Below the pieces are notes generated by a model. It was not told the DNA's origin. It saw only the letters and a list, made by a program, of their open reading frames with translations, and did not search any database. Below, piece after piece: positions 1 to 64,000 of a stretch of DNA of 64,000 nucleotides. Origin of the DNA: Candidatus Woesebacteria bacterium (GTDB lineage Bacteria; Patescibacteriota; Microgenomatia; UBA8517); contig CP065002.1 in assembly GCA_016700095.1 (NCBI GenBank), positions 716,175-780,174 of the forward strand, given 5' to 3'. Numbering within the stretch: position 1 is the stretch's first letter; each line of letters begins with the position of its first letter. The translations under genes were made by a program, and so were the position numbers.

Positions 1-54
1 TCAAATATTACCGTCCTAGTTTATTGTATCAGACACCTATTAATTACTAACTCA

Positions 55-1386
55 TTACTTGTGAATGTCATGTGCAACCAGCAGATGATGATACCTTCTT
101 GCAAAACGATGTGCTTCGTCTCGAAGTCGTTGTAGTAAATTTAATGCAGGCCCCTTGGGTAGTTTAACAAGATTATATTGTGCTGGTTTTTGAGTATTTT
201 TGATCACAAGTGTTTCGTATCTTTTTGCAAGACCTACTATTTGAATTTTCGTGTCGGAAAACACGTCACAAAAAACACTAACTTGCCCTTTTCCACCATC
301 AACTACGATCAGATCAGGTGTACCCCAATCACGAAGTCTAGCCTTTCTCCTTCGTGCAATTTCTTTCATTGAATCGGTATCACTCGTTTTTTTGTCTTGC
401 CGAATTTTAAAATGCCGGTATAACTTTTTTTCCGACACGCCATCGATAAACGTCACCATTGAGGCAGTCGCATTCACACCTGAAATGTGGGCAACATCAA
501 AACATTCGATACGATGCAATTTGTCGATGCTTACTCCATTTTCTTGTAAAATATTATTTAGGCTTTCACCCTCTTGTCGTCTTATGTCTTCTATGAAGTT
601 TGGGTTAATAAGGTATTTATCGATATTAATTATCGGTTGAGTAATGTATTCTAACTTATCTAATACTTCTTTGACTTTAAACGCTTCCTCATACATTTCT
701 TTGTCGGCAAATACTTTCATAGTTTTCTCTAATTCATTTCTTACCTTGTCAATATTGCCATCAAGTACTTTTTTAATTAAGCGGATGTTTGTTGTGTATT
801 TACGAGTTAATTCTTTTATTAACTTTATATCGTTTTGAATATTTATGTCGTTCGGACACGGATTACATAACCCTATTTGACTATCCAAGCAAGCTCTTTT
901 TTCCAGTACGTGATTTGAAAAAGGAAATACCCGCTTTAGTAGTCTAAGTATCACCCGGACATTTTCTCCCGATGGAAACGGTCCGTAAAACGAAATTAAG
1001 TGTTCGCTCTCGTCAATTTTTCGTGCAGTCAATACTCTTGGATATTTTTCTTTTGTAATTTTTATATATAGCGGATTCTTGTCATCGCGTAATTCAAAAT
1101 TATATTGAGGTTTATATTTCCTAACTAATTTGGCCTCCAGAAGTAACGCCTCTAGTTCACTTGCCACTTCAATATATGAAATTTTATAAGATCCCCCTAC
1201 CATAATTTTAGTCTTTCCTTCAATGCTTCCGAGAAAATAAGTAGACACCCGGTTATATAGATTTTTTGCTTTTCCGATATATCTTATTTTCCCATCTTTA
1301 TCTTGAAAGAAATACACACCCGGCGTAGTAGGTAGACTTTTTAGGAACGATTTTTTCTTAATAATATACTTTGCGTTTACGAGCAT
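55..1386 (-). CDS. uvrC: Excinuclease ABC subunit C (UvrC), short form lacking the C-terminal (HhH)2 domain
   Basis: N-terminal GIY-YIG motif (GVYFFQDKDGKIRYIGKAKNL...R). Central UvrB-interaction region. C-terminal RNase H-like endonuclease region (ECFDVAHISG...DGG.GQ...DEAHRFA). The protein ends right after this, at 443 aa versus about 600 canonical. Confidence 0.85.
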   Translation of the reverse strand: MLVNAKYIIKKKSFLKSLPTTPGVYFFQDKDGKIRYIGKAKNLYNRVSTYFLGSIEGKTKIMVGGSYKISYIEVASELEALLLEAKLVRKYKPQYNFELRDDKNPLYIKITKEKYPRVLTARKIDESEHLISFYGPFPSGENVRVILRLLKRVFPFSNHVLEKRACLDSQIGLCNPCPNDINIQNDIKLIKELTRKYTTNIRLIKKVLDGNIDKVRNELEKTMKVFADKEMYEEAFKVKEVLDKLEYITQPIINIDKYLINPNFIEDIRRQEGESLNNILQENGVSIDKLHRIECFDVAHISGVNATASMVTFIDGVSEKKLYRHFKIRQDKKTSDTDSMKEIARRRKARLRDWGTPDLIVVDGGKGQVSVFCDVFSDTKIQIVGLAKRYETLVIKNTQKPAQYNLVKLPKGPALNLLQRLRDEAHRFARRYHHLLVAHDIHK

Positions 1387-1404
1387 ATGTGGGAACTTAA
1401 TAAT

Positions 1405-3234
1405 TTATTTTCTAAATTTATGAATAATATGTAGTTTTAATTTACCCATTTTTACAAGTAATATTAAGATAAAAATAAGAAGGATAGACGATATAATTGT
1501 TAAATTAATAATGACTACGATATATTTATAAGTAGGGATACTTAAATCAATGTCTTGTACCGTAACCGACAACATGTCGGGTGTATTAAAACCAAGAACT
1601 CCATAGGGAATTTTTGTTTTAAACACCACTTCACTAAACGGCGGTATTACTTCGACTATTCTATTGTCCAATGAATTATCATCGAGACTAACCTTATATG
1701 ACAAATTGTATTCGGCCTTCGGACCTGGGTTGTAAACTGTTACCAGCGCACTGCTACCCAAAAACGGGACAACCTTTGTTCTCGAAGCTTTTATTTGCAA
1801 ATTATTCTCCCGATCTTGCGGTAGTTGTCCGAAGTTCACCCAGACATCCTTTTGAGGATTAGGACCCAATTTATACGATCCTGGGGGGAATGGTTCACGG
1901 TCGTTAACTCCGTGTATAACAAAGGCAAAATGGCGCAAATCTAACTTCGTAAAATAATCAACCCCACCTGTGGTTGAACCCCACGTAGGATCGATTGGCA
2001 CCCAAACTTTTGATACTTCATCCCAATATTCAGGCCAAGAATGCAACACGTCGGCAACTAATGACAGTGGTTCAATTTCAGGATTTTCCGTATACGCATA
2101 GCCGTTTACTTCACGGGCAGGTATTCCAGCTGCCCGCGCTAATGCTATAAATAAATCCGTGAATTCCATACATATAGCAGAGTCGGGATTACTGAGCGCT
2201 TCAACAGCTCCTAGTCGGGATACATTAGGTAATACCCTTTCATAATCGTAATAAAGAGTATTTACAACATAGTTATAAATTGCCTCCGGAGTCTTTAAAG
2301 ATTTGGCCAATTTTACAATTTCTGGATTATCACTCTGCCAATATTGAGTTGCCTTTAAGTTTTGGGCAAGTGTATCGGATGAAAATGTCATGTGCGGTTT
2401 GGGAACAGCAAATATTTCGACAGATCCCAGGACATTAACATCCAACCGCTGGCGTGGTTGTAATTCGAATTGCGCCAACCAATTGCCATCATCATCAATA
2501 CGAATCGTTGTTGGTTGTGGATCAATTTTCGTATAGTACATTCTTTGTATTGAATTATCGGGAGGAAGTGCTATATCAATTGAAGTTGCCTTGTTTATCG
2601 GATTTTCCAAATGATAAGCGAGTGAAAATGTGAATACCTGAAATTTTCCAAAACCCGCTGTAATACCACTTTTTACTACATCTTCTTTCCCAAATTCGAA
2701 TACATTTTTGCCGGCAATAGTATTGGTTAGACGCGGTTCCGGTGAAATATATGCTTTCGATCCCCAAGTATCGGGAATAACCAGCTCTACATCATAGTTA
2801 TCAAAAGTATCGTAATCTTTAAGTTTAGGAATAGTTACTTCCCATATCTCACCTTTTTGTATGGCTAAATTACGATCGTCGTAAAGAATAGTAAACTCAC
2901 GTGTTTTTCCTAAACCGACAATGTATTCATCAAAAACAACGTCGATAGTTGTACCGCCGACATCACTTTCAACCTTAATATCAATTTCCTTACCATTTTG
3001 GCTTGCTTTAATATTTTCCGGTGACAAGCTCTCAAGCGTTAATTTAAATTTCTCTGCATGGACATCCGAGCGTAAATTCTCGATACTAACCATGTGTGAA
3101 ACTTTTACCAAGCCGTCTTCTTTGATGTCATAAACAACAAACGAGTTAACCTTAAACGATTCATCGCCATATACCTGTTTTGGAAATGCAAACACGGCAA
3201 GTGCAATTAGCGTTAGTAATATATTTTTCAACAT
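1405..3234 (-). CDS. Transglutaminase-like (cysteine protease fold) secreted protein with N-terminal signal peptide and C-terminal TM anchor
   Basis: N-terminal hydrophobic signal (LLTLIALAVFAFP). Transglutaminase-core motif with catalytic Cys context (SAICMEFTDLFIALARAAGIPAREVNGYAY). C-terminal hydrophobic helix (VVIINLTIISSILLIFILILLV). Confidence 0.6.
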   Translation of the reverse strand: MLKNILLTLIALAVFAFPKQVYGDESFKVNSFVVYDIKEDGLVKVSHMVSIENLRSDVHAEKFKLTLESLSPENIKASQNGKEIDIKVESDVGGTTIDVVFDEYIVGLGKTREFTILYDDRNLAIQKGEIWEVTIPKLKDYDTFDNYDVELVIPDTWGSKAYISPEPRLTNTIAGKNVFEFGKEDVVKSGITAGFGKFQVFTFSLAYHLENPINKATSIDIALPPDNSIQRMYYTKIDPQPTTIRIDDDGNWLAQFELQPRQRLDVNVLGSVEIFAVPKPHMTFSSDTLAQNLKATQYWQSDNPEIVKLAKSLKTPEAIYNYVVNTLYYDYERVLPNVSRLGAVEALSNPDSAICMEFTDLFIALARAAGIPAREVNGYAYTENPEIEPLSLVADVLHSWPEYWDEVSKVWVPIDPTWGSTTGGVDYFTKLDLRHFAFVIHGVNDREPFPPGSYKLGPNPQKDVWVNFGQLPQDRENNLQIKASRTKVVPFLGSSALVTVYNPGPKAEYNLSYKVSLDDNSLDNRIVEVIPPFSEVVFKTKIPYGVLGFNTPDMLSVTVQDIDLSIPTYKYIVVIINLTIISSILLIFILILLVKMGKLKLHIIHKFRK

Positions 3235-3402
3235 AGACTCATAAAGTATACCTTATTGTAAAGCTAAATTTTTCTTTATTAATTTTCGAAGTGTATTAAA
3301 ACCGGACAGCTTAAAAAGTTGGCAATATGCTGTGGTTGAAGTGTAAGTTAATATAAGCTTCCTGAATGTTATTGAATATTTACGTGTGAAATTAAGATGT
3401 CG

Positions 3403-6318
3403 TCATTTAATATACTGGGCTGTATATGAGTTTTTTGCTGATTTCAAATTCTCGTAAGGTCCAGAATAAACTATTTGTCCGCCTCTATCGCCACCTTCCG
3501 GACCAAGATCAATTATCCAATCGGCATTTTTAATTACATCAATATTGTGTTCGATAACAACAACCGTATTTCCTTTCTCGACCAGTAGTCGTAATACGTT
3601 AAGCAACTTTTCAATATCTGCAAAATGCAGTCCGGTCGTGGGTTCATCGAGAATATAAATTGTTTTACCCGTTTGTCTTTTGGCCAGTTCCGCCGACAAC
3701 TTCACTCTTTGTGCTTCTCCACCCGAAAGTGTTGTCGCTGATTGACCAAGTTCCATGTAACCAAGCCCTACGGCCTGCAAAGTTTCAAGTTTTGATAAAA
3801 TTGCAGGATGTGCATGGAAAAATTCAGCCGACTCGTCTATCGTCATACTTAATATTTGAGCTATATTTTTACCTCGATACTCTACCTCAAGCGTCTGCGA
3901 ATTATAACGAGTACCTTTACAAACATCGCAAGTTACCCAAATATCGCTCATAAACTGCATTTCTATTCTGTTTTGCCCCTGACCTTCACAGGCTTCACAC
4001 CTACCGCTTTTTATATTAAATGAAAACCGCCCCTTTTTGTAACCAAACGTCTTTGCCGATCTGGTGTTGGCAAAGACATCGCGAATATTATCGAAAACTT
4101 TCGTATACGTTGCCGGGTTACTTCGCGGTGTTCTACCAATCGGAGATTGATTGATTAACACTACCTTATCGACATTTTCCACTCCCTCGATACCCGTATA
4201 TTTAGGCAAATCTTCCTTGTAATAATGTGATAATTCGTTCTGAAGAGCCGGATAAAGTGTTTCGACCAATAGTGTTGATTTTCCACTTCCCGACACTCCC
4301 GTTAGAACGACTAATTTTGCAAGCGGAAATTCAACATCAATGTTCTTTAAATTAAACTGAGATGCTCCTGTCAATTTAAGTGATTTGCTGCCCAATTCGA
4401 GGAATAACTTTTTTGTGTGTGTAATTTTTTTCTTCCCTGACAAATAATCACCTGTAATGGAATTTTTGTCTTTCACTATTTCTTCGCACGTGCCCTGAGC
4501 TATAACTCGCCCGCCAAGTTTTCCTGCACCTGGTCCAAAGTCAACGATATAGTCCGACTGTTTCATCATTTCATCATCGTGTTCAACCACAATAACCGTA
4601 TTCCCCAAGTCTCTTAATTTTTTTAACGTGTCAATTAATTTTTGATTATCACGCATATGTAAACCGATTGTCGGCTCATCGAGAACATAAAGTACTCCCG
4701 TAAGTCCCGACCCAATTTGACTTGCTAGTCGTATTCTTTGCGCTTCACCTGAGGACAAAGTGGCGGCGGATCGATCGAGCGTCAAATACTCTAAACCGAC
4801 CGAAATTAGAAACGAAAGACGATTGGAAATTTCTTTTAATATTAAATCCCCAATCTCGAGTTCTCTTGTATTTAATAAAGTTTCTTTTTGAGATAGACCG
4901 TGGATCCATTCGACGCACTGAGTAATCGACATGTTCGTAACTTCGGCTATAGACAAACCCCAAATCGTAACCGACAAAGCTTCTTTCGACAGACGTTTAC
5001 CATTACATTCTTCACAAGTTTTTTCGCGCATATATTTCTCAATCTCTTGTTTAACCCAGGTGCTTTCCGTTGCTTTATATCGGTTGGTTAATTCGGTAAT
5101 AATTCCCGTAAACGTTTCATAAATGTAAGTATTTTTCCCAAATCTGTTTTTACCCTCAACCTTATATTCCCGGTCTCCTGTGCCATGTAACAACACATCA
5201 ACATTTTCCGGTGAAAGATTTTTAAACGGAATTCTTGGATTAATGCCGTTTTTTTCACAAACTGTAAGCATTAGCCTTGAATACCATGTTTGATTTTCAA
5301 ATATATTCGAGAAAGGAAGTATCGCTCCTTCCATAATTGAAATATCATGTGCAAATAGTCTATCAGGGGCGATTTTTTGTAATCGACCTATCCCGAAACA
5401 CTTGGAACAAGCTCCGTGTGGTGAGTTAAATGAAAAAGTTCTTGGTTCCACTTCCGGAATTTGTATATTGTCATAAGGACATGCAAAACTCTGTGAATAC
5501 AAATGGTCTTCGAAACTTGTAGGATACTCGGGTATGTCAAACGTTTTATCGAGTATTTTGGAAACGATAACTAGTCCATCGGTCAATTTTAATGCTTGCT
5601 CCACCGAATCGGTCAGTCTCCCTTTAAAACTGCTTTGAAATATTTCTTCTTTCAAATCCTTGTGTGATATGGAAATTTTATCAACCATGGCTTCGATGGT
5701 ATGTTTGTTGGTTTTTATAAGCACAAAATCTTCACCCAAGTCTTTAATCGTCTTATCCACTCTCACTTTTTTAAATCCTTTGGCTTTTAAATTCGAGAAT
5801 AGGGATCCAAATTCACCCTTTTTGTCTCTTACAACGGGAGCAAAAATCATAAGCTTAATAATTTTTTCCTTTTTGGTGGTATCAAGTATCATCTTCATGA
5901 TGGCATCGACAATCTGATCAATACTTTGTGTGCTTATTTCTCTTTGACAAACCGGACAATGCGGGTGACCAATACGCGCGAAGAGTAGTCTTAAATAATC
6001 ATAAACTTCGGTAACCGTTCCGACTGTTGACCTTGGATTTCTCGATGCGGCTTTCTGATCTATTGATATAGCGGGGGAAAGTCCTTCAATTAAATCTACA
6101 TCGGGTTTTTCCATAACACCAAGAAACTGCCTGGCATACGTAGAGAGACTCTCCACATATCTTCTTTGGCCTTCGGCATAAATCGTGTCATATGCTAATG
6201 AACTTTTTCCGCTCCCCGACACACCGGTAAATACTACCAATTTATTTTTGGGTACATCGAGATCTACATTTTTTAGATTATGTACTCGTGCACCTTTAAT
6301 TATTATTTTGTCATTCAT
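3403..6318 (-). CDS. uvrA: Excinuclease ABC subunit A (UvrA)
   Basis: 971 aa with two ABC ATPase modules. Walker A GVSGSGKSSL appears twice, plus LSGGEAQR signatures and zinc-finger Cys clusters. Begins MNDKIIIKGARVHNLKNVDL. Confidence 0.95.
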   Translation of the reverse strand: MNDKIIIKGARVHNLKNVDLDVPKNKLVVFTGVSGSGKSSLAYDTIYAEGQRRYVESLSTYARQFLGVMEKPDVDLIEGLSPAISIDQKAASRNPRSTVGTVTEVYDYLRLLFARIGHPHCPVCQREISTQSIDQIVDAIMKMILDTTKKEKIIKLMIFAPVVRDKKGEFGSLFSNLKAKGFKKVRVDKTIKDLGEDFVLIKTNKHTIEAMVDKISISHKDLKEEIFQSSFKGRLTDSVEQALKLTDGLVIVSKILDKTFDIPEYPTSFEDHLYSQSFACPYDNIQIPEVEPRTFSFNSPHGACSKCFGIGRLQKIAPDRLFAHDISIMEGAILPFSNIFENQTWYSRLMLTVCEKNGINPRIPFKNLSPENVDVLLHGTGDREYKVEGKNRFGKNTYIYETFTGIITELTNRYKATESTWVKQEIEKYMREKTCEECNGKRLSKEALSVTIWGLSIAEVTNMSITQCVEWIHGLSQKETLLNTRELEIGDLILKEISNRLSFLISVGLEYLTLDRSAATLSSGEAQRIRLASQIGSGLTGVLYVLDEPTIGLHMRDNQKLIDTLKKLRDLGNTVIVVEHDDEMMKQSDYIVDFGPGAGKLGGRVIAQGTCEEIVKDKNSITGDYLSGKKKITHTKKLFLELGSKSLKLTGASQFNLKNIDVEFPLAKLVVLTGVSGSGKSTLLVETLYPALQNELSHYYKEDLPKYTGIEGVENVDKVVLINQSPIGRTPRSNPATYTKVFDNIRDVFANTRSAKTFGYKKGRFSFNIKSGRCEACEGQGQNRIEMQFMSDIWVTCDVCKGTRYNSQTLEVEYRGKNIAQILSMTIDESAEFFHAHPAILSKLETLQAVGLGYMELGQSATTLSGGEAQRVKLSAELAKRQTGKTIYILDEPTTGLHFADIEKLLNVLRLLVEKGNTVVVIEHNIDVIKNADWIIDLGPEGGDRGGQIVYSGPYENLKSAKNSYTAQYIK

Positions 6319-6341
6319 TATAGTAAGGCTAATTTATCTAG

Positions 6342-8390
6342 CTAACTTTCAAGTAGCCGTATTCGATCTCTAATTTCTGCCGCAAATTCAAAATTCAAAT
6401 CTTTTGCCGCCAACCTCATCTCAGTGCGTAGTTTACGCGTTAATTTACGCCTGTCAACCGGAGTGAGACTCTCTTTGTCTATTTCCGGTAAAGTAGTCTT
6501 GCCAAAATCTTTGTCAAACAACACCTCGAGCTCGCTATTTTTGTCCATGTCAATTAACCTTTCGCGAATAGGTTTTTTTATCGGTGTCGGTTTGATACCT
6601 AACTTTTTGTTCATATATAGTTGATATTCTCTGCGCCTTCGCACTTCACCTAACGCTCTTTCCATCGACCCTGTAATTTTATCGGCGTATAAGATAACCT
6701 TTCCGTCCACATGTCTTGCCGCTCGCCCCATTGTTTGTATAAGCGAAACTTCGCTTCTTAAAAAGCCTTCTTTGTCGGCATCGAGTATCGCAACTAAAGA
6801 TACTTCAGGTAAATCCAACCCTTCGCGCAACAAATTAACTCCGATTAAACAATCGTATGTACCTTTTCTTAAGTCATCCAAAATATCGCCTCGTTCAAGA
6901 GTTTTTACATCGGAATGTAAATAGTGCACTTTCAAGCCTTGGTCATTTAAATAGCCCGCCAAGTCTTCAGCCGTTCGTTTTGTAAGTGTGGTAATTAGCG
7001 ACCGTTCTTTCACTTTCATTGACGCCCTTTTTTTAACTTCTTTAATAACGTCTTTAACTTGCGTTCCCACCGGTCTTATTTCCACTAAGGGATCGGGGAT
7101 ACCGGTTGGCCGCATAAGTTGTTCAACGACGCCATTTCCCTCGTTTTTTTCTCCGGCAGAATGTTTGGCAATCGACAATTCCCACTCCGATGGCGTAGCT
7201 GTTGTAGCGATAAAGTTAGGAATTCGCCGCATAAATTCGTCAAATGTCAAAGGACGGTTATCAAAAGACGAAGGCAGACGAAATCCATAGTCAACCAAGG
7301 TTGTTTTTCTCGCCCTATCTCCTTGATACATACCTCGTACTTGAGGAAATGTGATATGACTTTCATCTACTATTACCAACCAATCTTTCCCAAAAGGTTC
7401 TTTGAAGTAATCAAGTAAGGTAAAAGGCGGATCTCCCGGTTTTCTTTTGTCAAAATACATCGAATAATTTTCAATTCCTTTTACATATCCTACTTCCTTT
7501 AGCATTTCCATTTCATATGTTACTTTTTGCTTTAATCTGTGCGCCTCCAGTTCTTTGCCATTGTCTTTAAGCAATTTGACCTGCTTGTCCAAATCGGCAA
7601 ATATCTTTTTAAATGTTTCCTCGTGCTCTGATGTATCAGTCATAAAGTGTTTCGCAGGATACAAAAAGAAGGTATCTTTACTGTCTTTTTCTATTATTTC
7701 ACCACTAACCGGATCGATGGAATTAACTTTACAAATTTTTCCTTGATCGATTTCTATTGTAAACCCTGTATCCTGATAAGCAGGATAGATATCAATACTA
7801 TCCCCCTTGACCCTAAATGTGCCCCTATGAAATCCAAAGTCTCCCCTGTCATATTGCAAATCCACTAACCGATCAATAATGTTTTCTCGCGATATTGTGG
7901 TTCCAACTTTGAAGGTAAAAACGAAGTTTTTATACTCTTTTGGTGATCCTATATTATAAATACACGATACGGATGCTACAACAATCGTATCCTTTCTGGT
8001 TAATAAGTTTGCGGTTGTAGCCAAACGGAGTTTATCGATTAGTTCATTTATACCGGCATCTTTCTCGATGTACGTGTCGGTACTGGGAATATAAGCTTCA
8101 GGTTGATAATAGTCATAATAACTCACGAAGTAATTAACCGAATTATCTGGAAAGAAATCCCTAAATTCCTGGTAAAGTTGACCCGCTAATGTTTTATTAT
8201 GCGAAATTATCAAAGTCGGTTTTTGCAGTTTTTCGATTAAATTTGCAACCGTAAATGTTTTTCCTGAACCCGTAACGCCCAAAAGAACTTGATAGTCAAC
8301 TCCTTTGTTAACTCCTATTTCAAGTTTTTTTATAGCCGACAATTGCTCTTTTGTGGGTTTATAAGTTGATGTTAATTTAAATTTTTGCAC
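6342..8390 (-). CDS. uvrB: Excinuclease ABC subunit B (UvrB)
   Basis: 682 aa with helicase motifs (GVTGSGKTFT, VSYYDYYQPEAY, DESH). C-terminal UvrB/UvrC interaction helix (EMRLAAKDLNFEFAAEIRDRI). Confidence 0.95.
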   Translation of the reverse strand: MQKFKLTSTYKPTKEQLSAIKKLEIGVNKGVDYQVLLGVTGSGKTFTVANLIEKLQKPTLIISHNKTLAGQLYQEFRDFFPDNSVNYFVSYYDYYQPEAYIPSTDTYIEKDAGINELIDKLRLATTANLLTRKDTIVVASVSCIYNIGSPKEYKNFVFTFKVGTTISRENIIDRLVDLQYDRGDFGFHRGTFRVKGDSIDIYPAYQDTGFTIEIDQGKICKVNSIDPVSGEIIEKDSKDTFFLYPAKHFMTDTSEHEETFKKIFADLDKQVKLLKDNGKELEAHRLKQKVTYEMEMLKEVGYVKGIENYSMYFDKRKPGDPPFTLLDYFKEPFGKDWLVIVDESHITFPQVRGMYQGDRARKTTLVDYGFRLPSSFDNRPLTFDEFMRRIPNFIATTATPSEWELSIAKHSAGEKNEGNGVVEQLMRPTGIPDPLVEIRPVGTQVKDVIKEVKKRASMKVKERSLITTLTKRTAEDLAGYLNDQGLKVHYLHSDVKTLERGDILDDLRKGTYDCLIGVNLLREGLDLPEVSLVAILDADKEGFLRSEVSLIQTMGRAARHVDGKVILYADKITGSMERALGEVRRRREYQLYMNKKLGIKPTPIKKPIRERLIDMDKNSELEVLFDKDFGKTTLPEIDKESLTPVDRRKLTRKLRTEMRLAAKDLNFEFAAEIRDRIRLLES

Positions 8391-8423
8391 ACTCTACATA
8401 ATAGCGGAAACAAATACCAAATA

Positions 8424-8481
8424 CAACCCGAATATCCAAGGCTAAATTACCTCTTGACCAATTCGGGTTTTATTTGTATAA
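8424..8481. promoter_or_regulatory. Divergent uvrB/lexA control region: 9-bp perfect inverted repeat flanking a sigma70-like -35/-10
   Basis: AACCCGAAT at 8424-8432 and ATTCGGGTT at 8460-8468, with a 27-bp spacer. TTGACC at 8454-8459 and TATAAA at 8476-8481 are 16 bp apart. Position fits a lexA promoter and possible operator; no canonical Cheo or E. coli SOS box is visible. Confidence 0.25.
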
Positions 8482-8508
8482 ATAAGAGTGTTAAAGATTT
8501 AAAAAAAT

Positions 8509-9129
8509 ATGGCACCAATAGTTTACAAACGTCAGGGACAAATTCTCGATTTCATCCGTCAGTTTATACAGACAAACAAATCTGCACCCACACTTCGTGA
8601 TATCGCCGATGCCATCAACGTTTCATCTTTGGCTACTGTTCATGAGCATTTGACCGCATTGGAACACAAAGGTTTGATAAAACGCAAAAGTGGGAAAACG
8701 CGATCGATAGAATTAGTCGGTGTTGGTGAGGAGTTGCTTGAAAAAGAGTTTGAAGTTCCCATACTTGGTTTTATTGCAGCGGGAGCCCCAATTGAACCTT
8801 ATACCGATCCCAATGCAAGTATTTCAATTCCCAACTCTTTTGCCGATAGCAAAAAGCGTATCTTTGTTCTCAAGGTCAGGGGTGAATCAATGATCGAAGC
8901 ACAAATCAGAGATGGAGATTATGTTGTCATCGAGCAAACTGATATTGCACAAAACGGGGATATTGTTGTTGCACTGCTTGATAACGGTATGGCAACACTC
9001 AAAAGATTTTTCAAAGAAGCAACTCGTATTCGATTGGAACCCGCCAATCAAAGCATGAGTCCAATATTTGTTAAAAATGTGAGAGTTCAAGGAAAAGTTG
9101 TGGGGCTTATAAGAAAGTATAAAAATTAA
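8509..9129 (+). CDS. lexA: LexA repressor (S24 peptidase)
   Basis: N-terminal wHTH (TLRDIADAINVSSLATVHEHLTALEHKGLIKR). Cleavage-site region (AAGAP). S24 catalytic Ser/Lys context (GESMIEAQIRDGDYVV...VALLDNGMATLKRF). Confidence 0.9.
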   Translation: MAPIVYKRQGQILDFIRQFIQTNKSAPTLRDIADAINVSSLATVHEHLTALEHKGLIKRKSGKTRSIELVGVGEELLEKEFEVPILGFIAAGAPIEPYTDPNASISIPNSFADSKKRIFVLKVRGESMIEAQIRDGDYVVIEQTDIAQNGDIVVALLDNGMATLKRFFKEATRIRLEPANQSMSPIFVKNVRVQGKVVGLIRKYKN

Positions 9130-9232
9130 ACTTCTTTTTTTAAATTAGACAAACGCTACAGAACATCGATATTATTTCACCTACCGCTTATAATGAATAT
9201 AATCGATAAGCAATTAATATCTTTAACAATTA

Positions 9233-9421
9233 CTAAAGAGTATCGTAAAGCGAAAACTCTTCCTCGACGTTTTGAGCGTCAACTTCCTCAAAGTGATCTA
9301 CATCAGACAATACATCCATTGGGTCAAAACTAGTGTCGCCTGACACAAACACACCTGAAACAAACTGTAATTGTGTTCCCTTTTTCAATCCTCCTAGGTC
9401 TTTTTTCAATCTGTACATCAT
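9233..9421 (-). CDS. Small acidic hypothetical protein (62 aa)
   Basis: Strong Shine-Dalgarno (AAGGGGGTGA) about 7 nt upstream of the ATG on the minus strand. Acidic C-terminal half. No recognisable domain. Confidence 0.35.
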   Translation of the reverse strand: MMYRLKKDLGGLKKGTQLQFVSGVFVSGDTSFDPMDVLSDVDHFEEVDAQNVEEEFSLYDTL

Positions 9422-9719
9422 TATTTATCACCCCCTTTCCCAATAGAAAAGTCTATTGTTGAAAACGGATTTCCCTAATTCGAAGATTAAGCAAAAATAA
9501 CACAATATTTGTGTCATTGCAACCCCCAAAAATGAAGTATCGGTAATTGTTTTTTTAACAAACTTTAGCTAGTAAATGAAATGCAGCTCAAAAACCTATT
9601 TTTTCTAAGGATAAGTTTGACTACGTCCTTACTTCAACTACGCCTTCTACAAGAAGTTTTCGTTTAATAAGAATAGACTACTTACGAAAAGTTCTTTTTA
9701 ATACCACCCGGTACTTTTA

Positions 9720-11396
9720 TTAGTCCTTAAGACCTTTGAGTAAATCCCTTCCTGTCATTACTTGGGGGATGGTGATATTCAATAACGACAAAATTGTAGG
9801 TGCCACATCAGCAAGAATCCCCGGAGTCAAGGTAATATTTTTCCCCATAAGTTTTGCATCCACGGCAATAAACGGCACCTTGTTGGTGCTATGTTCGGTA
9901 TCGATCTCGCCTGTTGTTAGATTTATCATCTCTTCAGCATTGCCATGGTCAGCAATAATAATGAGTACGCCATCATACGCGAGAACATAATTTGCAATTT
10001 TTCCAATACAATAATCAACCGTCTCCACAGCCTTAACTGCAGGACCGATATTGCCTGTATGGCCAACCATGTCGACATTCGGGAAATTAACAACTATCAA
10101 CGAATACTTACATGTAGTCATTTCCTTAAGCAGGGTATCAAGTAATTTCTGCGACGACATTTCCGGCTTTTGATCATACGTTGGAACTTGTGGTGATTGG
10201 ATAATTATCCGTTTTTCGCCCTTGTATGGTTCTTCTTGTAAGCCATTAAAATAAAAAGTCACAAAACGTTCTTTTTCCGATTCTGTTATTCTCAGCTGCA
10301 TCAAGTTATTTTCGGATATTATTTTTCCAAGCGGATCCACAACGGGAACAGGGGGGAAAGCAACTTTCGCTCCTGCTTCCACAATAGGTTTACTGTATTG
10401 TGTCATGGTTGAAAAATAAATATTTGATAAAAATATCCGTCTGTCAAAAGTGTTAATTTTTTCACGCAGGCGTTCATTGTGAGTATTTTCATAGTCGATT
10501 CGATACGGATCAAATTCGTGAAGTTCGGAAGCGTTCGAGAAATCTTTAAGCACGAAAGCTTTGGTAAGTTGTCGTGGCCGATCTATTCGGAAGTTAAAAA
10601 ATACCAATGCGTCATTGTTTTTAATAATCGCCACAGGATCACCTTTGTCATCGGTAATGATACTTGGCTCGATAAATTCATCGGTTTTACCTTTGTTATA
10701 TGAGGCTTCAACGGCATCAATGACATGTACATATTTCTCTCCTTTGCCTTCCGTTAACGCTTCGTAAGCTTTTTTGGTTCTATCCCATCTTTCATCTCGA
10801 TCCATCGCCCAATATCTCCCCATCAAAGTTGCTACTTTTCCGATATGTTCTTTGTTCAATACTTCGTATAATTCATTAATATATGTTTTTGCGGCAGTTG
10901 TGGGAGAATCTCTTCCGTCTGTAAAAAGATGTAGATACACCCTTTCAAAATTTCTGCGTTTTGCCAATTGAATGAGTGCATATAAATGATGAATATCGGA
11001 ATGGACGCCGCCAGCGCCGATTAAACCCATATAATGAACATTGGAGTTGTTTTTTGTGGCGTGATCGATTGCGCCATTTAAGACTTGGTTGTCAAAAAAG
11101 GATCCTTCAGCTATTGCCATATTTATTCTTTCAAGATCTTGATAAACAATTCTCCCTGCTCCAATGTTTAAGTGTCCGGTTTCAGTATTTCCATCTTCAC
11201 CTCGAGGTAATCCGACTGCTTCACCCGAGGCAGAAAGCTCAGTATGTGGAAAGGAATGTGTCAATCGGTCGATATTGGGAGTATTGGCTAAAGTTATGGC
11301 GTTACCCGGTCCTTCCGATGCAATTCCCCAACCGTCAAGAATTGCCAATACGACACATTTTTTATGTTTATTTATCATTTGGTTTAGTATAGACAC
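9720..11396 (-). CDS. gpmI: 2,3-bisphosphoglycerate-independent phosphoglycerate mutase
   Basis: 558 aa. N-terminal LAILDGWG phosphatase motif, metal-binding ADHGNAEEM, and overall iPGM length. Confidence 0.9.
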   Translation of the reverse strand: MSILNQMINKHKKCVVLAILDGWGIASEGPGNAITLANTPNIDRLTHSFPHTELSASGEAVGLPRGEDGNTETGHLNIGAGRIVYQDLERINMAIAEGSFFDNQVLNGAIDHATKNNSNVHYMGLIGAGGVHSDIHHLYALIQLAKRRNFERVYLHLFTDGRDSPTTAAKTYINELYEVLNKEHIGKVATLMGRYWAMDRDERWDRTKKAYEALTEGKGEKYVHVIDAVEASYNKGKTDEFIEPSIITDDKGDPVAIIKNNDALVFFNFRIDRPRQLTKAFVLKDFSNASELHEFDPYRIDYENTHNERLREKINTFDRRIFLSNIYFSTMTQYSKPIVEAGAKVAFPPVPVVDPLGKIISENNLMQLRITESEKERFVTFYFNGLQEEPYKGEKRIIIQSPQVPTYDQKPEMSSQKLLDTLLKEMTTCKYSLIVVNFPNVDMVGHTGNIGPAVKAVETVDYCIGKIANYVLAYDGVLIIIADHGNAEEMINLTTGEIDTEHSTNKVPFIAVDAKLMGKNITLTPGILADVAPTILSLLNITIPQVMTGRDLLKGLKD

Positions 11397-11427
11397 CTTT
11401 TATTAAAGAAGAAATACCGTGAAAGGG

Positions 11428-12693
11428 TTAATGTTTCAACAATTCTTGTTCGATAGTAAGAAGGCGATTGTATTTTTCAACTCTCTCCCCTCTTGCCGGT
11501 GCTCCAAATTTAACAAAGTCAGCACCCACCCCGACCGCAAAATCTGCGATGAACCAGTCATTTGTTTCCCCCGATCTGTGAGACACGATAACCTTCCAAC
11601 CTGCGTCTCTGGTTTGCTTAATTACTTTTAGTGTTTCCGTAACTGTCCCAATCTGATTTGGTTTAACAAGTATTGCATCACACGCTTTTTCCGATATGGC
11701 TTTTGCAACACGTTGGGGATTGGTTGCAAGTAAATCATCACCGACAATCGTAACCTGATCTTTCATTTCAGCATACAATTTCTTCCAGCTGTCCCACGCA
11801 TCTTCATGAAATGCGTCCTCTAAAATCGCCAGGTGATACTGATTATTTATACTTTTGTAATATTCCATCAGTCCTTCGTCTTTAAGGGGTGTCGATTTGT
11901 CCCGTATGGTGTATTCTCCGTTTTTATAAAATACGCTAGCTGCCACATCAAGTCCGAGAAATACATCTCGACCAAGCGAATAGTTGGTTTCCTTAATTGA
12001 TTCGACAACCACTTCGAGAGCATCGGCATTCGTAAATAGATTTGGAGCATAGCCACCTTCATCACCAACCGAATGCACTGCACCTCGTCGATCTAAATTT
12101 TTACCAAGAGTCATATATATTTCCGATCCTGTTCGCAGAGCTTCTGTGTATGATTTGCTCGACGCGGGAATTACCTGAAACTCCTGAAAATCCAAATTTC
12201 CGGAGCCGTGCAGTCCACCATTAACCATGTTAAATATAGGTGAAGGTACGTGGACTACGGGAGATAATCCAACTCCTTGTGCAAGCGAAGCAATCCACCG
12301 ATAGACAGTCGTGTTGTTGGCGTAAGCCGCCACTTTAGCAACAACTTGCGACACGGCGAGAATAGCATTAGATCCCATTTTCGATTTATTTGACGAGCCA
12401 TCAAGAGCAATGAGTTTGTCATCAATGGCGTTTTGATTCTCGACAGGCATACCGCTTAAACTTGGTCCTAAAATGTCGTTAATATTTTTGACAGCTTTCA
12501 AAACACCCTTGCCCAAAAAACGTTTTTCGTCCAGATCGCGCATTTCAACTGCCTCATGTGTCCCTGTTGATACACCCGCGGGTACACTGGTAACCGCAAT
12601 ATGACCTGTCCCCAACTGGCACGCCGCCTCGACGGTAGGAACACCACGCGAATCAAGAATTTCTCGTGCCCATATTTTTGTTATTGTAGACAT
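11428..12693 (-). CDS. eno: Enolase (copy 1, within the glycolytic cluster)
   Basis: ILDSRGVPTVE..., SHRSGETND, KPNQIGTVTE. Metal and catalytic residues conserved. Confidence 0.95.
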   Translation of the reverse strand: MSTITKIWAREILDSRGVPTVEAACQLGTGHIAVTSVPAGVSTGTHEAVEMRDLDEKRFLGKGVLKAVKNINDILGPSLSGMPVENQNAIDDKLIALDGSSNKSKMGSNAILAVSQVVAKVAAYANNTTVYRWIASLAQGVGLSPVVHVPSPIFNMVNGGLHGSGNLDFQEFQVIPASSKSYTEALRTGSEIYMTLGKNLDRRGAVHSVGDEGGYAPNLFTNADALEVVVESIKETNYSLGRDVFLGLDVAASVFYKNGEYTIRDKSTPLKDEGLMEYYKSINNQYHLAILEDAFHEDAWDSWKKLYAEMKDQVTIVGDDLLATNPQRVAKAISEKACDAILVKPNQIGTVTETLKVIKQTRDAGWKVIVSHRSGETNDWFIADFAVGVGADFVKFGAPARGERVEKYNRLLTIEQELLKH

Positions 12694-12888
12694 ATTATTT
12701 ATCCAATAATCGAATTTGTTATTATATGCGTATTAATGCACTTATCGCTTCCTATAACGTAATAAATTTAACCCACAACCTCACGCTTGTCGTACCATTG
12801 CTGATTCCGCGTACAATGTGTTACTTTGGTCGAAACAAAAAACCCACAAAAGTGGGCAATTACAACGCAATAAATCATAGAATTCGAG

Positions 12889-15180
12889 TTACTTCCCGAC
12901 AGCCAACTTTCTTTCTGCTTCGTGAATAACATTTCTCACCCTATCGACAGCATCAGGATTAACAGAAATGCTCGTTATTCCGTATCTAATTAGTTCTTCA
13001 ACTAAATCATCATACGTACTTGGCGCTTGTCCACAAATAGACGAACTTACTCCGCGTTTATTGCAAGCTTTTATTACTCTTTTAAACGCCCATGAAATTG
13101 CAGGAGATCTCTCGTCGAAATCGGCGGCAACCGTTTCATTATCACGGTCCGTACCGGTAACAAGCATCGTCAGATCATTGGAACCAAACGATATGCCATC
13201 AACACCAACATCCAAAAACTTATCAATAAGAATTACATTTATCGGAATTTCAACCATTAGCCAAAACTTAAAACTCGTATCTTCAAACAAGCCGTTGGAT
13301 GCGACAAGCCGTCGTACTTTTGCCAATTCTTCAGGAGATCTAACAAAGGGGATTTCAAGCCAAAGATTTTTGTGCATTTTGCGAACCTCTTTGATAGCTT
13401 GTAACTCCAAATTGAAAACTTCAGGTTGTGCAATATAGCGATATGCACCCCTAAATCCCAACATCGGATTTGGTTCTTGTGGCTCCCAAGACTCTCCTCC
13501 CTGAAGCGACCTATATTCATTAGTCTTGAAATCGGTTGCGCGATAAATAATTGGGCGTGTTCCGAAAGCAGAACAAAACGTAGACATGCCCTTGATAAGA
13601 TTTTCAATAAATACATCCTGCTTTTTTAGTTTAATTGCTTCTTTGGGATGAATACCGATGTTGGCAATCATAAACTCCGCACGAAGAAGGCCAACTCCAT
13701 CGACGTTGAGTTTAGCACCTTTTTTTGCCATCTCAACCTCGGCTAAATTTACATACACCTTAGTAGCCGTGCGTCCCTTGTAGTAATTTTTACTTTCTTC
13801 TTGTGCTTTGCTGTGTATAACTTTCGTACCAACATAGATATTCCCGGTCGTTCCATCAACCGTAACAATGTCATTTTCTTTGAGCTTTTTGGTTGCGTCG
13901 TTGGTACCGACCACACACGGAATACCCAATTCCCTTGAGACTATTGCAGCATGTGATGTCATCCCTCCTTTGTCGGTCACAATTGCACTCGCCTTTTTCA
14001 TGGCAGGCACATAATCAGGTGAAGTCATCTCGGCAACCAACACGTCTCCTTCTTTAACTTTATTAATTTCTTTAGGGCTTTTCAGAATTTTAGCCGGCCC
14101 CGTTCCTACTCCAGGGCTAGCCGAAGAACCCGAGAGAATGGGCAAATCACCATGCTTAACAGTTTCACCTCCTGCGAGTTTTGTCGATTTATCATCATGT
14201 GATTTTTTATTTTTATCGGGTATCGTCGTTACCGGCCTTGTTTGCGTTATAAATAAGTCATTTTTTTCTTTTGCCCATTCGATATCTTGAGGGAAGTAAT
14301 AATGCTCTTGCAATTTATTTGCCAGTTTAGCCAAAGCTACAACCTCGTCGTCTGATATTTTTTGCTTATCTTTAATTTTTGCGGGTACTTCTTGCTCGAT
14401 CGTTTTGGATCCTATTTTAATCAATCTGACATTTTGTTCGGAGACTTCTTTGGACAAAATTGCATAGGTATCTTTTTGTACTACGTATCTATCGGGTAAA
14501 ACCGATCCTTGAACGATTAATTCACCCAATCCCCACACTGCCTCGATAATAATTCGATCTTTGTCATTTGTGACAGGATCAATTGAAAACATTACACCGC
14601 TCACATCTGACTGGACCATTTTCTGGACAATGACAGAAATTTTTACCTGATCATTTCTTATTTTATTTTGTTTACGATAAAAGATTGCCCGAGCCGTAAA
14701 AAGCGATGCCCAACATTCCCTGACAGCAATTAGTAAATTGGTATCTCCTTTGATATTTAAAAATGTCGCTTGTTGTCCTGCAAATGATGCACCCGGTAAA
14801 TCTTCGGCGGTTGCCGATGACCTAACTGCAACTAATTGTTTTTTGAATCTCGGTGATAATTTCTTATAAGCTCTTTTTACCTCAAAGCCGATTTCATCCG
14901 GAATTGGTGCACGAATAATCAGATCCTGAATTTTTTTAGATTGCCTTTGGAGACTGTCGGAATCATCGACATCAAGGTCTTTGAGAAAAAGATCAATCTG
15001 ATCTGCTAAATTGTTATGCGCCAAAAACATTTCGTATGAAGCTACGGTTATCGCAAATCCACCGGGAACGGGAAACTTCGCTTGAGTCATCTCACCAAGA
15101 TTAGCGCCCTTTCCCCCAACCATGGGTAGATCGTTTTTATCAATATCTCTAAAAAAGGCAATAAGTGGTTTAGTCGACAT
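12889..15180 (-). CDS. ppsA: Phosphoenolpyruvate synthase / pyruvate, water dikinase (PpsA-like)
   Basis: 763 aa. N-terminal ATP-grasp region (PMVGGKGANLGEM). Phospho-His swivel domain (GGMTSHAAIVSRELGIPCVVG). C-terminal PEP-utilising TIM barrel. Length fits PpsA rather than PPDK. Confidence 0.75.
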   Translation of the reverse strand: MSTKPLIAFFRDIDKNDLPMVGGKGANLGEMTQAKFPVPGGFAITVASYEMFLAHNNLADQIDLFLKDLDVDDSDSLQRQSKKIQDLIIRAPIPDEIGFEVKRAYKKLSPRFKKQLVAVRSSATAEDLPGASFAGQQATFLNIKGDTNLLIAVRECWASLFTARAIFYRKQNKIRNDQVKISVIVQKMVQSDVSGVMFSIDPVTNDKDRIIIEAVWGLGELIVQGSVLPDRYVVQKDTYAILSKEVSEQNVRLIKIGSKTIEQEVPAKIKDKQKISDDEVVALAKLANKLQEHYYFPQDIEWAKEKNDLFITQTRPVTTIPDKNKKSHDDKSTKLAGGETVKHGDLPILSGSSASPGVGTGPAKILKSPKEINKVKEGDVLVAEMTSPDYVPAMKKASAIVTDKGGMTSHAAIVSRELGIPCVVGTNDATKKLKENDIVTVDGTTGNIYVGTKVIHSKAQEESKNYYKGRTATKVYVNLAEVEMAKKGAKLNVDGVGLLRAEFMIANIGIHPKEAIKLKKQDVFIENLIKGMSTFCSAFGTRPIIYRATDFKTNEYRSLQGGESWEPQEPNPMLGFRGAYRYIAQPEVFNLELQAIKEVRKMHKNLWLEIPFVRSPEELAKVRRLVASNGLFEDTSFKFWLMVEIPINVILIDKFLDVGVDGISFGSNDLTMLVTGTDRDNETVAADFDERSPAISWAFKRVIKACNKRGVSSSICGQAPSTYDDLVEELIRYGITSISVNPDAVDRVRNVIHEAERKLAVGK

Positions 15181-15239
15181 AAGGCAGTTTCAGCTAATAC
15201 TCATCTTCGCAGATAATTTCAGTTTTGGCAAGATGATTA

Positions 15240-16325
15240 TTAATTTTTCCCCAAAGGTTGCCCCATACGGGTTTTGAAATAGTCAACCCACGGAATTGGA
15301 GCCGGATTTTGTTCGTACAGCATCGATAAATAGAAATTTGCCAGTGCACCAAACTGAATAAGTTCAAAAGCCTGAGATAACTTGGTTTGCGCGGTGCATG
15401 TGTAATGATAAAAACTCAAGTTATTTTTTTCCACAACGTCTTTGGTTATTCCGAATCGTTTATTAATTTTATCGGAGTAAAGGTTGGAATTTACAAATAA
15501 CATAAAAAGATTTTGTGAATTAGTGGATGGATGCATCAGGCCTTCCATTAAATGGTGGTTCAATTCAGGAATAGTAAAGTCGGCTGAAAACGTTTTGGCA
15601 TTCTCGTTGAGTTGATTATTGATAGTATGGGTAGCACCGGTTAAATGACTAGCTGAAATATAAAATATATTTTTTGAGTACATAAGCCTTGCCAGTTTTT
15701 TGGCAGCGTTGTCGGCTTCATTAATTTCAATGCTGTTTTTTTCCAATATACTTTTCATTGCGATTACAAGTTGATCCAAATCATCTTTGGTAAAATCAAA
15801 TAATCCCAATTTTGAAGCCAATACCAGTTGACCAACAATTGAATATCCAATTGCCATTCTTGGTTGATTGGAGGGATTAAATTTAGGATCAATCTGATAG
15901 TAAGGAACGCCGTGTTTTTTGGCTTCATCGATTAACGTACCTCCGGTTCCAATCGCCATCCATTTTGCTTTTCTTTCGAGTGCTTGTCGAACGTTTTCGA
16001 GTGTTTCTTCTGTTGTTCCTGAATACGATGAGCATATTACAAGCGAATTTTCGTTAACAAAATTGGGGATATTGTAGTCATTTACCCGGACAAGCGGAAA
16101 TTTGTTGGTGTCAAAATATACACTTTCAATCACTCTGGCACCAAGACCCGATCCACCCATACCGGCCATAACAAGGTTTTCGATATTACCAAATTCTTCC
16201 GGAACATTAACCAGATTAGCCTTTTCGTAAGCGTCGAGACATTGATCGGGTAGTGCCTCAACCGAACCAAGAACATTTTCCAGATCTAGTTGTGAAATAC
16301 TTTCTCGAGAGTTGATGTCAACCAT
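15240..16325 (-). CDS. SIS-domain bifunctional phosphoglucose/phosphomannose isomerase-like
   Basis: 361 aa with an SIS fold (MAGMGGSGLGARV, SYSGTTEE). Resembles archaeal/bacterial bifunctional PGI/PMI. Lies inside the glycolysis gene block. Confidence 0.55.
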   Translation of the reverse strand: MVDINSRESISQLDLENVLGSVEALPDQCLDAYEKANLVNVPEEFGNIENLVMAGMGGSGLGARVIESVYFDTNKFPLVRVNDYNIPNFVNENSLVICSSYSGTTEETLENVRQALERKAKWMAIGTGGTLIDEAKKHGVPYYQIDPKFNPSNQPRMAIGYSIVGQLVLASKLGLFDFTKDDLDQLVIAMKSILEKNSIEINEADNAAKKLARLMYSKNIFYISASHLTGATHTINNQLNENAKTFSADFTIPELNHHLMEGLMHPSTNSQNLFMLFVNSNLYSDKINKRFGITKDVVEKNNLSFYHYTCTAQTKLSQAFELIQFGALANFYLSMLYEQNPAPIPWVDYFKTRMGQPLGKN

Positions 16326-16397
16326 AATATGACTATATCGTCGAATATTAATCTTTCCAATCCTTGAAAGGTCTGTCCTTTAAAGGTAACATTATTT

Positions 16398-17081
16398 ATG
16401 CCTAGTCCAAATATTTTAAAAACTTATGTAAAGGGTGGTTACTATCATATATATAACAGAGGTGTGGCAAAACAACATATATTTCTTGACAGTAAAGATT
16501 ACCACGTCTTTTTGAGTTATCTTAAAGATGCTTTGATCAAACCCATTCCCAAATCATTTAAAAAAATTGAGGTAAGCTTTAAAGGACAGACCTTTAAAGG
16601 TATTCCTAGACCGGTAAATAATTACTTTGACAAAATATCGCTTGTTTGTTATTGCCTGATGCCAAATCACTTTCATCTCGTAGTTCAACAAACTGAAATA
16701 TCATCAATGCAAAACTTCATGAAGTCTGTTTCAACCAGATACTCTCAGTATTTTAATAAACGTTACGATAGAATTGGGCCTTTGTTCCAGGGAAGATATA
16801 AGGCTGCACTTATTACGGATGATCACTATCTACTTCACCTTTCCCGTTACATCCACCTTAACCCCCTCGGAATGGTAAAGAGTTTGGAATCCGCATATTC
16901 ATCATATTCTAATTATCTTGGAACACGAAACACTTCATGGATTAATCCGAATATCGTTCTTGAGTTTTTCAACAAAAATAAGGATGTCCAATTTAAAAAC
17001 AACCTGACTTATAAAAGCTTTGTCGAAGATATAAAAATCAATAGTAAAAAAGCTTTGGGGAAGAAAGCAATTGATTGGTGA
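16398..17081 (+). CDS. IS200/IS605-family Y1 (HuH) transposase-domain protein (RAYT/TnpA-like), no TnpB partner
   Basis: YHIYNRG...IF motif and HuH motif LMPNHFHLVV, with downstream Tyr-containing region (RYIHLNP). Only plus-strand gene within a long minus-strand run. Flanked upstream by CCTTGAAAGG/CCTTTAAAGG near-repeats (16360-16390). Confidence 0.7.
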   Translation: MPSPNILKTYVKGGYYHIYNRGVAKQHIFLDSKDYHVFLSYLKDALIKPIPKSFKKIEVSFKGQTFKGIPRPVNNYFDKISLVCYCLMPNHFHLVVQQTEISSMQNFMKSVSTRYSQYFNKRYDRIGPLFQGRYKAALITDDHYLLHLSRYIHLNPLGMVKSLESAYSSYSNYLGTRNTSWINPNIVLEFFNKNKDVQFKNNLTYKSFVEDIKINSKKALGKKAIDW

Positions 17082-17104
17082 TCTAACGATTCGGATTGCG
17101 AAGC

Positions 17105-18481
17105 TTACTCTTTAATGGCATATTGCGTAATCAAACTCAACACTTCATCTCTTTTTTTCTCCATAACGTCTTTTGTTCTTGCTTCCAAATTTAGTCTGAG
17201 TAAGGGTTCGGTGTTTGATGAACGTACGTTAAATCTGTAATCACCATATTCAACTGAAATGCCATCTACAAATTCTTGTTTTCCGTCTCCATATTTTGCT
17301 TTAATGAGTTCCATCACCATGTCAACGTCGGTTACTTTTGTATTTATTTCTCCCGAAATTACATATTTATTAATCCACACTCTTGCGATCTCAGATAGTT
17401 TTTTTGAATGTTCAGACACATATTCTAGTACTTGTACAACAGGTAACATACCACTATCTGCGTACCAAAAATCTCGATAATATTCATGTCCACTCGATTC
17501 GCCACCAAAATAAGCATCTTCTTTCCTCATCCTTTGCTTAATATATGAGTGTCCGACTCTCTCGAGTACAGGCGTTCCCCCATTTGTTTTAATACTATCA
17601 ATCAACGCCCAGGTATACCTTGGGTCGTAAATAATTTTTTCTGATGGATGTTTCTTTAAAATTGCCTCAATCAAGATAGCATTCATATAGTAAGGTTCAA
17701 GAAACACCCCACCATCCGCACAAAAAAACACTCGATCAGCATCCGCATCCCAAGTTATACCCAAATCTGCATCTTCGGACTTAACCAATTCTATAAATTC
17801 TACTCGATTTTCGGGCATGAAAGGATCAGGCCTACCCTTAGGAAAAGTTCCGTCAGGTTCCGCGTTTAAGGGAATTATTGTTAACGGTAAATTACCCAAT
17901 TCGATCAGTCTTTCAAATACCTTCCCCGCAAAACCAAAATTAGGATTATAAACAATCTTCATGGGTTTAATTTTCTTTATATCAACCCAATTTAAAACGA
18001 ATTTACAGTAGTCATCGACAATATCTATTTTTCTGACACTTCCTTTTTGCTTTTTCTCAAATACTCCTTTCTCGATAAAATCTCTAATTTGTGATACTCC
18101 AGTTTCTAGAGTAAGAGGAATTACTTTTTCCCTAACCATCTTGGCACCGTGCCATTCAGGTGGATTATGTGAAGCGGTAACCTGAATACCCCCCGCAAAA
18201 TCAAAGTTTCCGACACCAAAATAATACATATCAGTAGAAATCAAACCGACATCTACAACGTTTACTCCAGCATCGGTAAGACCTTCAATTAAACTTTTTT
18301 TAAGTGGTTCCGAATAAACACGCACATCATGACCAACCATAACTTCACCTTGAGGATTAACAACTGAAACATAAGCGTGTCCTAAACCATAAAAAAGATC
18401 CTCGTTAAGTTGATCGGGGTATATACCTCTAATGTCATATGCCTTGAAGATGGAAGCATCAATCTTCATAATGACATTCAT
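17105..18481 (-). CDS. Phosphoglucomutase/phosphomannomutase
   Basis: Active-site loop TASHNPPEWHG with phosphoserine; alpha-D-phosphohexomutase four-domain length (458 aa). Confidence 0.85.
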   Translation of the reverse strand: MNVIMKIDASIFKAYDIRGIYPDQLNEDLFYGLGHAYVSVVNPQGEVMVGHDVRVYSEPLKKSLIEGLTDAGVNVVDVGLISTDMYYFGVGNFDFAGGIQVTASHNPPEWHGAKMVREKVIPLTLETGVSQIRDFIEKGVFEKKQKGSVRKIDIVDDYCKFVLNWVDIKKIKPMKIVYNPNFGFAGKVFERLIELGNLPLTIIPLNAEPDGTFPKGRPDPFMPENRVEFIELVKSEDADLGITWDADADRVFFCADGGVFLEPYYMNAILIEAILKKHPSEKIIYDPRYTWALIDSIKTNGGTPVLERVGHSYIKQRMRKEDAYFGGESSGHEYYRDFWYADSGMLPVVQVLEYVSEHSKKLSEIARVWINKYVISGEINTKVTDVDMVMELIKAKYGDGKQEFVDGISVEYGDYRFNVRSSNTEPLLRLNLEARTKDVMEKKRDEVLSLITQYAIKE

Positions 18482-19152
18482 TCTAAATTGTCAATAATCA
18501 TAAAGTCAAGTAAATCAGCTAAATTATCGCTTGATGTTTTTGAGGCGATATCGATTTCGGCTAAACCGTGAATAAATGCTTCAAGTTTATCACCCTCAAA
18601 CTTTGCTGCTTGCGTTTTCAATTTCGAGATGCGCCAAGGAGATTGTTTGAAACTATCCGGATCGGTTTGAACGTGATACAAATCTTTTAAATGTCCGGCA
18701 AGCATGGCAACAACAAACTCAGCCGGTTTATTGTCGAGCGTTCTATGCAACAAATTTAAACATCTCTCTAAATTCCCAGGATAAACAGAATCCAAAAACA
18801 TCCATATTTCGTTCGGAAGTTCGAATAATTCCTCTTTAGCGACCTTAGGGAGATTTTTCTTTACTGCGGCACTTATTCGCGAAGTCAGGTAAATAACACT
18901 CGTATCTTCACTTTTATCATTGGACTTACTAAACCATTCCATTTCCTTTTTACCCACTTTTCCCAAATTCTCTAATATATAAAGCTTCTTGGTTTCAAAC
19001 AACGTGTTTGCCGACATTTTTTCCTGAAGGTTTTCTTTGGCACAGTCAATTTTTATGATTTCGATTTTTCTATCCCGTGCACTGTCGATAAACTTCTGCA
19101 GTCTAGCTCTACTTTGCTCAATATCATCACCATGTATCAAAATTAATTTCAT
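18478..19152 (-). CDS. holA: DNA polymerase III delta subunit (HolA), short
   Basis: Begins MKLILIHGDD. C-terminal delta domain similarity (AMLAGHLKDLYHVQ...AEIDIASKTSSDNLADLL). 4-bp overlap with the downstream gene. Confidence 0.55.
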   Translation of the reverse strand: MKLILIHGDDIEQSRARLQKFIDSARDRKIEIIKIDCAKENLQEKMSANTLFETKKLYILENLGKVGKKEMEWFSKSNDKSEDTSVIYLTSRISAAVKKNLPKVAKEELFELPNEIWMFLDSVYPGNLERCLNLLHRTLDNKPAEFVVAMLAGHLKDLYHVQTDPDSFKQSPWRISKLKTQAAKFEGDKLEAFIHGLAEIDIASKTSSDNLADLLDFMIIDNLE

Positions 19153-19560
19153 CTAGCGTTTTTTATTTTTGTAAAGTGTTACTAATTCATGTACTCTGTC
19201 GTGGAAATTTCTTGACCCGCGTTTTCTGATATGCGGTAGTAAACTTCCCGAAAAGTTTTTTGGGATATGACAAAGTTCATGCAGAAGTACTTCATCCTGT
19301 TTATCTTCTGTTAGTGAGTCAAATTTTTCCGATAATACTTCAATGCAGTAGGACGGTTTTTGACTTAATGCTTGTTGCCAAATTTGCCCCAAACCCCAAA
19401 TACGTGCATATGCTCGAGCCTGTGAATTTTTTGAGCGAAAACAGTATATTGACGAATTATCAATCCAGGTCATATTTAACGATGATACCAAATCCGCAAT
19501 TCTCACTTGAATATCATATGCCCTCTCCCAATTGACTGAACTTTTTGGTCTTTTTTTCAT
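19153..19560 (-). CDS. Putative HExxH zinc-metallopeptidase-like protein (SprT/DUF45-like)
   Basis: LLHELCHIP motif followed by a second His/Asp-containing segment (NFHDRVHEL). 135 aa, sits between ruvC and holA. Confidence 0.35.
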   Translation of the reverse strand: MKKRPKSSVNWERAYDIQVRIADLVSSLNMTWIDNSSIYCFRSKNSQARAYARIWGLGQIWQQALSQKPSYCIEVLSEKFDSLTEDKQDEVLLHELCHIPKNFSGSLLPHIRKRGSRNFHDRVHELVTLYKNKKR

Positions 19561-19563
19561 AAG

Positions 19564-20094
19564 CTAATCTTCTTGAAGTTCGGTTAGTGACATGGCATGA
19601 CACAGTGCAACGGCTAATGCGTCAGCCTCATTGTCAAAATGCGTTTTCTTTTTTGGTTTACTTTTTATACTGTTTCCCAAATAATCTCTAACCGACTTTT
19701 GTACCTGCTTTTTGTCAGCTCGGCCATTTCCGGCCACAATTTTTTTGATTGTCATCGGGGAATACTCGACAACTGCAATACTAAAATGTGCCGCTGCCAT
19801 AAGCATCACACCTTGCGCTTGACCGACGCGAATTGCTGTTTTTCGATTAGTTGCAAAGAATACTTTCTCGATAGCCATTACGTGCGGTTTGTGTTTTTCG
19901 ATAATTTTACGCAATTCATTGTGAATGAAGTAAAGCCTCTCACCAGGGGTATTTAACATTGTGGTTTCGATTAACCCAAAATCACCCGCTGTATAATGTC
20001 CGTTTAGCTTTTCACCTTCTTTGGGCAATTTATGAATATTTAAAAATCCATATCCTGTCGTTGCGGTTCCGGGATCTATCCCAAGTATAAGCAT
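19564..20094 (-). CDS. ruvC: Holliday junction resolvase RuvC
   Basis: MLILGIDPGTATTGYG with catalytic Asp. 176 aa, RNase H-like fold. Confidence 0.9.
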   Translation of the reverse strand: MLILGIDPGTATTGYGFLNIHKLPKEGEKLNGHYTAGDFGLIETTMLNTPGERLYFIHNELRKIIEKHKPHVMAIEKVFFATNRKTAIRVGQAQGVMLMAAAHFSIAVVEYSPMTIKKIVAGNGRADKKQVQKSVRDYLGNSIKSKPKKKTHFDNEADALAVALCHAMSLTELQED

Positions 20095-20196
20095 TGTTTA
20101 ATTATAACAGTAGTTGGTGTAATAAAATCACCGATTGTTCCATTGATTATTTGCCCGTTAACGGCAGGGGCCATTTTTGAGGATTAAAATAAAAAG

Positions 20197-20979
20197 TCAG
20201 TCTAGATCAAAAAGCTTGTTGGCATTACTTGTGCAAATATGTACTAAATCATCGCTATTTATATTTTTAATTTCGCCAACACATTGGGCGATATATTTCA
20301 GATTGGCTGGTTCATTGGGATACTTTTTTACCGATCTTGTGGGGTACGGCGTAAGGTAAGGAGAATCTGTTTCCAAAACAAGAAGATCAAGAGGGATGTC
20401 TTTCACAAATTCTTTTTTGGTATCATCATAAGTAACATCTCCGTCAACACCGATAAAAATATTGTTAGCAATAGCGTACTCAAGTACATCTTTCTCAGGT
20501 GGACAACAATGAAAAACTGCCCTACCGTTAATTGAATTACTTCCCACACTTTCAATACTTTTTATAATATCATCTGTCGCATGACGATTATGAATAATGA
20601 GTGCTTTGTTTAATTTTGTTGCCAGTTTAATTTGACTGACAAAGAATTCTTTCTGCATAAACTCACCTGCTTGATATCTGAAGTAATCAAGACCAACTTC
20701 ACCTATGGCTACAACTTTAACATTGGAATTAGCAAGGTCAGTCAACTTGTATAACGCATCGGTTATATTAATGTTTTCCAAGTCTTGTGTTGGGTGAATA
20801 CCGATTGCGGCATACACGCCTTTGAAGTTTTCGACAATTTCTACCGCCTTTCTTGAAGACTCTAGATCTAAACCTGGTACCAAGAAACGCTTGACACCAC
20901 TATCTCGTGCATTGTTAATTACCGTTTTCAGATCATGAACAAATTCATCCGAATTTAGATGGCAATGCGTATCAAACAT
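20197..20979 (-). CDS. tatD: TatD-family metal-dependent DNase/hydrolase
   Basis: MFDTHCHLN start. TIM-barrel His/Asp/Glu pattern. 260 aa. Confidence 0.85.
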   Translation of the reverse strand: MFDTHCHLNSDEFVHDLKTVINNARDSGVKRFLVPGLDLESSRKAVEIVENFKGVYAAIGIHPTQDLENINITDALYKLTDLANSNVKVVAIGEVGLDYFRYQAGEFMQKEFFVSQIKLATKLNKALIIHNRHATDDIIKSIESVGSNSINGRAVFHCCPPEKDVLEYAIANNIFIGVDGDVTYDDTKKEFVKDIPLDLLVLETDSPYLTPYPTRSVKKYPNEPANLKYIAQCVGEIKNINSDDLVHICTSNANKLFDLD

Positions 20980-20990
20980 ATCAACAACTA

Positions 20991-21725
20991 CTAATACTCT
21001 ACAACGGTTTTTATTGAAGCTTTATTTTTCAAGTCATCCATCCATTGAACGACTTTCTCTTGTAATTTCTGATCTTTCAGACCTTCGAGTATTTGTTTTT
21101 TGGCTTCTTCTTCGGGAATGTCGGCAAATGATTCGCTGTCTTTGTATTCGTTATAAGTTGTATTTACTTCTTCGTCGGTTACTTCAATTTGATCCTGAAG
21201 CATTGCTCTAACCGTATATTGAATTCTTATTGATTTGGTATATTCCTCGATTGTGAGGTTTGCTTGTTCCAAAGCTGTCTCTAAAGGCATACCCTGAGCT
21301 TCGGATGCTTGTCGTGCTTTTTCCAATTCTTTACTAACTTCATCTTCGTTAGCCTTAACTCCCAACCTTGCCGCTTCTTGATTAATTAATTCCTCCTGAA
21401 TAATTTCGTCAACGACCTGTTGTCCGCCAAGTTTTTCCAGTCTATCTATTACGGTCCACCGATAAATCGGTTTACCGTTTACTGTGGCAACTATTATCAG
21501 TCCCCGTGCCGTATAGACAAGAACTGCCAAAAATACAAGCAAAAAGATAACTGAAAGTTTTTTCGATATTTTTTTTGTTTTTACTTGAGGTATAGTTTCA
21601 AAATTTGACACCGAAGGTGCTACTTTTTTAGTCACACGTTTTGTAACTTTCTTTACTTTAGTAGCCTTTGGAGATACTTGTTTTCGCTTTACCTTTGTTT
21701 TCGTATTGGTTTTTTGTGCGGCCAT
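20991..21725 (-). CDS. Membrane-anchored SurA-N-domain-like chaperone protein
   Basis: Lys-rich N-terminal tail, one TM segment, then a coiled/helical SurA_N-like region (VATVNGKPIYRWTVIDRLE...). No PPIase domain. Confidence 0.45.
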   Translation of the reverse strand: MAAQKTNTKTKVKRKQVSPKATKVKKVTKRVTKKVAPSVSNFETIPQVKTKKISKKLSVIFLLVFLAVLVYTARGLIIVATVNGKPIYRWTVIDRLEKLGGQQVVDEIIQEELINQEAARLGVKANEDEVSKELEKARQASEAQGMPLETALEQANLTIEEYTKSIRIQYTVRAMLQDQIEVTDEEVNTTYNEYKDSESFADIPEEEAKKQILEGLKDQKLQEKVVQWMDDLKNKASIKTVVEY

Positions 21726-21772
21726 GAGTTAGATAGTACAGTAATTATTTAAAGATATCAACGCTAAAATGT

Positions 21773-22408
21773 CTATAGTTTATTTTGCCCTTGAGCTTCG
21801 AATCTAAACTCCACCTCATCCCAATTAACTATCTTCCACCATACTGCTACGTAGTCGTTTCGACGATTTTGATATTTCAAATAGTAAGCATGTTCCCATA
21901 CATCCAATCCCAGTAATGGTACATGCCTATATAGATAAGGGCTATTTTGGAATGAATGTCTTTTTATGTAGAGTTTCCTGTCTTCCCCCATGACAAGAAA
22001 TACCCATCCGCTACCAAATAGACTTAAAGCCTTAGCGGTAAATTCTTCCTTAAATTTATCAAAACTTCCAAAGGTGGACGTAAGTATCTTTTTTACTTCA
22101 CCTTTGGGGTCTACCCCACCAGGACAAAGAGTTTGCCAGAACATTGAATGATTCGCATGACCACCGGCGTTATTGATAACTGTTTGCCGAATATTATCAG
22201 GTACTTTTTCAACCTGCATCAGAAGTTCCTCAACCGTCAATTTTTCCAAATTAGTTACTCCCTCAAGTGCTTTATTCAAATTACTTACGTAACTTGCATG
22301 ATGCTTGGTGTAGTGTATTTCCATCGTCAGCGCGTCAATATACGGCTCAAGTGCGGCGTATGAATATCTTAGTTGTGGTAGTTCAAATATCATGTATAAA
22401 AAAAGCAA
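21773..22408 (-). CDS. sodA: Fe/Mn superoxide dismutase
   Basis: HYTKHHASYV and DVWEHAYYLKYQNRR metal-ligand motifs. Confidence 0.9.
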   Translation of the reverse strand: MLFLYMIFELPQLRYSYAALEPYIDALTMEIHYTKHHASYVSNLNKALEGVTNLEKLTVEELLMQVEKVPDNIRQTVINNAGGHANHSMFWQTLCPGGVDPKGEVKKILTSTFGSFDKFKEEFTAKALSLFGSGWVFLVMGEDRKLYIKRHSFQNSPYLYRHVPLLGLDVWEHAYYLKYQNRRNDYVAVWWKIVNWDEVEFRFEAQGQNKL

Positions 22409-22487
22409 ACTAATTATTTTATCTCGACATCCGACAAATAATCTCTATTAAGCTAATTATTTAAAGGCATTTTAAGACCTCGAAAAT

Positions 22488-22751
22488 TTACTTTTGTCCA
22501 AATATTCCCGGAATAATTCTTATTAAAACAATATAGAGAATTATCATTAGAACCAACGCTCCACCTGTTGGAATATACATCACGCGACCTTCCCTCCTTC
22601 TGTAAATATCGCCGGGGACAATCATCGGTTGTTTTGTGCGTTGAGAAAGATAATACATCGCACCAACCGACAACACATACAGAAGTCCCATTATTTGAAG
22701 TGTTTTTAAAAATCCGGCCATATCAACTAAGCTTAAAGGATAAACATTCAT
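22488..22751 (-). CDS. DUF2905-family small membrane protein
   Basis: 87 aa with two TM segments and the conserved PGDIYRRREGRVMYIPTGGAL core. Confidence 0.5.
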   Translation of the reverse strand: MNVYPLSLVDMAGFLKTLQIMGLLYVLSVGAMYYLSQRTKQPMIVPGDIYRRREGRVMYIPTGGALVLMIILYIVLIRIIPGIFGQK

Positions 22752-22914
22752 TTGTAAAATGATATTTTTTAATTAATTAGCTTAATATTTACTTCTACCA
22801 CGAGTTAGCCACAAACCACTGTCTGTGATCGTGAGATGTAGCGCTATAAATATATATTTTTATTTTAGTTCTTGAAATCTCGGCTAAAATAGCAGTTGAA
22901 ATGTATTTTTTGTT

Positions 22915-23238
22915 GTGCCAGTATTAGTTATGGATAATCAAACCATGCCCCCAAGTGATCCGCCTATGGTAACTAGTCCATTTGTCCAACCTGTAACGTC
23001 TGGTGCCACACAAGCTACGGTTACTCCTTCGGTCTTAAATCCCCCCATCCCACAACCGTCGATTCCACAAGCACCCCAAGGTGAAGTCGCAACTTCCGAA
23101 CATCCAAGTGTTGCCATGACCACTCAAGCCAAAAAACAAACCTCAAAATTCACTATATTTATCGTGTTTCTCATCATCGTTGTCTTACTAATTTGGGTAG
23201 GTGTCGGATATTTGTATTTTTTCCCTAGTGCCAAGTAA
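22915..23238 (+). CDS. Proline-rich membrane-anchored hypothetical protein
   Basis: Pro/Thr/Gln-rich N-terminus, then a single C-terminal TM segment (FTIFIVFLIIVVLLIWVGVGYLYFF). First plus-strand gene of the accessory island. Confidence 0.35.
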   Translation: MPVLVMDNQTMPPSDPPMVTSPFVQPVTSGATQATVTPSVLNPPIPQPSIPQAPQGEVATSEHPSVAMTTQAKKQTSKFTIFIVFLIIVVLLIWVGVGYLYFFPSAK

Positions 23239-23519
23239 GCTTCAAGTATTTTCCACATGTCATAATTTAATTACTATAAACATCCTCTTTTATACCTTAG
23301 ATATCTATAGTTATCGGCATAATTTAAGTAGTTTATTAGAAATAGCCTTAACAAGACCATACTATAGTTGTATTTACTTTGATTTGCTTTGTGTACTTAT
23401 TGACATGTAACTACTATATAGATGCAGTTGACGCTTTTCTTATAGTATTGTTAGTATGAAAATACTTTTCATTCTCGATTTGTTTTTATCAATAAATAAT
23501 CAGAGTAACTATACGTTTT

Positions 23520-24680
23520 ATGAAGAAAATTGTTACAAGTATTTTTGTAATTGCAGTAACATTAATTTTGACTGTTAATTTAACCTCCGCATTCTTCTCC
23601 GACACTGAAACTTCCACCAACAATAAATTTGTCTCGGGCGCAATCGACCTGCTTATCAATGGTACGAACGATACGGTGGGGATCGTAAATATTGCCGATC
23701 TCAAACCGGGTGACAATATTGACGTAAACAAAGACTTGTTTATTAATTCAAATCCCGCGTATGTCTGGATGCACATTTTTGATGTAACTTCACAACAAGG
23801 CGAGCAAACCGAACCCGAGGATTTGGAAGAGTCGCAAAACGGTATTAAAAGCGATATTCAAAATTATCTTACATACGATTTATCTATCGATCGAAACGGC
23901 GACGAAATTGTCGACGAAGTAATCGTAGACCCAACTCACAACAACCTTCTTCCCGATATGGTTTCATGTTGGATTCCACTCGGAGAACTCCCGGGACTTA
24001 CTAATGTAAATCTTACCCAGAGCTTCCATTTTGATTCCACAGTCACCAATTGGGCACAGGGAGACATCCTTAATTTCTCTGAGGAGTTTTACGCAGTTCA
24101 AGTCCGCAATAACCCTAATGCATCACCTCCTGATAACGGTACAGGCAGAGTATGGGATCCCAATCTTAGAAAGTGCGTTGATTGCACACCAGGAGTTACT
24201 TATGCATCGAGTGTCATTTCCTCGATTCAAGGCAAACGCAATAATGGATCAGATGTTTTGGTAAATAGAAGTGTCACAGAAAACGTATTGGGCATTCCAG
24301 ACAGTAACGACTTAAATAATCCCAAATGGTATTCACTTGGATTTGGTGGACAAATAATTGTTAAATTCAATTTCCCTGTCAGTGATGGAAATGGAGTTGA
24401 CCTTTCATTCCATGAAATTACTGGTGGCAGAGATTCTTATCCTTTGGAAAAAGCCAACGTTTACGTAAGTAACGACAATGTTACTTACGAATTTGCAGGG
24501 ACAATAACAAGTGAACCCGGCGGCGACGGTATTTATTACTTGGATATTTCATCAACAAGTTTTTCCTCGATTCAATACGTTAAAGTGGTTGACTCAACTG
24601 ATCCATTGTTACACATATCGACCGCCGATGGTTACGACCTGGATGCGATCGACGCCGTATATGGAACCTGTACTAACTAG
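23520..24680 (+). CDS. TasA/camelysin-family (peptidase M73-like) secreted protein with SipW-cognate signal peptide, paralog 1
   Basis: N-terminus MKKIVTSIFVIAVTLILTVNLTSAFFSDTETSTNNKFVSGAIDLLINGTN...ADLKPGDNIDV. It parallels B. subtilis TasA (AFNDIKSKDATFASGTLDL...NLKPGDKL). Confidence 0.7.
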   Translation: MKKIVTSIFVIAVTLILTVNLTSAFFSDTETSTNNKFVSGAIDLLINGTNDTVGIVNIADLKPGDNIDVNKDLFINSNPAYVWMHIFDVTSQQGEQTEPEDLEESQNGIKSDIQNYLTYDLSIDRNGDEIVDEVIVDPTHNNLLPDMVSCWIPLGELPGLTNVNLTQSFHFDSTVTNWAQGDILNFSEEFYAVQVRNNPNASPPDNGTGRVWDPNLRKCVDCTPGVTYASSVISSIQGKRNNGSDVLVNRSVTENVLGIPDSNDLNNPKWYSLGFGGQIIVKFNFPVSDGNGVDLSFHEITGGRDSYPLEKANVYVSNDNVTYEFAGTITSEPGGDGIYYLDISSTSFSSIQYVKVVDSTDPLLHISTADGYDLDAIDAVYGTCTN

Positions 24681-24758
24681 TTTACCTTTACTAAAAAGTT
24701 AACCTACCGTTGACTTTTTGCCTAAGGGCAAACTGCCCGAGAAAGGAGGTGATAATTT

Positions 24759-26390
24759 ATGAAGAAAATTTTAACTAGTTTATTTACGGTTGGAGTGATT
24801 GCTACACTTGCAGTGGTCGCAACCCAAGCATTCTTTAGTGATTCTGAAACTTCAACAGGAAATAAATTCGTGGCAGGTGATATTGATTTAAAGATTGATA
24901 ACTCAAGCTTTGTGATTGATTATCTAACCGATGATCCAGCGCCTTCCGGAAAAGTTGTAGCAAGTACTGCAACAAGCTGGGATTTAAGAGATTTAACAGT
25001 CGAAAAGTTTTTTGACTTTTCCGATCTTAAACCCGGTGACTTCGGAGAGGATACGATTTCAGTTCACGTAGGAAGTAATGACGCATATATGTGTGCAGCG
25101 GCAAGAATTACAGCCGATGATGATGTGACTTGTACCGACCCAGAAAAAGCCGATGACGCTAATTGTGCCGAACCTGGCTTAGGACAAGGAGAACTTGATC
25201 AGGAAGTAAAATTTGCTTTCTGGATAGATGATGGTGATAACGTTTTAGAAAGTGATGAACACGTATTTCTTGATGGTCCTGTAAGCAGTTTGAGCGGTGC
25301 AGGAAAGATATCACTTGCTGATTCAGCAGGATCCGTTTTAGGTGGTGGTCCAGTTCCAGGTGATACAACTTTCCACATCGGAAAATATTGGTGCTTTGGT
25401 GATATGTTACAAACTCCTATCGCACAGGGGAACAATCAAAGTCCTGCAGAAAGAAACGCTACGGGTTTTTCGTGTAGCGGAGTAAGTGTCGACAACGCAT
25501 CTCAAACTGATATGCTCGTTGCTGATCTTGAATTCTATGCAGTTCAATCTAGAAACAACGCAGGATTCTTGTGTTCTAGCTGGACACCAAGTTTTCCAGT
25601 TCAATTACCAAAAGTCGGAGCTAATCTCGACACCTACTCAGTACCAAACTGTACAACAACCGTAAGTGCTAACATCCAAGGTGCGGTTAATGACGCAAGT
25701 TCAGGAGCGACTATTTGTGTTAACAATGGAATTTATAACGAAACTGTTACCATAAACAAACCCCTCACACTAGCATCTGTTAACGGTCCAACAAATACAG
25801 CGACTATTCAAGGTGGAGTAAAAATTGAATCAGACAATGTAAAAGTAACTGGATTTATTGTAAATCCTGGATCAATTTTAGGTAGCAATGCTGCATTTTA
25901 CTTAAATGGAAGTTTAAGTAATGTTGAAATATCGTTTAATGACATAGATGGTAACAACGAAGCAAGTTCAAGAGGTGTTGAAACAACACTTCCTGGTACC
26001 TCAACATATTCTAACGTTGTAATTACCAACAACTTAATACACGAGTTGACAACAGGTATCTATACCAATACACACGTAGGGACGTTGGAGGTCAAATACA
26101 ACGACATCTACGACAACAGTGCTGGTATTGGCGGTTACACTGGAGCACATGTTGCTTATAATCACTTCACAAGTTCTGGTGAAGCAATTGGGGCTGACAG
26201 TAGTTATAACGGTTCAGTAGTCGAGTTTAATAACTTTATGACTGGAACAAAAGTAATGACATACGGCTCAGTAACACCTGACATATCTGCACCAAATAAC
26301 TATTGGGCAGATGGTTCAGCAATACATATTGGCGGAACAAACGACGTAGATCCAAATCCAGTATCTGGATCTCAGTATCCGCATAATTAA
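24759..26390 (+). CDS. TasA/camelysin-like N-domain fused to Cys-rich region and parallel beta-helix (PbH1) repeats, SipW-cognate signal peptide, paralog 2
   Basis: MKKILTSLFTVGVIATLAVVATQAFFSDSETSTGNKFVAGDIDLKI...FSDLKPGDFGED. C-terminal approximately 250 aa carry repeated NG..N.T.TI.....V beta-helix turns (GIYNETVTINKPLTLASVNGPTNTATIQGGVKIESDNVKVTGFIVN...). RBS AAAGGAGGTGA precedes the ATG. Confidence 0.7.
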   Translation: MKKILTSLFTVGVIATLAVVATQAFFSDSETSTGNKFVAGDIDLKIDNSSFVIDYLTDDPAPSGKVVASTATSWDLRDLTVEKFFDFSDLKPGDFGEDTISVHVGSNDAYMCAAARITADDDVTCTDPEKADDANCAEPGLGQGELDQEVKFAFWIDDGDNVLESDEHVFLDGPVSSLSGAGKISLADSAGSVLGGGPVPGDTTFHIGKYWCFGDMLQTPIAQGNNQSPAERNATGFSCSGVSVDNASQTDMLVADLEFYAVQSRNNAGFLCSSWTPSFPVQLPKVGANLDTYSVPNCTTTVSANIQGAVNDASSGATICVNNGIYNETVTINKPLTLASVNGPTNTATIQGGVKIESDNVKVTGFIVNPGSILGSNAAFYLNGSLSNVEISFNDIDGNNEASSRGVETTLPGTSTYSNVVITNNLIHELTTGIYTNTHVGTLEVKYNDIYDNSAGIGGYTGAHVAYNHFTSSGEAIGADSSYNGSVVEFNNFMTGTKVMTYGSVTPDISAPNNYWADGSAIHIGGTNDVDPNPVSGSQYPHN

Positions 26391-26406
26391 ATTTTCTCTT
26401 ATTAAT

Positions 26407-26495
26407 CTGCAGGTGGATGAAATATCTACCTGCAGGATTAAGGGAATCTTATTTAGCAAGTTATATTTAGTGCGGAGTGGGAAAACCCACTCCGC
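26407..26495 (+). terminator. Two consecutive GC-rich hairpins between the beta-helix TasA-like gene and sipW
   Basis: Hairpin 1: CTGCAGGTGGAT (26407-26418) / ATCTACCTGCAG (26424-35), 12-bp stem with 1 mismatch, loop GAAAT. Hairpin 2: GCGGAGTGGG (26472-81) / CCCACTCCGC (26486-95), perfect 10-bp stem, loop AAAA. Neither has a strong U-tract. Confidence 0.3.
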
Positions 26496-26533
26496 CAAAG
26501 ACGGTTTTAATATTAACAACTTCCGCTGGTTAA

Positions 26534-27370
26534 ATGTATAAAAACTATATTAAAAAACTCCTTCAGGTAATCCTCTTTATATCAGGGGTTTTGGTCTTTT
26601 TGACTGGGCTGTATATCGATCGGGTTTTCACCTTTGAGATTCTTGACGGACTAAGTACGAAAAATGTTCCCGTCAATTTAAATAAGATAAAAAGTACTAC
26701 TCCCCTACTTTTTACTGTTTATTCGGGCTCTATGGAGCCGGCTATAAAAACAGCAAGTGTAATTGTCTCTAAACCACAATCTAATTACGTACAAGGCGAC
26801 ATAGTTACCTTTACACCTACAAGTAGTATGGGAAACGTCGTAACGCACAGGATTGTTGCCAAGGAAAATGTTAATAGTCCTGTCTACAAAACGGCAGGCG
26901 ATGCCAACCAAACAATTGACCCCTGGACTATCGATAACTCCCAAATAAAGGGGAAAGTCGTTTTAACAGTACCCTTGGCCGGATACGTCACGAATTTTGC
27001 CAAAACGCCAAGCGGATTTATTCTTCTTATTATCGTTCCTGCGACAATTGTGATTTACGAAGAAATCAAATCACTCCTTGTTGCTTTCGTAAACGAATTT
27101 AAGAAAAGATTTTTTAAATCCAAAAAGCTAAATCCTATATATATGTCAAATTTCACGATCAAGAAAAGCTCGTCCATACTTTTGCCTTTTGTCTTTTTAA
27201 CAGTACTGCTTACTTCAGCTGTTGCGACGTATTCCGTACTTTCTGATCGCGAAGTAAATGTCGGTAACACTTTTAGTGTTAACACCCAAGGACAACTTGA
27301 AGATTCCCTAGAAGCATTGCCTACTTCTACATTTGCAACCGAAAATTCGTTAGGTGAAAACTTAGACTAA
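26534..27370 (+). CDS. sipW: SipW/Sec11-type signal peptidase I (S26B) with extended C-terminal region
   Basis: N-terminal TM, catalytic-Ser box FTVYSGSMEP, GDIVTF, VTHRIV (catalytic His), TAGDANQTID, IKGKVVLTVPLAGY. After a C-proximal TM helix the protein continues about 90 aa with a second hydrophobic segment. Confidence 0.8.
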   Translation: MYKNYIKKLLQVILFISGVLVFLTGLYIDRVFTFEILDGLSTKNVPVNLNKIKSTTPLLFTVYSGSMEPAIKTASVIVSKPQSNYVQGDIVTFTPTSSMGNVVTHRIVAKENVNSPVYKTAGDANQTIDPWTIDNSQIKGKVVLTVPLAGYVTNFAKTPSGFILLIIVPATIVIYEEIKSLLVAFVNEFKKRFFKSKKLNPIYMSNFTIKKSSSILLPFVFLTVLLTSAVATYSVLSDREVNVGNTFSVNTQGQLEDSLEALPTSTFATENSLGENLD

Positions 27371-27371
27371 C

Positions 27372-28370
27372 ATGATAGGAACAAATATAAAAATATTACT
27401 ACTCTCTGCCGTTTTAGCTGCGTGTAGTTACCCTGTTATCAAAATTCAACAATCAGTAAGTGCTTCACACCACAACTCAGGATCGGGTATTGTTGTCGAT
27501 TTTGGAGTGGCACACGGCGAACCCGTATTTAATATGGATGACTTTAAACCAGGCGACTGCGTCGAACGAAGAATTAATGTTAACAACGTATCAGGCAAAA
27601 CGAAAAAGATTTTTATCAAAACAAAAAATATCGTTGATGACGCTTCCCTTTCTTCAGTGCTGTCTATCGTAATACAAAGTAACAATAATTTTCTTTTTGG
27701 TTATCCAAACCCCAAAACATTAACGGACTTTTATCACCAGTCTACCCCTGATGGTATTTATCTCCTTAATCTAACTAAAAACACTAAAGCAGATTTCGAT
27801 ATAAAAATATGTTTCGATGAAGATGCCGGAAATACATACCAATTAACCCAAACTCAGTTTGATCTAACCTTTTTTGCACAAGACAAAGATACACCCGATC
27901 CCGAAATCGACTTACCACATGAGTGTCAACATCTGGCGGGAATAATTACAAAAGTTATGCACGGTACTCCCAACAATGACACAATTAACGGAACATCCGC
28001 CAACGAACTAATTTATTCATACGATGGAAATGACAAAATTTATCCCGGCAGCGGTTCCGATTGCGTTGTAACCGGAAATGGCAACAATGTGATTATGGAT
28101 GTTTCGGGAAACGATGTTTTTGTAACCGGAAATGGAAATGACAGTGTTAAAGCAGGAAGCGGAAATGACACGATTTATTCGGGTGGAGGAAACGACATTC
28201 TTGAAGGAGAAAGCGGAAATGATATTGTCTACGGCCAAGAAGGAGATGACTTAATGAAAGGCGGTTCGGGAAACGACAAACTAACAGGAGATGACGGTAA
28301 CGACACGGCTTTTGGAGATTCCGGCTTTGACACTTGTAGCGCAGAAAACAAAAACTCATGTGAAATTTAG
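27372..28370 (+). CDS. Lipoprotein with TasA/camelysin-like N-domain and C-terminal RTX-type calcium-binding (GGxGxD) repeats
   Basis: Signal plus lipobox (LLLSAVLAACSY). MDDFKPGDCVERRINVNNVSG parallels the LKPGD segment of the two upstream paralogs. C-terminus has at least 8 tandem nonapeptide-like repeats (GNGNDSVKAGSGNDTIYSGGGNDILEGESGNDIVYGQEGDDLMKGGSGNDKLTGDDGND). Confidence 0.6.
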   Translation: MIGTNIKILLLSAVLAACSYPVIKIQQSVSASHHNSGSGIVVDFGVAHGEPVFNMDDFKPGDCVERRINVNNVSGKTKKIFIKTKNIVDDASLSSVLSIVIQSNNNFLFGYPNPKTLTDFYHQSTPDGIYLLNLTKNTKADFDIKICFDEDAGNTYQLTQTQFDLTFFAQDKDTPDPEIDLPHECQHLAGIITKVMHGTPNNDTINGTSANELIYSYDGNDKIYPGSGSDCVVTGNGNNVIMDVSGNDVFVTGNGNDSVKAGSGNDTIYSGGGNDILEGESGNDIVYGQEGDDLMKGGSGNDKLTGDDGNDTAFGDSGFDTCSAENKNSCEI

Positions 28371-28396
28371 GCGTATTTATTGTACAATCAGCCTAA

Positions 28397-29449
28397 ATGA
28401 AAAAGTACATCCTACCATCAATAGTGTTTTGTATTTTCTTATTATTTTTACTATCGATTTTATTCACTAAACCGCAAAAATCCTTACCCAAACAGCCTCT
28501 TGATACGCCGTCGTCATATGTTGCTACTGATTTTAGTGTTTCGGGCTGGTTACCTTGGTGGGACTTTGATAAAGGTGCAGTCGAAATAAGCGAAAATAAA
28601 AATACTTTCACTTCGGTTTCACCGTTTATTTACGAGTTAAACGATGATTTAACCATCACTTCCCGAGACCAAACAGGGAAGACAGCGTCGATTCTCAAAA
28701 ACCATCCGGAGCTGGAAATCATACCTTCGGTAAGTAACAATTTTAAGGGAGAAAATGTGTCAAAAATAATCAACTCCACCGAGTTATCGGAAAATCATAT
28801 ATCACAGCTTGTCGACCTTGCTTTGCCATACGATGGAATAGAACTTAATTACGAACAACTCCTGGCTGAGGACAAAAACGCGTATACCAAGTTTATCGAC
28901 ACCCTTTCCAAAAAACTACATGCAGATAACAAAAAATTGGCAATAACGCTTCACCCAAAAACTACCGATAAAGGTGTATGGCATGCAACGGCGGCGCAAG
29001 ATTGGGAAAAACTGGCGCAAAGTGTCGATTATATGAGAATTATGACATACGACTATCACTGGAACGGGTCAGTAGCAGGTCCGATCGCCCCCATCGACTG
29101 GTTACATGATGTGACCGAATATGCAAATAAGACAATACCTAAAGAAAAGCGCATCCTGGGTATCGGACTTTACGCCTACGATTGGCAAATCGGAACCACC
29201 CAAGGCGATGATCTAACCTTAAACGAGGTAGCAAAAATATTAAACAAAGAAGGCGTGGAAAAATTCTATGATGAAAATTTTCAATCTCCATATCTAACAT
29301 ACACCAAGGACGGAATACATCGGATTATATGGTATGAAAATACAAAAAGTTTTGCAGCCAAACTCAAACTTGCACACGAGAACTACGCAGGCATAGCTCT
29401 ATGGAAAATGGGTGACATTCCTGAAACTTTTTACCTGACTTTAAAGTAA
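28397..29449 (+). CDS. Glycoside hydrolase family 18-like protein with degenerate catalytic motif, N-terminal TM/signal anchor
   Basis: GH18 beta-4 motif present as YDGIELNYE where DGxDxDWE is expected. The catalytic Glu is kept, the middle Asp is Asn, and the second Asp is Glu. MTYDYHW matches the GH18 MxYD motif. Confidence 0.65.
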   Translation: MKKYILPSIVFCIFLLFLLSILFTKPQKSLPKQPLDTPSSYVATDFSVSGWLPWWDFDKGAVEISENKNTFTSVSPFIYELNDDLTITSRDQTGKTASILKNHPELEIIPSVSNNFKGENVSKIINSTELSENHISQLVDLALPYDGIELNYEQLLAEDKNAYTKFIDTLSKKLHADNKKLAITLHPKTTDKGVWHATAAQDWEKLAQSVDYMRIMTYDYHWNGSVAGPIAPIDWLHDVTEYANKTIPKEKRILGIGLYAYDWQIGTTQGDDLTLNEVAKILNKEGVEKFYDENFQSPYLTYTKDGIHRIIWYENTKSFAAKLKLAHENYAGIALWKMGDIPETFYLTLK

Positions 29450-29565
29450 TTTCCCTTTGTGCTGTTTGACATCAGACTTCCGATAGATTGATAACCTTCT
29501 TGAAATTACGGTCGTGCTAAATCGTTTGTTATGCAATTCAAAATAATTTAAAGTACAATAAAGAT

Positions 29566-30357
29566 ATGAAAGTACTGGGATTTACACTATTGGTATTCAT
29601 GATGGCACTAACTGTTGCCAGTGTTACGGTAACCCGATTGCATGACAACAATGTCGATCCGGTTAATCTTTCTACAAGTGAAGTGTTAGGTGAACCATCT
29701 ACCAGAGTCTCATTTGAAAAACACAAGATTTCATTTAATGGTGAATCTTACGAGGTTGCATTGATTAATGGAGTTAACCCGGACGAAACCGGTCTTTTTT
29801 CAAATTTAGAGGAACCGGAATCGGCAATTAACATTATTGAGGAGAATAACTGTAGCGCACTGGTTAATGCTGGTTTTTATACCACCAATAATCAACCTAT
29901 CGGGCAATTTGTGTCAAATTATAAAACTATCAAAAACACTACGCAAAGCGAGTTGTTTAACGGGTATTTTTCCATCAACGATTTCGGTACACCACGAATT
30001 ACGCAAAATGTTCCTTCTGATAATTTACGGCTGTCTGTCCAGAGCGGACCTTTGTTAATTGTTAATGATGAATTCCAAAAGCTGTCGATAAGAAACGACA
30101 AAAATGCTCGCCGTATCGTCGTAGCCGTAACCGGAGAGAACGACATTGTATTTATCGCTATCTACGATGCTTTCTCCAAGCTACTTGGACCTAAACTTGC
30201 CGATTTACCCGTAGTGTTAACAGAAATTGAAAATACTTCGCTTTATGACTTCGCCGATGCGCTTAACCTGGATGGCGGTTCTGCTTCAGCTTTTTATATC
30301 GACAATTTTAAACTTCCCGAAAGCTCGCCTATCGGAAGCTATTTTTGTATAAATTAA
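29566..30357 (+). CDS. Phosphodiester glycosidase-like (DUF2233/NAGPA-like) secreted protein
   Basis: Signal peptide. ALVNAGFY near the N-terminus and ALNLDGGSAS near the C-terminus resemble DUF2233 motifs. Recognised from memory only. Confidence 0.45.
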   Translation: MKVLGFTLLVFMMALTVASVTVTRLHDNNVDPVNLSTSEVLGEPSTRVSFEKHKISFNGESYEVALINGVNPDETGLFSNLEEPESAINIIEENNCSALVNAGFYTTNNQPIGQFVSNYKTIKNTTQSELFNGYFSINDFGTPRITQNVPSDNLRLSVQSGPLLIVNDEFQKLSIRNDKNARRIVVAVTGENDIVFIAIYDAFSKLLGPKLADLPVVLTEIENTSLYDFADALNLDGGSASAFYIDNFKLPESSPIGSYFCIN

Positions 30358-30983
30358 TCAACCTTTAGTAAGTAGATCCTGAGCCCCTTTTTGTCGGTAC
30401 TTATGTCCAATGTATGCATGCCCGCTTCCTCATCGTTTACAAGTTCATAATAATTTCTTTTTAAAATCATAGTAGGCACTTCACGTCCGTTGGTAAGTTT
30501 TTGAGCCACTACAACATCTTCGCCGTCTTTTTTAATCGTTAGTGTATTTCCTACATCGCTTTCTGCATCTATTAATACTCTTTTTCCTGTGTATCTAAGT
30601 GACAACGCTCCACCCGTATCCAAAGACGCTACAAAATAATCGCTATACTCCCACACTCCTTTGAGGTATATTTTATTTTCAGACATCATACTTGCAAGTT
30701 TTATTGATTCATTTATGAATTCCGGTCGATTGTCCGGATCAGAAGTTACGGTTCCCAGAAACAAAGTAACAGGTTTAGAGTCACAACATGTTTTTTTCGA
30801 CGTGACAATTTCCTTGCGAGAAATTTCAGGCAGAGGTTGTGAATCTCTTGTGAAGTTTTTTTCACGAATATAAAGAAATACCGTAAGACTGGTAAACAGT
30901 ATTATTGTTCCATAATTAATAAATCTTTTTCTTTTTGTATTTATTGCCATTTGTTTTCTCAGCATCCCTAACCTGTTTTTCAT
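30354..30983 (-). CDS. Membrane-anchored hypothetical protein
   Basis: N-terminal TM (TIILFTSLTVFLYI), no recognisable domain. The ORF's 5' end overlaps the upstream Zincin_1 gene, so the true start is probably internal, at M12 (30950) or a non-ATG codon. Confidence 0.4.
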   Translation of the reverse strand: MKNRLGMLRKQMAINTKRKRFINYGTIILFTSLTVFLYIREKNFTRDSQPLPEISRKEIVTSKKTCCDSKPVTLFLGTVTSDPDNRPEFINESIKLASMMSENKIYLKGVWEYSDYFVASLDTGGALSLRYTGKRVLIDAESDVGNTLTIKKDGEDVVVAQKLTNGREVPTMILKRNYYELVNDEEAGMHTLDISTDKKGLRIYLLKVD

Positions 30984-31305
30984 TCATCCCAAAATGATGT
31001 GCGATTTCATGAATTAAAGTATCACGTACTGTTTCTTCAACACTTTTAGTTTTTGAAAACATCAATATCGGTATTTTAAATATGGTTATTTTGTCGGGCA
31101 ATTTAACCATATATCTTGACCCTCGTGTTGTCGGTACACCCTCGTATAAACCCAAAAGTAAACCTCGAGCATTTACGCTGTCTAATTGCTTTTTGGTTGG
31201 AAAGTCTTGATATGTTATCGAGACATTTTCTATATTTTTTCTAAATTCCCCAGGAATACTTTCCAGCGCTTTGTTTAATATTTCTTCAAACTTATCGTCG
31301 GACAT
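30916..31305 (-). CDS. Zincin_1 (DUF1025) family putative metallopeptidase
   Basis: Conserved TLIHEIAHHFGMNEKQV motif (HExxHxxG) in a 129-aa protein. Lys-rich C-terminus. Confidence 0.55.
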   Translation of the reverse strand: MSDDKFEEILNKALESIPGEFRKNIENVSITYQDFPTKKQLDSVNARGLLLGLYEGVPTTRGSRYMVKLPDKITIFKIPILMFSKTKSVEETVRDTLIHEIAHHFGMNEKQVRDAEKTNGNKYKKKKIY

Positions 31306-31340
31306 GTATTAATATACCATGAAGAATCTATCAAAATAAG

Positions 31341-33434
31341 TTATTGCGAAAACACCAAACTATTGATTTCGGTCCAAGTTAATTCATCAACAACTATCAA
31401 CTTGTCATCACCAACAATGTACATAAGATCGTTAATATATACGGCACGTTTGGCATTAATGGGTGAAGTTTTGAATATTGTCTTTAGGTTGTCTTGGTAA
31501 GAAATAATATAACCGCTACCTGAGGCGGGCAAGAAAAATACTTTGTGTTTATCGTCAAGTAAAAAGGCGTGATGTGTATTTTGAATGTCGGACCAATACT
31601 CATCTAGTGAAAGCACACTTTTCTCAACCGGAAGGGCGGGGTTTGATACATCAAACATACTTGCTTTGACTTTTGAACCATCCATACCAATACCCAATAC
31701 TAAATTATCTCCGATCGGATGTAAGTAAGACGAATAACCCGGTATCTTTAATTCACCGACCATTGTTGGTTTTTTGGCATCCGATAAATCCACTACATAA
31801 AACGGATCTATTTGTTTAAACGTAACCAGGTAACCTTTGTCACCAACAAACCTTGCCGAATATATTCTTTCTGATAAACCAAGATCTTTAATACTTCCCG
31901 TAATTTTTAAACTGCTATCCAAAACATACACATCGTTTACACTTTCCGTATTCCCCCAGGGAATACCCATCCTACCACCAATCGTTGTCGCAACCCGTAA
32001 ATTATTCTGATATTCGTCGATGGAAAACTGATTCAAAATAGTTCCGGGAACGCTACCTGTTTGAGTTACTTCTAAATCTGGAAATGCAAATTTTACAATT
32101 CCAGTCCTTTCAAATTCTCTTATGTGATCACGGGTGTAGATTTCGGATTTACTTTCAATTTCTTTCTGGAATTTGTCGCGATCCGATTCTTTTAAAGACA
32201 TTCTGTAGGCATCCAAAATGACATAAACTTCCTGCATTTTTGAAGAATCACTTATTTCATAACTATTTAATTGTGTTAGCTTTTTAATGACATCGTAAGG
32301 TAAAATATTTGCTTCATTAATGAGAAAATCCATCACAAATTGAACGACGTTTTCATTGTATGTGTATGTCAAAAATACTCCGTTTGGAGAAATATACGTT
32401 ATCGCTTGGTAAGATGGTGCTATAAACGACGCGTGAGTACTAACACTTCCGTCATCCGGATTAATCTTTATCACTGTGTAAATGTTATCTGCACTAACCG
32501 GATAAATCGGATGATATATCGTATCGCACGTAACCATAACTCCTTGCGATTCTTTGGTTACATAAAAGGGGCAGGGTAAATTCTGGTCGACAGCTTTCTG
32601 TGTGACGACATACAGTTTTCCATCAAATAGCCTGGTTGATTGAACATATGCTCCCTGATCAAGTGCTAGTTGCCACTTTTGGTTCGGCAATTGTGGATTA
32701 CTTACATCTATTCCCGTTATTTCCTGTGAGGCAATTACGATTAAATTATTATCATCAAGAAGTAAATTGCCGTTATTATTTATAAAACCGACTTCCGCCA
32801 ATTCTTCGGATGGAAATGAATCAATAATCCGAGTTCCGATACGCCTCACGGGAGGCCGAATCATACCAGAGGAACCAATAGAACTTGGTTGCGATTGTTC
32901 AACATTGCTCACATCGTCGACAATACCTGACCTTAGCTCAAATGGCTCGTATAAGTAGCCGTACTCTTGTGAGTAAAAAATAGACTTACCGTCAGTTTTA
33001 ATAATATCGGGTTCATCGAGAGCCGCAATTTGAACATTGGTTTGTGATACCCTATCTGGTGATTGAATCTCTGAAATCGTGGAATCCATCTGATCCCCAA
33101 ATCCGACTGACGGAGCTTGTAATTTAAGTGAGTTTAAGTCAGCTAATTCCCTAACCCCGTTGGTTAGCATGCTTGTATTTATGCTCGCTTTTTGTAAATA
33201 ACCGATAAAGTCATCCTTTGATTTAAAAGCTTCAACCTTCATCTCGTCTGCCGGCTTTGATGTGTCATCATGTTGGCCAAATGGCGAAATTTGGCTGTTT
33301 GATAACTTGTAAATAAAAAATATACCTATAACCAAAAGAAGCACGCCTGAGAGGGCGAAAATATATTTTCCAAAGGGTCTTGGTGCGTCCATTTTCGATC
33401 CGAACGTTTCTATCTCGGGGTCATTTGGTGTCAT
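31341..33434 (-). CDS. Secreted/anchored beta-propeller domain protein (COG4880 / Beta_propel family)
   Basis: N-terminal TM. TNVQIAALDEPDIIKTDGKSIFY matches the family's opening motif (TNvQv.GVDEaDivKtDG..iY). 697 aa with repeated blade-like segments. Confidence 0.55.
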   Translation of the reverse strand: MTPNDPEIETFGSKMDAPRPFGKYIFALSGVLLLVIGIFFIYKLSNSQISPFGQHDDTSKPADEMKVEAFKSKDDFIGYLQKASINTSMLTNGVRELADLNSLKLQAPSVGFGDQMDSTISEIQSPDRVSQTNVQIAALDEPDIIKTDGKSIFYSQEYGYLYEPFELRSGIVDDVSNVEQSQPSSIGSSGMIRPPVRRIGTRIIDSFPSEELAEVGFINNNGNLLLDDNNLIVIASQEITGIDVSNPQLPNQKWQLALDQGAYVQSTRLFDGKLYVVTQKAVDQNLPCPFYVTKESQGVMVTCDTIYHPIYPVSADNIYTVIKINPDDGSVSTHASFIAPSYQAITYISPNGVFLTYTYNENVVQFVMDFLINEANILPYDVIKKLTQLNSYEISDSSKMQEVYVILDAYRMSLKESDRDKFQKEIESKSEIYTRDHIREFERTGIVKFAFPDLEVTQTGSVPGTILNQFSIDEYQNNLRVATTIGGRMGIPWGNTESVNDVYVLDSSLKITGSIKDLGLSERIYSARFVGDKGYLVTFKQIDPFYVVDLSDAKKPTMVGELKIPGYSSYLHPIGDNLVLGIGMDGSKVKASMFDVSNPALPVEKSVLSLDEYWSDIQNTHHAFLLDDKHKVFFLPASGSGYIISYQDNLKTIFKTSPINAKRAVYINDLMYIVGDDKLIVVDELTWTEINSLVFSQ

Positions 33435-33442
33435 GCTTTATT

Positions 33443-33787
33443 CTAACTTAAAATATTTTTTGCCGCTACTTTTTCGCTTTCTTTCCTGAAACCAATAACG
33501 ATACGCTTAAACTTACTACCTTCTAATTCAATGGTGATGACATGCTTTTTAAACATCGTTACATACCAATAGGCTTTACCCATTTTCGTGAAGTATGTTC
33601 CTGCTTTTATAATTCCCGGGAAGAATGATCCCGGTATGCGTAATTCCCAAATCGTATTTTCTGGCATAGTTGTACTCACAGATTTGATCTGATTTTTTTT
33701 AATCCTAATTAGTCTTTTTAATCCCCAGATAATTTCGAAGCCTTGCATCCTTATTTCAATTTCGTCGCCTTTGGGAATGACTTGCAT
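33443..33787 (-). CDS. Small hypothetical protein, possibly bacterial PH-domain-like
   Basis: 114 aa with alternating beta-strand-like pattern and no TM. Co-directional and adjacent (8-bp gap) to the beta-propeller gene. Confidence 0.3.
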   Translation of the reverse strand: MQVIPKGDEIEIRMQGFEIIWGLKRLIRIKKNQIKSVSTTMPENTIWELRIPGSFFPGIIKAGTYFTKMGKAYWYVTMFKKHVITIELEGSKFKRIVIGFRKESEKVAAKNILS

Positions 33788-33879
33788 AAGTTATTATAGC
33801 ATTTATTGAAAATAGACATTACTTATTTTAAGCGGCATCGTTTACTAGTAGTAAATTATTATATGTTATATTAGATGGC

Positions 33880-35313
33880 ATGTTTAAAACTCATTATTCC
33901 CCCAAAAGCCCGATGGTTTTTGTCGATGTCGAAACAACCGGCGGTAGTCCCAGCCAGGACAGAATAACCGAAATTGGGATTATCAGAGTTGAAAACGAAA
34001 AAATTGTCACCAAATACCAATCGCTAATTAATCCGCAAACTCATATTCCGATATTTATTCAACATATGACAGGTATCAATCCAAAGCTTACCGACAAGGC
34101 TCCTGTGTTTGAAGAAATAAAATCTGACATACGAGAAATTACCGAAGGAGCAATTTTTGTAGCACATAATGCAAAGTTCGACTATTCGTTTCTTCAGGGA
34201 GAATTCATCCGACTAAATGATATTTTTAAGGCTAAGGTTTTGTGTTCGGTCAGACTATCGCGCTTTCTTTACCCCAATCATTCTAAACATAATTTATCAA
34301 GTATCGTTGAAAGATTTTCGATTGATGTTCCCAACAGGCACCGCGCGTATGATGATGCACATGCAATCTGGGAATTTTTTCAAAAGGCAAAAACCGACCT
34401 TGGAAAGGATACTTTTGAAGAGGCGGTACGAAAAATACTGAAAGGTCCGAGCTTACCTATTTTTTCAAATCAAAAATCCTTTGATGAATTTACCAGTGAA
34501 TCGGGTATTTACAAGTTTTTTGGTGGAATAAACAACATGGACAACGAGTTGTTATATGTTGGCAAAAGCACATCTTTGCGTACACGAATATATTCCCATT
34601 TCACTCCCGGTAAAGGACCACAAACCGACCTTTTACTGGCTAAATATACTCAAAATATTGAAACCATAGAAACAGCCGGAGATTTAAGTGCTCAACTATT
34701 GGAGAAACGCGAAATAATAAAGGGTAAACCGCTTATGAATAAATCTCTTTCCCAAATTAGAGCCCGTATATTTTTACAGGAAACAGTAATTAATGGATAT
34801 AGGGCGATCAAACAAGTATCGGAAAGTGAAATTAATAAGGATAATATGTATTCAATTCTGTCATGTTACACATCCAAAAAGGCAATGATAGAAGCGTTAC
34901 GCGACTTAGCTAATACTTACCTATTGTGCCCCAGATTTCTTGGCCTTGAACATGCTGATGGACCGTGTTTTTCATATCAAATCGGTAAATGTAATGGTGC
35001 CTGCTCATGCAAAGAACAAAATATGAAATATAATTTACGCTTTACGCAAGCTTTTGCTAATACACGTGTTAAACCTTGGCCATTCAAATCTGCTGTTGCA
35101 ATAAGTGAATCAAACACACACATGACCCAAACACATATAGTTAATAACTGGATATACTACAAACTTATAACTATTTCGTCAGAACTTATGGATCCGGTAG
35201 AAGAATTTTTCCCCGGAAATTTCGATTGGGATACATATCTTATTTTGAAACGCTTTCTTATATCAAAGTATAAACACTCCAATTTAGCAATAAAAAACAT
35301 CGATAATTATTAG
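33880..35313 (+). CDS. DEDDh 3'-5' exonuclease (DnaQ-like) fused to a GIY-YIG nuclease domain (Cho/Rv2191-like)
   Basis: Exo motifs I VFVDVETTG, II AHNAKFDYSFL, III HRAYDDAHA. GIY-YIG segment GIYKFFGG...LLYVGKSTSLRTRIYSHF. 477 aa. Confidence 0.75.
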   Translation: MFKTHYSPKSPMVFVDVETTGGSPSQDRITEIGIIRVENEKIVTKYQSLINPQTHIPIFIQHMTGINPKLTDKAPVFEEIKSDIREITEGAIFVAHNAKFDYSFLQGEFIRLNDIFKAKVLCSVRLSRFLYPNHSKHNLSSIVERFSIDVPNRHRAYDDAHAIWEFFQKAKTDLGKDTFEEAVRKILKGPSLPIFSNQKSFDEFTSESGIYKFFGGINNMDNELLYVGKSTSLRTRIYSHFTPGKGPQTDLLLAKYTQNIETIETAGDLSAQLLEKREIIKGKPLMNKSLSQIRARIFLQETVINGYRAIKQVSESEINKDNMYSILSCYTSKKAMIEALRDLANTYLLCPRFLGLEHADGPCFSYQIGKCNGACSCKEQNMKYNLRFTQAFANTRVKPWPFKSAVAISESNTHMTQTHIVNNWIYYKLITISSELMDPVEEFFPGNFDWDTYLILKRFLISKYKHSNLAIKNIDNY

Positions 35314-35320
35314 TAGAACA

Positions 35321-35357
35321 TATAGTTTAATACATTAAACTATAATATTTTATTTGG
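35321..35357 (+). terminator. Intrinsic terminator-like hairpin plus T-tract after the exonuclease/GIY-YIG gene
   Basis: TATAGTTTAA (35321-30), loop TACA, TTAAACTATA (35335-44). Perfect 10-bp but all A/T stem, followed by ATATTTTATTT. Confidence 0.35.
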
Positions 35358-35399
35358 ATGCATTTGCTCTTTTAAGGTTAGATCGATAAAATAACTTAT

Positions 35400-35639
35400 A
35401 TGGATGCGTTAACCGTGTTTTTAATTATTTTGTCTATCGGTGTAGCTACGTCAACAGTTGCAATTATCTTGGTTGTTTACTTTGCTATTCGGACACTTAA
35501 ATTAATTCAAGAAACGCTCTTGGATGTAAGACAGGCAAGTGGTGAAATTAAAGATAGTGTTAAGTTGGACGGAGCCGGTTACATCTTTTCCACCCTTTAT
35601 AAAATCGCCAAAAGCAAATATCGCAAATGGAATAAATAG
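35400..35639 (+). CDS. Small membrane hypothetical protein (79 aa)
   Basis: Single N-terminal TM (VFLIILSIGVATSTVAIILVVYFAI) with a basic C-tail. Weak RBS. Confidence 0.3.
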   Translation: MDALTVFLIILSIGVATSTVAIILVVYFAIRTLKLIQETLLDVRQASGEIKDSVKLDGAGYIFSTLYKIAKSKYRKWNK

Positions 35640-35753
35640 ACATCCACAGTCTAAACGACCACAAACTTTCTATGAAAAAGATTGATCACCGCTTGGCTTC
35701 AGTCGCACTTTCAATAGTCGTTTTTGCAAAGTAGAAATACATATTTTCACACT

Positions 35754-37103
35754 TTACAAGTGCACCTCTTCGTGAAGTTTTGGTAAGTAAATATTATCAA
35801 TTTTGTACATTTCCCTAATTTTATCGCCCAGTTGCTCTCTCGGACCATCGTCTTCTCCGTGAATCAAAATAACCTTACTTACACCTTGGATTTTATCTAA
35901 CCAAGTTAATAACTTTTTTTGATCGGCGTGTGCACTCAAGCTATCGATAACCTTTATCTGGGCATTAACGGGTATCGTCTCCCCATCAATTTCAACCTCT
36001 TTGGCGCCTTCTTTAATCTCACGCCCTAAAGTTTCTTCGCCCTGATAACCAACCATAACAAGCCGATTGTTTGCATCCGACAAATACTTGGCTGCGTGCG
36101 CGACAATTCTTCCTCCGGTCATCATGCCACTTCCTGCGATAATAATACGGACACCACCGGCACCTTCAATACGCTTACTCTGTTTCGCGCTTCTGGTTAC
36201 AATTAAACCTGGAAAATCGAAGGGGTCACCTTCACTAAATTCTTTAATAATACCTTCGTTGTAAAGAGGGATGTAGTTTTTATAAATTTCGGTTGCGTTT
36301 ATCCCCATCGGGCTGTCTAAGTATACCGGTGTTGATTCTTTGATATATCCGAGCCGTTTTAATTCTTTCATCATATAAAGTAGCATTTGTGTGCGTTCAA
36401 GTGAAAATGCCGGAATCATGAGAACCGATTTATCATTCTCTGAGGCGTTAATTTCCATTTGTAAAATTCTAAGAGCATCTTCTTTGGGATGTACCCGATC
36501 ACCGTAAGTACTTTCCATAACAACAGTGTCTGATTTGGAAAAATAACTTGTAGGTTTTAGTAGCATGTCGGGGGTGTTTCCTAAATCACCGCTAAATACG
36601 ATTGATTTAGCATTATCAATTTGCGTCACCAAAATACTTGCCGAACCGAGAAGATGCCCGGCATCTTTGTATACAACTTGATATCCGCTCACTGTAAACT
36701 CCGTTTCGTAGTTTACAATTCTAAACCGGGAAAGTATGTTCTCGACATCTTCTTCGGTATAAAGAGGATCGACGCCGTCATCAAGCGATTGAATTCGGGC
36801 TGCATCAAATAACACTATTTCGGTTAAATCGCGTGTTGCCTTCGTTGCATAAATATTTCCCGTAAAGCCCATGCGCGCAAGCAAAGGCAATCGCCCACAA
36901 TGATCCAAATGTGCATGTGTTAAAAGAACGTTGTCAATTTCACCCGCGGTAAACGTCGGGGTCTGAAAATTTAAATCCCATACTTCCTTCGTTCCTTGGA
37001 ACATACCACAATCAACCATCAAACCACGGTTGTTGTCACCGATTAACAAATGACATGATCCCGTTACTGTTCCCGCCGCTCCATGAAAGACTAATTTTTT
37101 CAT
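35754..37103 (-). CDS. Metallo-beta-lactamase / beta-CASP family RNA-metabolising hydrolase
   Basis: HAHLDHCG motif, beta-CASP region, 449 aa. Confidence 0.7.
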   Translation of the reverse strand: MKKLVFHGAAGTVTGSCHLLIGDNNRGLMVDCGMFQGTKEVWDLNFQTPTFTAGEIDNVLLTHAHLDHCGRLPLLARMGFTGNIYATKATRDLTEIVLFDAARIQSLDDGVDPLYTEEDVENILSRFRIVNYETEFTVSGYQVVYKDAGHLLGSASILVTQIDNAKSIVFSGDLGNTPDMLLKPTSYFSKSDTVVMESTYGDRVHPKEDALRILQMEINASENDKSVLMIPAFSLERTQMLLYMMKELKRLGYIKESTPVYLDSPMGINATEIYKNYIPLYNEGIIKEFSEGDPFDFPGLIVTRSAKQSKRIEGAGGVRIIIAGSGMMTGGRIVAHAAKYLSDANNRLVMVGYQGEETLGREIKEGAKEVEIDGETIPVNAQIKVIDSLSAHADQKKLLTWLDKIQGVSKVILIHGEDDGPREQLGDKIREMYKIDNIYLPKLHEEVHL

Positions 37104-37549
37104 TTGTTTCTTTTTTTCAATAAATATTTTTGATGATATTCTTCGGCTTGATAAAATTTTGGGGTTTGGATTATTTGCGTGGCAATTTCTTTATTGTGTA
37201 GTTTTGCCTGACTAAACTTCGATGTCTCTGCAAGTAATTTTTGCTTATCATCGTGGTAAAATATTACTGATTTATATTGTGTACCTATATCAACGCCTTG
37301 ACCGTTTGTCTGTGTTGGATCATGACTCGACCAAAAAGTATCTAGTAATTTTTCATAAGAAATTACCTCAGGATCATAAAAAACCTCAATCGCTTCCACG
37401 TGGCCTGTTTTACCGCTACACACCATATCATATGTTGGATTTTCTTGACTACCGCCCGCATACCCAACAATAACATTAGTAACACCGGGGAGTTTTGAGA
37501 ATATTTCATCGGGATGCCAAAAACACCCAAGTGCAAAAGTTGCCTTCAT
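37100..37549 (-). CDS. msrA: Peptide methionine sulfoxide reductase MsrA
   Basis: ATFALGCFWHPDEIF catalytic Cys motif. 4-bp overlap with the downstream gene. Confidence 0.9.
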   Translation of the reverse strand: MKATFALGCFWHPDEIFSKLPGVTNVIVGYAGGSQENPTYDMVCSGKTGHVEAIEVFYDPEVISYEKLLDTFWSSHDPTQTNGQGVDIGTQYKSVIFYHDDKQKLLAETSKFSQAKLHNKEIATQIIQTPKFYQAEEYHQKYLLKKRNK

Positions 37550-37639
37550 ATATACAGTTTAAACATAAATATCACGATCGAAAACCACTAAAATATATTT
37601 TCTTCAATTTATTAAACAATGCGGTCACTCACACATTTC

Positions 37640-38347
37640 CTAAATATTTCCTTGAAGATATAATTTACGGATATTTTCCGGGAATTTTTCGATTGCATAT
37701 CTAAGCATTGTCCTTGGCATGTTTTTGTAATATTTTTTGAGAAATACTTCCAAAGCTTTTTTGTCACGCTTACCGACTTCACGAAGCATCCACCCCACCG
37801 CCTTATGAATTAAGTCATGCTTGTCGTAAAGCAAAATGCGCGCTATGTCACATGTTTTAGCAAATTTGTCGTGTGCAATGAAATAACCGGTTGCAATAAT
37901 CGCAATTCGTCGATCCCACAAAAGATCTGACTTTGCCAATTTCGCTAGTATTGCTTTGTCTTTGTTGAATAAAAAAGCACCCACAATTTTACCTGCCGAC
38001 AAATCAACTAAATCCCAGTTGTTAATATGTTTGGTATTTTTCAGATATAGGTTAAAAAGTTTTTTCTTTTTTACATCGTCACTTAGTGCAAATTGGTGCA
38101 CCATAATAAGAAGTGCGATAAGACGCTCCTCGTGATACGTCGAAGAAAGCAACTTATTTATGTGTGTAATTGATAAGTTTATGTATTTCTTGGCAATTAT
38201 TCTGCTTTGTGGAACTGTGAGTCCCAAAAAGATATCACCCTCAGCGTACTGCCCTTTGCCGGTTTTGAAGTAGCGCTGCAAATCTTTGGCTTTATTGGGA
38301 TTTGCCAATTGTTGAGTGTCGTTTTTTAAATTGTCTAATAATGTCAT
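37640..38347 (-). CDS. DNA alkylation repair protein (AlkC/AlkD-like HEAT-repeat glycosylase family)
   Basis: 235 aa. Begins ...KAKDLQRYFKTGKGQYAEGDIFLGLTVPQSR, with helical-repeat WDLVD...HDKF...EKF segments typical of PF08713. Confidence 0.65.
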   Translation of the reverse strand: MTLLDNLKNDTQQLANPNKAKDLQRYFKTGKGQYAEGDIFLGLTVPQSRIIAKKYINLSITHINKLLSSTYHEERLIALLIMVHQFALSDDVKKKKLFNLYLKNTKHINNWDLVDLSAGKIVGAFLFNKDKAILAKLAKSDLLWDRRIAIIATGYFIAHDKFAKTCDIARILLYDKHDLIHKAVGWMLREVGKRDKKALEVFLKKYYKNMPRTMLRYAIEKFPENIRKLYLQGNI

Positions 38348-39606
38348 TTTTTTACCTTACTCCATAAAGTACATAGTTTAATTAACATCTGTACCGTCAA
38401 TTCCAGATCTTGTCTTGTCGTCCATTCATTAAGTCCATGCATATTAATAGCCGCACTAAATACATTACTTGTTGGTAAACCATCAAAACTCATGCGAACT
38501 CCGTCAAATCCCCCACGAACCAAATCTTTTTTCGGTTTCACACCGACACTTTTATAAGCCTTTACTGCCATGTTATTGACTAGCGGGAATTTTCTCATGA
38601 CTTCTCCTGCATTTTTGTAAACGTGAACTTCATCCCACTTTTCCTCGATTTGAACTTTTTTATATTTTTTAAGAATTTTTTGTTTTGCCTCACTTATGCC
38701 TGTTTTCATTTTATCAATATCTTGTGAGTCAAAGGCACGAAGTAAATAATGGATATCCACTTTTGTCCATGTACCACTAATATTATTTAAACCCAAATAC
38801 GGCTCTCTTTTGTTTGACCTCTCGGGTGACAAAAAATTATTGTTTAAAATATTTATAAATTCCTGAGCCACCAGCAATGCGTTGGTCATTTTTCCTTTGG
38901 CAAATCCCGGGTGAACTGTTTCTCCGGTAAGTGAAATAGTTACCGCCTCAGCATTGAAGTTCTCTTCAAAAAGTAAACCCACCTCTCCCGCGTCGACACA
39001 ATACGCAAAATCGGCCCCCAGTTTTTTGTAATCTAAATACTCGGTACCACGGCCGACTTCCTCGTTGTTATTAAAAATTAGCCTTACCGTGCCGTGCTTG
39101 ATAGTTGGTTGTTGTATCAAAAAGCGTGCCAAATCGAGTATCGCGGCTACACCCGTTTTGTCATCTGCCCCCAATTGATTGTCTCCCAATCCCGTAACAA
39201 TGTCGTGACCGATTTTTCCTTTTAAGTCTTTCTCGGCAATAACAATATTTCCTTTGGGTAGTTTAATATCACCACCCTGGTAGTTTTTATGTATCAAAAT
39301 CTTCGTTCCGTTTCCCGGATTCTCAAGTGCGGTGTCGTAATGCGCCATCAGCGCAACAACGGGAGAAGTGTTTTTTACGTTTGAAGGAATGGTTGCATAA
39401 ACATATCCCTCTTTGGTTAGAACTACATCCCGTAAACCGATTTCTTTCAATGAAGTGGCAATATAGGTAGCACACTTTGCAAATCTTTTCTGAGCAAGTT
39501 TCGTAAGTCCGTTGGGGTCAGCTTGTGTTGGAAAACTGGCTAATTTTTCAAAGTAACTTAGAACATTATACTTATAATCTTTAAATTCACGGCTTTCTTT
39601 TCGCAT
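38344..39606 (-). CDS. M20-family peptidase, peptidase T (tripeptide aminopeptidase)-like
   Basis: MAHYDTAL, GADDKTGVAAILD and NNEEVG metal-ligand motifs. 420 aa. Confidence 0.6.
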   Translation of the reverse strand: MRKESREFKDYKYNVLSYFEKLASFPTQADPNGLTKLAQKRFAKCATYIATSLKEIGLRDVVLTKEGYVYATIPSNVKNTSPVVALMAHYDTALENPGNGTKILIHKNYQGGDIKLPKGNIVIAEKDLKGKIGHDIVTGLGDNQLGADDKTGVAAILDLARFLIQQPTIKHGTVRLIFNNNEEVGRGTEYLDYKKLGADFAYCVDAGEVGLLFEENFNAEAVTISLTGETVHPGFAKGKMTNALLVAQEFINILNNNFLSPERSNKREPYLGLNNISGTWTKVDIHYLLRAFDSQDIDKMKTGISEAKQKILKKYKKVQIEEKWDEVHVYKNAGEVMRKFPLVNNMAVKAYKSVGVKPKKDLVRGGFDGVRMSFDGLPTSNVFSAAINMHGLNEWTTRQDLELTVQMLIKLCTLWSKVKK

Positions 39607-39625
39607 GGCAAAAGTATATCAATGA

Positions 39626-40276
39626 TTACACTTTTCCACAAACTGGCCAGGCACCATATCCATCACGCGCCATTTTATATGCAGCTGTTTTAATTGCCTC
39701 TTCAGCGTTACTCCTTAAAGAAGGATCCGGGTCCAAGCCCATGGCATTTCTATTGGAAATCCAGGTTGATGGATGAAACTGATACAATCCGACATACGTC
39801 CCCGTCGCACTTGCGGCGTCTGATCTAAAGCCACTTTCACATTTGGCTATCGTTTTCATCTTTGTCGAACTTACGTTATAGTCAACAGCGTATTTATCAA
39901 TTAAATCAGTTATGGCATTCGGGGTATCGGTAGCATCAACAAAGTGCTGTGGGGTTTCGGTTGGTTTCGGTGTTGGTTCAATATCTTTTATTTCCTTATT
40001 TCTTGCCACATCGAAAGTTATACTTGCAACAAATGAAGTGGTGGGTTTTGATATCAGGGTTGGTAATGGAGTTATTTGTACAATCACGGGTGCGACTTTT
40101 TTATCATCCTGTTTTACCGCCACATCTACCAAATCGTGCGATAAGTAACTTGGTTCAATATCAAAACTCGTCTTGCTCTCTTTAATTCCAAGCCCGGGAT
40201 TTATAACAGCAAAAACTAAAACCACTATTCCCGTAGCTATTAACTGGCCGTCAACACTAAGTATTTTACGCCACAT
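39626..40276 (-). CDS. Membrane-anchored Rpf-like transglycosylase-domain protein
   Basis: N-terminal TM. C-terminal AKCESGFRSDAASATGTYVGLYQFHPSTW matches the resuscitation-promoting-factor/transglycosylase-like domain. Confidence 0.6.
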   Translation of the reverse strand: MWRKILSVDGQLIATGIVVLVFAVINPGLGIKESKTSFDIEPSYLSHDLVDVAVKQDDKKVAPVIVQITPLPTLISKPTTSFVASITFDVARNKEIKDIEPTPKPTETPQHFVDATDTPNAITDLIDKYAVDYNVSSTKMKTIAKCESGFRSDAASATGTYVGLYQFHPSTWISNRNAMGLDPDPSLRSNAEEAIKTAAYKMARDGYGAWPVCGKV

Positions 40277-40371
40277 AAAGCCCTTTGGCAGGCTAGTTAC
40301 GCAAATCTATCTCAAAAAAAACACTACTTTAAAGATACAAGAGGGTACTATATACGCTACTTGGGTAAAAA

Positions 40372-41001
40372 TCAACTTTTGGATGACGAAAATAACTTTT
40401 TCAACGAAGCTATGTCAGTACTGGTATCGTGGCCGGGATAAACGACAGTCTCTTTGGGTAATGTAAGAATAGTATCAATTGATTCAAACAACTTCTCCTT
40501 ATTTGAATATTTAAAATCATATCTACCCACATAACCATTATTAAATATCACATCGCCCACAAAAATACACTTAGCATCTTCAATATACAACGATACACTT
40601 CCCGGTGTGTGCCCCGGTGTTTTAACTATCTTAATATTAAAATTGCCAATAGTAAGATGTGTATTTTCTAAATAGTGATCAACTTGCGGTCTGGGAGGAC
40701 TATCGAGATTCAAATAGTGCTTAACACTTTTTTCCATATTATTAAGTAAAAATTCATCTTCTTTGTCCATATATATCGGAATATTGTAAATAAGTTTCAA
40801 ATCAGTTGCCGCCAAAAGATGATCAAAATGACCATGAGTAATTAAAATAGCTTCCGGTTTAGCCGACAAATCGCTAATTATCCTAGTTATATATTCGGCA
40901 TCATCACCGGGGTCAATTACAAGAAGGCTATCATGTTTTTCGTCAATAACAAGATAGCAATTAGCCTTCATTTGTCCCACTTCAAGTCGTATTACTTTCA
41001 T
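40372..41001 (-). CDS. MBL-fold metallo-hydrolase (glyoxalase II-like)
   Basis: ITHGHFDH motif, downstream His/Asp ligands (TPGHTPGS, HD). 209 aa. Confidence 0.75.
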   Translation of the reverse strand: MKVIRLEVGQMKANCYLVIDEKHDSLLVIDPGDDAEYITRIISDLSAKPEAILITHGHFDHLLAATDLKLIYNIPIYMDKEDEFLLNNMEKSVKHYLNLDSPPRPQVDHYLENTHLTIGNFNIKIVKTPGHTPGSVSLYIEDAKCIFVGDVIFNNGYVGRYDFKYSNKEKLFESIDTILTLPKETVVYPGHDTSTDIASLKKLFSSSKS

Positions 41002-41426
41002 CCAGTTTGAATTATATGTGCTGAAACATTTTCGTTTTTATCGACAACAATACTAACTACATCGATTCTATATTTGTTGGTTTTAGGTTTTTCCATTTGA
41101 ATGTAATAGTACGCAGCCATTTTAATCTTTTCTATCTTTTTAGTATTAACTGCTTCTTCGGGTAAACCATACCGAGCGGATCTTCTTGTTTTGACTTCAA
41201 CAAAAACCAAGATGTCATCCACTTGGGCAACCAAATCTATTTCTGCATATTTGGATCTGTAATTACGTTTAAGTATTTTATAGCCTTGTCTGACAAGAAA
41301 TTTACAGGCAAAGTCTTCACCTTTTTTGCCCAAATTTGAAGAATTATTTTTTGCTTCCCGCATCGGCAGGTTTGGATATTTTTTTACTTGATTTCTTAGA
41401 TGAGTGTAAAGAAGTATTTTTAGCAA
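40998..41426 (-). CDS. yraN: YraN-family (UPF0102) endonuclease
   Basis: [33 protein letters not shown]...[10 protein letters not shown]. The ORF's 5' region overlaps rplS, so the true start is probably internal (about 41363). Confidence 0.7.
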
Positions 41427-41817
41427 TTAGAACCTTGTGAATATCTTTTTTGCTTGAATATTTAAGTTTTGCCGCGCCTCTTCTGTTTGCTCTTGATTGT
41501 ATTTTACTTATTTCTTTGGTGGATTTATCTCTCGTATAATAAATCTTTGCATGTCTGACACCTCTAACACCACTTTTTACCACATTAATTTCCTGAATAA
41601 TTGGCGAAAATAGAGGATAAATTCTTTCTATTCCCACTCTCTGAGAACCGATTCTTCTAACAGTAAAGGTTTTTCCTACATCTCTACCCTTGATTTTAAT
41701 AACCATACCTTCAAATACTTGAATTCTGGTTTTGTCTCCTTCTTTAATTTTTTGACTTACCCGAATAGTATCACCTACTCCAAATTTTGTATTATTGTGT
41801 GTTGCGTATAGTGCCAT
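41344..41817 (-). CDS. rplS: 50S ribosomal protein L19 with Lys-rich C-terminal extension
   Basis: L19 core ([26 protein letters not shown]...RRIG...ERIYPL) followed by an approximately 45-aa K/S-rich tail. Confidence 0.85.
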
Positions 41818-41897
41818 TTTATTATAAATACTTTATCTATTTCGTAATCTTGGATATTTTACTATAAATTATATCTAAAAACCAGATCATTAAATGA

Positions 41898-44800
41898 TTA
41901 GTTAAGAGGTTCCTCAATATCTCCAGCAATAAGTACTGGTTTCACAAATACATAAGCTATGAGCGCTGATAGATTTTCACTCCATGTTATCCCGAAATTC
42001 AAATCAACTCGTCTGCTATTACTCCCTTCAAAAATCAAACATACTTTTTGCGACCCGGGGTTATCAAGTAATATTTTCTTCAATTGCTTTAATTGCTCGG
42101 CATCAACACCCTCAGGAATCCGAATATTAAAAGTATTGGTACCTTGTTTTAAACTCTCAATCGTATCAATTTCATCCACTAAAATTGAAATTGAATCGTC
42201 ACGCATATCCATTTTACCCGTAATTAAAACCGGCTGATTTTCAAAGAGCATCGCTTTAGCTTTTGTATAAATAGTCGGAAAAACAACTAAATCTATCGCA
42301 CCCGTTTCATCTTTACATCTGACAAATGCCATTTCTTTACCCGACTTTTTTGTAACTACCAACCTAATATCGTCAATAATTGCGGCAATTTTTACGTTTT
42401 TAACCGCACTGTTTTCTGATACTATTTCATCAATGTTATGTGTGGCTGCACTTTTTAGGGGTCCAATTATCTCACCCAAGGGTTTTGCAGACAAGGCAAA
42501 TCCCATCAATTCTCTTTCAAAATTCGCCATCTCATCCTTGGAAAATTCCTCGGCGTTGAGCAAAATATCATCACTTTCTTTGGTTATACTAGTCTTAACT
42601 TCATCGACACCAAATAGTCCTTGCTGATTTTCAAAACCTTTTGGTTTTGCAACTTTATTTCTCATCTCATCCATGGCACCAAGAAGCGATGCGCGAGTTC
42701 CAAATCGCGACATTGCGCCAACTTTAATAAGACTTTCAAGTACTTTCTTGTTAACTTTTCTTGCATCAACTCTTTTAAGAAAATCCAAAAATGAACTGAA
42801 TTCATTATCTTTTCTTACCTCCAATATCGCCTCAATTGCAGCTTGGCCAACATTTTTGATGGCTTCAAGTCCAAACCTTATCGCGCGCTTATCAAGTGAA
42901 TCTTCATCTTTAACAACAGTAAAAGCTGTTCCGCTTTCATTAATATCGGGAGCAAGTACCTTAATCCCAAGCCGTCTACATTCCGCAATGGCTTCGGATA
43001 CCTTATCAATATCGTTAGACTCCGCGGTAAGCAAAGCACACATATATTCAACGGTGTAATTTGCTTTCATGTACGCAGTTTGGTATGACACCATTCCGTA
43101 ACTTGCGGCATGAGCTTTATTAAAACCATAACCCTGGAAAGGTTCAAATAATTTCCATAAGTCCTCAGCTTCTTCTTTCGTCATGTTGGAGAACTCAACA
43201 CATCCGTCAACGAATTTAATGTGTTGAAGCGCCATTTCCTCCGGTATTTTTTTACCAACAGCTTTTCTGAATTTGTCCACTTCTTTCCAGTCATATCCCG
43301 CAAGTTCCAATGCGGTATACAAAAGATCATCCTGATAAACCAAAATACCAAATGACTTATCGAGATATTTCTCCATCTTCGGATGGGCATATACAATTTC
43401 TTGATTCCCTTTTTTTCTGGCAATATAGTCAGGAATATTCGCCATAGGACCCGGTCGGTATAAGGCGATCATCGCGTTAATATCCTCTATTCTCTCCGGA
43501 GCAAGTTCCATCAGCCACTTGGTCATACCGCTTCCACCCATTTGAAATACGCCAAAAGTTTCACCTCTGGTGAGCATTTCGAAAGTTTTTTTATCATCTA
43601 GAGGAATTTTACTTAAATCAACATCAACATTTCTAACTTGTTTAGTCAAATGAATCGATTCTTCGAGGATGGATAAATTTCGTATTCCTAAAATATCGAG
43701 TTTAATAAGACCTACATCTTCACACGCATGCATTTCGTATTGAGTAATAACTTTATCTCCGGAAGGTTCGTGGCGAACGGGGGTGAAATCCGTCATTTTG
43801 GTTGGAGAAATTACCACCCCGGCTGCATGCACCGAAATATGCCTGGCATTTCCTTCAATTTGTTTTGCCAAATCAATTATTCTTTTCGAATCGGCATCAG
43901 TGTCATACTGAGCTTTAAAATCAGGATTCTCTTTGAAAGCACGATCTATCGACATGGGAAAACCCTGCGAACCAAGAGGTATGAGTTTAGATAATTCATC
44001 GCCTTTATTGTATGGGTAACCGAGGACACGCGCCACATCCCTAACAGAACCTTTGGCAAGCATTCTTCCAAAAGTTGAAATCTGAGCCACTTTGTCTTCA
44101 CCGTATTTTTTCGTCAGATAGGCTATCATTTTTTCCCGTTTTGTATCTGATATATCCAAATCAATATCCGGCGCGCTTGGACGAAGCGGATTTAAAAATC
44201 TCTCAAAAGGCAATACATACCGTATCGGATCAACTGTCGTTATACCAAGACAATATGACACTAAAGATCCCGCCGCCGAACCTCTGGTGTTTATGGGAAT
44301 TTTATTTTTTGCAGCCCAATCGGTCATGTCTTTATAAATTAAAAAGTATTCAGGATATCCCTTGTCAATTATTACCTTGATTTCATAAGCCAGTCTGCGT
44401 TTTAATTCCGGTGTAATTTCAGCGTACCTTTTTTTAAGACCTTCAACAGCTAATTTTTTTAGTTCACTATCCGGCGTACTGCCTTTGGGGATATCAATTT
44501 TAGGGAAAAACCATTCGCCAAGTTTTATTTCGATTTCACACTTCTCGGCAATTTTTACAGTATTTTCGATTGCATCGGGAACGTCCCTAAAAAGCTCTAT
44601 CATTTCACTGGGTGATTTTACGTAATACTCAGGAGTGTCGATAAATCGCAATCTTTTGGTATCGGAAACATCTTTACCTGTCGCAATACACACAAGAGCG
44701 TCCTGCGCTTGGGCATCTTCCTTCTTTATATAATGACTATCGTTCGTAGCAATAATCGGAATTGCAAGTTCTCTACTTAGTTTCAAGACACCTTTATTTA

Positions 44801-45416
44801 TTATCTCCTCAACATTTGCCATTTTAGTAATTTCCTGTTTGACGTCGCTATTAATTGCCGTGTCAATGTAGTCTTTATAGTTATGGCGTTGAATTTCCAG
44901 ATAATAATTATCACCAAAAACATCCAAAAACCATTGGGCGGTTTTTCGTGCTTCATCATACTGGCCGTCTATTAAACTTGTCGCCAATTCTCCTGCCGGA
45001 CAAGCGGAAGAGCAGATTAATCCATTTGCATGCTTTGCCAATATTTCTCGTGTAATACGCGGTCGATAGTAGTAACCCTCCAGATGCGCAATCGATGTCA
45101 ACTTCATTAGATTTTTGTATCCTTCGTTGTTTTTGGCCAATAATAGAAGGTGGAAATTTTTAAATTTATTTCTTTCGGGACGTTTGTCCAGATCGATATT
45201 TGTGGTGTATGCTTCCATTCCAATAATTGGTTTTATTTGCGCGTCCTGTGCTTTTTTATAAAACTCAACCACACCGTACATAACACCATGATCTGTTATG
45301 GCAACCGTATCCATGTCATTTTCTTTGACATGGGTGAACAAATCTTTTATTTTGCTCATACCATCAAGCAAGGAGTATTCGGTATGTAGATGTAGATGAA
45401 CAAACTTATTAGCCAT
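41898..45416 (-). CDS. dnaE: DNA polymerase III alpha subunit (DnaE)
   Basis: PHP domain start FVHLHLHTEYSLLDG. Palm/fingers motifs, OB-fold region. 1172 aa. Confidence 0.95.
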   Translation of the reverse strand: MANKFVHLHLHTEYSLLDGMSKIKDLFTHVKENDMDTVAITDHGVMYGVVEFYKKAQDAQIKPIIGMEAYTTNIDLDKRPERNKFKNFHLLLLAKNNEGYKNLMKLTSIAHLEGYYYRPRITREILAKHANGLICSSACPAGELATSLIDGQYDEARKTAQWFLDVFGDNYYLEIQRHNYKDYIDTAINSDVKQEITKMANVEEIINKGVLKLSRELAIPIIATNDSHYIKKEDAQAQDALVCIATGKDVSDTKRLRFIDTPEYYVKSPSEMIELFRDVPDAIENTVKIAEKCEIEIKLGEWFFPKIDIPKGSTPDSELKKLAVEGLKKRYAEITPELKRRLAYEIKVIIDKGYPEYFLIYKDMTDWAAKNKIPINTRGSAAGSLVSYCLGITTVDPIRYVLPFERFLNPLRPSAPDIDLDISDTKREKMIAYLTKKYGEDKVAQISTFGRMLAKGSVRDVARVLGYPYNKGDELSKLIPLGSQGFPMSIDRAFKENPDFKAQYDTDADSKRIIDLAKQIEGNARHISVHAAGVVISPTKMTDFTPVRHEPSGDKVITQYEMHACEDVGLIKLDILGIRNLSILEESIHLTKQVRNVDVDLSKIPLDDKKTFEMLTRGETFGVFQMGGSGMTKWLMELAPERIEDINAMIALYRPGPMANIPDYIARKKGNQEIVYAHPKMEKYLDKSFGILVYQDDLLYTALELAGYDWKEVDKFRKAVGKKIPEEMALQHIKFVDGCVEFSNMTKEEAEDLWKLFEPFQGYGFNKAHAASYGMVSYQTAYMKANYTVEYMCALLTAESNDIDKVSEAIAECRRLGIKVLAPDINESGTAFTVVKDEDSLDKRAIRFGLEAIKNVGQAAIEAILEVRKDNEFSSFLDFLKRVDARKVNKKVLESLIKVGAMSRFGTRASLLGAMDEMRNKVAKPKGFENQQGLFGVDEVKTSITKESDDILLNAEEFSKDEMANFERELMGFALSAKPLGEIIGPLKSAATHNIDEIVSENSAVKNVKIAAIIDDIRLVVTKKSGKEMAFVRCKDETGAIDLVVFPTIYTKAKAMLFENQPVLITGKMDMRDDSISILVDEIDTIESLKQGTNTFNIRIPEGVDAEQLKQLKKILLDNPGSQKVCLIFEGSNSRRVDLNFGITWSENLSALIAYVFVKPVLIAGDIEEPLN

Positions 45417-45752
45417 TCCGGCTCATTATAGCAAGTTATGTAAATCCCATGTAAAGACTTTTAAGTTTAATATGTTGTGATAACATTAACTTCCAAGACA
45501 TTTTGTTGCTATTACTAATTTAATTCACTTTGTATGCGACTGTATCACTGTTCTTAGCATCGAAGTTGGTTTGAAACAAGTAAATTTTTTGCATAATATT
45601 TGAAGCTTCACAATCTTATACTTTTGTTAATTCTTCAAGCATGTGTTGTTTAATTTCATACGTCGTGTTCGGATAGTCTTCATCCTCGTGCTCAAGTTTG
45701 TCGTTTTGATATTTGTCGTGACAAACATGAAATAAATAATTATTAGTACCAG

Positions 45753-46196
45753 GTGTTTATTACTTCGCCTTTTATGTGTATCCTGAAAATGGAGGTGATT
45801 AATTTGACTAGCTATACAACCAACATAGAGAAAGAAACTTTAAATAATGATAATTTCAGGAAAGTACTTTTTACCGGCACAAAGATGCAATTGGTGGCAA
45901 TGAGTCTTAAACCGAAAGAAGAAATCGGTGAAGAAGTTCACGAAAATGTTGATCAATTCTTTCGGGTCGAAAAAGGAAGTGCAAAGTTTATTGTCGAAAA
46001 TCAAGAATTTATAGTAAACGAAGATGAAGTTTTTATTGTCACTGCGGGAAGTAAACATAATGTAGTTAACATACACGAAACTGAAGTTCTCAAACTCTAC
46101 ACTATTTACGCGCCTAGCAATCATCCGGAAGGTACAGTTCACACAACCAAAGCCGAAGCAGATCAGGCGGAGCTTGATCATCACCACGAAGTGTAA
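45753..46196 (+). CDS. Cupin-domain protein
   Basis: Two-His cupin motifs (EEVHENVDQFF...; FIVTAGSKHNVVN). A strong RBS GGAGGTGA lies inside the annotated 5' end, so a TTG start near 45804 is more likely. Confidence 0.5.
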   Translation: MFITSPFMCILKMEVINLTSYTTNIEKETLNNDNFRKVLFTGTKMQLVAMSLKPKEEIGEEVHENVDQFFRVEKGSAKFIVENQEFIVNEDEVFIVTAGSKHNVVNIHETEVLKLYTIYAPSNHPEGTVHTTKAEADQAELDHHHEV

Positions 46197-46411
46197 CTAA
46201 AAACTATAGTCGCGATAACAGCACTTGGTGTACATAAACTTAAAGTTGCTCGTATGAAAAATCATACGTATTTTAAGTGTGCCATGGCAAAGTACTTCAA
46301 TATGTCAACGCACACTCAGCAAGTTCTTTAAGTAAATATACCCGTACCCAAAAGAGTCCAATAAGTAACCGGGGGGCGTTTGATTGTCAATTATGTATGC
46401 GACGATACATA

Positions 46412-46885
46412 TTATTTTTTCGCCAAAATTGAAGCATGATGAAATTTAACTTCAATAGTATTACCGAGTTCAAGTTTTAATCTGGGAAAATCTTTACGAA
46501 AGATATGTGTCGTATTCCAGTCAAGATTGGGGTATTTATTGATTAGGTCAGGGAACTCACAAGTTATAACAAATTCCGCGTGCTGGAAATATGAATTGCA
46601 TTTCTCGTTGTCTTTGGGCTCTACTATTTCGATAGCTGAAATTACATAGTTGCGATATTTGATATGCGGAGTAAACTCGTTTACGCTTATTCTCCGATTG
46701 TCTATCACAATTTCCCATAGATTTTTGTAGAACTTAGACACCTTCCCGGTCAAGTTTTCGTATTCTTGTTTATTTTTGGTTTGGTATGCAACATGATCCA
46801 ATTGCATGTCCGATACGTCAATACCCGCTTCTTTTAATTTGTAAAATACCTCATCAAGAAACTCATTTAGTCTTTTATTGTCCAT
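46412..46885 (-). CDS. Hypothetical protein, possibly VOC (glyoxalase-fold)-like
   Basis: MQLDHVAYQT and FQHAEFVI segments resemble paired VOC metal-binding strands. Weak. Confidence 0.3.
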   Translation of the reverse strand: MDNKRLNEFLDEVFYKLKEAGIDVSDMQLDHVAYQTKNKQEYENLTGKVSKFYKNLWEIVIDNRRISVNEFTPHIKYRNYVISAIEIVEPKDNEKCNSYFQHAEFVITCEFPDLINKYPNLDWNTTHIFRKDFPRLKLELGNTIEVKFHHASILAKK

Positions 46886-47280
46886 TTAGTTAATTCCGTT
46901 TGTTAAATAATTACTGCTAAAATAATATACTGTTATAATAGCTTATGGAAAACTTTCAATCACCCAATTCCCCAAGTAGCACACAAGCCAAGGATTTGAC
47001 TACTACTAAAATAAAAGTAATTAAGCCTGTTTTTTCACCTCCAAACAAAAAGCTACTCGCCCTTGTTCTAATAATCTTTTTTGTGCTATTGATAATTGCA
47101 ATATTGGTAACCAGAAGCGTAAATACTGTCGTAGTATAGAAAACCTTTGACATAACGGTTGAAATTTCCAACACGTCTTTTGATAAGCTTTCAACTTGTT
47201 AATTTACTTCACAAATTTTGCCCTTAGATTGTTAACATGTATTAGCGTTAATCCCATCCTTGAGATTGACGCACCATGAA

Positions 47281-48615
47281 TTAGTTAGTTATTTTTTCAA
47301 GCAATTTTTCGCGAACATATACTACATTTGCTTTTCCCTCGAGTATTTTTTGTACTTGGCCAATAAGAAATCCGATTACTTGTCCTTTACCTTCTTGATA
47401 TTGCTTAACAATTGCCGGGTTTTCAAAAATTACACTATCAATCGCAGCCAACGTTTCTTCGGTACTGGCATAGCTGATCTGGGTGATTTCGATTAACTTT
47501 TTAACTAAACCCGCAGGTTCCGGATATTTCTCATGCAGTTTTTGATTAACCATAGCGTTTGCAATTGTTTTTGGACCCAGCTTGTTTCCCGTGTCGCATG
47601 ACATTGCGGTTTCAAAATATTCCGCAATTATTTTATCTTCAACAAGAAATTCTATATAACTATCAGACAATTGGTAATCTTTCTTGTAATTTGCACGTTT
47701 TTGCGAAGGAAGCATGGGCAGAGTCGCCCGAATCGCTTCGATGGTCTTTTTGTCAAAAGTTATAGGAGGTAAATCGGGTTCAGGAAAGTAACGGTAATCT
47801 TTCGCCTCTTCTTTGCTCCTTTGTGAGAAAGTTGTGTCTTGTGCTTCATCATATCCCCTGGTTTCCTGAGCGATTTTCTCGCCTTTGTTGATTAGCTCTT
47901 TATGGCGTCCTATCTCAATTTCTACCGCACGTTTAAGAAAACGGAAGGAATTTATATTTTTCAATTCGATTTTATAATTTGGCAGTTTTCCTTTTTCGAC
48001 ATCCTCAACTCGTCCAACTGATACGTTTGCTTCAAGCCGCATACTTCCTTTTTCCATATCGGCATCTGATATACCCAAATATCTGACAATTCTTTGCACC
48101 TCTTTTAGAAAACTTACAACATCATCAACGTTAGCAAAATCAGGTTCGGTGACAAGTTCCATAAGCGGTACACCACTTCGGTTGAAATCAATCAAAGACA
48201 CCCGTTTTCCATCAATTACTCGGTGCTGCGATTTCGCCGTATCCTCCTCAAGATGAATGCGAGTTATACGAATAGTTGACTTGTCAGACTTCCACATACC
48301 CAGGGAACAAAACGGCAGATCGTATTGGCTTGTCTGAAATGCTTTCGGTAAGTCGGGGTAAAAGTAATGCTTCCGATCAAATTTACTGAATTCTGCGATT
48401 TTACAATCAAAGGCTAGACCAAAACGTATCGTATCTTCAATTGCTTTTTCGTTCATATAAGGCAAAGCTCCGGGAAGACCTAGACATGTAGGACACGTAT
48501 TGGAGTTCGGTTTTACGCCAAAGTGATTAGCTGAACATGCGCAAAACATTTTGCTTTGAGTTGAAAGCTCGACATGTACTTCAAGTCCAATAACCGGTGT
48601 TAAATCATTTGTCAT
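47281..48615 (-). CDS. gatB: Asp/Glu-tRNA amidotransferase subunit B
   Basis: PVIGLEVHVEL start, GatB catalytic domain, short C-terminal YqeY-like tail. Confidence 0.9.
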   Translation of the reverse strand: MTNDLTPVIGLEVHVELSTQSKMFCACSANHFGVKPNSNTCPTCLGLPGALPYMNEKAIEDTIRFGLAFDCKIAEFSKFDRKHYFYPDLPKAFQTSQYDLPFCSLGMWKSDKSTIRITRIHLEEDTAKSQHRVIDGKRVSLIDFNRSGVPLMELVTEPDFANVDDVVSFLKEVQRIVRYLGISDADMEKGSMRLEANVSVGRVEDVEKGKLPNYKIELKNINSFRFLKRAVEIEIGRHKELINKGEKIAQETRGYDEAQDTTFSQRSKEEAKDYRYFPEPDLPPITFDKKTIEAIRATLPMLPSQKRANYKKDYQLSDSYIEFLVEDKIIAEYFETAMSCDTGNKLGPKTIANAMVNQKLHEKYPEPAGLVKKLIEITQISYASTEETLAAIDSVIFENPAIVKQYQEGKGQVIGFLIGQVQKILEGKANVVYVREKLLEKITN

Positions 48616-48680
48616 TTTATTTTCTAATTTTTTTAGTCAACATATTTTTTAGAATCACCCAACGAAAAACTTATTCTACT

Positions 48681-49952
48681 TCAACCACTTGCCTTTTTAC
48701 CCATACCGTTTTTTTCCAAAAACTGATATCCATATGTATTGATAACATATATACCAGCAATTGATACACAAGCTATTATAGACAATAAAACCCGAATACC
48801 CAATAGTTCTGCAATTGTCCCGGACAATATAACCGGAAATACTGTTGCTATTGTAACCATAAACCAAAAATTTCCAAATACCCTTCCGCGCATTCCGACG
48901 GGAGTTACTTCCTGAAGTTGTGTTTGTAAAGGAATATATATTGAAATAAAGGCAATCCCCACTCCCATCAGCGCAAATAGTCCGGTTGACATCCTGAGCA
49001 TAATGTTTAACCTACCAGCAACCAACGACAAATAAAGCATCGAAAACGATAGGAATACGAGCCCGTATTTGATTAGAGTAATTTTCCTCAGCTTAACTTT
49101 CAACAACTTTGGTACAATAATCGACGCACAAACTGCGCCAACTCCAACCGGTGCAGCCACAAATACACCCACCAGATCGAGGTTGATTTTAAATATATGT
49201 AAAGCCACAATCGGCGCACTTACAACAACAACAGCGGTAGTGATCTGCAAACAAAGCATTAGAATAAAAGGAATATAAATACTTGGTTTACTTTTCAAAA
49301 ATCGGTAACCAAGCGATATTTCCTTGAAAAAAGCAAAAAAGGCATCATCAAAGTTTTTAGGTATTTTTTTGTTAAGGACGGTTTTGGGAAGTCCGGTTAC
49401 ACTCAGAAAGGCAATAAAAACAAATACAGAACACAAGTACATCGTATTTTCAAATCCTAGTTTACTATTTAAAATACCCGCAAGCGAAAATCCCAAAACC
49501 ACAGACGACTGTTGTGTCAAGAAAAAAAGACCGTTCGCAAACGAATATTGTTTTCTTTTAACAAGGGAAGGCAAAGTTGCAAACTCCGCCGGTACATAGA
49601 ACTGATTGAAGAAAGAATAAATGATTACAACACCATAAAGTAAAAATATACTAAGGGATTGAACATATGCATAACCTGCAATAATTAGTGCTTGTATCAA
49701 ATTGGTGTATAACAAGGTTTTCCGTCGATCGGACATGTCTACATATGTTGCAGCTATGGGGCCAACGAGAATTGCAGGTAAGGCATAAGCGACCCATAAA
49801 AGTGCAACAGCAATCGCAGATCCGGTTTCGTTAAAAAGCAATATTAGAAGAAGGAAGTTCATTACATTGACCGTCAACTGCGAGAGTATTTGCGAAATCC
49901 ACAAACGCACAAAGTTTTTGTTTCTAAGAAGCGGTTTGAATTCTGACAACAT
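48681..49952 (-). CDS. MFS transporter (start set at the internal Met that avoids gatA overlap)
   Basis: About 12 TM helices. RLWISQILSQL near the N-terminus. The raw ORF extends to 50036, overlapping the gatA 3' end; the M29 ATG at 49950-49952 is 4 bp from the gatA stop. Confidence 0.7.
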   Translation of the reverse strand: MLSEFKPLLRNKNFVRLWISQILSQLTVNVMNFLLLILLFNETGSAIAVALLWVAYALPAILVGPIAATYVDMSDRRKTLLYTNLIQALIIAGYAYVQSLSIFLLYGVVIIYSFFNQFYVPAEFATLPSLVKRKQYSFANGLFFLTQQSSVVLGFSLAGILNSKLGFENTMYLCSVFVFIAFLSVTGLPKTVLNKKIPKNFDDAFFAFFKEISLGYRFLKSKPSIYIPFILMLCLQITTAVVVVSAPIVALHIFKINLDLVGVFVAAPVGVGAVCASIIVPKLLKVKLRKITLIKYGLVFLSFSMLYLSLVAGRLNIMLRMSTGLFALMGVGIAFISIYIPLQTQLQEVTPVGMRGRVFGNFWFMVTIATVFPVILSGTIAELLGIRVLLSIIACVSIAGIYVINTYGYQFLEKNGMGKKASG

Positions 49953-49956
49953 GACA

Positions 49957-51369
49957 CTACAACACGGCAACTTGGGGTGTATAACCGACCCACGTCTCAT
50001 ACATACTGGCCAAATTAAAAAGTGTTGCCTCGCCAAACCTTGGAGCCATTAACTGAAATCCAAGAGGTAATCCGTTTTTGGTAAATCCCGATGGTATAGC
50101 AAGACCCGGAATACCCGCCATGTTTGCAGATACCGTTAATATATCTGCCAAGTACATTTGCAAAGGATTACTCGTCTTTTCACCTAATTTAAAGGCACTG
50201 GTGGGCATAACAGGGGCAAGAATGGCATCAACTTGACTAAAGGCATTGTCAAAATCTTCTATTAATTTTGATCTGACTTTCATGGCTTTCAAATAATAGG
50301 CATCATAGTAACCGCTTGACAAGACATAACTACCCAACATAATCCTCCGTTTTGCTTCCGGAGAAAACGCCGCTCTGTTTTCACCAAAACGCACGCCATC
50401 ATACCGACCCAAATTGGATGAAACCTCTGCCGTCTGAATTATGTAATAAACTGAAATTGCATATTTAGTGTGCGGCAAGCTTATTTCTTGTAATTTAATT
50501 TTATTTTCTGCAAATACTTTTGAAGCGTCCATAACCGCTTTTTCCACTTCTTTCTCGATACCCTCAACAAAATATTCTTTGGGTATGCCAATTACATATT
50601 CCTTATTGGCGGATTTTTCGATCGGGTAATCAAAATTAGTAACCGTGCTGTCAAATCCATCAGTACCTTTAGTTACGTTAAATAGTGTTTCGCAATCTCT
50701 GGCACATCTTGAAAAATTACCCATGGAATCGGTGGACGACGCCATGGCAACAACACCGTATCGCGATACAGCACCATATGTCGGTTTGAATCCATATACA
50801 CCACAAAAATTTGCCGGGCAACGAATTGATCCCCCTGTGTCGGTACCTGTTGCAACGAGAGAAAAATTTGAGGCAACAGCTACTCCCGAACCGCTTGATG
50901 AACCACCGGGAACTCGCGTCATATCCCACGGATTTTTTGTCGGACCAAAATCCGAATTTTCTCCCGAAGCACCGTGCGCCCATGCATCGCAATTGGTTTT
51001 TCCCAGTGTTACACATCCTGCCCGATCCAACCTGTCTACCACGGTTGAAGAATACGGCGGGATATAGTCTTTGAGCACATTCGCTCCTGCCGTTGTTCGT
51101 ATGCCCTTGGTTAGATACAGATCTTTATGTGCGACACACACCCCAAGTAGCGGATATTCATCAAATGCTTTGTCACCCTTATCGCGTATTTCCAGATCCA
51201 AGTCCTCGGCTTTTTTTAGTGCTTTACTAGTCGAAACCGTGATAAAAGAATTTAATTTGTTATCGTGTTTATTAATATTGTCCAAATAAGCGTTGACCAC
51301 GTCGACTACGCTATAATCCTTATTTTTTAAACCTTGTCTGGTTTCATTAATCGTTAGTGGAATTTTCAT
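49957..51369 (-). CDS. gatA: Glu-tRNA(Gln) amidotransferase subunit A (amidase signature)
   Basis: GGSSSGSGVAVAS amidase-signature Ser-cisSer-Lys region. 470 aa. Confidence 0.9.
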   Translation of the reverse strand: MKIPLTINETRQGLKNKDYSVVDVVNAYLDNINKHDNKLNSFITVSTSKALKKAEDLDLEIRDKGDKAFDEYPLLGVCVAHKDLYLTKGIRTTAGANVLKDYIPPYSSTVVDRLDRAGCVTLGKTNCDAWAHGASGENSDFGPTKNPWDMTRVPGGSSSGSGVAVASNFSLVATGTDTGGSIRCPANFCGVYGFKPTYGAVSRYGVVAMASSTDSMGNFSRCARDCETLFNVTKGTDGFDSTVTNFDYPIEKSANKEYVIGIPKEYFVEGIEKEVEKAVMDASKVFAENKIKLQEISLPHTKYAISVYYIIQTAEVSSNLGRYDGVRFGENRAAFSPEAKRRIMLGSYVLSSGYYDAYYLKAMKVRSKLIEDFDNAFSQVDAILAPVMPTSAFKLGEKTSNPLQMYLADILTVSANMAGIPGLAIPSGFTKNGLPLGFQLMAPRFGEATLFNLASMYETWVGYTPQVAVL

Positions 51370-51686
51370 CGTTTAATACTTCTCTTTTTCAATAATATTG
51401 GTACTTTAAAATATGCATTCTCGACTCTTTTTGATCCTGCAATAGCCGCTTTTTGTGTTAGAGTGCGCGAAGGATCAGTCGCATCAATCCTTGTAATATT
51501 TTTCATTTTTATCGACTGTGATGTCGGTACCAACGAAGAAGTATCCACTTCATCAAGTTCTCTGACGTAATTGACCACCTCCGAAAGTTGAACTTTGAAT
51601 TTTTCAATTTCTTCGTCGGTTAATTTCAAACGGGCTAACTTAGCCACATGCGCAACTTCTTCGTTTGTTAAGTTTATTTTTGCCAT
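51366..51686 (-). CDS. gatC: Glu-tRNA(Gln) amidotransferase subunit C
   Basis: 106 aa. EEVAHVAKLARLKL start. 4-bp overlap with gatA. Confidence 0.8.
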   Translation of the reverse strand: MAKINLTNEEVAHVAKLARLKLTDEEIEKFKVQLSEVVNYVRELDEVDTSSLVPTSQSIKMKNITRIDATDPSRTLTQKAAIAGSKRVENAYFKVPILLKKRSIKR

Positions 51687-51870
51687 GTCATTTAAAAAAA
51701 CCAGCGTTCAGACTAGTTTATACTTTGTAGATTATTATCTTTTATAGCCCATCAGATACGCCAAAATTGATATCGATAACCATCTAACATTATATCGTTA
51801 TTTTACATTTACCATTAGTTATGTCAATGCTAGCCAAATACACTTTCTAAATATATGCTAAACTGTATTA

Positions 51871-52230
51871 ATGACTAAAAAGAAGTTAATTTCAACAGAA
51901 ACCTCTATCATAATTTTTTATGTCATGTATTTTATTTGGCTTACCGTGATTACTTTTATCAGCCCCGATATTAAACTATTAAATATATTCTCAATAGGCA
52001 TTGTCGTATTTTATTTTATGTTTCTGCAAGAAAAGTGGGACTGGTTTTTCTTCCTTCTTGGAAGCTTGGCAATTGTCATGTCCATCATAGGTCAATTCAA
52101 AAACTGGGATCTCATTATGGATTATCATAAATTACAAGCTATTCCCTTATGGTTTCCTATGGCTTGGGGTACAACCGCGGTAGCACTCAGAAAATTTTAC
52201 GTGATTATTTCAAATCGGGAAGTCGAATAA
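51871..52230 (+). CDS. Hypothetical integral membrane protein (3-4 TM)
   Basis: Hydrophobic segments throughout. No RBS evident. Confidence 0.35.
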   Translation: MTKKKLISTETSIIIFYVMYFIWLTVITFISPDIKLLNIFSIGIVVFYFMFLQEKWDWFFFLLGSLAIVMSIIGQFKNWDLIMDYHKLQAIPLWFPMAWGTTAVALRKFYVIISNREVE

Positions 52231-52231
52231 C

Positions 52232-54418
52232 TCAGTCTACTTTGCTAATTACAACTTTATCCTTTTTATCCAAATCGACAAATATCTCATCACCCGGACG
52301 GATAGTCTTTTCCAAAAATTCGTAAGCGACTTCATCCATAATTTCATCATTCAATACACGTTTAATCGGCCTGGCGCCATAAGCCGGATCGTAACCTTTG
52401 GTTGCTAATTTATCGCGCACCTTGTCACTGAAATTAATAACAACTTCTTTCTCAAGAAGTTGTGTTTGCGCCTTGGCTAAATGCATATCAACAATTTTCC
52501 TGATTACTGTTATATCCAATTTGTTATACCACACAACTGCATCCAGACGATTTATAAACTCGGGTTTGAAGGTTTGCTTAAGTAATTTATTAATATCTTC
52601 TTCGACACTATCCAGATTATCGTGTGCACCAATAATGCCACTACCCAAGTTACTCGTCATTATAATAATCGTATTTTTAAAATCGACAGTTCTTCCCTTT
52701 CCGTCCGTCAATCGGCCATCGTCGAAAACCTGTAAAAGTAAATTAAAAACATTGGTGTGTGCTTTTTCAATTTCATCTAAAAGCAAAACAGCATATGGTC
52801 GACGCCTAACACTTTGTGTTAATTGCCCGCCTTCATCGTATCCGACATAACCGGGCGGTGAACCGATCAATCTCGCAAGTGCATGTTCTTCCTGATATTC
52901 ACTCATGTCAATTCTGATCATGTTGTTTTCATCACCTGTAATAAATTGAGCCAACGCTTTTGCAGTTTCTGTTTTTCCCACTCCGGTTGGCCCCAGAAAC
53001 AAAAATGTACCAATCGGTCCGGTGGAATTAGCAACACCCGCACGATTTCTTCTTATCGCTTTGGCTATTACACTTAACCCCCGATCTTGACCTACTACTC
53101 TTTTAGCAAGTTCACTTTCCAGGTTGGTAAGTTTGGAAATTTCACTTTCCATTAACCGCGTTAAGGGAATACCTGTCCATTTAGATACCACCATGGCAAT
53201 ATCTTCACCATCTACTTCTTCGCGTAATAATTTCTCATTTTCGGGAATTTTTTTCCATTGCGTTTCCAGGTCTTTAACCTGCTTTTCTTCAACGGGTAAT
53301 TTGCCATACTTAATTTCAGCCGCTTTTGTAAGATCGACATCTCTTTCCGCTTTTTCAAGATCAATTTTCAATTCATCAATCTTACTTCGGTGGTCATGGA
53401 GTTTTTTCAATATCCCCCTTTGTTCATTCCAAATTTTTTCAAGACTATTTACGTCTTGTTTTATGACGTTAATCTTGCTTTCCAAATCCTTTCTTTTTAT
53501 ATTAACTCCTTCACTTTTTTCCCTTTTCAGACCGGCTAATTCGATTTCCAGTTGTGTAATTTTTCGTTTCTTGAGATCAAGCTCGGAAGGCATACTTTCG
53601 GTTTCAATTCTTAACGAACTTGCCGCCTCGTCAATCAAATCTATTGCTTTGTCGGGCAGAAATCTGTCGGGTAAATAGCGCATCGAAAGCTTCGCCGCCG
53701 TAACAATGGCATTATCGGTTATGCGAATACCATGATGAATCTCGTATTTTTCCTTAATACCACGTAATATCGCAATCGTGTCTTCCAGGGAGGGTTCGTT
53801 CACAAGAATTGGCTGAAATCTCCTTTCCAGTGCGGCATCTTTTTCGATGTACTTTCGATACTCATTAATGGTTGTTGCCCCAATGACACGAAGAGTTCCC
53901 CTAGCCAGTGAAGGCTTAAGCATATTCGAAGCATCAATTGCACCTTCGGATGCACCGGCGCCGACAATGGTGTGCAGTTCGTCAATAAATAACACATATT
54001 TGCCCGAAGCTTCCTCAACCTCTTTAACAACCGACTTCAACCGCTCTTCAAACTCACCTCTGAATTTTGCTCCCGCAAGAAGTGAGGCGATATCAAGGAC
54101 GAGCAAATCCTTATCCTTCAAAGAAAAGGGTACATCTCCTGCCACAATTCTTTGCGCCAAACCTTCTACGATTGCCGTTTTACCAACCCCCGGATCACCA
54201 ATCAAAACGGGATTATTTTTTGTTCGTCTTGAAAGTATTTGCATCGTACGTCTTATTTCAACATCCCTTCCTATCACGGGATCGAGGTTTCCGCTTTTTG
54301 CTCTTGTAGTAAGATTAATAGTGTATTTGGGCAAAAAAGGCCCTTCCTCTTTGGGAGTATCTATTATAATCCGATGCTCATTGCCGTTTGTCATACGTAT
54401 ATTAAACACTACTAGCAC
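52232..54418 (-). CDS. clpB: ClpB-type AAA+ disaggregase lacking the N-terminal domain
   Basis: NBD1 begins about 35 aa from the start (LDPVIGRDVEIRRTMQILSRRTKNNPVLIGDPGVGKT). Coiled-coil M-domain and NBD2 (GPTGVGKTE, sensor-2 GARPIKR) are present. 728 aa versus about 860 canonical. Confidence 0.85.
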   Translation of the reverse strand: MLVVFNIRMTNGNEHRIIIDTPKEEGPFLPKYTINLTTRAKSGNLDPVIGRDVEIRRTMQILSRRTKNNPVLIGDPGVGKTAIVEGLAQRIVAGDVPFSLKDKDLLVLDIASLLAGAKFRGEFEERLKSVVKEVEEASGKYVLFIDELHTIVGAGASEGAIDASNMLKPSLARGTLRVIGATTINEYRKYIEKDAALERRFQPILVNEPSLEDTIAILRGIKEKYEIHHGIRITDNAIVTAAKLSMRYLPDRFLPDKAIDLIDEAASSLRIETESMPSELDLKKRKITQLEIELAGLKREKSEGVNIKRKDLESKINVIKQDVNSLEKIWNEQRGILKKLHDHRSKIDELKIDLEKAERDVDLTKAAEIKYGKLPVEEKQVKDLETQWKKIPENEKLLREEVDGEDIAMVVSKWTGIPLTRLMESEISKLTNLESELAKRVVGQDRGLSVIAKAIRRNRAGVANSTGPIGTFLFLGPTGVGKTETAKALAQFITGDENNMIRIDMSEYQEEHALARLIGSPPGYVGYDEGGQLTQSVRRRPYAVLLLDEIEKAHTNVFNLLLQVFDDGRLTDGKGRTVDFKNTIIIMTSNLGSGIIGAHDNLDSVEEDINKLLKQTFKPEFINRLDAVVWYNKLDITVIRKIVDMHLAKAQTQLLEKEVVINFSDKVRDKLATKGYDPAYGARPIKRVLNDEIMDEVAYEFLEKTIRPGDEIFVDLDKKDKVVISKVD

Positions 54419-54510
54419 TCCTATGTCAAGACTGCTAATTAATGCTTGATTGGGATCGCTTGCAAGCTCAAAGTGTTTATTAACTGCAATTATTTTGTTA
54501 TTATCAACTG

Positions 54511-54999
54511 ATGATCAAAGAATTCAAAAAATTTCTGATTCATGGAAATCTCGTCGATCTGGCAATCGGTTTTACCGTTGGTAGTGCTTTCTCTACCGTT
54601 GCCAAGTCGCTGGTAACCGACATCATAATGCCGCCAATTAGCGTGCTTCTGGGTAGTGCCAATTTCGACAATTTCTACTTCGTAATTAAAAACGGCAACC
54701 CTTCCGGGCCATACGAATCTCTTTCGGAAGCTGTAAATGCCAATGCTGCCACCTTAAATATCGGGACTTTCGTTAATAACGTCTTTTCTCTATTTATTGT
54801 AGCTGTTGCTATGTTTTTCGTTATTAAAACAATTAATAAATTTGATTCGGAAATACAAGTAATCACTGGAAAAAAGGATGATGCAAAAAAAAGCGATCCA
54901 ACTTTCAAAAAATGCCCATTTTGTCTAACAAACATTCCCTACCGTGCCAGTAAATGCAGTGCTTGCACCTCGGATCAGCCTAAAGCTAAAAAGAGCTAG
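54511..54999 (+). CDS. mscL: Large-conductance mechanosensitive channel MscL with C-terminal Cys4 zinc-ribbon tail
   Basis: MIKEFKKFLIHGNLVDLAIGFTVGSAF (TM1), second TM, then an extra tail with CPFC...CSAC. Confidence 0.85.
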   Translation: MIKEFKKFLIHGNLVDLAIGFTVGSAFSTVAKSLVTDIIMPPISVLLGSANFDNFYFVIKNGNPSGPYESLSEAVNANAATLNIGTFVNNVFSLFIVAVAMFFVIKTINKFDSEIQVITGKKDDAKKSDPTFKKCPFCLTNIPYRASKCSACTSDQPKAKKS

Positions 55000-55235
55000 T
55001 TTTTCCTCTATATATTTCCAAAAGGTATTCACATTCCATATTGCCTTAAGAATGTGTCCAGTCTATTTTTAATAAGCTTGTTTTAATGTTTTCAATACGA
55101 CTAGCGTGGTCGTGGATCGCTTGGATTTTTTTAACCCCAATCACTTGGAGTTAAAGCAATCGTAAACTTGTCTAATCGAAAGAATGAATATCTATATTAA
55201 CCGTTAATAACGTATTCTCGAGGTGAGATGCTTAA

Positions 55236-56168
55236 TTATGCCATTTCCTCCAAAGCTTTAATCCGATCTTCAACCGGCGGATGTGTGTTGAAAAGATTAG
55301 CAAATAGGCCAACTCCACTTTTAGCCTTGTCTTTGAATGGATTTTCAAAATATAAATGCGCGGTGGCTTTATTGGCTGCTTCAAGCGCTTCATGATCACC
55401 GGATATTTTTTTCAAGGCTGATACTAATCCCGACGGCTGTCTAGTTATTGCAACACTTGAAGCATCTGCCAAAAATTCTCGCCGCCTTGATATTGAAAGT
55501 TGGATTAATTGAGCAATGAATGGCGACAAAATCGCAAGGATTATAGCAACAACAAACAGTATCGCATCAAGTTGAGATCCCTTTCTGTCAGAATTTCCTT
55601 TTCTGCCAAAGTAGGTCATGCGCAAGAAAAAATCTGCAAGTAGAGCAACCGATCCGACCAAAACCGATACGATGCTCATTAGTCGGATATCGTAATTTTT
55701 AATATGAGAGAATTCATGGGCGATTACACCTTCGAGTTCCGTTCTGGTTAGCTTGCTTAGTAATCCGGTTGTTGCACAAATTACTGCATGTTCCGGATCT
55801 CTTCCGGTTGCAAAAGCATTCGGAGCCGTATCTTCTATTACGTATAATTTTGGAGTCGGTAATCCTGTTGCCAGTGAAATATTTTCACTAATCGTATAAA
55901 AATCATAATACGTTTCCTTACTGGCTGGTTTTGCGCCCGAAATGCCCAAAACAATTTTGTCTGAATAATAATAGCTACCCAAACTGGTAAGTCCCGAAAA
56001 TATTAACGCAATCCCGACAATACCCAGTCCTCCCGGTTGATAACCCAGATAGTAAGAAAACGCATTTCCGATTACATAAAAAACAACCGCAATAAATATA
56101 GCAAACAAAATTACTATAAGTGCGCTTTTTTGCTTATTCGCCGATTGAGATTCGTATATATTTTTCAT
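55236..56168 (-). CDS. htpX: HtpX-like M48 membrane protease
   Basis: HEFSHIKNYD (HExxH), downstream Glu ligand region, 4 TM segments. Confidence 0.85.
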   Translation of the reverse strand: MKNIYESQSANKQKSALIVILFAIFIAVVFYVIGNAFSYYLGYQPGGLGIVGIALIFSGLTSLGSYYYSDKIVLGISGAKPASKETYYDFYTISENISLATGLPTPKLYVIEDTAPNAFATGRDPEHAVICATTGLLSKLTRTELEGVIAHEFSHIKNYDIRLMSIVSVLVGSVALLADFFLRMTYFGRKGNSDRKGSQLDAILFVVAIILAILSPFIAQLIQLSISRRREFLADASSVAITRQPSGLVSALKKISGDHEALEAANKATAHLYFENPFKDKAKSGVGLFANLFNTHPPVEDRIKALEEMA

Positions 56169-56224
56169 AAAAACACTAAGTCTTCAATCAAAGAAAACTC
56201 TCTAAGTATATCTGACCAAAGTTA

Positions 56225-56815
56225 CTATTCAAGATTGACTTTAGGTGTCTTTGTATCAGATTGACTTACTTCAACATGTTCTCCTTTTTCAGGTGTAATT
56301 AAACCTGGTTGTTCGGCAAATTTGAAAATGTTTGCAATTATGCTCGATGGAAAAGCTACTCTTTTAACGTTATAGTCCGCCGTTAAATCGATTACAAGTC
56401 TGCGTGCATACATTACTTTGTCAGAAGTATCACGCAACTCATCCATAAGTTTGGTGACAACTCCATCTGCTTTCAGTTCAGGATTATCTTCGACAGCAAT
56501 CTGCAAAGCGGGAATAACGGAAGCCAATTGACTTCCTGCATCTGACATTTTCTGGACATCATTAGATTTAATGGCAGAAGCAACTGCTTTTCTAGCTTCG
56601 GTTAATTTGTCAAAAATACCCTTTTCGTGCTTGAGATAACCTTTCGCCGACGTTTCTAAATTAGGAATCAATTCGGCTTGACGTTTCAGTTGATTACCGA
56701 TTTCTTGTACAGCAGCTTTTATGCGGGCCTTACTGGATACGAAAAAATTATATACAGAAACACCATAGCCCAAAACTACAACCGCCAATACTAAAACAAT
56801 TATTAATATATTCAT
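56225..56815 (-). CDS. lemA: LemA-family membrane protein
   Basis: N-terminal TM plus LemA helical domain (YNFFVSSKARIKAAVQEIGNQLKRQAELIPNL). Adjacent to htpX as in many genomes. Confidence 0.8.
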   Translation of the reverse strand: MNILIIVLVLAVVVLGYGVSVYNFFVSSKARIKAAVQEIGNQLKRQAELIPNLETSAKGYLKHEKGIFDKLTEARKAVASAIKSNDVQKMSDAGSQLASVIPALQIAVEDNPELKADGVVTKLMDELRDTSDKVMYARRLVIDLTADYNVKRVAFPSSIIANIFKFAEQPGLITPEKGEHVEVSQSDTKTPKVNLE

Positions 56816-56945
56816 ATTTAATCACCACCTTTCAAATACGAAAAGTAATTTCGTACGACTCTTTATGCCGTAAAATTTAGTTCTTACAATACAACTATAC
56901 TACATCTTTGATATAAGTATCGGAAGTTTCGTAGAACAAAATAAA

Positions 56946-58769
56946 TTATAGCATCGACTCGAAGTCACTTAAAGAATACGTATTAACAATGTCTTTACTT
57001 TGCGCGTGTCCACGCCTTGCAACATATACCCCGTACTTCATCGTTAACATACTATCTTTGTGATGGCTATCGGTACCGATTGTCAATTTAATTTTGTGTT
57101 TAAGAGCTTCTTGCACCAACATATCGGGTAAATCGAGTCTCGACGGTGATGCGTTAATTTCAAGCCATTTATTGTTTGTTTTGCAAAAGGCAAATATTTC
57201 TTCCCAATCCAACTCAACGCCTTCCCGTTCGTTTAATTTTCTTCCCGTCGGATGAGCAAATATTTTTGCCTTAGGATGCATAAGTGAATTTATTACACGT
57301 CTTGTCATGCGTTTCCGGTCAAGATTAAACGATGAATGAATTGAACAAAGTGCAAAGTCCAGAACATCCATCGCTTTGTCGTCAATAGATAAGCCACCTT
57401 CAGGCAACATGTCTACTTCCAAACTATTGAACACTTTCTTTACTCTGTGTTTAGTACTATTTTTTAATGAGTAATTAATTTCTTCAACTATACGTTTTTT
57501 CTCCTTTAATAGACTATATATTGAGTTAGTGTCATGTTTGCTTTTACTTGGATTGTGTTCTGTAAAAGCAAGATACTCATAATTTAGACTATCTGCTATT
57601 TCAAGCATATCTTCCATCGTTGATAGCCCTAAATCATGTGAGGTTTCTATATTGAAATTAGAGTGCATATGCAAATCGGCTTTAATATCATCCAGGACTA
57701 CAAGGCAAGGCAAAGATTTATCTTCCGCCATTTGGATTTCTCCGCGGTCTTCTCTCAGTTCAGGTGGAATAGGCTCAAGACCGATAAATCTATAAAGATC
57801 GTCTTCGTTGGCAAATTGATATGTTCCGAGAGTTTTATTAAAGAATCTCGCGTTTTCTTTTAAAGTCTTAAATCCCGCCAAGGGTTTAAATCCATAATCC
57901 GATAGACTTAAATTTCGTTTTTGAGCATATTTCCTAAGAGCAATATTGTGATGTTTACTTCCCGTGAAATGCTGTAGTAAAGCACCATAAGCATCAGGGT
58001 TTTCCACCATCAAATCAACTTGTCTTTGTCCCGGTATTATAATCGAGGCGGATCTGTCTCCTTTCTCTAATACTCTTGAAACTTTGGGATATTTGGTGAA
58101 ATGTTCCAACGTCTTTTGGGGATTATCGCTACTTGCGGCAATATCAATATCACCGACAGTAGAAACCTTTCTTCTTACACTACCCAATGCATCGGCTCTT
58201 TGTACCCATTTATCTTTTTGTATCCAATTAATTATCTCTTCGGCAATTTCCTGGGCATATGGCAGAAGAAGTCTAACTTCCCGACCCTCAACCTCTGTGA
58301 CTGACTTAATGAGTGAGTCTATTGATTTCTTTCCAAATCCCGGTATTTGATTTAACTTACCCTCTTTTGCCAGTTTTACAAAATCTTCGTATGGATGTTC
58401 GTCCGAGATTTCAAATTGATTTACCAATTTGAAAGCGGTTTTTGGACCAATCCCCGATATTTTTAAAAGTTCAAATATTGACGGTGGGATTCCTTCAAGC
58501 ACTGTTGCAAAATGCGACGACTTTCCGGTTTCAAAAATATCACCTAAGTGTCCTGCTATACTTTCCCCGATTCCTCCAACCTCGGACAATTTATTGTCAT
58601 CCCACAAATCTTTCGCCTCGCTTGATAAATGTTCAATTGCATCCGCAGCGCGTTCATAGGCGATAATTCGAAACCTGTTTTTTGTCTGATCCTTGATTTT
58701 ATAAGAGGCGGCAACCGCGCGTAACAAATCAACGATTTCAATATTCGTCATGTTTTTCACGATCTTCAT
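56946..58769 (-). CDS. polX: DNA polymerase X family (Pol beta-like) with C-terminal PHP domain
   Basis: HhH/8-kDa and Pol-beta palm (GSVRRKVSTVGDIDIA). PHP motifs ADLHMHSNF...TEHNP...GTDSH. Confidence 0.85.
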   Translation of the reverse strand: MKIVKNMTNIEIVDLLRAVAASYKIKDQTKNRFRIIAYERAADAIEHLSSEAKDLWDDNKLSEVGGIGESIAGHLGDIFETGKSSHFATVLEGIPPSIFELLKISGIGPKTAFKLVNQFEISDEHPYEDFVKLAKEGKLNQIPGFGKKSIDSLIKSVTEVEGREVRLLLPYAQEIAEEIINWIQKDKWVQRADALGSVRRKVSTVGDIDIAASSDNPQKTLEHFTKYPKVSRVLEKGDRSASIIIPGQRQVDLMVENPDAYGALLQHFTGSKHHNIALRKYAQKRNLSLSDYGFKPLAGFKTLKENARFFNKTLGTYQFANEDDLYRFIGLEPIPPELREDRGEIQMAEDKSLPCLVVLDDIKADLHMHSNFNIETSHDLGLSTMEDMLEIADSLNYEYLAFTEHNPSKSKHDTNSIYSLLKEKKRIVEEINYSLKNSTKHRVKKVFNSLEVDMLPEGGLSIDDKAMDVLDFALCSIHSSFNLDRKRMTRRVINSLMHPKAKIFAHPTGRKLNEREGVELDWEEIFAFCKTNNKWLEINASPSRLDLPDMLVQEALKHKIKLTIGTDSHHKDSMLTMKYGVYVARRGHAQSKDIVNTYSLSDFESML

Positions 58770-58844
58770 ATACCGTTTATTTACACTATCTAAGTGTGTT
58801 TTGTAATAATTAAAAACATTACGTGCTTCAAAGCAATTTGCTCA

Positions 58845-60152
58845 TTACCTTTGTTTTCCTGTAAACGGAGTGTTACCGGTGAATTCAACAGTCTGACTAA
58901 GTTTTACCAAATCAATCTCATCAATATCCAGTAAACGATTGTATTTGGCAACCCTTTCACTTCTTGCCGGGGCACCAGTTTTAATCTGTCCGGATGCAGT
59001 TGCTACACAAAGATCAGATATAAAAGCATCTTCTGTCTCTCCTGATCTATGAGAGACAATTGTATTCCAATTAGCTTCCTTACATTTTGCAATCGCATTT
59101 AGGGTTTCTGTAACCGTTCCGATTTGGTTTAATTTAACCAAAAGTGCATTGGCTGATTTTTCCTGAATCGCCCGGTCTATCCGTTTAGTGTTTGTAACCA
59201 AAAAATCATCACCGACTATTTGTACTTTTTTCCCTAATTTCTGGGTCAACGCCGTCCACCCTTCCCAATCATCTTGATCCAAGGCATCTTCAAGTGAAAT
59301 AATCGGATAATTATTTACAAGCTCTTCCCACATAATTATCATTTCATCACTTGTTAATTCACGATTCTGCGTGTGCAGTTTGTATTTTTTATTGTCTTTG
59401 TCATAAATTTCAGATACGGCTGGATCAAGGGCGATTGAAATTTCCTCCCCGGGTTTATACCCTGCTTGGACAATAGCATCGGTAATTAAGTCAATCAGCT
59501 TGGTATTTGACTGGATATTCGGAGCAAATCCACCCTCGTCACCAACAAGAGTCGAATAACCTTTTTTACCAAGTAGCGATTTAAGGGCGTGGTATGTTTC
59601 TACTCCCCACATTAACCCTTGTGAAAAAGTATCGGCTCCACTGGGCACAATCATATATTCCTGGAAATCCGAACCCTCCCAATTTACATGTGCTCCGCCG
59701 TTTATTATATTCATCATGGGAATGGGAAGACTCATCTTGGGTTCTCCAAACAAGCTATTTATGTAGTGAAATACTTCTTTGCCGGAAACCAAAGCAGCAG
59801 TTCGCACAACAGCCATCGAAACCGCAAGAATGGCATTGGCTCCAAGTCTTGATTTATTCTCAGTTCCGTCAAGTTCGATCATCAGCTTATCAATGTTTAC
59901 CTGATCGAAAATGTCATGACCAACCAAAATCTTTTCTATCTCCTCTACATTGCCGATAGCTTTTTCAACACCTAATCCCAAAAAACGCTCACCGTGGTCT
60001 CGTAACTCCAAAGCTTCGTGATCACCTGTTGAAGCACCGGAAGGAACCATTGCTGAAGCAGTGTGGTTATTTACCGTAACTTCAACTTTTACCGTAGGAT
60101 TGCCACGCGAGTCAAAGCGCTGATAAGCTTTAACTTTGTCGATAGTACTCAT
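58845..60152 (-). CDS. Enolase (copy 2, divergent paralog)
   Basis: FDSRGNPTVKVEV, SHRSGETED, KLNQIGTVTE. All catalytic and metal residues appear intact. Shares the conserved core motifs with copy 1 at 11428-12693 but diverges elsewhere. Confidence 0.9.
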   Translation of the reverse strand: MSTIDKVKAYQRFDSRGNPTVKVEVTVNNHTASAMVPSGASTGDHEALELRDHGERFLGLGVEKAIGNVEEIEKILVGHDIFDQVNIDKLMIELDGTENKSRLGANAILAVSMAVVRTAALVSGKEVFHYINSLFGEPKMSLPIPMMNIINGGAHVNWEGSDFQEYMIVPSGADTFSQGLMWGVETYHALKSLLGKKGYSTLVGDEGGFAPNIQSNTKLIDLITDAIVQAGYKPGEEISIALDPAVSEIYDKDNKKYKLHTQNRELTSDEMIIMWEELVNNYPIISLEDALDQDDWEGWTALTQKLGKKVQIVGDDFLVTNTKRIDRAIQEKSANALLVKLNQIGTVTETLNAIAKCKEANWNTIVSHRSGETEDAFISDLCVATASGQIKTGAPARSERVAKYNRLLDIDEIDLVKLSQTVEFTGNTPFTGKQR

Positions 60153-60218
60153 TTCTATTTAGCATAACATATTTACTTATTTCTAGGTAAAAAAGCATAT
60201 TTCGTATAAAATCAGGGT

Positions 60219-61166
60219 ATGATCGATGAAACACACATAATTCTTAAAGCCGGCGACGGTGGTGAAGGTGCCGTTTCTTTTGGAAAACACGCCAAATCAG
60301 GTCCCGATGGCGGCAATGGTGGTGATGGCGGAAATATTTACATAACAACAAGTAGTGATTTGACACTGCTTTCTCAATTCCAAGGAAAAAGGATAATTAC
60401 TGCCGAGTTTGGCTACCATGGAAGCAAGGATAAAAAAGCCGGCCGCAAGGGAAACGATATTATCGTAAGTCTTCCTGTCGGATCGCTTATCGTCGACCAG
60501 GATACAAACGAAGAGTACGAACTTGAAAAGGTAGGAGAAACTTTTCTTTTTTGTAATGGCGGTATAGGAGGAATAGGTAATTTTGATCTGCGGTCATCCA
60601 GAAACACCACTCCGAAAAACACAATTCCTGCGACAAAAGGACAAAAACGGCAAGTAAAAATTGTTTTGCGCTACATTGCAGACTATGGACTTATCGGACT
60701 GCCAAACGCAGGGAAAAGTTCACTTTTAAACGCACTGACTAACGCTAAAGTAAAAACCGCCAATTATAATTTCACCACCCTATCGGCTAATCTTGGTGTA
60801 TTGCCCAACGGAAAAGTTATTGCCGACATTCCGGGGTTAATTGAGGGAGCAAGTACGGGAAAGGGTTTAGGAATTAAATTTCTTAAACATATACAAAAAG
60901 TGTCGGTTTTGTTCCATTGCATTTCAACCGAAAGCACAAATCCTTCTAAAGACTACAAAACAATTAGAAACGAGCTCAAAGAGTTTGATCAAAATTTACT
61001 AAATAAAAAAGAGGTTATCCTAATAACCAAAAGTGATTTGGTCGACAAAAAAGATTTAGTAAAAGTAGAAAAATATTTTAAAAAATTACATTTACCCATC
61101 TATTGTCTATCAATTTACGATCCTTCCTCAGTTGAAAAACTATACGAAGTGGTAAATAAGACTTAA
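60219..61166 (+). CDS. obg: GTPase Obg/CgtA, short form without C-terminal OCT/TGS domain
   Basis: Gly-rich Obg fold (GDGGEGAVSFGKHAKSGPDGGNGGDGGNIY), G1 GLPNAGKSSLL, G3 DIPG. Confidence 0.85.
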   Translation: MIDETHIILKAGDGGEGAVSFGKHAKSGPDGGNGGDGGNIYITTSSDLTLLSQFQGKRIITAEFGYHGSKDKKAGRKGNDIIVSLPVGSLIVDQDTNEEYELEKVGETFLFCNGGIGGIGNFDLRSSRNTTPKNTIPATKGQKRQVKIVLRYIADYGLIGLPNAGKSSLLNALTNAKVKTANYNFTTLSANLGVLPNGKVIADIPGLIEGASTGKGLGIKFLKHIQKVSVLFHCISTESTNPSKDYKTIRNELKEFDQNLLNKKEVILITKSDLVDKKDLVKVEKYFKKLHLPIYCLSIYDPSSVEKLYEVVNKT

Positions 61167-61184
61167 CTTTGCTAGAATAATTCT

Positions 61185-61997
61185 ATGAGTGACAACGAAC
61201 CTACATCTCAACTCAATAAAGATATTCCTTTAACCGCAGCACAAACTCATGCACAAGGTGTGATTGAGCGTCTTTCCGATTCCGAAGGTATTCCTGGAGA
61301 TTTTAAGGATGCCTTAAAAAAAATTGAACCTGACAAAATTCTAACTAGTGGCCCAGAAGATAGGCCAGATTGGAATATAGCTCACGGTCTTGTAATTACA
61401 AGACCTGTCGACAACGATCTAAGACGTGATTCGTATTATATGACAATCCACCCAGGTGGAGTATTCATCGCATGCGTTCAATCTACTGTGTCTTTTAATA
61501 AAGCAGATGCCATTAAGTGGCTTGAAATAGGAAAAGACGGATCGGTAAGTGAAGGTCAAGTTCCAGAAGGCGAAACTCTACCCGGGATTCTTACTGAAAC
61601 AGTTGGCAAACCGTTGACTTCTGAATATATAAATGTAACCCTTGATGCTCTGGGCGGTCCCTACATACCTTTTTTGTCCGCACTAGATGATGCCAAGATG
61701 CACGCCCCAGAAGACAATGCGTGGGTAAGGGGGTTAATCGAATCATTTAATACAACTGAGGAATTACGACCAATTTTCCCGGGACATCCACACTACGAAG
61801 AATATAATAGTGAAGACTCAACCGTTTGGATCGTATGTGCAGGTCCGGGTGGGGTCACTGCGATCGGCAGAAAGGCTGAAATAGGCGGTGTGGGTAATTT
61901 TACGGGAGCAATAAGTTATAACCCGGAAAAGCCAAGAGAGGTAACTTTTATTCGCCCCGGTGAAAAAGATGACGAAACCGAGGTGGTCAATTTTTAA
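61185..61997 (+). CDS. Hypothetical protein (270 aa)
   Basis: Long ORF with acidic, Gly/Pro-containing composition. No TM or signal peptide. No recognised motif. Confidence 0.4.
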   Translation: MSDNEPTSQLNKDIPLTAAQTHAQGVIERLSDSEGIPGDFKDALKKIEPDKILTSGPEDRPDWNIAHGLVITRPVDNDLRRDSYYMTIHPGGVFIACVQSTVSFNKADAIKWLEIGKDGSVSEGQVPEGETLPGILTETVGKPLTSEYINVTLDALGGPYIPFLSALDDAKMHAPEDNAWVRGLIESFNTTEELRPIFPGHPHYEEYNSEDSTVWIVCAGPGGVTAIGRKAEIGGVGNFTGAISYNPEKPREVTFIRPGEKDDETEVVNF

Positions 61998-62361
61998 ACT
62001 CTAGTCTTTCTTTTTTATTTTTCCTATCCATATTGCCACACGATTATTGCGTGAATGAAAAATTGTCTTACCACCGAAGGTGTAATAAAAATGTCAAGAA
62101 CTTTAGTCCGTGAGTTTTGTTATGTACTAAATATTTACAGGAAATCTTATCTTTCTTTAGACCTAGAAACATAATCAACATAAGTACCTTTTTCCTGCCT
62201 TGCTATCTCTCGTAGCGTTTTATTAACTCCAATTTCATAATCGGTTAATTCACTATCAGTTGGTATAATCTCTGGTTCAGGCTCTATAATTGAAACTCTA
62301 ACTGTATCTAATTTTTTTCCATTTGCTCCACGAGGTGTTACTGATAATTCAGACTATCTTT

Positions 62362-62643
62362 TCATATGTTGATGTTACCCGCCAGGACATTTATACCCAC
62401 AACCATTAATGACAACATCGTGCTCAATCCAGCCTTATTTAGTTCTTTGTCCGAAGAAAATTTATTTTTATGTGCATATAGCACCAATCCCAATACCACA
62501 GCATTTATTGCCACGTTAGCAATTGCCAATTCTGCAGAAACGGTTCCCATGCCCCTATTGAAGTTTGAATACAAAGCAAACGCACCTGCACCAGCATCTA
62601 TTTTTAGCATTAAATCAAGTGCCGGCGTACCTTCTTTTGACAT
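62362..62643 (-). CDS. Small 2-TM hypothetical protein, tandem paralog A
   Basis: Starts MSKE, has an AGAGxA segment, and ends with TM ...VGINVLAGNINI. Paralog of 62790-63116. Confidence 0.4.
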   Translation of the reverse strand: MSKEGTPALDLMLKIDAGAGAFALYSNFNRGMGTVSAELAIANVAINAVVLGLVLYAHKNKFSSDKELNKAGLSTMLSLMVVGINVLAGNINI

Positions 62644-62789
62644 GTCAGAAATTATACACGATATTTTACTTTATACTTCTTATATTATTTTTTATTTATC
62701 CTAATACAAATTACTAGCCATATCTTAGACACGTAGAATTCGCAAAATTAAATATACCTCAATCATAAGTTACTCTGGTAAAGAAGTAT

Positions 62790-63116
62790 TTAGAATGAAA
62801 TATTACCATTTATTACATTCAGGCCGATCAACACGGCAGTCGTAGCTATATTGGCTATTAACATTTTATCATCTTCACTTATACGAGGCTTCCCAGATGC
62901 ATAATCTTCACCCACTTGTCGCACTAATAAAACTAAGTTGGTCATAACTGCTGCTATCAATACATAGGCTGCGATATTGGCTGATACTTCAATACGAGGA
63001 TCGTTCGGAAATGAACTTCTCGTTCTTTCGTAAAGTGAAGCAACATACGCCATACCGGCTCCGACATTTGTTAAAGTGCCGGCCACATGTGGTGACATTG
63101 TGTTTTCTTTACTCAT
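62790..63116 (-). CDS. Small 2-TM hypothetical protein, tandem paralog B
   Basis: MSKE...VGAGMAY...DDKMLIANIATTAVLIGLNVINGNISF. Same architecture as paralog A. Confidence 0.4.
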   Translation of the reverse strand: MSKENTMSPHVAGTLTNVGAGMAYVASLYERTRSSFPNDPRIEVSANIAAYVLIAAVMTNLVLLVRQVGEDYASGKPRISEDDKMLIANIATTAVLIGLNVINGNISF

Positions 63117-63470
63117 AGATATGTGTCAAACAAGGAATTTCACTTGGCATATTGTAAATGATTTTTGTAATTCAGCAAACTTCTCACAGTATTTTCACGC
63201 AAAATTTATTTTCTCTTCTTGTTTAGCTGATTTTGTCAATAACCACACTACTTTTTTCGTCTAATACAGCTGAACGAGGCCGGATAGACACATAATTTTC
63301 AACCTACGGCTAGATGAGCTACATTCGAAGCATAACACTAAAGAAAAACAAAGTATCGATTACAATTTATAATACCAACGATAATAAAACATTAGCATTA
63401 TTTACATAGACACAGTAATCAATGAACTATAAGGATTACTAATAGATATTAAATTTTCAAACAACAGTGA

Positions 63471-63989
63471 TTATTTAGATTGGAGTTGTTTTTGTGCCTG
63501 TGAGAAAGTCTTGAGATCCATACTTAACATTTTACCATCTACTTTATCGAGAACCTGATACGACTCACTTAGGTCCCAATAATCAACTCCTTTTTCTGTG
63601 TCCTTGGAAACCTTATCTGATGTTTGTTTTATCCAGATGTCTTTTCCACTTGCACCACGTAGAAGTTTGTAGCAAATAGCGTGCGGAACCCCCTCTATTT
63701 CGGAATACTTCCAAACTCTAGCCAAAACACCCATTTGCTCATCTCTTCCTTGGCTAGTAATTTTCATCTTATCAACAGGCTCATTCGAGTTAAGCGTAAG
63801 TTGCACATCATAACCCATTAGTCGATCTGGTGTTCGTGCCCAATAAACATCGTACTTTTTAGTAACAACTGTTTCTCTTGTATGCTTTTGAACAGCACCT
63901 CTGCCATGAAGATCTTCTGTTAGCGCTTTGAGTTGACGAAAATCAAACGTATTGGTTTCCAATGGCTGTAAAGTTTCACCCATAAGCAA
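63471..63989 (-). CDS. Hypothetical protein (172 aa)
   Basis: Soluble Lys/Asp-rich ORF whose start is near the window edge. No recognisable domain. Confidence 0.35.
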   Translation of the reverse strand: MLMGETLQPLETNTFDFRQLKALTEDLHGRGAVQKHTRETVVTKKYDVYWARTPDRLMGYDVQLTLNSNEPVDKMKITSQGRDEQMGVLARVWKYSEIEGVPHAICYKLLRGASGKDIWIKQTSDKVSKDTEKGVDYWDLSESYQVLDKVDGKMLSMDLKTFSQAQKQLQSK

Positions 63990-64000
63990 TGATAAATAAG

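Follow-up and report, generated by a model that had tools for sequence, protein, structure and literature searches.

In Escherichia coli, uvrA and uvrB are under the control of the SOS box CTGT-N8-ACAG, and in Bacillus subtilis the uvrBA operon is controlled through the Cheo box, GAAC-N4-GTTC; known LexA dimers contact sites of approximately 14-20 bp, as in the E. coli LexA-DNA structure 3JSO. An SOS network of the Patescibacteria was reportedly described by Sanchez-Osuna, Barbe and Erill in 2017 (Environ Microbiol 19:3465). In characterised SOS systems lexA is generally autoregulated, and the alphaproteobacterial LexA box is a direct repeat, GTTC-N7-GTTC (PMC8565304). The LexA motif of the Balneolaeota, obtained by motif discovery on lexA promoters, is also a direct repeat (TTACACATATTTTWTACATA), and the paper describing it counts the Patescibacteria (Sanchez-Osuna, Barbe, Erill 2017) among the shifts of LexA to a direct-repeat motif (PMC7739468).

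Here, we analyse a lexA-uvr locus within a 64-kb stretch of DNA (hereafter the window) from a member of the Patescibacteria. The window LexA shares 100% identity with an NCBI entry named 'Candidatus Woesebacteria bacterium', and the relatives used for comparison are labelled Woesebacteria, Microgenomates or Patescibacteria. An earlier note on this DNA had described a compact module of lexA and nucleotide excision repair genes, and we find this module to be conserved in about 35 Woesebacteria species. As that note reported, uvrB, uvrA, a gene it called X, and uvrC are co-linear on one strand, the minus strand (Table 1), and lexA diverges from uvrB across a 118-bp intergenic region (8391-8508). 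The gaps between the four co-linear genes are 23 bp (uvrB/uvrA, counted from the uvrB stop codon), 168 bp and 18 bp. The uvrB start is supported by the usual UvrB N-terminus beginning at the GTG, the preceding in-frame codons being ATG-TAG. The domain sets of the UvrABC nucleotide excision repair proteins UvrA, UvrB and UvrC are all present (Pfam). UvrC scores 320 bits against TIGR00194 (NCBIfam cutoff 285) and has GIY-YIG and UvrC RNase H-like domains, with neither a C-terminal HhH nor a UVR domain detected by Pfam at E <= 1e-3. Gene X is transglutaminase-like, and in about 35 Woesebacteria loci it is likewise found between uvrA and uvrC; its translation has a signal-peptide-like segment at the N-terminus and a hydrophobic anchor at the C-terminus. 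In the 168-bp gap preceding it there is a promoter-like site, and no terminator is predicted. The 64-kb window gave no matches in Rfam and tRNA scans.

The lexA product matches TIGR00498 at 198 bits (NCBIfam cutoff 111), and has an intact winged-helix DNA-binding domain (PF01726, residues 7-65, E = 2.4e-18) and a C-terminal S24 peptidase domain (PF00717, E = 1e-29). Among solved structures its best match is LexA of T. maritima (3K2Z, E = 3e-36). Aligned to 3K2Z and to a second solved LexA, the protein has its AAG cleavage motif, GESM serine and LKRF lysine in register, and so possesses the Ser/Lys dyad as well as an Ala-Gly cleavage site.

Table 1. Genes, promoter elements and predicted operators of the lexA-uvr locus, in window coordinates
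Feature	Position	Strand	Basis or remark
uvrC, short form, 443 aa	55-1386	-	Pfam PF01541 and PF08459; NCBIfam TIGR00194
Transglutaminase-like gene (X), 609 aa	1405-3234	-	Pfam PF01841
uvrA	3403-6318	-	Pfam UvrA_inter, UvrA_DNA-bind, ABC_tran
uvrB, GTG start at 8390	6342-8390	-	Pfam UvrB_inter, UvrB, UVR, Helicase_C
Probable uvrB -10 hexamer TATTAT	8398-8403	-	7 nt before GTG start; conserved in relative L081
Predicted uvrB-side LexA operator TTCGGGTTGTATTTG (left arm)	8418-8432	-	Matrix score and conservation in L081
uvrB -35-like hexamer TTGTAT	8421-8426	-	Overlapped by TTCGGGTTGTATTTG
lexA -35 hexamer TTGACC	8454-8459	+	TTGAC invariant in 41/41 aligned lexA promoters
Predicted lexA-side LexA operator TTCGGGTTTTATTTG (right arm)	8462-8476	+	Fills the 17-nt -35/-10 spacer
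lexA -10 hexamer TATAAA	8477-8482	+	17 nt after -35; TA in 37-38/41
lexA, 206 aa	8509-9129	+	Pfam PF01726 and PF00717; TIGR00498

We defined the lexA promoter from an alignment of 41 sequences, namely the window and 40 relatives whose LexA and UvrB proteins are 64-84% and 60-70% identical, respectively, to those of the window. The hexamers TTGACC and TATAAA proposed earlier are present, with a spacer of 17 nt rather than 16; a promoter scanner omits this promoter because TATAAA lacks a T at position 6. At a fixed register within the spacer, the 41 promoters share a near-invariant element, TTCGGGTwwwRTTYG, in which TTCGG and the following TT are each present in 41/41 and the final G in 40/41. 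This element is conserved as strongly as the -35 hexamer, and its flanks carry only 0.1-0.5 bit per position. In 33 of the 41 the first TTCG is preceded by C or A, and the second half-site is mostly TTTG or TTAG, not TTCG. The element also includes the right arm of an inverted repeat that the earlier note had described between lexA and uvrB.

The control region exposes the probable LexA operator of this lineage, which, as had been anticipated, resembles neither classical SOS box: there is no GAAC-N4-GTTC or CTGT-N8-ACAG within two mismatches in 8391-8508. The earlier note had named a different conserved palindrome upstream of lexA orthologs as evidence against its reading, and this is borne out by half: a different conserved element does occur there, in the form of a direct repeat and not a palindrome, and it includes the right arm. 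With a 15-nt matrix trained on the lexA operators of the 40 other species, the window being excluded, the two intergenic sites are the two best matches in the 64 kb; TTCGGGTTTTATTTG scores 24.7 bits and TTCGGGTTGTATTTG 18.3 bits, a score at or above which 5e-5 matches are expected in the 118-bp region, and the third-best match (12.8 bits) lies inside a coding region.

The candidate uvrB promoter is TTGTAT-17-TATTAT, whose -35 and -10 hexamers are weak matches picked by comparison with one relative, L081. In L081 (LexA 83% identical) a gene of 523 aa is inserted between uvrB and lexA, and the sequence upstream of uvrB is TTCGGGTTGTGTTTG-N13-TATTAT-N7-GTG, with spacing exactly as in the window. 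The two share TATTAT-GTAGnnT-GTG, and the 13-nt stretch between operator and -10 is not conserved. The proximity of the -10 hexamer to the GTG suggests that the uvrB mRNA is leaderless or nearly so. An alternative -10, TATTTG, lies directly after the operator (8411-8416) and was dropped, the TATTAT hexamer being the one conserved in L081.

Within the 75 nt preceding uvrB, TTCG-N7-TTCG is perfect in 9 of 38 loci and present with at most one mismatch in 17, compared with 0.07% and 1.7% of shuffled controls. When spacers of 3-12 nt between the TTCG cores were compared, only N7 was enriched (17/38 loci, against 0-4 for the others), which argues for an operator built as a direct repeat of 11-bp period. 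Because the second half-site in lexA promoters is usually not TTCG, this reading depends mainly on the uvrB sites. Motif discovery on uvrB orthologs, of the kind the earlier note had put forward for the LexA regulon, gave a direct repeat as well: an EM search of the sequences upstream of uvrB, in which the lexA promoter had been masked in full, recovered aCTTTCG-N6-TTTCGG in about half of the loci, at 23-53 nt before the uvrB start. About half of the uvrB promoters in relatives have no recognisable site. With only the operator masked, the search returned just the lexA -35 hexamer in reverse complement. The lexA-derived matrix is over-specific in this setting, finding the uvrB site of the window and missing most of those in relatives. 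Where uvrA is apart from uvrB, a TTCGGGTTTT site lies where the uvrA promoter has its -35. The operator core is likely to be TTCG-N7-TT(C/T)G, represented here by TTCGGGT-N4-TTTG.

The inverted repeat AACCCGAAT-N27-ATTCGGGTT is where the earlier note had found it (8425-8433 and 8461-8469), and can be extended to 16-nt arms (8418-8433 and 8461-8476) that are complementary at 15 of 16 positions. It had been described as bracketing the lexA promoter, a description that does not hold: the right arm sits within the -35/-10 spacer, and the left arm is 20 nt upstream of the -35. Most likely, the repeat represents two separate LexA sites, one for each divergent promoter, and we are fairly confident that each arm is the 5' half (TTCGGGT) of its own non-palindromic operator, TTCGGGT-N4-TTYG. 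As the two operators face away from each other, their identical TTCGGGTT heads read as AACCCGAAT-N27-ATTCGGGTT. The 118-bp region would probably hold a pair of sigma-70-type promoters arranged back to back, with a separate LexA operator for either one.

The motif is assigned to LexA on the grounds that lexA autoregulation is near-universal and that the motif is restricted to lexA and uvr promoters. The gene identities and the sequence elements, with their conservation and statistics, are shown directly, and from these we infer which protein binds, where transcription starts and how far the operon extends. In the proposed mechanism, a LexA dimer at each site would block RNA polymerase, one operator occupying the spacer of the lexA promoter and the other covering the uvrB -35, such that lexA is autoregulated and uvrB-uvrA repressed, together perhaps with the transglutaminase-like gene and uvrC through read-through. 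DNA damage would free both promoters by RecA-stimulated self-cleavage of LexA. The conserved element could instead be the site of another regulator, or an intrinsic feature of the promoter spacer; its invariable position between the lexA -35 and -10 at a fixed register is as expected of an intrinsic element, and its binding by LexA is a deduction from sequence. We regard this as improbable, given that in the uvrB and uvrA promoters the motif varies in register and can face either way with respect to the -10, that no comparably strong occurrence is found elsewhere in the non-coding DNA of the 64 kb, and that characterised SOS systems as a rule autoregulate lexA (PMC8565304).

We find it highly improbable that AACCCGAAT-N27-ATTCGGGTT, or its 16-nt version, is a single bipartite palindromic operator bound by a LexA dimer or tetramer and bracketing the lexA promoter. 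In its favour, the 15-of-16 complementarity of the arms was reached just once when the 118-bp region was shuffled 2000 times, and the site centres are 44 bp apart, approximately four helical turns, so that bound proteins could share one face of the helix. Against this, the N27 partner is absent from all other lexA promoters among the 40 relatives, each arm is found alone in relatives, and the left arm stays by uvrB where lexA has moved. Where relatives have a second operator, its distance and orientation differ from those in the window, and in L081, L085 and L087, for example, it is downstream of the -10; the DNA contacted by known LexA dimers spans some 14-20 bp. A chance or purely structural origin (a DNA cruciform, or an RNA hairpin or attenuator, none of them serving as an operator) is hardly credible and already disfavoured: the perfect 9-bp repeat taken alone is only marginally unusual (72 of 2000 shuffles), but both arms score far above chance with the matrix from other species, neither would be transcribed into lexA or uvrB mRNA given the inferred promoters, and no terminator-like structure is predicted at the repeat.

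The rest of the 64 kb contains no further convincing operator sites, and none was found at the window repair genes ruvC, dnaE, polX and that for a Cho-like nuclease. Matches to TTCG-N7-TTCG with one mismatch number 65 in the window; two of these, upstream of dnaE (45561-45575 and 45668-45682), were set aside as having no promoter context and being near chance. A tblastn search with an approximate E. coli RecA query gave no recA match in the window or in 44 related loci (745 kb), and, lexA and uvr apart, the other usual SOS genes are likewise absent from this DNA.

Two probable LexA sites within 118 bp, with a motif supported by about 40 species, provide a clean candidate operator for an uncultivated, reduced-genome lineage, and would add a well-documented example in which LexA recognises a direct repeat instead of a palindrome, which bears on how half-site orientation evolves in a dimeric winged-helix repressor. 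The Woesebacteria SOS response may be directed mainly to error-free excision repair. For annotation, a long inverted repeat between divergent genes may represent two opposed copies of an asymmetric operator. It is rather unlikely that the operator is unpublished and represents an independent, convergent direct-repeat recognition by LexA, in the alphaproteobacterial 11-bp phase, with a minimal regulon of lexA and excision repair. If so, a minimal SOS regulon would belong to a reduced-genome lineage, and a conserved cell-surface transglutaminase-like gene might share a damage-inducible transcript.

This locus is most likely an ordinary SOS control region whose operator is specific to the lineage. 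As in E. coli and B. subtilis, the predicted operators overlap the promoters of lexA itself and of excision repair genes, and the tandem uvrB-uvrA order is that of Bacillus; the operator differs from theirs in sequence and symmetry, and here lexA divergently adjoins uvrB, with uvrC in the same cluster. Like the Balneolaeota operator it is a non-palindromic direct repeat, but the sequences are unrelated, and the translesion polymerases at the centre of the Balneolaeota regulon are not seen here. Neither the Balneolaeota and cyanobacterial boxes nor GTTC-N7-GTTC match within two mismatches in 8391-8508, and the Bdellovibrio and Geobacter patterns match there only at two mismatches. With the alphaproteobacterial box the operator shares a direct repeat of 4-nt half-sites with a common TTC core, a rigid 7-nt spacer (11-bp period) and a location in lexA and repair-gene promoters, although the half-site is TTCG(G) and not GTTC; as the Patescibacteria are unrelated to the alphaproteobacteria, this similarity is probably convergent. 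No statement of the Patescibacteria LexA motif was found in the literature searched, the 2017 study being outside its reach. The SOS network of that study is reportedly one governed by LexA in this superphylum, and TTCG-N7-TTYG is likely to be its motif.

The lexA and uvr genes of the window (38% G+C) are arranged as the earlier note had described, with the uvr genes on one strand (minus), lexA divergent from them and uvrB and uvrA 23 bp apart; Pfam and NCBIfam bear out the gene identities. A transglutaminase-like gene (TGase), the unnamed member of the uvr group in that note, is separated by 168 bp from uvrA and by 18 bp from uvrC, and 118 bp lie between lexA and uvrB. Approximately 35 of 44 Woesebacteria-type loci retain the order uvrB-uvrA-TGase-uvrC, divergent from or near lexA. 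Within the 168-bp gap there is a promoter-like TTAATA-16-TACAAT, and no terminator was predicted there. The shared lexA/uvrB control region most likely carries a lineage-specific pair of putative LexA operators (TTCG-N7-TT(C/T)G direct repeats), one at each of the divergent promoters P(lexA) and P(uvrB).

Features of the lexA/uvr module and other parts of the window, and related sites at lexA loci of other genomes (L-numbers; positions within each locus)
Feature	Position	Strand	Remarks
uvrC	55-1386	-	Pfam, NCBIfam
TGase	1405-3234	-	Pfam
uvrA	3403-6318	-	Pfam
uvrB	6342-8390	-	GTG start; Pfam
lexA	8509-9129	+	Pfam, NCBIfam
Inverted repeat, 16-nt arms	8418-8433, 8461-8476
Putative operator, lexA side	8462-8476	+
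Putative operator, uvrB side	8418-8432	-
Probable uvrB -35, TTGTAT	8426-8421	-
Probable uvrB -10, TATTAT	8403-8398	-
Phased repeats (8410-8432)	8432, 8421, 8410	-	TTCGG, TTTGG and possibly TTTCC
62-aa ORF	9233-9421	-	convergent with lexA
Non-coding DNA	9422-9719		~300 bp
Enolase genes	11428-12693, 58845-60152	-	both full-length
IS200/Y1-transposase-like gene	16398-17081	+
DEDD/GIY-YIG fusion gene	33880-35313	+	477 aa
One-mismatch TTCG-N7-TTCG	45561-45575	-	upstream of dnaE
One-mismatch TTCG-N7-TTCG	45668-45682	+	upstream of dnaE
TTCGGGTTTT-type uvrA sites	L005 4316; L015 6653; L026 1446; L028 6290; L037 5030; L039 5931
Inverted second site downstream of lexA -10	L081 ~3100-3140; L085 ~1120-1165; L087; L010, L012, L020, L024, L029, L037, L038, L040

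The 9-bp inverted repeat reported between lexA and uvrB is present exactly where it had been placed, and can be extended to 16-nt arms that are complementary at 15 of 16 positions. The 9-bp form is marginally unusual, being reached in 72 of 2000 shuffles, and the extended form is clearly non-random (1/2000). None of the classical LexA boxes checked occurs within one mismatch in this region, in agreement with the earlier note, and the sole matches are to the Bdellovibrio and Geobacter patterns, with two mismatches each. As a clue to the lexA operator the repeat holds in part: its right arm, ATTCGGGTT, forms the 5′ portion of an element conserved in lexA promoters, but that element is not palindromic, and the left arm is a separate uvrB-side site. 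The repeat is most likely a by-product of two near-identical asymmetric operators facing apart, one per divergent promoter.

A single scan of species-representative genomes yielded 44 Woesebacteria-type lexA loci, with LexA proteins 54-81% identical to that of the window, and 36 planctomycete loci. Alignment of 41 lexA promoters on the -35 hexamer gave the consensus cTTGACAnn-TTCGGGTwwwRTTYGTA, in which TTCGG is invariant (41/41) and is followed by G (37/41) and T (39/41), four loosely conserved positions, and then TT (41/41), Y or A, and G (40/41). Information in the flanks is no more than 0.1-0.5 bit per position. The lexA promoter has a -35/-10 spacer of 17 nt rather than the 16 nt first reported, and the element occupies this spacer, its final TA overlapping the first bases of the -10. 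In many relatives a second, inverted operator-like site follows just downstream of the lexA -10 (e.g. CACAAAGATTTACCGAA, the reverse complement of TTCGGTAAATCTTTG), so paired opposite-facing operators are common in the lineage, with variable geometry.

A 15-nt matrix built from 40 other species, with the window excluded, ranked the lexA-side site first in the 64 kb (24.7 bits) and the uvrB-side site second (18.3 bits), followed by a match of 12.8 bits within an MFS transporter gene; by the exact score distribution, 5e-5 matches of at least 18.3 bits are expected in the lexA-uvrB region. The uvrB strand reads TTCGGGTTGTATTTGG - 13 nt - TATTAT - 7 nt - GTG. In a closer relative with an 83% identical LexA (L081), a 523-aa gene is inserted between uvrB and lexA, and the region upstream of uvrB keeps TTCGGGTTGTGTTTGG - 13 nt - TATTAT - 7 nt - GTG, with the 13 nt between operator and TATTAT unconserved; the left arm therefore goes with uvrB and not with lexA. 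TTGTAT and TATTAT, 17 nt apart, are the probable uvrB promoter, and the putative operator probably covers its -35, with a very short or absent 5′ leader. Repeats in this site recur every 11 nt, and the uvrB-side operator may include a third phased repeat.

Among 38 loci, the 75 nt upstream of uvrB contain a perfect TTCG-N7-TTCG in nine (shuffled controls 0.07%) and one with at most one mismatch in 17 (shuffled controls 1.7%), and of the spacers of 3-12 nt tested, N7 alone was enriched (17 loci vs 0-4). When the lexA promoter was masked in full, an EM motif search of the uvrB regions returned aCTTTCG-N6-TTTCGG. About half of the loci have this motif, at 23-53 nt before the uvrB start, and the register that the search preferred in the window was the second and third repeats. 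A run masking the operator alone recovered just the lexA -35. The direct-repeat reading rests chiefly on the uvrB sites, because most lexA promoters have TTTG or TTAG as the second half-site. In relatives whose uvrA stands apart from uvrB, the uvrA promoter has a TATAAT-like -10 and, at its -35, a TTCGGGTTTT-type site oriented opposite to the lexA-promoter sites. The lexA, uvrB and uvrA sites have in common TTCG(G)-N6/7-TT(C/T)G(G), the period being 11 bp, and the occurrence of the motif in either orientation and at several promoter-overlapping positions argues for repressor-site behaviour and against a promoter element.

The window LexA sequence is 100% identical to an NCBI protein from a Candidatus Woesebacteria bacterium (Patescibacteria, candidate phyla radiation). 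It retains an intact winged-helix domain, Ala-Gly cleavage site and Ser/Lys dyad, and known SOS systems as a rule show lexA autoregulation and repair-gene control (PMC8565304); we therefore infer that LexA dimers would occupy both putative operators. Bound there, LexA would obstruct RNA polymerase at both promoters, through the spacer at P(lexA) and through the -35 at P(uvrB), and DNA damage would release both by RecA-stimulated LexA self-cleavage. The centres of the two putative operators are 44 bp apart, approximately four helical turns, and cooperation between the dimers is no more than conceivable.

The TGase product, which has a signal-peptide-like segment at its N-terminus and a hydrophobic anchor at its C-terminus, is a putative cell-surface protein tightly linked to lexA and repair genes; an NCBIfam search gave no match. 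Across the loci concerned (L002-L047, L083), approximately 35 Woesebacteria species have the gene between uvrA and uvrC; in L023, L035, L042, L043 and L083 it is directly divergent from lexA, with no intervening uvrB or uvrA, and no operator overlaps its apparent promoter in L083. UvrC is short (443 aa vs the 574-position TIGR00194 profile), with GIY-YIG and RNase H-like domains and no C-terminal helix-hairpin-helix or UVR domain detected by Pfam or NCBIfam.

Elsewhere in the window, no operator site was found at ruvC, dnaE, polX or a DNA alkylation repair gene. The 336 bp upstream of dnaE contain two one-mismatch TTCG-N7-TTCG matches, which lack promoter context, are near chance expectation in number and were rejected as operators. 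The cho gene is under SOS control in E. coli; upstream of the window's fusion of a DnaQ-like DEDD exonuclease and a Cho/UvrC-like GIY-YIG nuclease there is no operator-like site. The 62-aa ORF (MMYRLKKDL...FDPMDV...HFEEV) has no Pfam match, is 56% identical in L081 and has similar, identically placed 61-aa counterparts in L085 and L087; it probably represents a genuine small gene. Relatives have a DedA/VTT-domain gene between it and a phosphoglycerate mutase gene, where the window has non-coding DNA with no remnant detectable by tblastn. The window also contains two enolase genes, in 64 kb of a reduced genome, and a transposase-like gene inserted among glycolysis and phosphoglucomutase genes. 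Scans of positions 1-64000 for tRNA genes and Rfam families gave nothing at threshold.

Planctomycete lexA promoters (L044-L080) have a different conserved element, TGTAC-N4-GTATAT, often present twice, again in the -35/-10 spacer (e.g. TTGACTCTGTACGGTTGTATATTAT). In its listing of direct-repeat LexA recognition cases, PMC7739468 includes a Patescibacteria SOS study (PMID 28618189), which probably already describes the Woesebacteria motif; that the motif itself has so far gone undescribed is unlikely. The Balneolaeota direct repeat (PMC7739468) shares the symmetry type of the motif but not its sequence. The alphaproteobacterial GTTC-N7-GTTC box (PMC8565304) has the same architecture, its direct repeats being held apart by a rigid 7-nt spacer, although its half-site is unlike the Woesebacteria TTCG.

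Follow-up and report, generated by a model that had tools for sequence, protein, structure and literature searches.

A candidate donor-less end subunit carrying an RTX beta-roll in a TasA/SipW-type operon of Candidatus Woesebacteria

Introduction

Bacillus biofilms have TasA-type fibers as their main protein scaffold, and the growth of these fibers by donor-strand exchange was shown recently. In the TapA-SipW-TasA system of B. subtilis, and also in the B. cereus CalY/TasA and C. perfringens BsaA systems, SipW is encoded inside the operon, as in the locus described here. The donor strand of B. subtilis TasA comprises residues 28–38, TapA acts as the first donor, and monomeric TasA is self-complemented and stable (Bohning et al., 2022; PMC9674648). 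In archaeal bundling pili (AbpA/AbpB of Pyrobaculum, CanA and AbpX), TasA-superfamily subunits also polymerize by donor-strand exchange, and AbpB was proposed both as the supplier of the first strand and as the bearer of adhesin-like distal domains; these systems have no SipW, and no RTX is reported for them in the available text of that paper (PMC9245690). The occurrence of PF12389 in Patescibacteria is the sole literature link to CPR bacteria that we found (PMC9245690). Literature searches on SipW and lamin tail, on CPR and RTX or camelysin, and on CPR and lipoprotein signal peptidase retrieved nothing relevant.

Members of the CPR group have an attached lifestyle, living on other cells, and little is understood of the appendages on their surface. 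We analyzed a stretch of 64,000 nucleotides of Candidatus Woesebacteria, a CPR bacterium with a tiny genome (the window is that whole stretch), in which a gene for a protein with RTX repeats (the RTX protein) lies directly downstream of SipW. Its features, and those of the neighboring genes, are given in Table 1.

Table 1. Features of the RTX gene and of the upstream operon genes; positions are those of the window.
Feature	Position	Strand	Description or basis
Canonical TasA-like subunit 1, 386 aa	23520..24680	+	SipW-cognate signal, donor strand AFFSDTETSTNNKF (aa 24–37)
Canonical TasA-like subunit 2, 543 aa	24759..26390	+	SipW-cognate signal, donor strand AFFSDSETSTGNKF
SipW-type (archaeal/ER-type) signal peptidase I	26534..27370	+	Catalytic SGSMEP, aa 64–69
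In-frame C-terminal extension of SipW, aa 204–278	27143–27367	+	Hydrophobic segment, then donor-strand-like motif TYSVLSDREVNVGNTF
Whole RTX gene, 332-aa secreted two-domain protein	27372..28370	+	TasA-like N-domain and RTX beta-roll
Signal peptide, aa 1–31	27372..27464	+	AlphaFold2 helix 2–27, family (-3,-1) statistics, alignments
LAAC lipobox-like pattern, aa 15–18 (Cys18)	27414..27425	+	Pattern match; not family-conserved
N-domain, aa 32–182, beta-sandwich related to TasA/camelysin-type subunits	27465..27917	+	Pfam, hhalign, AlphaFold2
Linker helix, aa 183–197	27918..27962	+	Invariant Cys185 in conserved LP-x-E-C; alignment, AlphaFold2
RTX beta-roll, aa 198–323, 14 nonapeptides in perfect register, ~7 turns	27963..28340	+	HMM, repeat register, AlphaFold2, phmmer
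C-terminal cap AENKNSCEI	28341..28367	+	Homologue and family alignments

Gene and protein family

The ORF of the RTX protein starts with ATG, after a gap of 1 nt from the stop of the upstream SipW ORF. It is real, as the original prediction had described it, and all the strings quoted there are present, with DFKPGD at aa 57–62 and NNVSG at aa 71–75. The 332-aa protein is identical to the NCBI entry 'hypothetical protein IPM62_03770' of Candidatus Woesebacteria. It belongs to a large, uncharacterised family, in which the N-domain is combined with RTX repeats in at least 83 distinct clusters at 50% identity, and the architecture is thus not special to this protein. Some homologues were automatically named "RTX toxin-like", a misleading name that is corrected here for a family whose sequence clusters number in the thousands.

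The SipW operon

The two canonical TasA-like subunits differ in their C-terminal parts, subunit 1 having an additional domain and subunit 2 a NosD-like right-handed beta-helix. The extension of SipW is the stub of a gene known from related loci, coding for a donor motif with a lamin-tail domain (LTD), and the LTD has been lost. TasA-like subunit(s), SipW, the donor-motif and LTD protein and the RTX protein form a conserved cassette, in which the small donor-motif and LTD gene either lies between SipW and the RTX gene or is fused to SipW. The RTX gene is found directly 3' of SipW::LTD in 7/7 Logan/NCBI/ENA loci and, in 12 further genome loci, after the donor-motif and LTD gene and/or SipW; the latter were retrieved by a profile search of genome contigs with a tight N-domain alignment, and a SipW motif is recognisable in 7 of the 12. 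The original assignment to a SipW operon is thereby upheld, as the linkage is kept in all the loci of both sets, and the gene order is strictly kept across Woese-, Davies-, Levy- and Amesbacteria. Cassette genes of the 12 genome loci often overlap or sit 1 nt apart.

The LTD and RTX genes are always adjacent, often with an overlap of 4 nt or a gap of 1 nt, as would be the case for stoichiometric partners, and certain family members themselves bear an LTD. The RTX protein could in this way be a heterodimer partner and not a cap, pairing 1:1 in an LTD/RTX complex on the surface in which the TasA-like polymers have no part, and the tight coupling to the donor-motif and LTD gene is equally compatible with simple 1:1 pairing. 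We consider such a complex improbable, since in the window the LTD was lost and yet the RTX gene and both TasA-like genes are intact, and nearly all cassettes examined contain canonical TasA-like genes; moreover, a fiber with one initiator and one terminator also predicts equimolar expression.

The system described here has in common with those of Bacillus and Clostridium the PF12389-type fold of the subunits, the SipW-cognate signal and the N-terminal donor-strand motif. Both also include an accessory protein in which a donor-like N-terminus is joined to a non-TasA domain, namely TapA in B. subtilis and the donor-motif and LTD protein here. They differ in the host, here a CPR bacterium, in the frequent fusion of SipW to the donor-motif and LTD gene and in the position of the RTX protein below the Pfam threshold. 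Neither an acceptor-only subunit devoid of a donor strand nor a subunit with an RTX beta-roll or an LTD was found described for the Bacillus and Clostridium systems in the literature searched.

The N-domain

Profile comparison by hhalign aligned the N-domain with the TasA-like proteins of the operon over 114 columns, with a probability of 91% and an E-value of 1e-6. The similarity includes the motifs PGD (aa 60–62) and N-x-x-Q...F-x-x-x-F, the latter present as N-x-Y-Q...F-x-L-x-F-x-A-Q (aa 154–170). On these profiles, the N-domain is most likely a diverged paralogue of the two TasA-like subunits, whose genes stand two and three places upstream. Pfam PF12389 (Peptidase_M73) gave a sub-threshold match to the RTX protein (18.2 versus 22.5 bits, E 0.0024, aa 42–92 only), and was detected in 6/21 relatives at E ≤ 0.01 (best E 1.9e-5). 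Cys63 and Cys147 occur as a pair inside a subfamily.

The N-domain was modelled by AlphaFold2 as a compact and confident monomer without a partner (pLDDT 90.5, pTM 0.83). Foldseek with the full model retrieved TasA (5of1_B) with a probability of 1.0, a TMt of 0.50 and an rmsd of 3.7 Å, the highest TMt and best rmsd among the beta-sandwich matches of that search, but with an E-value of 0.04. With the N-domain alone, generic beta-sandwiches and pilins were retrieved at E ~1e-3 and TasA was not in the top 50, and the sequence profile of the N-domain had no TasA and no meaningful match in the PDB (best E 0.3). Of the originally proposed TasA-like module, what stands is the kinship to the TasA-like proteins of the operon; the similarity to the TasA fold appears with the full model and is lost with the N-domain alone, and the modelled fold is weak evidence for TasA specifically.

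A generic beta-sandwich, a monomer that is confident by itself and a type of beta-roll that is common to many unrelated secreted proteins would also be in line with a stand-alone secreted or surface protein, a structural or adhesive Ca2+-binding protein whose N-domain would be an Ig-like stalk without strand exchange and whose operon linkage would reflect just shared SipW processing. This is, in our view, unlikely: the profile similarity to the TasA-like neighbors is specific, the gene order is strict across the four groups, and the confident monomer is not informative, since monomeric TasA is self-complemented (PMC9674648). In 10/10 long non-RTX members tested, the N-domain is combined with an LTD in place of RTX, a swap that fits a design of carrier domain and display domain.

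Signal peptide and loss of the donor strand

The signal peptide is formed by the n-region MIGTNIK, the h-region ILLLSAVLAACSYPVI and the c-region KIQQSVSA, and its cleavage is predicted after V29-S30-A31, which corresponds to the AxA position of the family. In the family alignment, Ala stands two positions before the GDL glycine in 101/114 sequences and V/A/I/T/S four positions before it in 108/114, the intervening residue being variable, a pattern that, as read from the alignment, is the classical (-3,-1) signal-peptidase signature. No consistent AxA was observed at the end of the hydrophobic core; the AxA site lies 8–16 residues past the core, a long distance for signal peptidase I. Were the cut made at the core, the mature protein would retain a diverged N-terminal segment, roughly of donor-strand length. 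In the 332-aa protein studied here, 6 residues are inserted after AxA, and the lipobox fits the pattern perfectly.

The stretch MIGTNIK-ILLLSAV-LAAC satisfies a PROSITE-type lipobox pattern ([LVI][ASTVI][GAS]C, preceded by a positively charged n-region and then a hydrophobic h-region), with K7, hydrophobic residues 8–14 and Cys at position 18, and this Cys, inside the signal peptide, is the only unpaired one of the protein. Processing of LAAC by Lgt/LspA would make the RTX protein a lipid-anchored base, with Cys18 as its tether to the cytoplasmic membrane and with the acceptor-only domain holding one end of the fiber on the cell, and an acceptor-only subunit would serve equally as anchor or cap. 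We regard this arrangement as quite unlikely. The lipobox Cys is missing from 20/20 close homologues, the lipobox is present in only 2/150 family representatives, one of them being the protein studied here, and the family-wide AxA downstream predicts removal of the entire segment that contains Cys18. The same pattern also matches one clearly cytoplasmic-looking, non-secreted-looking ORF within the window, and by itself is therefore weak evidence. As the Cys is not conserved, the lipid anchor is doubtful, and the protein, originally taken for a lipoprotein, is probably not one, judging from the alignments.

TIGR04088 (cognate_SipW), which covers the SipW-cognate signal and the donor-strand motif, matches both canonical TasA-like neighbors and none of the 21 family members at E ≤ 0.1, and an AFFSD-type motif is present in 1/150 family representatives. 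In the RTX family, the conserved AxA cleavage signature stands directly before the fold. With no donor motif and with AxA in this position, the mature protein should accept a strand and not give one, in contrast to AbpB, which provides a donor (PMC9245690).

The RTX beta-roll

The repeats are far stronger than expected by chance: the score for Pfam HemolysinCabind (PF00353) is 88.5 bits, where the cut-off is 23 (E 2.4e-25), and the model is matched by 21/21 family members. Among solved structures, phmmer retrieved CyaA at E 4e-31 and also lipases, serralysins and AlgE. The RTX nature of the repeats, for which a search with this HMM had been suggested, is thus corroborated, and their number, previously given as about 8, has to be raised, since aa 198–323 constitute 14 consecutive nonapeptides in a single unbroken 9-residue register. 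Position 4 of the repeat is Gly in 12/14, position 6 is Asp in 12/14 and Glu or Asn in the other two, and position 8 is a bulky hydrophobic residue in 12/14, with Ala and Cys in the last two repeats. AlphaFold2 predicts short strands at a 9-residue spacing over aa 204–323, the block pLDDT being 94–98, and Foldseek matched the model to the RTX blocks of CyaA; the predicted fold is a parallel beta-roll, as had been anticipated. The roll is a candidate for Ca2+ binding, with Asp at the putative liganding position 6 in 12 of the repeats.

Two invariant cysteine pairs bracket the 14-repeat roll, C185, C231, C322 and C330 being invariant in 20 close homologues. Cys185, in the linker helix, likely forms a disulfide with Cys231 of the fourth RTX repeat, while Cys322 gives, together with the C-terminal cap, the family-conserved ending D-T-C-x-A-E-x4-C-E-[LI]. 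A camelysin-like metalloprotease was considered on account of HECQH (HExxH, aa 183–187) and rejected; the first His is kept in 0/20 homologues and only Glu and Cys are conserved, which makes HECQH a chance HExxH.

The GGxGxDxUx nonapeptides are the same as those of CyaA block V, serralysin/AprA, Pseudomonas lipase and AlgE, and each turn of the predicted parallel beta-roll takes 18 residues, as in the RTX domains of type I secretion (T1SS) substrates. The automatic name of some homologues, 'Ca2+-binding RTX toxin-like protein', implies a type I-secreted RTX toxin or exoprotein of the classical kind, and the repeats themselves, but nothing more, agree with it. Whereas T1SS substrates have a C-terminal signal, the RTX protein has an N-terminal signal peptide, and it ends, with the conserved Cys-capped sequence, 9 residues after the last repeat, a tail too short to hold the type I secretion signal of about 50–60 aa. 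It further differs from those substrates in its small size, its cysteine-bracketed roll and the lack of a toxin or enzyme domain, and NCBIfam toxin/protease models remain far under their cut-offs (e.g. 69.7 versus 1000 bits). ABC/MFP/TolC genes were found neither among the Pfam-annotated genes of the 7 related loci nor among the 10 largest further ORFs scanned within the window; CPR bacteria are not known to possess an outer membrane. The signal peptide, the 9-residue tail and the lack of exporter genes in the loci examined rule out a T1SS substrate, a reading to which we give practically no credence, and the contrast with type I secretion drawn in the original prediction was right in spirit.

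A proposed end subunit

Since the family has no donor-strand/SipW-cognate motif, the idea of a cap gains real support within the Ca2+-dependent anchor or cap originally proposed, whereas the lipid anchor is doubtful. We propose, with the chances evenly balanced, that the RTX protein ends or caps a donor-strand-exchange fiber as an acceptor-only subunit, and that it displays a disulfide-capped Ca2+ beta-roll. It would be a Sec-exported minor subunit of a TasA-type extracellular fiber of the Woesebacteria (CPR/Microgenomates) cell. In the canonical members, the signal peptide would be cut right after the hydrophobic core, exposing the donor strand AFFSDxExS..N.F, the strand that B. subtilis TasA inserts into the next subunit. 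In the RTX family, with a degenerate donor segment and the conserved AxA ~13 residues further, directly before the fold, the mature protein would keep the acceptor groove and have no strand to donate. The last TasA-like subunit would insert its free donor strand into the RTX protein, no further subunit would be recruited, and the fiber would be terminated, or capped. The roll, stiffened by Ca2+ and capped by disulfides, may be displayed at that end of the fiber and act there as a rigid module for adhesion or cross-linking. The donor-motif and LTD protein could be a TapA-like, donor-only initiator at the opposite end, which in the window would be reduced to the stub fused to SipW.

More tentatively, Microgenomates (CPR) may have TasA-class fibers with two genetically coupled end-pieces, a donor-only initiator and an acceptor-only terminator. 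The initiator would consist of a SipW-processed donor strand and an LTD, sometimes fused to SipW, and the terminator, with RTX or LTD as the tip, would have arisen by a shifted cleavage site. A move of the signal-peptide cut site suggests a simple evolutionary route to a donor-less subunit, and a donor-less paralogue beside SipW and a donor-only partner is a concrete candidate for a terminator or tip. If the proposal is correct, TasA-type fibers would for the first time have a described terminator or cap, and the disulfide-capped RTX beta-roll would have a new, Sec-dependent use, in a bacterium that has no outer membrane. Given the attached lifestyle of CPR bacteria, an end subunit with a Ca2+-dependent beta-roll or an LTD is a plausible attachment device.

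The proposed end subunit is analogous to the tip adhesins FimH and PapG of chaperone-usher pili, in which a pilin-type acceptor domain without its own donor strand is joined to a functional domain, and which are present as a single copy per fiber, at its end. This is an analogy only, with no homology, chaperone, usher or outer membrane, and the functional domain is a C-terminal beta-roll in the RTX protein and a lectin in FimH/PapG. The Foldseek matches to FimG, PapA and CfaB reflect a generic likeness, with TM values of 0.36–0.45.

Domain organization and RTX beta-roll of the query

The query is 100% identical to the NCBI hypothetical protein IPM62_03770 of a CPR/Patescibacteria (Microgenomates) bacterium, and its ATG start lies one base past the TAA that ends the preceding ORF, in a window with a G+C content of 36-40% throughout. 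In public records, proteins of this family are named "hypothetical" or "RTX toxin-like". All strings quoted in the original prediction were found in the query, and its architecture and operon membership, as described here (see table), are in our view very probable.

The Pfam HemolysinCabind profile scored 88.5 bits (gathering score 23; E 2.4e-25), and a phmmer search against all PDB sequences retrieved CyaA first (E 4e-31), followed by hemolysin, Pseudomonas lipase, alkaline protease/serralysin and AlgE epimerases. The RTX repeats originally proposed are thus present, but their number, given as about 8, was undercounted, since 14 units follow in unbroken register, with Gly at position 4 in 12/14 units, Asp at position 6 in 12/14 (Glu or Asn in the other two) and a bulky hydrophobic residue at position 8 in 12/14 (Ala and Cys in the last two units). 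The AlphaFold2 model, built from a 21-sequence alignment (mean pLDDT 90.1), has a short strand per nine residues between residues 204 and 323 (block pLDDT 94-98), which points to a beta-roll of about seven turns.

We noticed a HExxH zinc-protease-like string, HECQH, in the linker helix. A camelysin-type active site was rejected for this position, since the first His is kept in no homologue, and the string is taken as a chance match.

The query is not one of the T1SS RTX proteins: a type I secretion substrate was rejected on the basis of the N-terminal signal, the only nine residues after the last repeat and the conserved, Cys-capped C-terminus. None of the NCBIfam toxin and protease models came anywhere near its cut-off. 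No ABC/MFP/OMF genes were found in the related loci or among the ten largest further ORFs of the window, which are housekeeping (PolX, enolase, iPGM, ClpB, PPDK, UvrA/B, a transglutaminase-like and a beta-propeller protein).

Features of the window, the query and related loci (all window genes from 23520 to 28370 on the + strand)
Feature	Position	Length	Evidence or remark
Pro/Thr/Ser-rich protein	22915-23238; L001:2988-3554		single C-terminal transmembrane segment
TasA-like subunit	23520-24680	386 aa	PF12389 E 6e-8; weak TIGR04088 SipW-cognate signal match
TasA-like subunit	24759-26390	543 aa	TIGR04088 22.8 bits (cut-off 19); NosD-like beta-helix
SipW/archaeal-type signal peptidase I	26534-27370	278 aa	TIGR02228 82.9 bits (cut-off 51.85)
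SipW C-terminal extension	27143-27367 (aa 204-278)		in frame; compared with L001:6820-8007, L002:3162-4220, L018:1095-2311
Query	27372-28370	332 aa	
Query signal peptide	aa 1-31		AlphaFold2 helix, residues 2-27
Query beta-sandwich (N-domain)	aa 32-182		
Query short helix (linker)	aa 183-197		
HECQH	aa 183-187; 27918-27932		
Query RTX nonapeptides	aa 198-323		14 units
Query tail	aa 324-332	9 aa	AENKNSCEI
GH18/NAGPA/PIG-L neighbours	28397-29449, 29566-30357; L001:9233-10201, 12405-13196; L004:10467-11567		
Synteny with L001 outside the cassette	21773-22751, 30354-33434		
Donor-less N-domain-LTD gene	L007:7001-8299		preceded by a SipW::LTD gene

Relationship of the N-domain to TasA

PF12389 (Peptidase_M73, camelysin/TasA family) matched residues 42-92 of the query below threshold (18.2 vs 22.5 bits), and reached E <= 0.01 in 6/21 family members (best 1.9e-5). 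Comparison by hhalign of the family N-domain profile with that of the same-operon TasA-like proteins gave a probability of 91% (E 9.8e-7) over 114 columns, spanning the PGD motif to a common N-x-x-Q...F-x-x-x-F motif. Modelled alone (pLDDT 90.5, pTM 0.83), the N-domain retrieved from the PDB with Foldseek only generic beta-sandwiches and donor-strand pilins (GH123 N-domain, FimG, CfaB, CanA, Sulfolobus 0406 thread and PapA; E about 1e-3 to 1e-2, TM <= 0.45), and the full model retrieved TasA (5of1_B) at probability 1.0, TMt 0.50 and rmsd 3.7 A, but at E 0.04. Since these model-based comparisons are less specific and the N-domain sequence profile did not find TasA in the PDB, we accept the TasA-like assignment of the original prediction on the strength of the profile match with the TasA-like proteins encoded in the operon itself; the N-domain is in our view a diverged relative and not a PF12389 member above the Pfam threshold.

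At E <= 1e-3 the N-domain profile matched 3723 of 1.84 billion 50%-identity representatives, of which 1431 also passed E <= 1e-10 and 145 passed E <= 1e-30; in nearly all of them the domain begins at residue 30-40. Among the best 150 of the 3723 matches, at least three RTX motifs were present in 83, a C-x(4-9)-C-E ending in 78, AxA-x-G-D/N-L in 100 and an AFFSD-type motif in one. A C-terminal lamin-tail domain (PF00932) replaces RTX in 10/10 long non-RTX members tested (P0130, P0174, P0195, P0196, P0200, P0215, P0238, P0245, P0251 and P0264, all with a donor-less N-domain), which suggests that the N-domain is a carrier for alternative display modules.

Signal peptide, donor strand and the lipobox

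The donor strand with which B. subtilis TasA completes the following subunit consists of residues 28-38, the new N-terminus left by SipW; the monomer complements itself with residues 48-61, and TapA was proposed to supply the first strand (PMC9674648, Bohning et al. 2022). The canonical proteins of the window read TSA/FFSDTETSTNNKFVSGAIDL and TQA/FFSDSETSTGNKFVAGDIDL around the cut site (slash). In the RTX family this segment is diverged, TIGR04088 matches 0/21 members, its motif being absent from the query, and no consistent small-x-small site closes the hydrophobic core. A (-3,-1) pattern is found directly before a conserved [V/A/F]-G-D-L-x-V, with Ala at -1 in 101/114 sequences, V/A/I/T/S at -3 in 108/114 and variable residues (Y, Q, R, E, K and others) at -2; the query carries six extra residues inserted after V29-S30-A31. 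We infer from these sequences that the cut site may have moved about 13 residues downstream, although the 8-16 residues between hydrophobic core and site count against it. The signal peptide would then take the former donor segment with it, leaving a mature protein that starts at a position corresponding to about residue 41 of TasA. That the query is acceptor-only seems to us somewhat favoured.

The query was also described as a lipoprotein, which would make it a lipid-anchored base. LAAC with Cys18 fits a PROSITE-type lipobox rule, but this Cys is present in 0/20 close homologues, the lipobox occurs in only 2/150 family representatives, the query among them, and the pattern also matches a cytoplasmic-looking ORF of the window. 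Of the seven cysteines of the query, four (C185, C231, C322 and C330) are invariant, two (C63 and C147) occur together within a subfamily, and Cys18 is the odd one, within the segment predicted to be removed. Lipid anchoring is unlikely.

The cassette in related genomes

The location in a SipW operon holds: the contigs that encode six full-length homologues (31-44% identity) and an LTD-type relative carry one or two TasA-like genes, a SipW::LTD gene and the homologue, in this order, and the last two genes often share 4-7 nt. Scanning a single genome of each species, with motif-based ORF analysis, yielded 12 further loci (Daviesbacteria, Levybacteria/Levyibacteriota, Amesbacteria and several MAGs) with an unfused form: a small TasA-like subunit (about 190-210 aa, donor motif at residue 26), SipW (about 185-220 aa), a separate 200-255-aa protein with signal, AFF(T/S)D..N.T.NTF and lamin-tail domain, which is too short for a TasA fold, and the N-domain-RTX gene. 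Seven loci with the complete CPR-type cassette (L010, L013-L018) belong to TPA_asm MAGs titled "uncultured Gammaproteobacteria bacterium". Their cassette proteins show 40-48% identity to those of Microgenomates, and this label is probably wrong.

In an alignment of the SipW genes, the SipW ORF of the window continues into a third hydrophobic segment and a SipW-cognate donor-strand-like motif, TYSVLSDREVNVGNTF, so that the signal peptidase forms one polypeptide with what looks like its substrate. In relatives the LTD follows this motif, either as part of the SipW protein (350-460 aa) or in a gene of its own right after SipW; the window SipW ends about 30 residues past TYSVLSDREVNVGNTF, the LTD being lost, and about 45 aa remain as a stub past the predicted cut site.

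Putative role in the fibre

The cassette would encode three kinds of protein: TasA-like subunits with donor strand and acceptor fold, an LTD protein with the donor strand only (in the window, the stub on SipW) and the query with the acceptor fold only. By the mechanism published for TasA, chains can be initiated by proteins that have the donor strand alone, and those with the acceptor fold alone can do no more than terminate them; we propose the query as the terminal subunit. Of the anchor-or-cap role first suggested, the cap is backed by the family's missing donor motif, and we regard it as about as likely as not. Less likely alternatives are that the query pairs 1:1 with the LTD protein or acts alone as a Ca2+-binding protein of the surface. 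As a cap, the query would carry a beta-roll predicted to fold on meeting Ca2+ outside the cell, with two invariant cysteine pairs fastening it to the linker helix and closing its C-terminus. This rigid tip would serve in adhesion or in contacts between fibres and between fibre and cell. The cassette would work like TapA-SipW-TasA and, by analogy, like chaperone-usher pili with their FimH-type tip subunits. TasA homologues are already known in Patescibacteria (PMC9245690); we found no TasA-like/RTX fusion, donor-less TasA paralogue or SipW-LTD fusion described in the literature.

Genomic surroundings

Both canonical TasA-like subunits of the window bear large extra C-terminal domains, one with a weak discoidin/F5_F8-type-C-like match and the other a NosD-like right-handed beta-helix (TIGR04247, E 5e-11), which would decorate the fibre subunits; Levybacteria relatives have minimal subunits (about 195 aa). 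The Pro/Thr/Ser-rich protein just 5' of the cassette, for which Pfam gave no match, is common to the window and its closest syntenic relative, L001. Downstream of the query are a GH18 and a NAGPA-type phosphodiester glycosidase; these and PIG-L deacetylases adjoin the cassette repeatedly in several genomes and may reflect glycan processing tied to the surface structure. Synteny with L001 extends beyond the cassette to Fe/Mn superoxide dismutase, DUF2905, a thioredoxin-like protein, Zincin_1 and a 697-aa beta-propeller protein, which argues for a chromosomal, vertically inherited cassette rather than a mobile island.
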